Shown here: positions 1 through 8,669 of the stretch, in pieces
Position numbering within the stretch: position 1 is the first letter of the stretch
How the letters are laid out: each line of letters begins with the position of its first letter
Virus record (IMG/VR): IMGVR_UViG_2778261708_000017
Source of the DNA: a virus
Taxonomy: Duplodnaviria > Heunggongvirae > Uroviricota > Caudoviricetes
Length of the DNA stretch: 8,669 bases
Reading direction: 5' to 3' (one strand)
Program-made: the position numbers and the translations under genes
The notes under the pieces: generated by a model
What the model was told of the DNA's origin: nothing
What the model saw: the letters and a program-made list of their open reading frames with translations, nothing else
Database searches by the model: none

Positions 1-73
1 CGCCCTGACTTTCCAGAACCATACGGACTGCCCGTTGACGGACCTCGGGGGAAAAACGTGTATTTTTAGTCAT
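1..73 (-). CDS. IS3-family transposase OrfA, N-terminal part (partial; gene continues upstream of the window)
   Basis: ATG at 73-71 on the - strand, with a GAGG Shine-Dalgarno about 10 nt upstream. Translation is MTKNTRFSPEVRQRAVRMVLESQG..., running off the window edge. Confidence 0.75.
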   Translation of the reverse strand, partial: MTKNTRFSPEVRQRAVRMVLESQG

Positions 74-127
74 CCTGTTTACCTCTTTCTCAGGGAGTTT
101 AGTCTCCAGGATTCCCGGGGCGGTTCA
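1..127 (-). mobile_element. IS3-family insertion sequence (IS629/IS1203/IS3411-like), left-end portion, copy A; continues beyond the window start
   Basis: The reverse complement of 1-127 reads TGAACCGCCCCGGGAATCCTGGAGACTAAACTCCCTGAGAAAGAGGTAAACAGG then ATG ACT AAA AAT ACA CGT (MTKNTRFSPEVRQRAVRMVLESQG), which I recognise as the terminal inverted repeat and orfA start of IS629-type elements (from memory). The same about 127 bp recurs in the opposite orientation at 8543-8669 with about 9 mismatches counted by eye. The element boundary (TG...) falls at 127. Confidence 0.8.
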
Positions 128-660
128 ATCTGCTGGCCGGAACTAATGAATTTATTGGTGAAGGTGACGCATACATTCCGCCTCATACAGGTCTGCCAGC
201 AAACAGTACCGATATTGCACCGCCAGATATTCCGGCTGGCTTCGTGGCTGTTTTCAACAGTAATGAGGCATCGTGGCATCTCGTTGAAGATCATCGGGGT
301 AAAACGGTTTATGACGTGGCTTCCGGCGACGCGTTATTTATTTCTGAACTCGGTCCGTTACCGGAAAATGTTACCTGGTTGTCGCCGGATGGAGAGTGTC
401 AGAAGTGGAACGGCACATCCTGGGCGAAAGATGCAGAAGCAGAAAAACTGTTTCGGGTACGGGAGGCAGAAGAAACAAAAAACAGCCTGATGCAGGTAGC
501 CAGTGAGCATATTGCGCCACTTCAGGATGCCGTAGATTTGGATATTGCGACGGAGGAAGAGGCATCGTTACTGGCTGCATGGAAGACATATCGGGTATTG
601 TTGAATCGTGTTGATACAACAGTAGCAGCGGATGTTGAGTGGCCAGTCGCCCCACAATAA
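128..660 (+). pseudogene. Phage tail fibre assembly protein (Tfa / P2 gpG family), 5'-truncated by the IS insertion at 127
   Basis: Frame 1 is open from the IS boundary to TAA at 658-660 and translates [63 protein letters not shown]...[20 protein letters not shown], typical of enterobacterial Tfa proteins. There is no ATG between the IS end and the GTG at 244, and homologues carry about 10 more N-terminal residues, so the native start was removed. The ORF-track entry 244..660 is the internal GTG-initiated part. Confidence 0.8.
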
Positions 661-666
661 AAAGAA

Positions 667-696
667 AAAGCCATCGACAGAAATATCGATGGCTTT
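667..696. terminator. Putative bidirectional Rho-independent terminator between the convergent tfa and acetyltransferase genes
   Basis: Perfect 8-bp stem GCCATCGA (670-677) / TCGATGGC (686-693) with an 8-nt loop, extendable by three A-T pairs. On the - strand it is followed by TTTTTCTTTTT, giving a strong terminator 10 bp after the acetyltransferase stop at 704. On the + strand it is followed by TTTATGT, a weaker U-tract after the tfa stop. Confidence 0.6.
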
Positions 697-703
697 ATGT
701 ACT

Positions 704-1276
704 CTATTTATACAATACAACACCACTCTTTTTAGTTATATATGTGCAGTTTGATGGTATATCTTTATTTATAAAAGACATTGCACCTATTTTTACATTA
801 TCCCCAATTTTACGTGATAATCCAATGATGCAACAATTAGCTCCGATATCAACGTTACTACCAATTTTTACTCTTGAACTAGGCATATCACCATCTATCT
901 GTCCAATGGTAGTATTCTGTCGTAATACCAGATTTTCACCCGCATCAACAGCAAAATGAACAACAATTCCAGCATGATGGGGAATTGTCAACCCTTTTCC
1001 AATATTTGCGCCCAATCCTATTTCACAACCAAACTTGTTAATTATTTTACTGTTTAACTTTTTGGCTGCTTTCTTATGTAATTTATTACCATTAATATAC
1101 ATTTCGTTAGCCAACCGCCACCAGAAAAGGAAATTCCGGTTACGCTGTTTTTTCTCTCTTAAAAGCCTCCAGATATCCATACGTTTCCGCCGAATTACTT
1201 CATGTTTCCAGAAGTTTTTTAAATTAGTAGAGTTTCCAAATAAAACAAAGTGAATTGCCATTAAGTAAGATAGCAC
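704..1276 (-). CDS. Hexapeptide-repeat (left-handed beta-helix) acetyltransferase, CysE/WcaB-like; AT-rich cargo (moron) gene
   Basis: The ORF 704..1309 translation contains tandem hexapeptide motifs (FGCEIGLGANIGKGLTIPHHAGIVVHFAVDAGENLVLRQNTTIGQIDGD...KIGSNVDIGANCCIIGLSRKIGDNVKIGAMSFI) resembling serine/colanic-acid O-acetyltransferases. The region is visibly AT-rich (roughly 30% G+C by eye) against GC-rich phage genes. AAGGAG lies at 1288-1283, 6 nt before GTG at 1276, so I prefer that start; the frame is open to 1309 and an ATG lies at 1261. Stop is TAG at 706-704. Confidence 0.75.
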   Translation of the reverse strand: MLSYLMAIHFVLFGNSTNLKNFWKHEVIRRKRMDIWRLLREKKQRNRNFLFWWRLANEMYINGNKLHKKAAKKLNSKIINKFGCEIGLGANIGKGLTIPHHAGIVVHFAVDAGENLVLRQNTTIGQIDGDMPSSRVKIGSNVDIGANCCIIGLSRKIGDNVKIGAMSFINKDIPSNCTYITKKSGVVLYK

Positions 1277-1327
1277 GATAATCTCCTTAATTATTATTTC
1301 AGACCACACATGTTATAAGGTTAAGAG

Positions 1328-1356
1328 ATTATAAAATCCTGTTATTTGTTATTCAA
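1328..1356 (-). promoter_or_regulatory. Putative sigma70 promoter for the acetyltransferase gene
   Basis: On the - strand: -35 TTGAAT (1356-1351), a 17-bp spacer, and a consensus -10 TATAAT (1333-1328), about 40-50 nt upstream of the AAGGAG/GTG start. Identified by eye only. Confidence 0.45.
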
Positions 1357-1432
1357 AAACAATTTTCTGAGAAGGACATACAACAGCAAGTCGCCAGTCA
1401 CCTTCATCAGGAAATTGGCGACATACGTTAAA

Positions 1433-1927
1433 TCAGAGCAGCCCCTTAACTGAGCTGGCCGCGCTATTAAGGGATGATGTCACCTTATCTTTGAAGCCGG
1501 ACAGCATATCGCTGAACGATGAGGATTGCAGGCGCTCCCGCAAATCCTCATCACAGCGTTCAAGAGTCAGTGAAAATTCTATCTTTTTCGCCTTACCGTA
1601 GCGATCAAACTCGGAGCGGGTCGTATTCGTTCCGGTCAGGACATACATGCCGTAAATCTGCCCGACGCCATCAATCAAAGGCCAAGGACGTCCTGTATAT
1701 GCCTGCGTGGTCAACAACGACAGCGACACTTCGCCACCAGTAATCTCAGGATAAAGAACACCAGAAAGAACGATGCGATCATCACCTGCACCGATATACT
1801 GCCAGCTTGCTGAACGGTTAACGCGTTCATTTTTCACATGTCGCCAGCTTTTGTTTTGCTGTAACTGCTGATGCGGCAACGTGCGCAGCTCAAAAACAAA
1901 CATGCCGTAGATCATCATCATGGCCAT
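1433..1927 (-). CDS. Phage tail protein, P2 gpU family
   Basis: Translation MAMMMIYGMFVFELRTLPHQQ...VLSGVLYPEITGGEVSLSLL...WPLIDGVGQIYGMYVLTGTNTTRSEF matches the gpU pattern and sits directly downstream of the tape-measure gene as in P2. GAGGAG at 1935-1930 is best spaced for the ATG at 1921, so the true start may be 1921 rather than 1927. Confidence 0.8.
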   Translation of the reverse strand: MAMMMIYGMFVFELRTLPHQQLQQNKSWRHVKNERVNRSASWQYIGAGDDRIVLSGVLYPEITGGEVSLSLLTTQAYTGRPWPLIDGVGQIYGMYVLTGTNTTRSEFDRYGKAKKIEFSLTLERCDEDLRERLQSSSFSDMLSGFKDKVTSSLNSAASSVKGLL

Positions 1928-1933
1928 GACTCC

Positions 1934-4773
1934 TCAATCTTTATCGTAAAAACTGCCACGCCTGGCACGGGCGCGCCGTTCCATTTCTGCCCTGACCATT
2001 TCGCCGACCAGTTTCGCCAGTTCGCGGGGATTCTGCGTAACAACGTTATGCAGATGAACATGAATTTCACCGCCAAATCCGGAGGCAACAGGCTCCCGGT
2101 TACGGGAAGTTGCAGGAACTGATGCCACTGGCGATCGTATGGCCTCCACCACCGGGCGGGAGCTGGCCGCAACAACAGGGACCAGCGCCGGAGGCAGCGG
2201 AGCCGGGACCACGGGTGTGATATTAATTGCGGGGGCAGGCTTACTGACCTGCGCAATCTTCCGCTCCTGCCACTCCCCACGAACAGCAAGTGCGCGGGGC
2301 AGGTTCTTAAAGACAATATCGCCGGGGCCAATGCGTTTTTTTGTCTCATCAACCAGCTTACCTGTGTTATCAGCAATTTTGCTGAGTCTGCGTAGCGTGC
2401 CGGTATTGCTGTCTGTGAGAGGTTTGTTGTCTTTGGGTTTATCATCTCCGGTGCCATTGCTATTTCCCGCAGACTTCGGCGGATTGATTTTCGCAATGTC
2501 TCCCTGAAACAGAGCAACCTTGTCCTGAAGAATGGCCGCACGTTGTGCGTCTTCGATTTTCTTGCGCGCCCTTTCCGCTTCATCCGGAAGCACACCGAGT
2601 TTTTCAAGTATCCACGCCAGCGTATCCAGCAACATTTTTGCAGGCGTCAGAACAAGCTGTAACGCACCACCAAGAACGTTACCGAATACCTCGCCAGCAC
2701 TGGTACATTTATCCAGCGTTTCCTTGCTGGACTCCATCGGTGACAGCAGCGATTTAAACCAGTTAAACACCTGGCTGAACCGCTTCCGATTACGTCAAAA
2801 ACAGGGCCAAACCGTTCAAAGGTGTCGCGCAACGGGGTCAGCCTTTCCATAATCCCGCTGAACACCCCGGCAAAGAAAGCCCTGATAGGATCCCAGTATT
2901 TCCAGATAAGAACGGCAGCTCCGGCAAGCGCAGCCACGATAAGACCAACCGGACTGAACAACGCCCCGATAACGCCTCCCAGTAAAGAAACGGAACCCGT
3001 CACCATTCCCCATAGCGCAGGTAACACCCTGACGACATTCATTGACCGGGTAAGAATGTCAAAACCAAGACGCAGGGTGGCCAGCTTCCCGTAAAGCACC
3101 CCAATAACCAGCGACAACGAGCCAATCGTTGCAGTCATTGCCAGCAACGCACCGCCTGCTATCAGTAGCTGGCGCGTCAGTACCGGATGGGCCTGCGCCA
3201 GCGAGGTGATTTTTTCAAGCACCCGCGTGAGCCACTGCGTGACAGAACGCAGCGGACCGTCAACCAGATCACTGATGCGAATACGAAGACCTTCCCATGC
3301 GCTGTCGAGATTTTTCAGGTCCCCATCAAGATTATCAGCCATTACTTTTGCGACGCGATCGGCCTCTCCCCTTGCCCCCTGCAATTCTCTGGTCAGTTTT
3401 TGCAGCTCTCCTGAACCAGCCGCCGCAACAAGCGTCTGCAAACCAACGAACGCCTCTTCTCCGGCGATGTCCTTGAAGAAGGAGACCTGGTCCACCTGTC
3501 CGTATTTTTGTGTCGCCTTATAGAGATCAAGCAGCACATCCTCCATCGGGCGCATTTTGCCTCTGGCCTCAGCAACTGACACCCCCAGCTCTTTCAGTGC
3601 ATCAGCCGCAGCTTTTGGCGGTGATGCAAGGCGGGACAGACTTGCGCGCATGGCCGTGCCAGCATCGCTTCCGCGAAGACCATTATTGGCAAGCATCCCG
3701 GCCATGGCCGCCGCTTCTTCAAGACTGATACCAAGTTTTGCGGCAACCGGACCGGTATACTTCATGGTTTCGCCCAGCGCGCGTAAATCAGTATTGGTCC
3801 GGGTAAATGCTGCTGTCAGCGTATCGCCCACCCGGTCCATTTGATCGGCTGTCAGGTTGAACTGTGTGAGGATATTGGAGCCTATATCAGCCGTCTCGCC
3901 GAGTTCGACGCCACCTGCCAGCGCCATATTAAGAACACCGGGCAATGCGGCCTGAATGGCCTGCGGAGTAAAACCAGCCATTGCCAGAAAGCTCTGCCCA
4001 CTGGCGGCATCACTCGCAGTAAACTGTGTTTCAGCAAGTTTTAACGCCTGCTCACGCAGCGCCTTAAACTGCGGGCTGTTTTTGTCGATTCGCGTCAGTG
4101 CCTGAACGCGGGACATCTCTTTGCCGAACCCGATCGCAGGCTGCAAAAAACGCCCGGCAGCATAGCCGCCCGCCGCTGCCGCACCAATTGCCAGCGCACC
4201 ACCTGTTTTCAGTTTTCCCGCGGTTTCCTGCGCGTGCGAATACCGCTCACGCGCCTGCGTTACACGCGCAAGCGCCTGCCGTTCGCGTTCAAGCTGGTTG
4301 TTGTATTGTTCGGTGCGTCTGATGGCCTGCTGAATGGTGTTATCGCTGCCTGTCAGGGAAATGCCGTGGCGTTTCAGCTCTCCGCCAAGTTCCCTCATTT
4401 TCTGAATTTCCCGTGTGCGCGATTCATTCAGGCGTTCAAGCCGGGTGCTTAACTGCTGCATCAGCTTTTGTTGTTTTTCGCTGAGCACTGTACCCGTGCG
4501 TTGTAACTGATTAAGGGCGTTAAGCTGGCGTCGTGCTTTCACGATGCCAGCATCCGCTTTACTGACAGCGTCGCGGGCGCGCTCAAATGATCGCGCCTGA
4601 CGCTCGAGATTTTTGATCGCCCCCTGCGTTCGCTGGATGGAGTCACCAAACTGCCCCATCAGGCGGCGTGCGTTTTCGGCAGGTCGGGTCAGCCTGTCAA
4701 CGGCGCTGAAAGCGACCCGGATATCAAGAGTCTTCATTGTCTGCATTCCCGCTGCGAAGTGCCGCCCGCTCAC
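1934..4773 (-). pseudogene. Phage tail tape measure protein (P2 gpT-like), interrupted by a frameshift near 2770-2794
   Basis: Two overlapping - strand ORFs in different frames (2647..4773 and 1934..2770). The upstream one has coiled-coil-like and glycine/alanine-rich hydrophobic segments typical of tape measure proteins, then degenerates into a low-complexity tail after ...FERFGPVFDVIGSG. The downstream one (…GEIHVHLHNVVTQNPRELAKLVGEMVRAEMERRARA...) reads like a tape-measure C-terminus. A 1-nt indel around 2777-2781 would fuse them into one protein of about 940 aa. The start is uncertain (GTG 4773, ATG 4746 or 4737). Confidence 0.75.
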
Positions 4774-5253
4774 GCCAGCTAACCACTTCGCCGGGCGTCA
4801 TCATGAAGATTTCGGCGGGCGACCAGTTAAAAATAACGGCAATATCTGCCACAAAGTCTTCTATGTGCTCAAAGCACACAACCGTGATCAGGCTTCCGTC
4901 GCCTGTTCGTTCTTCCCGCCAGAGTCCGCACCGCTCAAAAAATTTACGGCAACCACACATAACTGAATAAAGTCACGGGATGCCATTTTTTTGATCGTCA
5001 CTTCATCCAGTCGCGGTGATGTCACGCGTGACAGCAGCGTAAACATGGATTCCGCTTTCAGATTCAGCACATCAGACAGCGACAAATCTCGCAGAGATCC
5101 AGCCTGCTCAATAGCCCCGGTGATCTCCACATACGTGATTTTTTCGCCGCCTCGCTCAATTGGTTGGGTAAGTTTTACACCACGCTCACTGGTTTCTTTC
5201 ACAGTGTCAGTAACTACCGTGTTTTCGGTATCGATGTTTTTCGTCTCTTTCAT
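4724..5253 (-). CDS. gpE+E' fusion product made by programmed -1 ribosomal frameshift (P2 E/E' type)
   Basis: The -1 frame ORF (ORF-track 4724..4960) overlaps the 3' end of gpE. Reading from the heptamer in the -1 frame reproduces its translation (...ERCGLWREERTGDGSLITVVCFEHIEDFVADIAVIFNWSPAEIFMMTPGEVVSWRERAALRSGNADNEDS). This mirrors the conserved tail chaperone frameshift of P2-like phages. Confidence 0.7.
4888..5253 (-). CDS. Phage tail assembly chaperone, P2 gpE family
   Basis: ATG at 5253 preceded by AAAGGAG. Translation ...LRDLSLSDVLNLKAESMFTLLSRVTSPRLDEVTIKKM... matches the gpE family. It lies between the tube and tape-measure genes as in P2 and contains the slippery heptamer near its 3' end. 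Confidence 0.8.
   Translation of the reverse strand: MKETKNIDTENTVVTDTVKETSERGVKLTQPIERGGEKITYVEITGAIEQAGSLRDLSLSDVLNLKAESMFTLLSRVTSPRLDEVTIKKMASRDFIQLCVVAVNFLSGADSGGKNEQATEA
4936..4942 (-). promoter_or_regulatory. Slippery heptamer T-TTT-TTG for the programmed -1 frameshift producing gpE+E'
   Basis: The - strand reads GTA AAT TTT TTG AGC in the gpE frame; the + strand shows CAAAAAA at 4936-4942. It is positioned 15 codons before the gpE stop, where the -1 frame ORF is open. Confidence 0.65.
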
Positions 5254-5307
5254 CAGGAAACTCCTTTCAGTCAGAGGCGACGCACTGCGCCGCCTGCATA
5301 TTACTTA

Positions 5308-5820
5308 TCAGCCAAGCCCAAGCGCGGAACGGATGCGATCGGGCACAATGTCCTTGCCGTCCTTCCGGTAAATGAAGTTCAGCAGGTCAATCTCCCACAA
5401 CGGGCGATCGTTAACACTCAGCTTGTAGTAGGTGTTTTTAATGGCGTAAGTGTGTGATGTGGCTTCGCCCTGTTTGGCTTCCCCCATATCAATTTCCGTC
5501 ACACGTCCGCGCATTTCGACTTCATACAGGTCGCTTTCATCATCGGTGTAGTATTCCCCCGCAAAACGCAGTAGCGTGCCGTCAATCGTGCCGCCATACT
5601 TCAGGAACAGCTCACGAACTGCGCCCCCCATGACAAAGCTCGCATCAAGCGCGGAGTCGTCCAGGCCGAGGTCAATACTTACCGCACCCATCATGCCACC
5701 ACCCCGGTAGCTGTCGGTTTTGCGCGTCAGTTTAGGCAGGGTGACGGACGTCACCTTACCCACTTCGTTTTCACCATCCACAAACAGCGTAAAAAAGCGA
5801 AGATGTTTTGGTACAGCCAT
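5308..5820 (-). CDS. Phage major tail tube protein, P2 gpFII family
   Basis: Translation MAVPKHLRFFTLFVDGENEVGKVTSVTLPKLTRKTDSYRGGGMMGAVSIDLGLDD...LLRFAGEY... resembles P2 FII. The ATG at 5820-5818 overlaps the sheath stop by one base (TGATG on the - strand), with GGAGGT 5 nt upstream, indicating translational coupling. Confidence 0.9.
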   Translation of the reverse strand: MAVPKHLRFFTLFVDGENEVGKVTSVTLPKLTRKTDSYRGGGMMGAVSIDLGLDDSALDASFVMGGAVRELFLKYGGTIDGTLLRFAGEYYTDDESDLYEVEMRGRVTEIDMGEAKQGEATSHTYAIKNTYYKLSVNDRPLWEIDLLNFIYRKDGKDIVPDRIRSALGLG

Positions 5821-7004
5821 CAGGCACCTCCCAGCACCGCAAATGCGGGACCAAAGAATTCATCAGTAAACGACTGGTAAAGCTCCATGTCTTCCAGCGG
5901 AGGAACGGGCGTATATTTGTAGCGAATACGCACACGCCCCTGACGTAAATTCGTGGTGCTGTTATCCTCGATGTCATACCAGCACTCCGCGCCAATCAGT
6001 TTCCCGGCAGTAACCAGTGAATCCAGTTTTGCCCTGATGGCACTGATAACATCCTTCACGTTCGCAGGTGTCAGTGGACTGTCGATGGTTTCAAACTGCG
6101 CTTCCGCAATTGAATCAGCCAGCACCTGTGCGGTTCGGGTATACACCTCAAAGATGTAGGCGTTCGTTTCCGGTGTGCGGTTGCCCCAGAAGCGGAACCC
6201 GTTGCGACGAATAATGGTCGTGATTTCTTTGTTGTTGAGGCTGTTGGCATCACTGTCTTCGGCCTGCAACGACCAGAACACATGCCTCGACATCCCAAGC
6301 ACATTTTTAACCGGAACGTTGGACAGCGATTTGTGCCAGCCCTGCTCATGGTCAATGTACGCACGAAGGCCGCACGCATAAGCAGGCGCGGGGAACGTTT
6401 CGTTTTTGCCACTTTTCAGGTTGTAGGCGATGAAGTCAGGCCATAAGAGCATCACCTCACGTTCGTTGAATTTCTGGCGGTAGGTAATCGCCTCAGCCAT
6501 CGTGTTACAACCATGACATGTGGCATACACAAACGCGCGCAGTTTACCCGCAATCACGCACAGGGATTTTGTTACCGCCTCCGTGTCCAGCTCCGGCGCG
6601 GCCAGAATACGCGGACGGTATCCGATGCTTTCATCCTGCTCTGCAACAAGCAGCGCATACATCCCCGTATAGCTGCCGTCAGATTCAGAACCACCGATAA
6701 CCAGTTGATCCTGCGTCTTACCGCCTTCTTCTTTGTGTTCAGCCACGCGAACGACGATCACTTTTGTGCTCACCTGGTCTGCGATAGCCTTAAGCGCACG
6801 ATAAAGCGTCCCCGTAGTCCCGCATTTTCCCAGCACGTCATTGACGCGGGTCAGCAGTGTGGGCTTGTTCAGCGGGAACAGCTCCGCGTCCGCATCATCT
6901 GCCGTTGCCACGATACCGATAACACTGGAATCAACATCATTAATCGCTGTTACCAGGTCGGTACTTTCCGTAACACGGGCACCATGAAAACGAGTTTCAC
7001 TCAT
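5820..7004 (-). CDS. Phage contractile tail sheath protein, P2 gpFI family
   Basis: The 394-aa translation carries blocks recalled from P2 FI (PLNKP, LRAFVYA, WPDF, GWHKSLSNV, IRRNGFRFWGNRT, YTRTAQVLAD, YTPVPPLE). ATG at 7004 is preceded by AAGGGG. Confidence 0.9.
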   Translation of the reverse strand: MSETRFHGARVTESTDLVTAINDVDSSVIGIVATADDADAELFPLNKPTLLTRVNDVLGKCGTTGTLYRALKAIADQVSTKVIVVRVAEHKEEGGKTQDQLVIGGSESDGSYTGMYALLVAEQDESIGYRPRILAAPELDTEAVTKSLCVIAGKLRAFVYATCHGCNTMAEAITYRQKFNEREVMLLWPDFIAYNLKSGKNETFPAPAYACGLRAYIDHEQGWHKSLSNVPVKNVLGMSRHVFWSLQAEDSDANSLNNKEITTIIRRNGFRFWGNRTPETNAYIFEVYTRTAQVLADSIAEAQFETIDSPLTPANVKDVISAIRAKLDSLVTAGKLIGAECWYDIEDNSTTNLRQGRVRIRYKYTPVPPLEDMELYQSFTDEFFGPAFAVLGGA

Positions 7005-7161
7005 AGCTTCAGCCCCTTGTATCCGTTAAATGATTCGGCAACAATCATCACCCACCACTCGCGTAATCTCACCCCTGCGCCGTTCTCCCGCCACGGCGAC
7101 AACAAAAAGCAGTAACCCCCTCCGCACGCACATGCGACCATGCCGCACAGGGAGGGAACAG

Positions 7162-7428
7162 ATGACCGACACCACCATGCAATTGCTCAGTCAGGGCACA
7201 GACCACGTGAAAGTGCCGGATTTTGATATTCTCGCGGAGGGTAAAACGCTGTCAGGCGTGGCAGAGCGCCTGATGAGCCTGTCACTGACCGACAACCGGG
7301 GATTTGAGGCGGACCAGCTCACCATCACGCTGGATGATGCAGATGGTCAGTTGCAGCTACCGCCACGGGGCGCGCGCCTGACGGTTCTCATTGGCTGGAA
7401 AGGAGAACCGCTGACAGAAAAAGGCACT
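7162..7428 (+). pseudogene. Phage late/tail protein D (P2 gpD family), 5' fragment truncated by the IS30 insertion
   Basis: ATG at 7162 preceded by GGAGGG (7151-7156). Translation MTDTTMQLLSQGTDHVKVPDFDILAEGKTLSGVAERLMSLSLTDNRGFEADQLTITLDDADGQLQLPPRGARLTVLIGWKGEPLTEKGT matches the gpD N-terminus (SLTLTDNRGFEADQL...LGW.G). The reading frame runs straight into the IS30 terminal repeat at 7429. Confidence 0.8.
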
Positions 7429-8542
7429 TGTAGATTCAATCTGTCAATGCAACACCCCTTTCAATTATCTCTTTCGGTGTTTTGAACTTCAGTGTCTTTC
7501 TCGGTCTGTTGTTTAGCTGAGCAGCAACCAGATCTAGTTCATGTTGAGTATATTGGGCAAGACATGTCTTTTTAGGAAAGTACTGCCGAATTAGCCCATT
7601 TGTGTTCTCATTTGTTCCCCGCTGCCAAGGACTCTGAGGATCGCAGAAGTAAACTTTAACGCCGGTGCTGACAGTAAATTCTAGATGTCTGGCCAGTTCC
7701 ATTCCTCTGTCCCATGTCAGTGATTTTCTGAGTTCTGACGGTAAACTCAGGAATTTGTCGGTAAGAGCCTGATTTACTGAGACAGAATCTTTGCCCCTGA
7801 GTCTGAGGATGATCGTATAACGTGATTTTCGGTCTACAAGTGTGGCTATATGAGAGTTTTTTGTACCTGAGACTAAATCGCCCTCCCAATGCCCTAGAGA
7901 GCGTCTGTTATCGATATTTCGGGAACGTTCGTGAATTGGTGTTCCGTTCACTATGTTAATCGTACCTCTTTCGCCTTTGCGGGTATGACGCCTGCCATGG
8001 CGAAGGCTATGCGACCGTCGCAGATGCTGTATATTCAGGTGGTGTAGCGCTTCACGGCTACGAAAGTACAGCGTTTTATAAATTGTCTCAGGTGATATTC
8101 GCAGCGTTTTTTGACGTGGTTTTGTTCGCCTTAACCATCCTGATATTTGCTCTGGAGACCATTTCATCTCCAGCTTTTCCAGAACAAGCTTTCGCAATGG
8201 TAAATTTTGATCCAGTAAGCACGGTTTTGGCCTTTTCGCCATTCTGTTGGCTCGGTTATTAGCATCAACAGCTTTGTAATAGCGTCTGCCCCGATTACGC
8301 TGAACTTCACGTGAGATCGTCGAAGGACTGCGATTCAGCGCAGTAGCTATCGCACGAATGCTCATTTTGGCTGACAAACCAGCTCGTATCTCCTCGCGCT
8401 CAGACAGTGTCAGGTGAGCTACAGCCCGCTTACGCTCATGGGGTTTTATGCCGCCAGTATCCCTTAACATAGTGAAGATCGTTCCGGGTTTTGAACCCAG
8501 GATATTCGCTATTTCACTGAAGCCTGTTCCGTTCTTCCATAG
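7429..8542 (-). mobile_element. IS30 insertion sequence, inserted in gpD and itself truncated or interrupted at its transposase-proximal end by an IS629-like element
   Basis: A terminal inverted repeat TGTAGATTCAATCTGTCAATGCAACA begins at 7429. The - strand ORF encodes the IS30 transposase ending ...KTPKEIIERGVALTD. The IS30-like sequence stops abruptly at 8542, where the IS3-family repeat TGAACCGCC... begins, so about 100 bp of the element (first about 15 codons plus the other repeat) is absent from this side. Confidence 0.85.
7436..8542 (-). pseudogene. insI: IS30 transposase, 5'-disrupted by the IS629-like insertion
   Basis: Translation from the internal Met (ORF-track 7436..8470) is MLRDTGGIKPHERKRAVAHLTLSEREEIRAGLSAKMSIRAIATALNRSPSTISREVQRNRG..., which I recognise as the IS30 transposase (from memory). 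The frame continues upstream through ...LWKNGTGFSEIANILGSKPGTIFT to the junction at 8542 without reaching the native start. Confidence 0.85.
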
Positions 8543-8669
8543 TGAACCGCCCCGGAAATCCTGGAGACTAAACTCCCTGAGAAAGAGGTAAACAGGATGA
8601 CTAAAAATACTCGTTTTTCCCCCGAAGTCCGTCAGCGGGCGATTCGTATGGTTCTGGAAAGTCAGGATG
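8543..8669 (+). mobile_element. IS3-family insertion sequence (IS629/IS1203/IS3411-like), left-end portion, copy B; continues beyond the window end
   Basis: TGAACCGCCCCGGAAATCCTGGAGACTAAACTCCCTGAGAAAGAGGTAAACAGG then ATG ACT AAA AAT ACT CGT. It is about 93% identical by eye to the reverse complement of 1-127, so this is a related but diverged copy in inverted orientation. Confidence 0.8.
8597..8669 (+). CDS. IS3-family transposase OrfA, N-terminal part (partial; runs off the window end)
   Basis: ATG at 8597 with GAGG about 10 nt upstream. Translation is MTKNTRFSPEVRQRAIRMVLESQD... Confidence 0.75.
   Translation, partial: MTKNTRFSPEVRQRAIRMVLESQD

Follow-up and report, generated by a model that had tools for sequence, protein, structure and literature searches.

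Composite transposons such as Tn5 and Tn10 carry inverted IS copies at their ends. IS629 is a member of the IS51 subgroup of the IS3 family and transposes by copy-out-paste-in (PMC10758439; bioRxiv 10.1101/2023.06.07.543989). In Escherichia coli O157:H7, IS629 subtypes differ by 4-5% (Rump et al. 2011, PMC3271280), and the supplement of that study lists one site, IS.14, as "Sp 13, truncated, flank ATCTGCTGGC", with 1057 bp in four reference genomes. Sp13 is described as a P2-like prophage without most of the morphogenetic genes (PMC2669165, Asadulghani et al. 2009). The stretch of DNA analysed here (hereafter the window, 8,669 nt) carries an IS629-type end at each edge, in inverted orientation, with P2-type tail genes between them. 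We consider it highly probable that the whole is best explained as a fragment of Sp13 that received three unrelated transposition events and that the IS pair is their by-product.

A fragment of the Sp13 prophage

Positions 1-8542 were 100% identical to O157:H7 chromosomes by sequence comparison, and the window is part of Sp13, a decayed and defective P2-like prophage of E. coli O157:H7. In the annotations of TX 265-1, TW14359, CDC#03-98 and others, the locus lies between ParM/stability genes and tRNA-Leu/pgsA/uvrC. Sp13 and the window share this locus and the P2-type gpU, tape measure, gpE, tube, sheath and gpD stub, while the head, baseplate and fibre genes are missing in both, and no material difference was seen. 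The counterpart of Sp13 (Sakai) in EDL933 is, we assume, CP-933T. Within the O157:H7 records that were read, each genome has the near-identical tail segment once, at the tRNA-Leu locus; the other matches to it are P2-like prophages of 92-96% identity that lack the IS pair.

The features of the window are collected in Table 1. All the genes of a P2-like (Peduovirus-type) tail module that were looked for (gpFI, gpFII, gpE/E', gpT, gpU and gpD) were found, T being frameshifted and D reduced to 89 codons; an intact relative (L015) has all of them. The tape measure gene is broken into two ORFs (2647-4773 and 1934-2770), the intact gene of the relative having 2808 nt, and it is a pseudogene because of the frameshift. 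The Pfam search of 4888-5253 returned no match. Besides the tail genes, the 8.4 kb between the arms hold a truncated tail-fibre-assembly gene, an acetyltransferase moron, the gpD stub and 1.1 kb of IS30. The fibre-assembly gene lacks its first 46 nt, removed by the left IS, and the gene of the intact relative starts 46 nt upstream. The moron, also present in that relative, has sub-threshold matches to NCBIfam serine/EPS acetyltransferases and is named "serine O-acetyltransferase" by PGAP.

Table 1. Features of the window, with positions, strand and supporting matches or remarks.
Feature	Position	Strand	Match or remark
IS629-type left end (IRL and first 24 codons of orfA)	1..127	-	body off the window leftward
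Tail fibre assembly gene tfa, P2 gpG-like	130..660	+	Pfam Caudo_TAP, E 5e-40; PGAP WP_001310336.1
Hexapeptide-repeat (LbH) O-acetyltransferase moron	704..1276	-	weak Pfam Hexapep; 34% GC
P2 gpU-like tail protein	1433..1927	-	Pfam Phage_P2_GpU, E 1.5e-38
Tail tape measure pseudogene, frameshifted	1934..4737	-	Pfam PhageMin_Tail, E 3e-54; PGAP "frameshifted"
gpE-family (4724-4879) and gpE-like tail chaperone (4888-5253)	4724..5253	-	PGAP on the identical sequence of relative L001
Tail tube gene FII	5308..5820	-	Pfam Phage_tube, E 1e-47
Tail sheath gene FI	5820..7004	-	Pfam Phage_sheath_1, Gp18_domIII_N, Phage_sheath_1C
gpD (late control D), N-terminal 89 codons, cut by IS30	7162..7428	+	PGAP "missing C-terminus"
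Defective IS30 inside gpD, interrupted by the right IS629 copy	7429..8542	-	NCBIfam transpos_IS30, E 3e-82
IS629/IS1203 left end (IRL and first 24 codons of orfA)	8543..8669	+	body off the window rightward

Homology of gpD to the intact relative stops at window 7429, which is nt 268 of the 1101-nt gene, and the IS30 terminus TGTAGATTCAAT begins at the same position. The assignment to IS30 is supported by the family DDE transposase (NCBIfam NF033563, 276 bits against a cut-off of 80) and by the terminal repeats, the second terminus lying beyond the right IS629 copy; in relatives, around 61 bp of the transposase-start end are found beyond the insertion point. The segment in the window is 99.7% identical to the IS30 of K-12-type strains, and the O157 copy has suffered a 46-bp internal deletion that takes out the start codon. 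Truncation of IS30 at the right junction was ruled out, given that this internal deletion begins 3 nt further on and is followed by the IS30 end. An IS30-adjacent deletion of the rest of gpD was ruled out as well, since gpD sequence is present on both sides, as in a simple insertion, with flanks overlapping by 3 nt. A separate deletion of 3.3 kb is located 75 bp further on. By the time the right IS629 copy inserted, gpD was already disrupted by IS30.

Both IS stretches at the edges have exactly 127 nt, and these two lengths suggest that the window is one short-read contig or unitig of a k=127 de Bruijn assembly, broken at repeats. It would then end in IS sequences because assemblies break at repeats. 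With a probe specific for the left subtype, 5 sites were counted on each O157 chromosome, as would fit a contig break at the left edge.

Two IS629-type ends of different subtypes

The sequence-only reading of this DNA had described inverted copies at 1-127 and 8543-8669, about 93% identical and with the terminal repeats facing inward, and both observations held. Direct comparison of the reverse complement of 1-127 with 8543-8669 gave 118 identical positions out of 127 (92.9%), the 9 mismatches being at IS positions 14, 69, 84, 93, 99, 100, 102, 125 and 126; an inverted-repeat search returned arms of 129 nt (4-132 and 8538-8666) that are 93% complementary. Both ends open with the IS3-family terminus TGAACCGCCCCGG..., with the IRLs at 127 and 8543 and the element bodies running off the window. 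In each of them orfA begins at IS position 55, which is window 73-71 (minus strand) for the left end and 8597-8599 (plus strand) for the right one. Thousands of E. coli records contain annotated IS629/IS1203 elements that are 100% identical to the right arm and 94-100% identical to the left arm, so the pair is no chance resemblance. Both are IS629/IS1203-type left ends.

Since the window holds IRLs and 24 codons of orfA at each end only, the remaining family traits were read from identical or related full copies outside it. The TG...CA termini of the IS3 family are recognised, the window contributing the IRLs; in a full copy of relative L001, the IRR agrees with the IRL at 23 of 25 positions and terminates in ...GGTTCA. 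The full copies of the relatives also have the -1 frameshift between orfA and orfB and the DDE transposase: orfA (108 aa) and orfB (296 aa) overlap at AAAAAATG, the PGAP annotation lists a "programmed frameshift" together with an AL1L pseudoknot, and the IS3 transposase model NCBIfam NF033516 scores 316 bits against a cut-off of 160. A length of 1310 bp and a 3-bp duplication were verified in 11 of 12 related full copies in the same region, the far ends of the window's copies being off the window. The far flank of the twelfth, from strain 1613, could not be placed.

The divergence had been taken to indicate different family members rather than a recent copy, and this is borne out: the two ends belong to two subtypes, whose copies in relatives are 95.08% identical over 1057 bp with no indels, in agreement with the published 4-5%. 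The left end (1-127) is 100% identical to the left copy of TX 265-1 and 94.4% identical to IS1203. It is of the minor O157 subtype and corresponds to IS.14 of Rump et al. (2011), the truncated 1057-bp copy common to Sakai, EDL933, EC4115 and TW14359 (PMC3271280), with identical left end and with ATCTGCTGGC as the adjoining flank in both. The copy retains 1057 of 1310 bp and has no IRR in each of the 264 complete O157:H7 genomes that share its junction, and junction and outer flank are identical across them. In these relatives, orfB is short of its last 70 codons, including the catalytic E, and stops at ...GDSYDN before the glutamate of AMAES. Extrapolating from them, the left copy is probably truncated in the source strain too.

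We suggest that an old element of the minor O157 subtype first entered the tail-fibre-assembly gene. A later deletion probably removed its right 253 bp together with the head, baseplate and fibre genes, and what remained would be a dead, immobile 1057-bp relic fixed in the lineage. The entry of IS30 into gpD would be the second event.

At 100% identity, the right end matches complete 1310-bp IS1203 copies of two relatives (L001, L004) as well as GenBank features that bear the name IS629. By this identity it is assigned to IS1203/IS629, the abundant and active O157 subtype, and judging from the relatives the copy is presumably full length in the source strain. The right IS is strain-variable, being absent in most genomes, with 12 other positions elsewhere, 11 of them with verified 3-bp duplications. 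Two O157 loci (L009 and L012) without it were retrieved through the 344-aa IS30 ORF, an unspecific look-up in that any IS30 yields this ORF. Among 5,426 complete E. coli genomes the exact right junction (CCATAG/TGAACC) did not occur, which points to a strain-specific insertion, and it had no contiguous match in GTDB representative genomes, JGI metagenomes, IMG/VR or GenBank phages. The published IS629 sites (PMC3271280) include no position after window 8542; the published Sp13 site IS.33 is at window 8407. As a third event, an active IS1203/IS629 copy probably entered IS30 in this strain by copy-out-paste-in, in the opposite orientation to the relic. A simple insertion of this kind would give TAG and then TTCCAAACC... 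after the IRR.

The junction rests on this one sequence, with the target duplication falling outside the window, and a different origin has to be weighed, although we consider it improbable: an IS629-adjacent deletion of IS30 sequence, by intramolecular transposition or mediated by IEE, or else an assembly chimera. The junction is unique among the searched collections, no target duplication is visible in the window, and the site is 3 nt from the 46-bp internal deletion carried by all O157 copies of this IS30; IEE and IS629 are known to make element-adjacent deletions (PMC9943667). Against this, 11 of the 12 other IS629-type insertions in the same 1.3 kb are simple, and a thirteenth simple insertion is the economical reading. 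With 13 sites in 1.27 kb, it would be no great surprise for one to fall within 3 nt of a given point, the chance being around 0.07 by our own arithmetic. The nearest candidate ancestor, CDC#03-98, has its IS 110 bp further on, but that copy is of a different subtype, 95.3% identical to IS1203, so that an origin of the window from an allele like that of CDC#03-98, through loss of the 110 bp beside the IS, was ruled out.

Proposed inversion and mobilisation of the tail segment

The sequence-only reading had the IS pair bracket the whole tail module, and proposed that it permits inversion of the segment or composite-transposon-like mobilisation, a proposal that a solo end fragment on one side would undermine. 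The inward-facing inverted ends stand, but the right copy lies within IS30 and does not mark a border of the tail module, and the left copy is largely such a fragment, truncated in every related complete genome.

It seems very unlikely that the 8.4-kb tail segment is turned around by homologous recombination between the copies, so that both orientations would coexist in the population. The geometry is that of documented O157:H7 rearrangements (Fitzgerald et al. 2021, PMC8743559; Stanton et al. 2020, PMC7430833), with inverted homologous repeats on one chromosome, and inversions between inverted repeats are common in this serotype. The documented ones, however, use prophage repeats that are 5 kb or longer, or one of 174 bp, and span hundreds of kb around the terminus, whereas no inverted allele was seen at the Sp13 locus. 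Over up to 1057 shared bp the two copies are 95% identical, and their perfect runs measure 125, 74 and 68 bp; they are a weak substrate on which RecA-mediated inversion is possible in principle. When strains were compared using the outer-left flank joined to the reverse complement of window 5843-7843 (coverage of at least 80%), the inverted junction occurred in 0 of 5,426 genomes against 264 with the normal junction, a negative that rests on around 35 permissive genomes from few clonal groups and is compatible with rare or transient inversion. The segment was thus found in one orientation only, even though IS629-type elements are present within IS30 or beside it in at least 38 genomes (9 of the 12 read are inverted relative to the left copy), around 17 of which seem to have a common right copy with 99% identity to the left one. 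Moreover, it contains only pseudogenes and dead-prophage remnants, so that an orientation switch would have no obvious regulatory target.

Least likely by far is a composite transposon able to move the tail genes as IS copies plus the DNA between them. The likeness to Tn5 and Tn10 ends with the inverted copies of one IS family flanking a segment; here one copy has neither its outer end nor a functional transposase, the copies are of different subtypes and were inserted at different times, and there is no mobilised copy. With the IRLs facing inward, the outer ends must be IRRs, and the left IRR is deleted together with the catalytic part of the transposase in 264 of 264 relatives. Intact outer ends with a functional transposase were therefore lacking in the complete genomes, a result extrapolated to the source strain, and a pair without its left outer end could not move as a composite transposon. 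The O157:H7 records that were read showed the IS-segment-IS unit at no other site with a flanking target duplication. The circle from which IS3-family elements transpose, formed from both ends of one element, also counts against it. If the source strain has a truncated left copy, as every relative does, composite transposition is ruled out.

IS629 insertions in the IS30 remnant

In our reading, the inverted pair is no functional unit but has arisen as a by-product while IS629 was active in a prophage that is neutral and decaying. When complete O157:H7 genomes and the window's own copy are counted together, at least 13 independent IS629-type insertions, in either orientation and of at least 3 subtypes, fall within around 1.27 kb (window 7386-8652). 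The neighbouring 7.3 kb of prophage DNA, just as dispensable, have only around 3. The junction-count searches mix contiguous and two-piece matches, and their totals of 64 and 61 genomes are upper bounds only. Neither a target motif nor AT-richness was evident in the sequence of the IS30 region as a cause of the cluster. We see the evidence as evenly poised on whether the defective IS30 of Sp13 is a genuine regional hot spot for IS629-type elements, with the right copy of the window as one more event.

The pattern of inward IS629 ends is ordinary and largely documented, the left copy being an already published site. IS629 polymorphism in O157:H7 prophages is well known and used for strain typing (IS-printing), so the finding has little biological weight, although the unique right-hand site is a possible strain marker. 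It does carry a caution, since a contig with inverted IS ends can mimic a composite transposon or an invertible cassette; here the appearance probably results from assembly breaks at repeats and independent insertions of different ages. The insertion cluster is the sole aspect possibly worth a systematic look: a hot spot, if true, would mean that target selection is guided by some cue within IS30 or near it, which could be DNA structure, a bound protein, or the state of replication or transcription.

Inverted IS ends in the Sp13 remnant

Both ends of the window correspond to the left inverted repeat (IRL) and the orfA start of IS629/IS1203-type elements, which are members of the IS51 subgroup of the IS3 family. 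They start with TGAACCGCCCCGG..., with an ATG at element position 55 in each followed by MTKNTRFSPEVRQRA..., and the element bodies are off the window. The sequence-only reading described inverted IS copies with inward-facing terminal repeats, and this was confirmed. The repeat search of the window revealed inverted arms at 4-132 and 8538-8666 (129 nt, 93% complementary), direct comparison of the reverse complement of 1-127 with the plus strand of 8543-8669 showed mismatches at 9 of 127 positions, and the terminal repeats point inward at 127 and 8543.

Positions 1-8542 match E. coli O157:H7 chromosomes with 100% identity. The locus is flanked in annotated relatives by a P2-type replication/ParM/stability block on one side and by tRNA-Leu, tRNA-Cys, tRNA-Gly, pgsA and uvrC on the other. 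It is Sp13, the sole P2-like prophage of O157 Sakai, described as being without most morphogenetic genes (PMC2669165). An intact relative in strain 7_56_38A occupies the same tRNA-Leu site and is 94% identical across window positions 127-7429. Compared with it, all head, lysis, baseplate and fibre genes were lost leftward, and the remainder of gpD (late control D), a yecA-like gene, ogr and hok rightward. The IS ends therefore enclose not only a tail module, which is partial and decayed, but also an acetyltransferase moron and a further IS.

Annotated content of the window between the two IS ends
Feature	Coordinates	Remarks
Tail-fibre-assembly gene (tfa)	130-660	first 46 nt missing
Hexapeptide acetyltransferase gene	704-1276	low GC
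gpU gene	1433-1927	
Tape-measure gene	1934-4737	frameshifted
gpE-type genes	4724-5253	
Tube gene	5308-5820	
Sheath gene	5820-7004	
gpD stub	7162-7428	89 codons
IS30	7429-8542	1114 bp

The frameshift leaves two overlapping tape-measure ORFs (2647-4773 and 1934-2770, within 1934-4773) and is common to all O157 relatives examined, while the gene of the intact relative has 2808 nt. The sheath-tube-E-T-U operon and the acetyltransferase gene lie on one strand, and tfa and gpD on the other (704-7428), a layout also present in intact relatives at the tRNA-Leu site (L015, 14577-22139), in contrast to the collinear H-G-FI-FII-E-T-U-D order of P2. Comparison of a related locus (L001) with the intact L015 indicates that IS30 is a simple insertion in gpD. 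The rightward losses, from the remainder of gpD to hok, correspond to a separate 3.3-kb deletion located about 75 bp past IS30, outside the window (L001 15921-16000 versus L015 21384-24694).

Different histories of the two copies

In TX 265-1, the element running on from window position 127 retains just 1057 of 1310 bp, matches IS1203 across them with 95.08% identity and no indels, and stops abruptly at plasmid-stability/ParM genes; its right inverted repeat (IRR) is absent. The orfB of this left element ends in ...GDSYDN, immediately ahead of the AMAES glutamate of the full-length protein. The IS/tfa junction is present in 264 complete genomes, and a query from the outer flank to tfa was likewise joined over a 1057-bp gap in 264 genomes. 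This site is already published, being listed in the supplement of Rump et al. (2011) as 'IS.14, Sp 13, truncated, flank ATCTGCTGGC', with 1057 bp in Sakai, EDL933, EC4115 and TW14359 (PMC3271280); window positions 128-137 are this same ATCTGCTGGC. Full-length 1310-bp copies of the left subtype exist (99% identical to the relic, 95.3% to IS1203), and a subtype-specific probe finds 5 places per O157:H7 chromosome. Since Rump et al. (2011, PMC3271280) describe IS629 subtypes of O157:H7 with 4-5% divergence and probably separate acquisitions, the earlier inference of two different family members was correct. A third subtype is represented by the IS of CEC01302 (L024 317-1626), at window-equivalent position 7386, with 95.1% identity to IS1203 and 94.6% to the left relic.

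Abundant IS1203-type copies and GenBank features named IS629 match the right end (8543-8669) with 100% identity. The insertion point of this copy lies within IS30, about 61 bp from the transposase-start end of that element in its O157 form. No contiguous match to the exact right junction was found in 5,426 complete E. coli genomes, nor in GTDB representatives, JGI metagenomes, IMG/VR or GenBank phages, and most related genomes have no IS at this site. Given this uniqueness and the IS-free or differently placed state of the relatives, the right copy is a strain-specific, recent insertion of an active subtype, unrelated to the left relic in time and origin. As a simple insertion, the right side would read IS30(...CCATAG), a 1310-bp IS1203, TAG TTCCAAACC..., the remaining IS30 and tRNA-Leu; the left side in the source isolate would be the stability-gene flank, the 1057-bp truncated IS and tfa.

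The O157 IS30 has a 46-bp internal deletion with loss of the transposase start codon (L001 15856-15920; also in the related loci L009, L012 and L002), and one boundary of this deletion is 3 nt from the insertion point of the window. This closeness is probably a coincidence (about 0.07 by rough arithmetic).

The IS stretch at each window end has exactly 127 nt. The largest k-mer of common de Bruijn assemblers is 127, and their contigs end one k-mer inside a repeat. Both IS629 subtypes are multi-copy in O157 (PMC3271280; left-subtype probe here). Together these points suggest that the window is a complete short-read contig or unitig (k=127) ending at repeats, in which case the bracketing by IS would be partly a consequence of assembly fragmentation.

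Inversion and mobilisation of the segment

The sequence-only reading held that the IS pair permits inversion of the segment by homologous recombination. The copies could indeed recombine, sharing 1057 bp with 95% identity and perfect runs of 125, 74 and 68 bp. We searched with 1500 bp of the outer-left flank joined to the reverse complement of window 5843-7843, pieces which co-report as one place only if a genome is inverted. At the 80% coverage cut-off, the inverted arrangement was found in 0 genomes and the matching normal-orientation control in 264. Of the 254 genomes that contain the locus, at least 38 have an IS629-type element in or beside IS30, and among 12 read, the right-side IS is inverted relative to the relic in 9. 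In about 17 genomes the annotation pattern is that of TW14359, where right copy and relic have 99% identity. Despite such permissive genomes no inverted one was found, and thus inversion is not a recurrent feature of the locus; the permissive genomes represent a few clonal groups, so that rare inversions may occur.

Three strains carry the right IS and the relic as direct repeats, an arrangement from which the segment could be deleted. The left junction occurs in 264 genomes, versus 254 with the stretch from IS30 to the right flank in one joined place; about 10 genomes may have further rearrangements or deletions on the right side.

The suggestion of composite-transposon-like mobilisation is very unlikely to hold. 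It would need IRRs at both outer ends, and the relatives lack the left one; no second site was found for the tail segment. IS3-family elements transpose via a circle made from the two ends of one element, and the inward-facing IRLs, if used, would move the remaining chromosome rather than the segment between them.

IS629-type insertions in IS30

In complete O157:H7 genomes, at least 13 distinct IS629-type insertions, the window included, cluster strongly in and at the borders of the 1.2-kb IS30 remnant (window 7386-8542 and roughly 110 bp further on, with a reference made from L009; loci L001, L002 and L016-L025). Those of the relatives are at window-equivalent positions 7386, 7456, 7477, 7535, 7678, 7842, 7909, 8224, 8269, 8407 (the published IS.33) and 8652 (twice), in both orientations and from at least 3 subtypes, with 3-bp duplications verified for 11 of 12. 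The adjacent 7.26 kb has about 3 insertion classes (sheath gene in the FRIK944 group, apparently the tape-measure gene, and one unplaced), in an enumeration that is neither exhaustive nor symmetrical between IS30 and this DNA. The cluster is not accounted for by GC content, the acetyltransferase gene (34% GC) being insertion-free in the genomes read and IS30 having 46% GC, and no target motif was visible. IS629-like elements are also found in other IS30 copies of unrelated E. coli strains and plasmids, near the transposase-start end, both in non-O157 chromosomes (L003 4218, RM10410) and in plasmids.

The observation of inverted IS ends stands, with its interpretation partly supported. Earlier work already covers the Sp13 locus, the IS subtypes, the left site and the way IS629 sites vary between strains. 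The exact right-hand position is the one new element, and it amounts to a strain marker, not a discovery. The inverted pair is an ordinary and for the most part already described outcome of IS activity in a dead prophage.

Follow-up and report, generated by a model that had tools for sequence, protein, structure and literature searches.

A CysE-like acetyltransferase gene beside tfa in the defective prophage Sp13 of E. coli O157:H7, probably a sugar-modifying phage moron

An acetyltransferase gene of E. coli O157:H7 (ECs_2638 in strain Sakai) lies in the defective P2-like prophage Sp13 and probably serves as a moron that modifies sugars, morons being an established type of phage cargo. The enzyme is predicted to be a cytoplasmic, acetyl-CoA-dependent O-acetyltransferase with a CysE-like left-handed beta-helix (LbH) fold. 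L-serine is not the expected acceptor; a carbohydrate is the likeliest one, in the form of a precursor for a glycan of the cell envelope (for example LPS core, O-antigen or some other surface polysaccharide). Taken as a whole, we consider this reading to be evenly poised between right and wrong. The strongest contextual fact, missed by the original prediction, is the tie of the gene to the tail-fibre assembly gene tfa across unrelated phage backbones. The window analyzed here, the whole stretch of 8,669 nucleotides in IMG/VR record IMGVR_UViG_2778261708_000017, belongs to Sp13. Decay of this prophage is extensive: Q-H have been lost, the tape measure gene is frameshifted, and gpD is cut by IS30. 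A 129-nt inverted repeat at the window ends was resolved as two IS629 termini. The relevant features are the following, in window coordinates.

704..1276, minus strand: acetyltransferase coding sequence (ECs_2638), 190 aa, GTG start; helical N-terminal domain (residues 1-82) plus left-handed beta-helix, with the predicted catalytic pair Glu85/His100
1283..1288, minus strand: Shine-Dalgarno sequence AAGGAG, 6 nt upstream of the acetyltransferase GTG; kept in the P2-like lineage and in locus L005
1328..1356, minus strand: sigma-70 promoter-like site TTGAAT-17-TATAAT, predicted transcription start at about 1321
657..696, minus strand: intrinsic terminator with a 13-bp stem, a 4-nt loop and a T-run, in the gap between tfa and the acetyltransferase gene
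661..1432, no strand: AT-rich island, 33.7% GC vs. 52.7% in the remaining window
1390..1422, minus strand: hairpin just downstream of gpU (-22 kcal/mol, z = -3.7), between the F operon and the acetyltransferase promoter-like site
127..660, plus strand: tfa, tail-fibre assembly gene (P2 gpG-like; phrog_105, 4.3e-87), 5'-truncated by IS629 and convergent with the acetyltransferase gene
1433..7004, minus strand: inverted P2 F operon with gpU (1433-1927), tape measure (1934-4773, frameshifted), gpE/E', FII (5308-5820) and FI (5820-7004)

The acetyltransferase gene is genuine and intact, and purifying selection acts on it. Its reading frame runs from 1276 to 704 on the minus strand and comprises 190 codons from the GTG start. 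An alternative GTG upstream, at 1309, would yield 201 aa. In P1-like phages, an ATG lies exactly at the codon equivalent to 1276, and all alleles have 190 codons. The longest stop-free run in 661-1432 reaches 202 codons, against a mean of 72.5 and a maximum of 154 in 1000 dinucleotide-preserving shuffles of the same interval, none of which attained 190. Across alleles, dN/dS lies between 0.10 and 0.19, and the 190-codon length is invariant at 57-97% identity. Conserved motifs persist down to approximately 41% identity. The constant length and the low dN/dS indicate that the gene has been maintained although Sp13 is wrecked. Together with the conserved start codon, they also speak against a decaying fragment, a caveat of the original prediction.

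The AT-rich island that had been described from the sequence is borne out. It extends to the gpU stop codon at 1433 and spans approximately 770 bp, slightly more than the 700 bp first proposed. The composition check suggested at the time gives the same picture, with 33.9% GC and 28.3% GC3 in the acetyltransferase coding sequence against 49-56% GC and 43-62% GC3 in the flanking tail genes. Among 79 other genomes, the gene is poorer in GC than its surrounding locus in almost every case.

Expression signals surround the coding sequence on both sides. The AAGGAG at 1288-1283 agrees with the strong Shine-Dalgarno sequence claimed earlier, and the dedicated stem-loop terminator is supported as well. 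Its 13-bp stem at 696-667 is followed by TTTTTCTTTTT, with a folding energy of -18.3 kcal/mol (z = -6.4) that none of 200 shuffles equaled. The terminator sits in the 43-nt gap between the convergent stop codons of tfa and the acetyltransferase gene, and a 43-nt gap recurs in most loci. The claim of an own promoter is less secure. A well-placed site is present (TTGAAT at 1356-1351, a 17-nt spacer and TATAAT at 1333-1328), matching 10 of 12 positions. However, four such matches were found in 400-1700 compared with 3.9 expected from shuffles, so the match alone is not above chance in this AT-rich DNA, and only its position argues for a promoter. The site is conserved in the P2-like lineage and different in P1-like phages; JL22 carries another promoter-like site, TTGACA-18-TAAAAT. 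The hairpin at 1390..1422 may terminate or attenuate transcription of the late tail operon, and locus L092 has a different hairpin at this place. Literature searches on ECs_2638 and the prophage acetyltransferase brought up only a genome-signature mention and an outbreak genome paper, and yielded no transcript, expression or phenotype data.

Profile matches and a structural model predict a CysE-like LbH fold with a conserved histidine and an acidic partner. Pfam Hexapep matched the 190-aa protein at E = 2.1e-5 with 24.4 bits, under the 27-bit cut-off, and SATase_N gave no Pfam match at E <= 1. The best NCBIfam matches were EpsC (76 bits), cysE, and WcaB (54-56 bits). All curated family scores fell under their cut-offs. 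EpsC and WcaB fell far short of their equivalog cut-offs, which stand at 150 and about 195 (for WcaB, NF007564 scored 55.8 vs. 196 and TIGR04016 54.4 vs. 194.65), and the cysE models scored 62.4 vs. 210.65 (TIGR01172) and 36.6 vs. 397 (NF008349). The AF2 monomer model reached a pLDDT of 81.6 and a pTM of 0.81. In this model, the helical part ahead of the LbH domain comprises only about 82 residues, and the profile match begins at positions 111-129 of the 242-289-residue serine acetyltransferase chains of E. coli and H. influenzae. Foldseek listed 50 matches, each an LbH serine acetyltransferase, with a probability of 1.00 for 48. CysE ranked best in both sequence (profile E = 3.8e-24) and structure (Foldseek TM-score normalized to the query, 0.57-0.69), with further profile matches to LacA, LpxD, and GlmU. 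The profile searches and structure prediction that had been proposed as checks thus favor the hexapeptide, CysE-like family. The label of a CysE/WcaB-like hexapeptide acetyltransferase stands, given the leading NCBIfam models and the Foldseek and PDB matches to CysE. The protein falls in PHROG 2154, a group without known function.

The putative active site is conserved, whereas the residues that would bind serine are not. At least 90% of 49 homologs share His100, which aligns with His158 of CysE in three independent alignments. Every homolog displayed has an acidic residue, Asp or Glu, at position 85, and Glu85 aligns with Asp143 of CysE. In published CysE structures, Asp157, Arg192, and His193 (E. 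coli numbering) bind serine and cysteine. The corresponding residues here are P99, S134, and R135, and the loop at 126-135 is variable, with indels across the family. CysE (EC 2.3.1.30; PDB 1T3D, 1SSM, 6WYE) likewise has N-terminal helices followed by a left-handed beta-helix, with the His kept and the Asp replaced by Glu. Relative to CysE, however, the acetyltransferase is approximately 80-100 residues shorter and lacks SATase_N, the serine-binding residues, and the C-terminal tail. The protein ends about 10 residues past the beta-helix and therefore has no tail for the cysteine synthase complex.

PGAP/RefSeq names the protein a serine O-acetyltransferase. This name is doubtful on sequence grounds, because the serine-binding residues and SATase_N are missing and the scores stay under the curated cysE and WcaB cut-offs. 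It implies a role in cysteine metabolism for which the sequence offers no support. We rejected a true CysE or WcaB ortholog in view of the curated cut-offs, the domains present, and the residues that contact substrate. A genuine serine O-acetyltransferase would act as an auxiliary metabolic gene, raising the supply of O-acetylserine and cysteine or inducing the CysB regulon, for the benefit of prophage or host. Such a role would suit the database name, the retained catalytic His and acidic partner, and the closest solved structures and best PDB sequence matches, all of which are CysE. The far lower cysE scores, the missing SATase_N domain, the changed residues in a loop that varies within the family, and the lack of a tail for the cysteine synthase complex nevertheless make it very improbable.

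A carbohydrate acceptor is suggested because the best profile matches are the exopolysaccharide-associated EpsC and WcaB and because some homologs lie beside glycan genes. WcaB and EpsC are CysE-like LbH enzymes of similar size, and the active-site motif region HH-G-(I/V)-V of WcaB is presumably the same as in the acetyltransferase. They belong to wca and eps polysaccharide clusters, whereas the acetyltransferase gene lies in a prophage tail module. Distant homologs adjoin NeuB, GNAT, and glycosyltransferase genes in Halopseudomonas and Pseudomonas, and GT9, WaaP-type kinase, and GT2 genes elsewhere. Glycan genes are immediate neighbors in only a minority of 72 non-phage loci, so this context argues weakly for the glycan hypothesis; the idea that the family as a whole sits in glycan clusters was rejected on the same count.

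Most non-phage homologs are orphans beside unrelated genes, including those for POT transporters, GGDEF proteins, and isocitrate dehydrogenase. This location outside polysaccharide clusters would fit a small soluble acceptor (a free sugar, sugar analog, or xenobiotic), acetylated in the manner of LacA, Maa, and xenobiotic acetyltransferases with detoxification as the benefit. The secondary matches to galactoside and maltose O-acetyltransferases point the same way. Yet LacA and Maa resemble the protein much less closely than CysE, EpsC, and WcaB do, and the persistent adjacency to tfa would go unexplained. We regard a small-molecule acceptor as rather unlikely.

For the preferred glycan-precursor reading, NeuO of prophage CUS-3 serves by analogy as a functional model, being itself prophage-borne, soluble LbH O-acetyltransferase cargo. 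NeuO O-acetylates the K1 capsule and renders cells less susceptible to lytic K1 phage, which its authors read as superinfection exclusion (PMC3046976, PMC13001214). It belongs to the MAT/GAT/NodL branch, uses a catalytic His-Trp pair, and is phase-variable via heptanucleotide repeats (PMC3046976, PMC13001214). The original prediction had called a soluble hexapeptide enzyme less usual as phage cargo, a remark to be tempered in view of this well-studied prophage precedent (PMC3046976). The NeuO chain appeared neither among the 35 PDB sequences matched at E <= 0.01 nor among the best 60 profile matches. In addition, CUS-3 is a P22-like phage that carries its gene in a different slot. No tandem repeats occur in 600-1450, which rules out neuO-like phase variation here.

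Oac of Sf6 and similar membrane O-antigen acetylases bring about lysogenic conversion by O-acetylating a glycan that serves as a phage receptor. These proteins have an integral-membrane acyltransferase-3 fold and work at the periplasmic face, whereas the acetyltransferase would need cytoplasmic intermediates. Phage-borne homologs of the membrane enzymes are listed in PMC3573123. The acetyltransferase moron of phage JC1 was set aside as a GNAT unrelated to the LbH enzyme.

In the proposed mechanism, the gene would be expressed from the prophage and its product would acetylate a surface glycan. Altered serology, or blocked adsorption of phages that use this receptor, may follow, and the outcome would be lysogenic conversion or superinfection exclusion comparable to that of NeuO. 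Surface-glycan modification is offered as a candidate role and as our best guess. On the opposing side, the O157 O-antigen is not known to be O-acetylated. Should a surface glycan be modified, the consequences for STEC could extend to serotyping and phage typing, to phage therapy, and to recognition by the immune system. If the acetyltransferase is inert, it is one more phage moron.

Gene order places the acetyltransferase gene in the P2 Z/fun slot ("position 2"), transcribed opposite to tfa. In P2, the order is G(+), fun(Z)(-), FI(+), and in an un-inverted P2-like prophage of Buttiauxella (L024) it is H, tfa, the convergent acetyltransferase gene, and FI to D. Both support the G/FI junction assigned by the original prediction. 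The FI-U block is inverted in the prophage lineage of Sp13, and hence the gene abuts gpU. The inversion deduced earlier is real, but it is not a local accident of the window. Rather, a widespread prophage lineage that includes O104:H4, O26, O111, and IMG/VR contigs of 33-36 kb has this arrangement as its standard layout. The intact HUSEC2011 prophage has no inverted repeats flanking the FI-U block, and an origin of the inversion from such repeats was discarded.

The gene would be a moron in this setting, that is, non-structural cargo with its own expression signals in the Z/fun slot, directly after and convergent with tfa. A comparable case is neaT, found in "moron position 2" between G and FI, opposite to the tail genes, of the P2-like prophage phi-b0847 of CFT073 (PMC3573123). 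This non-essential cargo gene has 30% GC and encodes a membrane Acyl_transf_3 protein (PF01757); its expression changed how cells swarm, aggregate, and associate with macrophages (PMC3573123). Both neaT and P2 fun(Z) resemble the acetyltransferase gene in slot, orientation, and cargo status. NeaT is nonetheless a membrane protein and Fun(Z) is unrelated, whereas the acetyltransferase is predicted to be a soluble LbH enzyme and its adjacent FI-U block is inverted.

The same layout bears on a role inside the cell. The enzyme could be an intracellular anti-phage, anti-defense, or phage-development factor whose acetylation target is a protein, nucleotide-sugar, or component of the phage itself. 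Transcripts reading through from the F operon in its inverted state, or from the tail-fibre operon, would then express it late and not in lysogeny. The gene is co-directional with gpU and lies 156 nt downstream of it; in P1-like phages, it is found inside the invertible C segment, co-oriented with U'/S'. Moreover, P2 itself carries Z/fun in this slot, a gene that blocks T5 growth. On the other hand, a hairpin separates gpU from the acetyltransferase gene, which has its own promoter-like site and Shine-Dalgarno sequence and remains intact in a prophage no longer able to make tails. No PADLOC family matched the protein at E <= 0.01, which led us to reject a known defense system, and the lack of a known function for PHROG 2154 also weighs against this explanation. 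We judge such a late factor unlikely. Two papers on P2 defense hotspots likewise make no mention of any acetyltransferase or tail fibre.

Returning to the glycan-precursor reading, sequence comparison indicates that the acetyltransferase gene moves as one unit with tfa among P2-like phages, P1-like phages, and other myoviruses. The pair occurs at > 90% nucleotide identity in P2-like prophages, in the C segment of P1-like phages, and in a third myovirus type. In P1-like phage-plasmids, this segment is invertible by Cin. In 65 of the 76 informative viral contigs, the adjacent gene is a tfa in convergent orientation, and divergence of tfa tracks that of the acetyltransferase gene. Alleles of the latter are mosaic and therefore point to block recombination. 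The linkage to tfa across three phage architectures provides a testable example of exclusion functions that travel with host-range cassettes. Against the glycan-precursor reading, this linkage may reflect nothing more than a permissive insertion site at the operon end.

A neutral hitch-hiker could persist beside tfa simply because insertions are tolerated where the tail-fibre operon ends and because the cassette recombines as one block. Mosaic alleles agree with such exchange, and related phages carry other cargo in the Z/fun slot, namely fun(Z), neaT, and a methyltransferase (PMC3573123). Neutrality is improbable, however, for a gene with the dN/dS given above, with length and start codon conserved to 57% identity and motifs to about 41%, and left intact in O157 while the neighboring tail genes decayed.

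A more specific form of the glycan-precursor reading, termed "bind-and-mask", takes the tfa linkage into account. The enzyme would work from the cytoplasm and acetylate the receptor, LPS or another glycan, that the linked tail-fibre tip recognizes. Receptor specificity and the enzyme masking this receptor would be exchanged as a single portable module among P2-like phages, P1-like phages (in the Cin-invertible segment), and other myoviruses. We put this forward tentatively and would sooner expect it to fail than to hold. If true, PHROG 2154, an AT-rich and nomadic LbH group, would represent a class of widespread soluble receptor-modifying exclusion enzymes of Enterobacterales, including major STEC lineages.

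The gene is present in 531 of 5426 complete E. coli genomes, or about one in ten, including O157:H7, O26, O111, and O104:H4. Strain NCTC9040, considered as an "empty site", proved to hold an IS1-disrupted P1-like remnant and was uninformative. In a k-mer study, the region was among the top-scoring signatures when six Stx1-carrying STEC assemblies were compared with eleven non-STEC assemblies (PMC5737611).

The acetyltransferase gene at 704-1276 (-) is real, under selection and autonomous-looking, and its product combines a left-handed beta-helix (LbH) fold and a predicted catalytic pair (a His and an acidic residue) with the lack of serine acetyltransferase determinants. Over 600-1450, the window is 99.9-100% identical to prophage Sp13 of E. 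coli O157:H7, a P2-like remnant flanked by yecA on one side and by the leuZ-cysT-glyW tRNA genes on the other. The gene is ECs_2638, labelled "hypothetical protein" in Sakai and "serine O-acetyltransferase" by PGAP. The window is laid out as follows.

~1-127: IS629 end
127/130-660, +: tail-fibre assembly gene (tfa), 5'-truncated
1276-704, -: acetyltransferase
1927-1433, -: gpU
4773-1934, -: tape measure, frameshifted
between tape measure and FII, -: gpE/E'
5820-5308, -: FII
7004-5820, -: FI
7030-7485, +: gpD fragment cut by IS30
8470-7436, -: IS30 transposase
from near 8543: second IS629 end

The prophage is defective, and the acetyltransferase is nonetheless intact. The tape measure consists of two overlapping ORFs (1934-2770 and 2647-4773, -), called frameshifted by PGAP and intact in the O104:H4 copy, and gpD (late control D/tail protein), divergent from FI, is interrupted by IS30 after about 100 codons. 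A 129-nt inverted repeat, 93% complementary, occupies the window ends (4-132 and 8538-8666). Both arms are IS629/IS1203 termini, so the tail remnant is bracketed by inverted IS629 ends, which might drive inversion or deletion of the segment. The left end truncates tfa (homology to intact tfa begins at 127), and the right end abuts the IS30 end and is not present at that spot in Sakai.

Every element of the original prediction was located in the window. The acetyltransferase lies in an AT-rich island, as claimed: GC content is 33.9% in the coding sequence (GC3 28.3%) and 33.7% over 661-1432, against 52.7% elsewhere in the window. The ORF starts at GTG 1276 (ATG at the same codon in the P1-like alleles) and spans 190 codons in all alleles examined. 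The longest stop-free run in 661-1432 reaches 202 codons. In 1000 dinucleotide-preserving shuffles the longest run averaged 72.5 codons and never exceeded 154, so the observed length does not arise by chance. The strong Shine-Dalgarno sequence is AAGGAG, 6 nt 5' of the GTG, and the dedicated terminator is convincing, with a 13-bp stem (696-667) followed by a U-run (-18.3 kcal/mol, z = -6.4). The proposed promoter, TTGAAT-17-TATAAT at 1356-1328, is well placed, but the motif itself is statistically unremarkable: a scan of 400-1700 gave 4 promoter-like sites where 3.9 were expected, so that placement alone counts. A second hairpin (1422-1390), inside a fold of -22 kcal/mol (z = -3.7), lies between the promoter region and gpU.

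Alleles from O157, O104:H4, a third prophage type and two P1-like phages, together with one 71%-identical allele, gave pairwise dN/dS values of 0.08-0.19 (0.10-0.14 against the window allele). With the constant length of 190 codons, these values speak against a decaying fragment. Head and fibre genes are gone from the O157 prophage, IS elements are present in it and its tape measure is broken; survival of the acetyltransferase in such a wreck argues for selection on the gene itself. A neutral hitch-hiker is very improbable at such dN/dS values. The P0007 allele is mosaic, with ends that match the window allele and a middle that resembles a 57%-identical allele.

The arrangement tfa(+) / acetyltransferase(-) / U-T-E-FII-FI(-) / D(+) extends beyond O157. 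The O104:H4 strain HUSEC2011 has it in a P2-like prophage that is largely complete, O26 and O111 strains have it too, and it accompanies the 71% allele; in 33-36 kb IMG/VR contigs, tfa and gpU likewise adjoin the acetyltransferase. The inversion took in the F operon only. Relative to P2, FI-FII-E-T-U is inverted and D keeps its original orientation (window 1433-7170; L004, the HUSEC2011 prophage, 20834-27676; L092, a prophage with the 71% allele, 1-5855), which leaves D and FI divergent, ~150 bp apart. This arrangement is lineage-wide, including the largely complete O104:H4 prophage. A search of the HUSEC2011 prophage for inverted repeats flanking the inverted block found none. P2 itself reads G(+) fun(Z)(-) FI(+), and an un-inverted Buttiauxella P2-like prophage reads H, tfa / acetyltransferase homologue (convergent) / FI..D. 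This assigns the gene to the classical G/FI "moron position 2", in agreement with the predicted Z/fun slot. CFT073 carries an AT-rich membrane acyltransferase, neaT, in the same position (PMC3573123). The 71%-allele prophages (L092-L094, 6617-7605) have a truncated tfa (87 aa) and a class I methyltransferase between acetyltransferase and full tfa; hence, the slot accumulates several cargo genes.

The expected CysE/WcaB-like hexapeptide family was recovered at the level of resemblance. NCBIfam models ranked EpsC (76 bits), cysE (62) and WcaB (54-56) first, every one far under its cut-off, and Pfam Hexapep scored 24.4 bits, marginally below its cut-off of 27. Searches of the PDB with the single sequence and with a 49-sequence family profile both matched serine acetyltransferases first (profile E-values 3.8e-24 to 1.9e-14 for the top 22 matches), with LacA, LpxD, Maa and GlmU next. 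An AlphaFold model (pLDDT 81.6, pTM 0.81) places five N-terminal helices before a beta-helix region, and its best Foldseek matches are all CysE structures (query-normalised TM-scores 0.57-0.69). Glu85 and His100 align with CysE Asp143 and His158 in three independent HMMER alignments; at least 90% of sequences keep His100, and all those displayed have Asp or Glu at position 85. From these comparisons and the model, we conclude that the protein is a CysE-like LbH acetyltransferase with an intact predicted catalytic centre. It resembles CysE/WcaB-type enzymes in build and, by prediction, in working, while failing the membership tests for CysE and WcaB.

In CysE, Asp157, Arg192 and His193 bind serine or cysteine. 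They align with Pro99, Ser134 and Arg135, the latter two in a variable, indel-bearing loop across the family. Pfam found no SATase_N domain in the protein, and the chain stops about ten residues past the helix. Despite the first-ranked PDB matches, a true serine acetyltransferase is the least probable reading, dropped because the cysE score is under cut-off, SATase_N is lacking and the serine-binding residues are replaced. A WcaB orthologue was likewise dropped on its score. Doubt over the database name "serine O-acetyltransferase" was not found in the searchable literature. An enzyme acting on another small molecule, in keeping with the LacA and Maa matches, is unlikely.

The acetyltransferase, whose family is PHROG 2154, is co-inherited with tfa. 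In the IMG/VR survey (80 loci), a convergent tfa follows directly in 65 of the 76 loci with a downstream gene, at a gap of 3-53 nt (commonest 43), and this pairing is seen for alleles from 99% down to ~46% identity. Over the same series, tfa identity declines as well, from 95% to 39% (Spearman 0.50 on distinct pairs). The pair also occurs at 90-93% nucleotide identity in other backbones, namely a third myovirus type (DUF3383 sheath, DUF2612 baseplate protein) and the P1-like phage-plasmids JL22 and Ro157c2YLVW, where its place is the unique part of the Cin-invertible C segment. In that segment, 602-nt inverted repeats enclose stf/tfa(+), acetyltransferase(-), U'(-) and S'(-), and cin follows. 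The JL22 authors remarked on the acetyltransferase gene and had no explanation (PMC9603915); conserved pairing across P2-like, P1-like and other myoviruses was not found in the searchable literature. A portable "bind-and-mask" host-range module is a possible but rather improbable reading. An intracellular or late-expressed phage factor would suit the tail-gene company, and is decidedly unlikely for a gene with its own promoter-like site and Shine-Dalgarno sequence; PADLOC gave no match for the family.

In JL22 (L002), the repeats lie at 5813-6414 and 10675-11276, with 4260 nt between them that hold a foreign fibre tip, tfa, the acetyltransferase, U' and S', which places a non-fibre gene inside a Cin-invertible segment. 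The Cin switch turns the acetyltransferase gene around with respect to the late tail-fibre operon.

Of the loci in 79 species-representative genomes (identity mostly 40-52%), no more than about 8 can be recognised as phage; the others are lone orphan genes in diverse surroundings, and gene GC is below locus GC in nearly all genomes. A Rahnella homologue is flanked by a POT transporter and a GGDEF protein, Halopseudomonas/Pseudomonas homologues adjoin NeuB, GNAT and GT28-like genes, and further non-phage homologues adjoin GT9, WaaP-type kinases or integrases. The 57% allele (L087-L091, 6001-6573; 594 indexed blocks of the collection contain it) is found where a prophage ends, beside hok (hok/gef) and next to copA. 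The 50% allele (L096-L099, 6001-6594) is carried by contigs 31-127 kb long. It lies downstream of genes for type IV pilus biogenesis (T2SSE ATPase, prepilin peptidase, SLT) and has IS66 copies around it; these contigs presumably represent a bfp/EAF-type plasmid.

Expressed in the lysogen, the enzyme would acetylate, on the cytoplasmic side, a carbohydrate from which an envelope glycan is made, and the altered surface could bring serological conversion and/or exclusion of phages using that receptor. The glycan is suggested because the protein resembles EpsC and WcaB, because a minority of chromosomal homologues have glycan-gene neighbours, because fun(Z) and neaT occupy the slot too (PMC3573123), and because NeuO of CUS-3, a soluble LbH enzyme encoded by a prophage, adds O-acetyl groups to the K1 capsule and lowers phage susceptibility (PMC3046976, PMC13001214). 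NeuO is thus a functional precedent, neaT and fun(Z) positional ones, and the gene would join the lysogenic-conversion morons of the P2 G/FI slot by role as it does by position. Taken whole, this explanation stands evenly poised between right and wrong. The Sakai region 2,605,160-2,606,076, which covers the acetyltransferase, is the 13th-ranked k-mer signature separating Stx1-carrying STEC from non-STEC E. coli (PMC5737611), a rank that fits the presence of the gene in O157, O26, O111 and O104:H4 genomes.

In HUSEC2011 (L004, 27768-30175), gpD is shortened, and a DUF3800 gene and an IS5-like element separate it from ogr. In the prophage, ParM and partition genes occupy the interval between gene A and the (deleted) head genes (L001, 17161-18439; L004, 1731-3009); about a quarter of P2-like phages carry such plasmid-partition genes (PMC9122126).

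Follow-up and report, generated by a model that had tools for sequence, protein, structure and literature searches.

The locus analysed here raises the question of why a P2-like tail operon should lie on the opposite strand to D, the gene that ends this operon in P2, and of whether this layout arose by a rearrangement of the prophage itself. On sequence grounds, the window (the whole stretch of 8,669 nucleotides analysed) is a P2-like (Peduoviridae) contractile-tail module in which homologues of FI, FII, T, U and D are all present. Gene identities were assigned through Pfam and PHROG matches, and the comparison with P2 was carried out by tblastn. The features of the window are as follows.

1..127, minus strand: fragment from the end of an IS629/IS1203-like element of the IS3 family, marking the edge of a deletion; the start of tfa is cut here
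130-660, plus strand: tfa, tail-fibre assembly gene (gpG / lambda Tfa family), with its N-terminus truncated by the IS fragment (PF02413, E=5e-40; phrog_105)
667..696, no strand: hairpin with a 13-bp stem in the gap where tfa and the acetyltransferase gene converge; it resembles a terminator on the minus strand (terminator scan)
704-1276, minus strand: hexapeptide (left-handed beta-helix) acetyltransferase, a low-GC cargo gene (Hexapep match; phrog_2154, no assigned function)
1277..1426, no strand: AT-rich spacer, part of the cargo, with a sigma-70-like promoter at 1356-1328 (minus) directed toward the acetyltransferase
1433-1927, minus strand: tail protein gpU, at the end of the flipped operon (PF06995, E=1.5e-38)
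1934-4737, minus strand: tape measure T, a pseudogene in two ORFs through a frameshift (PF10145)
4724-4960, minus strand: E' tail chaperone gene, overlapping E (phrog_103 / phrog_1756 for the E and E' pair)
4888-5253, minus strand: E tail chaperone gene (same PHROG pair)
5308-5820, minus strand: tail tube FII (PF04985, E=1e-47)
5820-7004, minus strand: tail sheath FI, first gene of the flipped operon (PF04984, PF22671, PF17482)
7005..7161, no strand: divergent spacer between FI and D, a putative two-way late promoter
7162-7429 (ORF listed as 7162-7428), plus strand: gpD N-terminus, first 89 codons, the rest being cut off by IS30 (phrog_52, phrog_4456)
7430..8543, minus strand: IS30 copy truncating D (terminal sequence TGTAGATTC at 7430; transposase domains HTH_38 and rve; comparison with the Sp13 region L001)
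8543..8669, plus strand: IS1203/IS629 left end inserted into IS30 (100% identical to the IS1203 end in L001)

In the P2 annotation FI, FII, E, T, U and D follow one another on a single strand; with E' after E they make up the F operon, whose promoter is pF. Homologues of these genes were recovered in the window at 32-59% amino-acid identity (FI 45%, FII 44%, E 32%, E' 48%, T 33%, U 46% and gpD 59%), with the same internal order from FI to U. The slippery heptamer TTTTTTG of P2 E/E', for which a -1 frameshift is annotated in P2, was also read from the sequence at 4936-4942 (minus). Because the P2 homologues all share one strand, the FI-to-U block is reversed relative to both D and tfa; the single one-strand operon from FI to D is absent from the window, where D forms a separate divergent unit on the opposite strand, whereas in P2 it ends the FI-U operon. 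The first-pass annotation had described FI-FII-E-T-U on the minus strand (1433-7004) and gpD on the plus strand (from 7162), 158 bp between the divergent FI and D starts (7004 to 7162), and tfa and the acetyltransferase beyond U (130-660 plus and 704-1276 minus), all of which was confirmed. It had also located the breakpoints correctly, one separating U from the fibre/cargo slot and the other FI from D, with exactly the FI-to-U operon flipped in comparison with P2. Its overall interpretation held for this flip and for the places of the breakpoints, and failed for the supposed rearrangement of this prophage, by local inversion or misassembly, since the functional phages P88 and PhiSM share an identical divergent FI/D layout.

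We estimate a probability of about 0.95 that the window is part of the defective O157:H7 prophage Sp13, that its tail order is native to the P88-type branch of the Peduoviridae and that nothing was inverted in this genome. The first-pass annotation had anticipated one inverted block in an alignment to P2-like relatives, and no such block was observed: positions 1427-7429 aligned collinearly in one piece, at 91-97% identity, to P88, 500465-2, PhiR44_2, 520873, 503458, P884B11, PhiSM and Chuche, as a single HSP in the case of P88 and of 500465-2. At the protein level, identity to P88 reached 97% for FI, 99% for FII, 99% for gpU and 98% for gpD (P88 residues 1-89). Gene order and strands are equal to those of P88 (Xuanwuvirus P88, NC_026014), PhiSM, P884B11, PhiR44_2, 500465-2/Gemsvirus and Chuche, the annotated order in the relatives being H+, G+, (G'-, H'-, invertase+), U-, T-, E'-, E-, FII-, FI-, D+, and the FI-D spacer of P88 and its close relatives measures 157-158 bp, matching that of the window. 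The homology edge falls at 1426/1427 in every phage match, P88-type phages with an invertase instead of the cargo aligning from 1427, and homology to all relatives ends at 7429. P88 is plaque-forming and mitomycin-inducible (PMC5285337), and PhiSM is an active phage (PMC6456863).

A prophage of E. coli O26 RM8426 that appears complete carries H, tfa, the acetyltransferase, the U-to-FI genes, ogr and an undamaged D, and it matched positions 127-7429 as one HSP with 92.4% identity; its chromosomal site differs from that of the window element. In addition, a quarter of the complete E. coli genomes (1357 of 5426) had the FI/D junction, as did 13 phage records, and the whole window was covered in 495 complete genomes. 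Nearby repeated IS copies could in principle mislead an assembler; however, they lie away from the junctions, and the junctions recur in all these genomes and in independently sequenced phages, which leaves an assembly artefact with a negligible chance of being the explanation. The gene order is in fact already known from deposited annotations of P88-type phages, and it is on these annotations that the word known rests, as no paper in the literature searched explicitly describes an FI-U flip at the level of the clade. Functional P2-like phages with divergent D and FI are also the observation that the first-pass annotation had named as contrary to its own reading.

The relationship between arrangement and sheath type was surveyed in IMG/VR (65 divergent and 9 same-strand loci) and in a set with one genome per species (23 divergent and 50 same-strand), each survey consisting of the best 80 matches, so that rare exceptions could escape. 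Within these best 80 matches per survey, a P88-type sheath was accompanied by the divergent order in 88 of 88 loci and a P2-type sheath by the P2 order in 59 of 59, sheath clade and arrangement thus agreeing in 147 of 147. The divergent type spans Salmonella, Citrobacter, Edwardsiella, Enterobacter, Klebsiella, Kosakonia, Erwinia, Pantoea and Pectobacterium, and holds in other genera at sheath identities as low as 54-58%, while the P2 order includes Burkholderia outgroups. Since the arrangement tracks sheath type in this way, we conclude that the flip is an old, fixed trait of the P88-type clade. Where an invertase is carried, it is found directly upstream of FI in P2-order relatives and beside the U end in P88-type phages, which indicates that only the operon flipped. 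These data correct the assumption that P2 is the sole template for P2-like prophages: a reversed FI-U block with D divergent from it characterizes the P88-type branch, which is very common, and is no sign of rearrangement or misassembly.

On this reading, an ancient inversion of exactly FI-FII-E/E'-T-U became fixed in the P88-type branch (Xuanwuvirus, Gemsvirus and relatives), while the fibre genes, the cargo slot behind them, gpD and ogr retained the P2 orientation. FI and D therefore start back to back, with a spacer of ~157-185 bp, and the U end faces the fibre/cargo region. The presence of an invertase at the left breakpoint, beside the U end, in many P88-type phages might suggest instead that FI-to-U is a programmed invertible segment, served by a Gin/Cin/Pin-type enzyme as is the neighbouring fibre segment of P88. 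Against this, the block is devoid of flanking inverted repeats, it stands in a single orientation in the 88 P88-type loci (best 80 matches per survey) and in the 1357 E. coli genomes, the invertase is absent from the slot in both the window prophage and the O26 prophage, and a flip would part FI from its promoter region. No invertase gene of the Gin/Cin/Hin/Pin type was found in the window or in L001, and the invertase of the relatives serves the G'/H' fibre segment. Programmed inversion is accordingly a most improbable origin for this layout.

A recent inversion of FI-to-U in the prophage or in the O157 lineage, through recombination at 1310-1432 and 7005-7161, either illegitimate or between short repeats, would agree with a block that is reversed relative to P2 and that gives back the P2 order when flipped. 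It could also draw on an 8-mer, CGTTAAAT, common to both junction intervals, which the first-pass annotation had correctly placed at 1426 and 7024 in direct orientation. However, this 8-mer is at chance level, a direct match of at least 8 nt having been obtained in 167 of 1000 shuffles of both junction intervals, and its orientation is direct. Moreover, functional phages, the intact O26 prophage and one in four complete E. coli genomes have junctions that are equal base for base, and the arrangement extends to other genera at the sheath identities given above, so that we give a recent inversion hardly any credence. The search for inverted crossover sites between the junction intervals yielded a best inverted match of 7 nt, equalled in 480 of 1000 shuffles, and a repeat search of the window revealed no inverted pair flanking the FI-to-U block; the absence of convincing inverted repeats noted earlier by eye was therefore upheld, the computational search giving chance-level matches only.

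The junctions were likewise free of IS sequences, as had been claimed, these being confined to 1-127, 7430-8543 and 8543-8669. Positions 4-127 show 94% identity to the IS1203 end, in reverse orientation, and this region pairs with 8538-8666 as a 129-nt inverted repeat. The inverted IS629-type ends, at 4-132 and 8538-8666, are thus situated away from ~1427 and ~7005-7161. An IS-mediated inversion between these two ends was considered and rejected: it would flip the whole of 127-8543, and the orientation of tfa relative to parM matches that of the intact O26 prophage.

The tfa-acetyltransferase pair deserves separate consideration, because it might have come from a lambdoid or other prophage and been joined by deletion to an unrelated P2-like tail block. 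Taken by itself, tfa shares 90-92% identity with its lambdoid counterparts (tfaQ/tfaR, HK630, mEp332), and the pair is also found in the unrelated large phages JL22 and Ro157c2YLVW. On the other hand, the order H-tfa-acetyltransferase-U is collinear with the window in the apparently complete P88-type prophage of O26, in which tfa follows the fibre gene H and encodes a full-length protein (192 aa, vs 176 aa in the window) with 95% amino-acid identity. The same order was seen in the viral contigs L012, L014 and L050 and, at 71% amino-acid identity, in L043. The orientation of tfa with respect to parM and the partition genes is identical in Sp13 and in the O26 prophage, so a simple internal deletion suffices, and tfa resembles the lambdoid genes because phages commonly exchange fibre modules, not through a junction formed in this genome. 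A patchwork origin is therefore very unlikely, if somewhat less so than the other alternatives weighed here, and the scenario that the first-pass annotation had named as contrary to its reading, with tfa-acetyltransferase and the D fragment derived from unrelated elements, was also wrong, since the O26 prophage carries all of them collinear with 127-7429.

The acetyltransferase itself behaves as cargo, with a GC content of 32-37% vs 50-58% in the tail genes, and it occupies the equivalent slot in the O26 prophage and in IMG/VR loci. Its best NCBIfam matches were EpsC, CysE and WcaB, all under their cut-offs, and a PADLOC scan of the gene for defence-system models gave no match. Its assignment in the first-pass annotation to the cargo (moron) slot that lies between G and FI in P2 was well founded. 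As in P2 Z/fun, a foreign low-GC gene is located on the opposite strand just past the fibre-assembly gene, and it has its own promoter-like site (10/12 matches in the promoter scan) and a terminator hairpin. The differences are that the cargo is an acetyltransferase and that its other neighbour is U, not FI; the gene adjoins U rather than FI because the FI-to-U block is flipped. In P88, the interval between tfa and U holds the invertible fibre segment and the invertase in place of the acetyltransferase.

The native P88-type order thus sits in a decayed element. The window corresponds to Sp13 of E. coli O157:H7 Sakai, a P2-like remnant lying between yecA and the tRNA-Leu/Cys/Gly-pgsA-uvrC region and called CP-933T in EDL933. 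P88 is a complete, functional phage; the window copy is without head, lysis, baseplate, fibre-H and ogr genes, its T is frameshifted and its D truncated. A deletion bounded by the IS3-family fragment took everything from the partition genes into tfa, and with it the genes for head, lysis, baseplate and fibre H; IS30, into which IS1203 has inserted, severed D after codon 89, and ogr was lost. T has lost 1 nt near 2782, which shifts the frame, and 3 nt near 4035 relative to its counterparts in P88 and O26, which are 2808 bp long. PGAP annotation of L001 calls T frameshifted, D a "late control D family protein, incomplete" and the equivalent of 1..127 a partial IS3-family transposase. The IS30 copy is interrupted 60 bp short of its far end, and in the position of IS1203 within IS30 the window differs from all complete genomes searched, the exact IS30/IS1203 junction not being found as one piece in complete E. 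coli genomes. Sp13 has been described as an element that "lacks most of the morphogenetic genes" (PMC2669165).

A flip of this kind raises the further question of how D would be expressed, and the spacer between FI and D contains the following elements.

7084-7101, no strand: dyad TCT-N12-ACA in the FI-D spacer
7049-7044, minus strand: -10-like GATGAT toward FI, predicted start ~7037
7133-7141, plus strand: TGc-GACCAT toward D, predicted start ~7148

The P2 Ogr consensus is TGT-N12-ACA, and Smp131 PP'/PO' use one common site (PMC3931495). An exact search for TGT-N12-ACA across the window gave 0 matches, and the spacer dyad was detected only when one mismatch was allowed and relatives were compared. 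The pattern T[GC]T-N12-ACA was present in 73 of 75 distinct relatives' spacers, N12 being variable and the half-sites conserved; E. coli members have TCT, not TGT, as one half-site, and the exact consensus appears in the more distant L104, L067 and L070. It also occurs once inside the P88 T gene, with ~1.4 chance matches expected per 28 kb. The -10-like elements are placed at plus and minus 44-49 from the dyad (~48 bp), and the motif GTTCT-N12-ACAACAAAAGC is also found in the divergent portal/scaffold spacer of P88 and O26. Ogr homologues with 38-42% identity to P2 Ogr follow D in P88, 500465-2 and O26, and none was found in the Sp13 region L001.

Judging from these elements and by analogy with P2, we infer that the FI-D spacer of intact relatives would act as a two-way Ogr-dependent late promoter. 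P2 pP/pO start at 3016 and 3127 around a site at 3057-3087, and the starts predicted in the window are also ~111 bp apart, with a central dyad; both starts would be served by a single activator site at a distance of ~55 bp, the arrangement of P2 pP/pO. While the P2 pair drives the portal/terminase and scaffold operons, the window spacer is predicted to drive FI and D, giving D, with ogr behind it, a separate late transcript. At even odds, the P88-type spacer is a shared-site two-way promoter that reproduces the geometry of the portal/scaffold pair of the same phage, together with part of its sequence (GTTCT-N12-ACAACAAAAGC), and the gain of such a spacer may have made the flip viable by providing gpD and ogr with their own late transcript. 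This predicted promoter is the sole mildly new point of the analysis and, if true, it would explain the expression of D after the flip. As part of the same evenly balanced proposal, the orphaned O157 copy in Sp13 could still respond to an Ogr/Delta-like protein of the P4-like prophage Sp2.

The genes of the window were assigned by ORF listing together with Pfam and PHROG scans, which resulted in the following layout:

1-127, minus strand: IS3-family (IS629/IS1203-like) end fragment
130-660, plus strand: tail-fibre assembly gene tfa, N-terminally truncated (PF02413)
704-1276, minus strand: hexapeptide acetyltransferase, low GC
1433-1927, minus strand: gpU
1934-4737, minus strand: tape measure T, frameshift-split
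4724-5253, minus strand: E' and E
5308-5820, minus strand: tube FII
5820-7004, minus strand: sheath FI
7162-7428, plus strand: gpD, first 89 codons
7430-8543, minus strand: IS30
8543-8669, plus strand: IS1203 end, inserted in IS30

The proteins showed 32-59% identity to their counterparts in P2, where FI, FII, E, T, U and D lie in that order on one strand. The layout described in the first-pass annotation was accurate according to both the gene scans and the comparison with P2, including the distance of 158 bp between the start codons of FI and D.

The same annotation had attributed this layout to a local inversion of the FI-to-U block, with junctions within about 1310-1432 and 7005-7161. Comparison of the whole window with a phage collection by megablast, along with local BLAST, revealed that the stretch 1427-7429, which runs from the U end to the point where IS30 interrupts D, forms a single collinear alignment with phages P88, 500465-2, PhiR44_2, 520873, 503458, P884B11, PhiSM and Chuche, at 91-97% identity. 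As annotated in their database records, P88 and 500465-2 carry, in order, fibre gene H (+), assembly gene G (+), an invertible G'/H' segment, an invertase (+), U-T-E'-E-FII-FI (-) and D (+). P88 is plaque-forming and mitomycin-inducible (PMC5285337), and the Citrobacter rodentium phage PhiSM is active (PMC6456863). The presence of the divergent FI/D order in these two functional phages, a result that the proposal itself had named as refuting, rules against a local inversion. A widespread P2-like branch, already represented by sequenced and annotated genomes, has the FI-to-U/D arrangement as its standard order; the window shows it in a well-known defective prophage, and a rearrangement at the window's own locus is not supported. 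The flip at the level of the clade is spelled out in no paper that we found; it is plain in public annotations.

Marks of a rearrangement at the junctions were sought as repeats within the window and as matches between the two junction intervals in comparison with shuffled sequences, and nothing was found. The sole substantial inverted repeat in the window consists of the IS629-type ends (4-132 and 8538-8666), which lie outside the FI-U block. The direct match CGTTAAAT that had been pointed out at both junctions is indeed present and is the longest of its kind, but it is at chance level, being equalled in 167 of 1000 shuffles; the longest inverted match, of 7 nt, was equalled in 480 of 1000. 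Homology to the invertase-carrying relatives begins at 1427, six bases past the U stop codon, and this boundary is simply the edge of a cargo slot.

As judged from its sequence, the tfa-acetyltransferase piece belongs to the same element as the tail block. In E. coli O26 strain RM8426, a P88-type prophage adjoining ihfA/pheT has a complete complement of genes for replication, head, lysis and baseplate. These are followed by H, tfa (+), the acetyltransferase found in the window (-), the U-to-FI block (-), D (+), which is intact, a gene for a PIN-domain protein, ogr and hok. This prophage aligned with positions 127-7429 of the window in one HSP (7328 columns, 92.4% identity). Several IMG/VR contigs have the acetyltransferase at this position too, among them a relative with only 71% amino-acid identity; in a P2-order prophage of Pectobacterium, the gene is located upstream of FI. 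The position behind the fibre genes therefore serves as a cargo site, like Z/fun in P2, and its contents are either an invertible fibre segment with its invertase or the acetyltransferase.

The tfa-acetyltransferase pair (127-1275) moves as a unit, and was found in one piece at 91-93% identity in the unrelated large phages JL22 (99.6 kb) and vB_EcoM-Ro157c2YLVW (80.7 kb). Alone, tfa showed 90-92% identity to lambdoid tfa genes (tfaQ/tfaR, HK630, mEp332), and the families closest to the acetyltransferase were EpsC, CysE and WcaB, all below their cut-offs. In the cargo-specific spacer just past the U stop codon, a 7-bp inverted repeat (GTCGCCA...TGGCGAC, 1390-1422) with a 19-nt loop is not a clear terminator, since it has no T-run. 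A second cargo position, between D and ogr, holds the PIN-domain gene in the O26 prophage (locus L005, 28382-29884), whereas P88 has nothing there.

The spread of the divergent order was determined with an 830-bp probe that runs from the start of FI across the spacer into the start of D. Of 5426 complete E. coli genomes, 1357 contained this stretch at a coverage of at least 80% (among them UTI89, ST131, O26, O145 and O104:H21), and it was also found in 13 phage records. In addition, sheath alignment was used to select the best 80 IMG/VR viral contigs and the best 80 loci in a collection with a single genome for each species, in each of which FI, FII, U, D, J and the invertase were placed by tblastn. 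FI and D were divergent in 65 of the viral contigs (same strand in 9, no D found in 6) and in 23 of the species loci (same strand in 50, no D found in 7). Across the surveyed loci the arrangement tracked the sheath type with no exceptions, sheaths closer to P88 going with the divergent order and those closer to P2 with the P2 order, and the divergent order extended down to 54-58% sheath identity to the window. It was present in species of Salmonella, Citrobacter, Edwardsiella, Enterobacter, Klebsiella, Kosakonia, Trabulsiella, Mixta, Izhakiella, Erwinia, Symbiopectobacterium and Pectobacterium and in Pantoea stewartii. All surveyed loci of Burkholderia, Paraburkholderia and Trinickia had the P2 order, suggesting that this order is the older one. 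Where P2-order relatives have an invertase, the gene is found immediately upstream of FI; in the P88 type its place is beside the U end. Precisely the FI-U operon was most probably turned round once, long ago, and then fixed. An assembly labelled Vagococcus sp. WN89Y, a name belonging to a Gram-positive genus, contained both a P2-type locus and a P88-type tail locus that matched the E. coli one at 97% identity (survey loci L087 and L139), which looks like enterobacterial contamination.

Alignment of 13 diverse FI-D spacers revealed conserved islands within otherwise divergent sequence. A dyad, T[GC]T-N12-ACA, was present in 73 of 75 distinct spacers anchored on it, with conserved half-sites and 12 freely variable central bases, a pattern that fits a dimer-binding site. 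In the window the dyad reads TCT-N12-ACA (7084-7101). Conserved elements lie 44-49 bp from it on either side, on the left nAnnAT (minus strand; GATGAT, 7049-7044) and on the right TGn-nAnnnT (plus strand; TGcGACCAT, 7133-7141). From these elements, transcription is predicted to start at about 7037 in the direction of FI and at about 7148 in the direction of D; the two positions are separated by 111 bp, and the dyad centre is about 55 bp away from either of them. The late promoters of P2 carry TGT-N12-ACA and are Ogr-dependent (PMC3931495); one half-site of the E. coli members departs from this P2-type TGT. The geometry is the same in the P2 record, where the pP/pO starts at 3016 and 3127 flank one shared activator site (3057-3087). 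The extended motif GTTCT-N12-ACAACAAAAGC also occurs in the divergent portal/scaffold spacer of P88 and of the O26 prophage, both of which encode an Ogr homologue just after D. That of P88, unannotated in RefSeq (locus L002, 26883-27140), is a zinc-finger protein of the Ogr/Delta type, 86 aa long, that shares 99% identity with the annotated ogr product of the O26 prophage and 42% with P2 Ogr. The dyad pattern also occurs once inside the P88 T gene, about 1.4 chance matches being expected per 28 kb. In intact relatives, the FI-D spacer is predicted to act as a shared-site two-way late promoter. Apart from the dyad, the FI/D spacer (7005-7030) and the portal/scaffold spacer (L002, 6645-6665) of P88-type phages have another short motif in common, CCC(C/T)TTGTATC.

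The window element is prophage Sp13 of O157:H7 strain Sakai, located in O157:H7 between yecA and the tRNA-Leu/Cys/Gly-pgsA-uvrC region. Its order is integrase, early genes, replication endonuclease, parM/partition and, directly, a partial IS3-family transposase followed by tfa; relative to the O26 prophage, it lacks the whole stretch that begins after the partition genes and ends within tfa, and its orientation is the same. Judged against the 2808-bp T genes of P88 and O26, T (1934-4737) is a pseudogene that has lost 1 nt near 2782 and, in frame, 3 nt near 4035, and gpD ends at codon 89, at the start of IS30. Sp13 has been described as a P2-like prophage with most morphogenetic genes absent, which still excises, replicates and is packaged with the help of other prophages; in Sakai, an ogr homologue is carried by the P4-like prophage Sp2, and a P4 epsilon-like gene by Sp13 (PMC2669165). 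No ogr homologue was left in the 40-kb Sp13 region of O157:H7 strain TX 265-1 (L001). Late expression of the orphan FI-U operon in Sp13, if any, would therefore depend on a factor acting in trans.

The IS1203/IS629 insertion in the window's IS30 is at 8543, which leaves 60 bp to the end of IS30; in TX 265-1 and the other top matches, IS1203 instead interrupts the same IS30 copy after about 415 bp. The IS30/IS1203 junction of the window was absent as one piece from the 5426 complete E. coli genomes searched, and the strain of the window therefore has a different IS629 position.

Follow-up and report, generated by a model that had tools for sequence, protein, structure and literature searches.

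Described relatives of the tape-measure gene (T) considered here are those of the Peduoviridae phages Escherichia phage 500465-2 (Gemsvirus, YP_009949284.1), P88 (Xuanwuvirus, YP_009113088.1) and Citrobacter phage Shae_phiSM, in each of which T is one open reading frame (ORF) of 2808 nt. A single ORF of 2805 nt is found in E. coli C7. In the E. coli O157 strains LSU61 and 493/89, which carry the same prophage as the one analysed here, T is again an intact 2808-nt ORF (WP_000853406.1 and WP_000853407.1), and the adjacent proteins have the same accessions as in the frameshifted strains (WP_000979955.1, WP_000954203.1, WP_000665314.1, WP_000333495.1 and WP_000290456.1). The phages, LSU61 and 493/89 have in common with our locus the gene order sheath, tube, E/E', T and U and a TP901-type tape-measure domain, but their T is a single ORF of 935 amino acids, whereas our copy is one base short at 2780-2782 and three bases short at about 4035. 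The frameshifted form is itself on record. In strain Sakai (NC_002695.2, 2606612-2609415) it is the pseudogene ECs_2640, 'phage tail protein', of prophage Sp13, and in other O157:H7 genomes the PGAP/RefSeq label is 'phage tail tape measure protein, frameshifted'. The frameshift in T is thus already known as an annotated RefSeq pseudogene, and it is a case of ordinary prophage decay. Sp13 has been described as lacking most morphogenetic genes, with one function scored as defective, yet its DNA still undergoes excision, multiplies after mitomycin C and is packaged, presumably by the virion proteins of other prophages; its transcription, too, goes up on induction with mitomycin C (Asadulghani et al. 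2009, PMC2669165).

The window, by which we mean the whole stretch of 8669 nt that was analysed, is a tail-gene remnant of Sp13, a P2-like prophage (family Peduoviridae) of E. coli O157:H7. It aligns to Sakai with 99.93% identity over 8543 nt (three substitutions and one gap), and the aligned region is part of what is annotated there as 'prophage Sp13, P2-like phage', with yecA on one side and the leuZ tRNA cluster on the other. MB9-1 has identical flanks and differs from the window by one mismatch, and both chromosomal position and gene content are those of Sp13. FRIK944 is 100% identical to the window except for an IS1203 insertion in its sheath gene. ECs_2640 shares with the window the locus, the length of 2804 nt, a 63-nt mutant junction and the neighbouring genes, and this 2804-nt pseudogene is identical throughout in FRIK944 and MB9-1. 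A 2901-nt query over T matched many E. coli O157:H7 chromosomes at 100% identity and Peduoviridae (P2-like) phages, 500465-2, P88 and Shae_phiSM among them, at 89-96%; nucleotide identity to LSU61 and 493/89 is >99.8%. At its ends (4-141 and 8543-8666) the window carries IS629/IS1203 (IS3-family) termini, which are inverted and 94% identical to each other. The terminus at 8543 interrupts the IS30 region, is absent there in Sakai and MB9-1, and is 100% identical to the FRIK944 copy of IS1203.

The minus strand encodes a contractile-tail module in the order sheath, tube, E/E', T and U, in agreement with phages 500465-2 and P88. The tail sheath (5820-7004, minus strand; Pfam PF04984/PF17482, Phage_sheath_1) and the tail tube (5308-5820, minus strand; PF04985, Phage_tube) are intact in the window, as is the gpU-like tail protein 3' of T (1433-1927, minus strand; PF06995, Phage_P2_GpU, E = 1.5e-38). 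The tail chaperone pair E / E+E' occupies 4724-5253 (minus strand), with PF06528 (Phage_P2_GpE) found on the part read in the -1 frame. A slippery site, T_TTT_TTG, which shares its register with the E ORF (5253..4888), lies at 4942-4936 (minus strand); the -1 frame beyond it is the GpE-family E' extension, whose stop at 4724 overlaps the start of T at 4737. This is the genuine programmed -1 site of the chaperone pair. T stands where a tape-measure gene should, in a contractile-tail module between the frameshifted chaperone pair, which immediately precedes it, and gpU. Between gpU and a tail-fibre-assembly fragment there is a hexapeptide-repeat serine O-acetyltransferase-like gene (704-1309, minus strand), conserved in every O157 version of this prophage, where related phages have a DNA invertase. 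It has the look of a cargo ('moron') gene.

T itself is spread over two reading frames. The ORF list contains a minus-strand ORF at 2647..4773 (708 aa from GTG) and a second one in a different frame at 1934..2770, in which GTG 2770 opens 278 aa. The start used by the homologues is ATG 4737, which gives 696 aa for the N-terminal frame. Translated from this ATG, frame 0 reads ...FERFGPVFDVIGSG and then SARCLTGLNRCCHRW...SLF*. The first part (2780-4737, minus strand) consists of 653 native residues and contains the TP901-type tape-measure domain; the out-of-frame end of the truncated product (2647-2779, minus strand) consists of 43 aberrant codons, SARCLTGLNRCC...SLF, and ends at the stop at 2647-2649. 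The second frame has a TGA at 2797-2795 and from there reads RNRKRFSQVFNWFKSLLSPMESSKETLDK... to the stop at 1934. Its native part (1934-2778, minus strand) encodes the 280 C-terminal residues, SQVFNWFK...SFYDKD*, and the sole upstream start of its own is GTG 2770. The first-pass annotation had located the frame switch correctly: the N-terminal frame is native to ...DVIGSG (about 2780), and the other frame is open from 2794.

Comparison with the intact 935-aa protein of 493/89 accounts for both frames. The N-terminal frame corresponds to residues 1-654, from which it differs by one substitution and by LGSE to LAE, and the C-terminal frame corresponds to residues 656-935. Because the two frames match successive parts of one intact protein, they are halves of one gene and not a chance juxtaposition. 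The family assignment is clear, with Pfam PF10145 (PhageMin_Tail) matching the N-terminal part at E = 3e-54 (184 bits, cut-off 33.2) and NCBIfam TIGR01760 (tape_meas_TP901) at E = 1e-83 (281 bits, cut-off 28.8), compared to 290 bits for the intact 493/89 protein against TIGR01760. The window contains no continuous full-length tape-measure ORF, as translation leaves the native frame after residue 654 of 935 and ends at the stop at 2647-2649. Thus, we conclude that T is a pseudogene of the TP901-type family and not a functional member of it.

Alignments to the phage genes and to the O157 alleles place the frameshift lesion at 2777-2782 (minus strand), where C-GG-TT-C stands against an intact C-GGG-AT-C. 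On the coding strand (2781-2777) the ancestral GGGATC has become GGTTC, by loss of one base at 2780-2782 and substitution of T for the neighbouring A at 2779. The ancestral sequence GCGGGATCAGC thereby corresponds to GCGGTTCAGC in the window, and in the local alignment the window's GGAAGC-GGTTCAGCC is opposite the phage's GGAAGCGGGATCAGCC. The plus strand at 2777-2781 does read GAACC, as had been noted from the sequence. The accompanying explanation, a run of TT versus TTT on the coding strand, was mistaken: the base was lost from the GGGA stretch and the A-to-T lies next to it. It was the comparison with intact homologues that pinpointed the indel at 2780-2782. Insertion of one base, of whatever kind, would bring the two frames together again.

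Against the phage genes, T in the window shows two gaps, the 1-nt gap at about 2782 and an in-frame 3-nt gap at about 4035. The latter is a deletion at 4033-4037 (minus strand) that turns CTT GGC TCT GAA into CTT GCT GAA (LGSE to LAE). For derived changes the O157 comparators were LSU61 and 493/89, with intact T, and PV15-279 and F3113, with partial T. Relative to these four alleles the window has four derived differences, namely the 1-nt deletion, the A-to-T change, the 3-nt deletion and a nonsynonymous substitution at 3568 (minus strand). No synonymous derived change was found in T against the same four strains. Such a pattern may fit relaxed selection, but with only three protein-changing events it is statistically weak.

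The distribution of the lesion among E. coli genomes was examined with a 63-nt query centred on it. Complete E. coli records with exactly this mutant junction number 264, Sakai included, and the junction was confirmed in Sakai, FRIK944 and MB9-1. About 950 other E. coli records have the extra base; the lower-scoring matches, sampled evenly down the ranking, all span 64 nt. From these two groups of records we conclude that the change is a mutation fixed in a clone, rather than the product of sequencing error or programmed frameshifting, or a pair of genes. The indel is repeated in independent assemblies, and LSU61 and 493/89 are intact, as is expected of a frameshift pseudogene. An intermediate allele, GGGTTC, had no exact match among the 1277 matching records, which means that the deletion and the A-to-T change always travel together. 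These paired changes would fit one complex event, unlike a homopolymer miscall, and the two presumably arose in one event. A GGGTTC allele would have ordered the deletion and the substitution, which may have come stepwise or as a single GA-to-T event.

The evidence as a whole makes it almost certain that T was once a single ORF and was inactivated by an inherited one-base loss with an A-to-T change in the decaying Sp13, and three other explanations were weighed against this reading. The missing base could be a homopolymer sequencing or assembly error in a gene that is really intact, as single-base indels are the commonest assembly error and a short G run (GGG versus GG) is touched. However, this run is merely two to three bases long, a length miscall would not yield the adjacent A-to-T substitution, and LSU61 and 493/89 read GGGATC cleanly, so that the site is not systematically miscalled. 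The same 63-nt junction was obtained by many laboratories in the 264 complete records, Sakai among them. It is on the strength of this agreement among many independent assemblies that we give an assembly error practically no credence. We are just as confident in dismissing the view that the locus holds two separate genes, a shorter tape measure and a downstream protein made from GTG 2770. That codon does open a 278-aa ORF, but no convincing ribosome-binding site is read from the sequence before it, and the C-terminal piece has no domain match of its own in Pfam or NCBIfam. Moreover, one ORF runs across this point in every homologue examined, and the roughly 950 E. coli records with the extra base speak against two genes as well. 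The first-pass annotation had raised the possibility that homologues would show two genuinely separate genes here; all intact relatives instead have a continuous ORF of 2805-2808 nt.

A third explanation, that a programmed or tolerated -1 slip still yields a tape measure, deserves slightly more attention than these two but is nevertheless very improbable. At 2758-2752 (minus strand), 22 nt 3' of the lesion, there is a T_TTA_AAT heptamer (U_UUA_AAU in the mRNA) whose register is that of the incoming frame, and an SD-like AGGTG is read from the sequence 9 nt upstream of it. The heptamer precedes the frame-0 stop, and a -1 slip on it would replace ISQVFNWFK with SARCLTGLN and rejoin the native frame at SLLSPMESS, giving a 934-aa tape measure with a nine-residue patch. 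These features are what speaks for recoding. On the other side, the register with frame 0 is a product of the mutation: the heptamer is native sequence and out of register in all intact genes, which means that it was not selected for slippage. By our own calculation (1/256 per codon over the 48-codon overlap) about 0.18 in-register heptamers are expected by chance, compared to the one found, and its position in register is probably a coincidence. No stimulatory structure was detected downstream, folds of 40-100 nt having z-scores of -0.5 to -1.1 relative to shuffles. According to general rules from a study in E. coli, ZZN codons such as AAU, in which purine and pyrimidine are mixed, shift poorly, and the motif alone gives -1 frequencies just 2-10 times as high as the background of about 0.05% (PMC4066793). 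The partner tail genes are in any case gone from the prophage. The E/E+E' frameshift, known from P2 and the analogue of lambda G/GT, is likewise a frame change in the tail cluster of the same prophage and lies 2.2 kb upstream of the T lesion. There the slippery heptamer is conserved in all relatives, whereas the T lesion is a clone-specific deletion that has no conserved signal, and the homologues examined have a single ORF with no frame overlap. Unlike at E/E+E', intact relatives need no frameshift at the T site. In principle a minor share of ribosomes could return to the native frame at U_UUA_AAU, and that T is completely null is something we infer. Some O157 genomes hold two T homologue copies, but it is hardly to be expected that a near-full-length 934-aa T from a -1 slip is used in trans with a second P2-like phage. 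If true, this would amount to a case of 'translational correction' of an indel.

The inactivation of T by an inherited mutation is accompanied by much wider losses. Genomes that carry the mutant allele have a prophage that retains the integrase, regulators, a replication endonuclease and a ParM partition module, together with an IS629 remnant, the tail-fibre-assembly fragment and the acetyltransferase moron. Its tail part is limited to U, the frameshifted T, E/E', tube, sheath and a stump of about 90 residues of the late control gene D. The head, baseplate, fibre, lysis and ogr genes are absent from the prophage in these genomes. The D stump is N-terminal (7174-7435, plus strand; RefSeq 'phage late control D family protein, incomplete'), and the adjoining IS30 transposase (7436-8470, minus strand) belongs to the insertion that reduces D to this length. 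In 493/89 the same IS30 splits D, but there the distal part of D is kept. It had been suggested that the state of T matters for whether any tail can be made. It does not: since Sp13 lacks the head, baseplate, fibre and lysis genes and D is cut by IS30, no tail would be made even with an intact T.

Baseplate and fibre genes are still kept in LSU61, 493/89, PV15-279 and F3113. In strain 21B8, T carries an IS3-family insertion. PV15-279 and F3113 lack a segment that extends from the D stump through the 5' portion of T, with IS1203 at the boundary, and in F3113 there is in addition an internal stop (nonsense mutation) in T. These independent lesions fit an absence of selection on T, and the same prophage decays by different routes in different O157 lineages.

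The history that we propose begins with an ancestral T of one 2808-nt ORF. The change of GGGATC to GGTTC (2781-2777) would have arisen in the strain from which a large O157:H7 clone descends. Ribosomes starting at ATG 4737 would since then leave the native frame after Gly654, add 43 unrelated residues and stop at 2647-2649, and the last 280 native residues, in the -1 frame, would stay untranslated. We infer that the truncated product is non-functional. The inactivated gene would then have been inherited vertically, as one among several decay lesions in a prophage unable to build a tail or virion alone. Of the two causes originally put forward for the split frame, the genuine inactivating mutation in a decaying prophage is upheld by the junction in 264 records, the compound change and the intact relatives; the homopolymer error is rejected on the concordance across the population and, again, on the compound change.

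The ancestral junction is kept in LSU61, 493/89, PV15-279 and F3113. The GGGATC to GGTTC change and the 3-nt deletion at about 4035 can serve as a clonal marker that separates the large O157:H7 group from strains with this junction. Beyond correct annotation the T lesion matters little. It confirms that Sp13 is unable to make a tail of its own, which was already clear from the other gene losses, and this incapacity agrees with a packaging of Sp13 DNA that depends on other prophages (PMC2669165).
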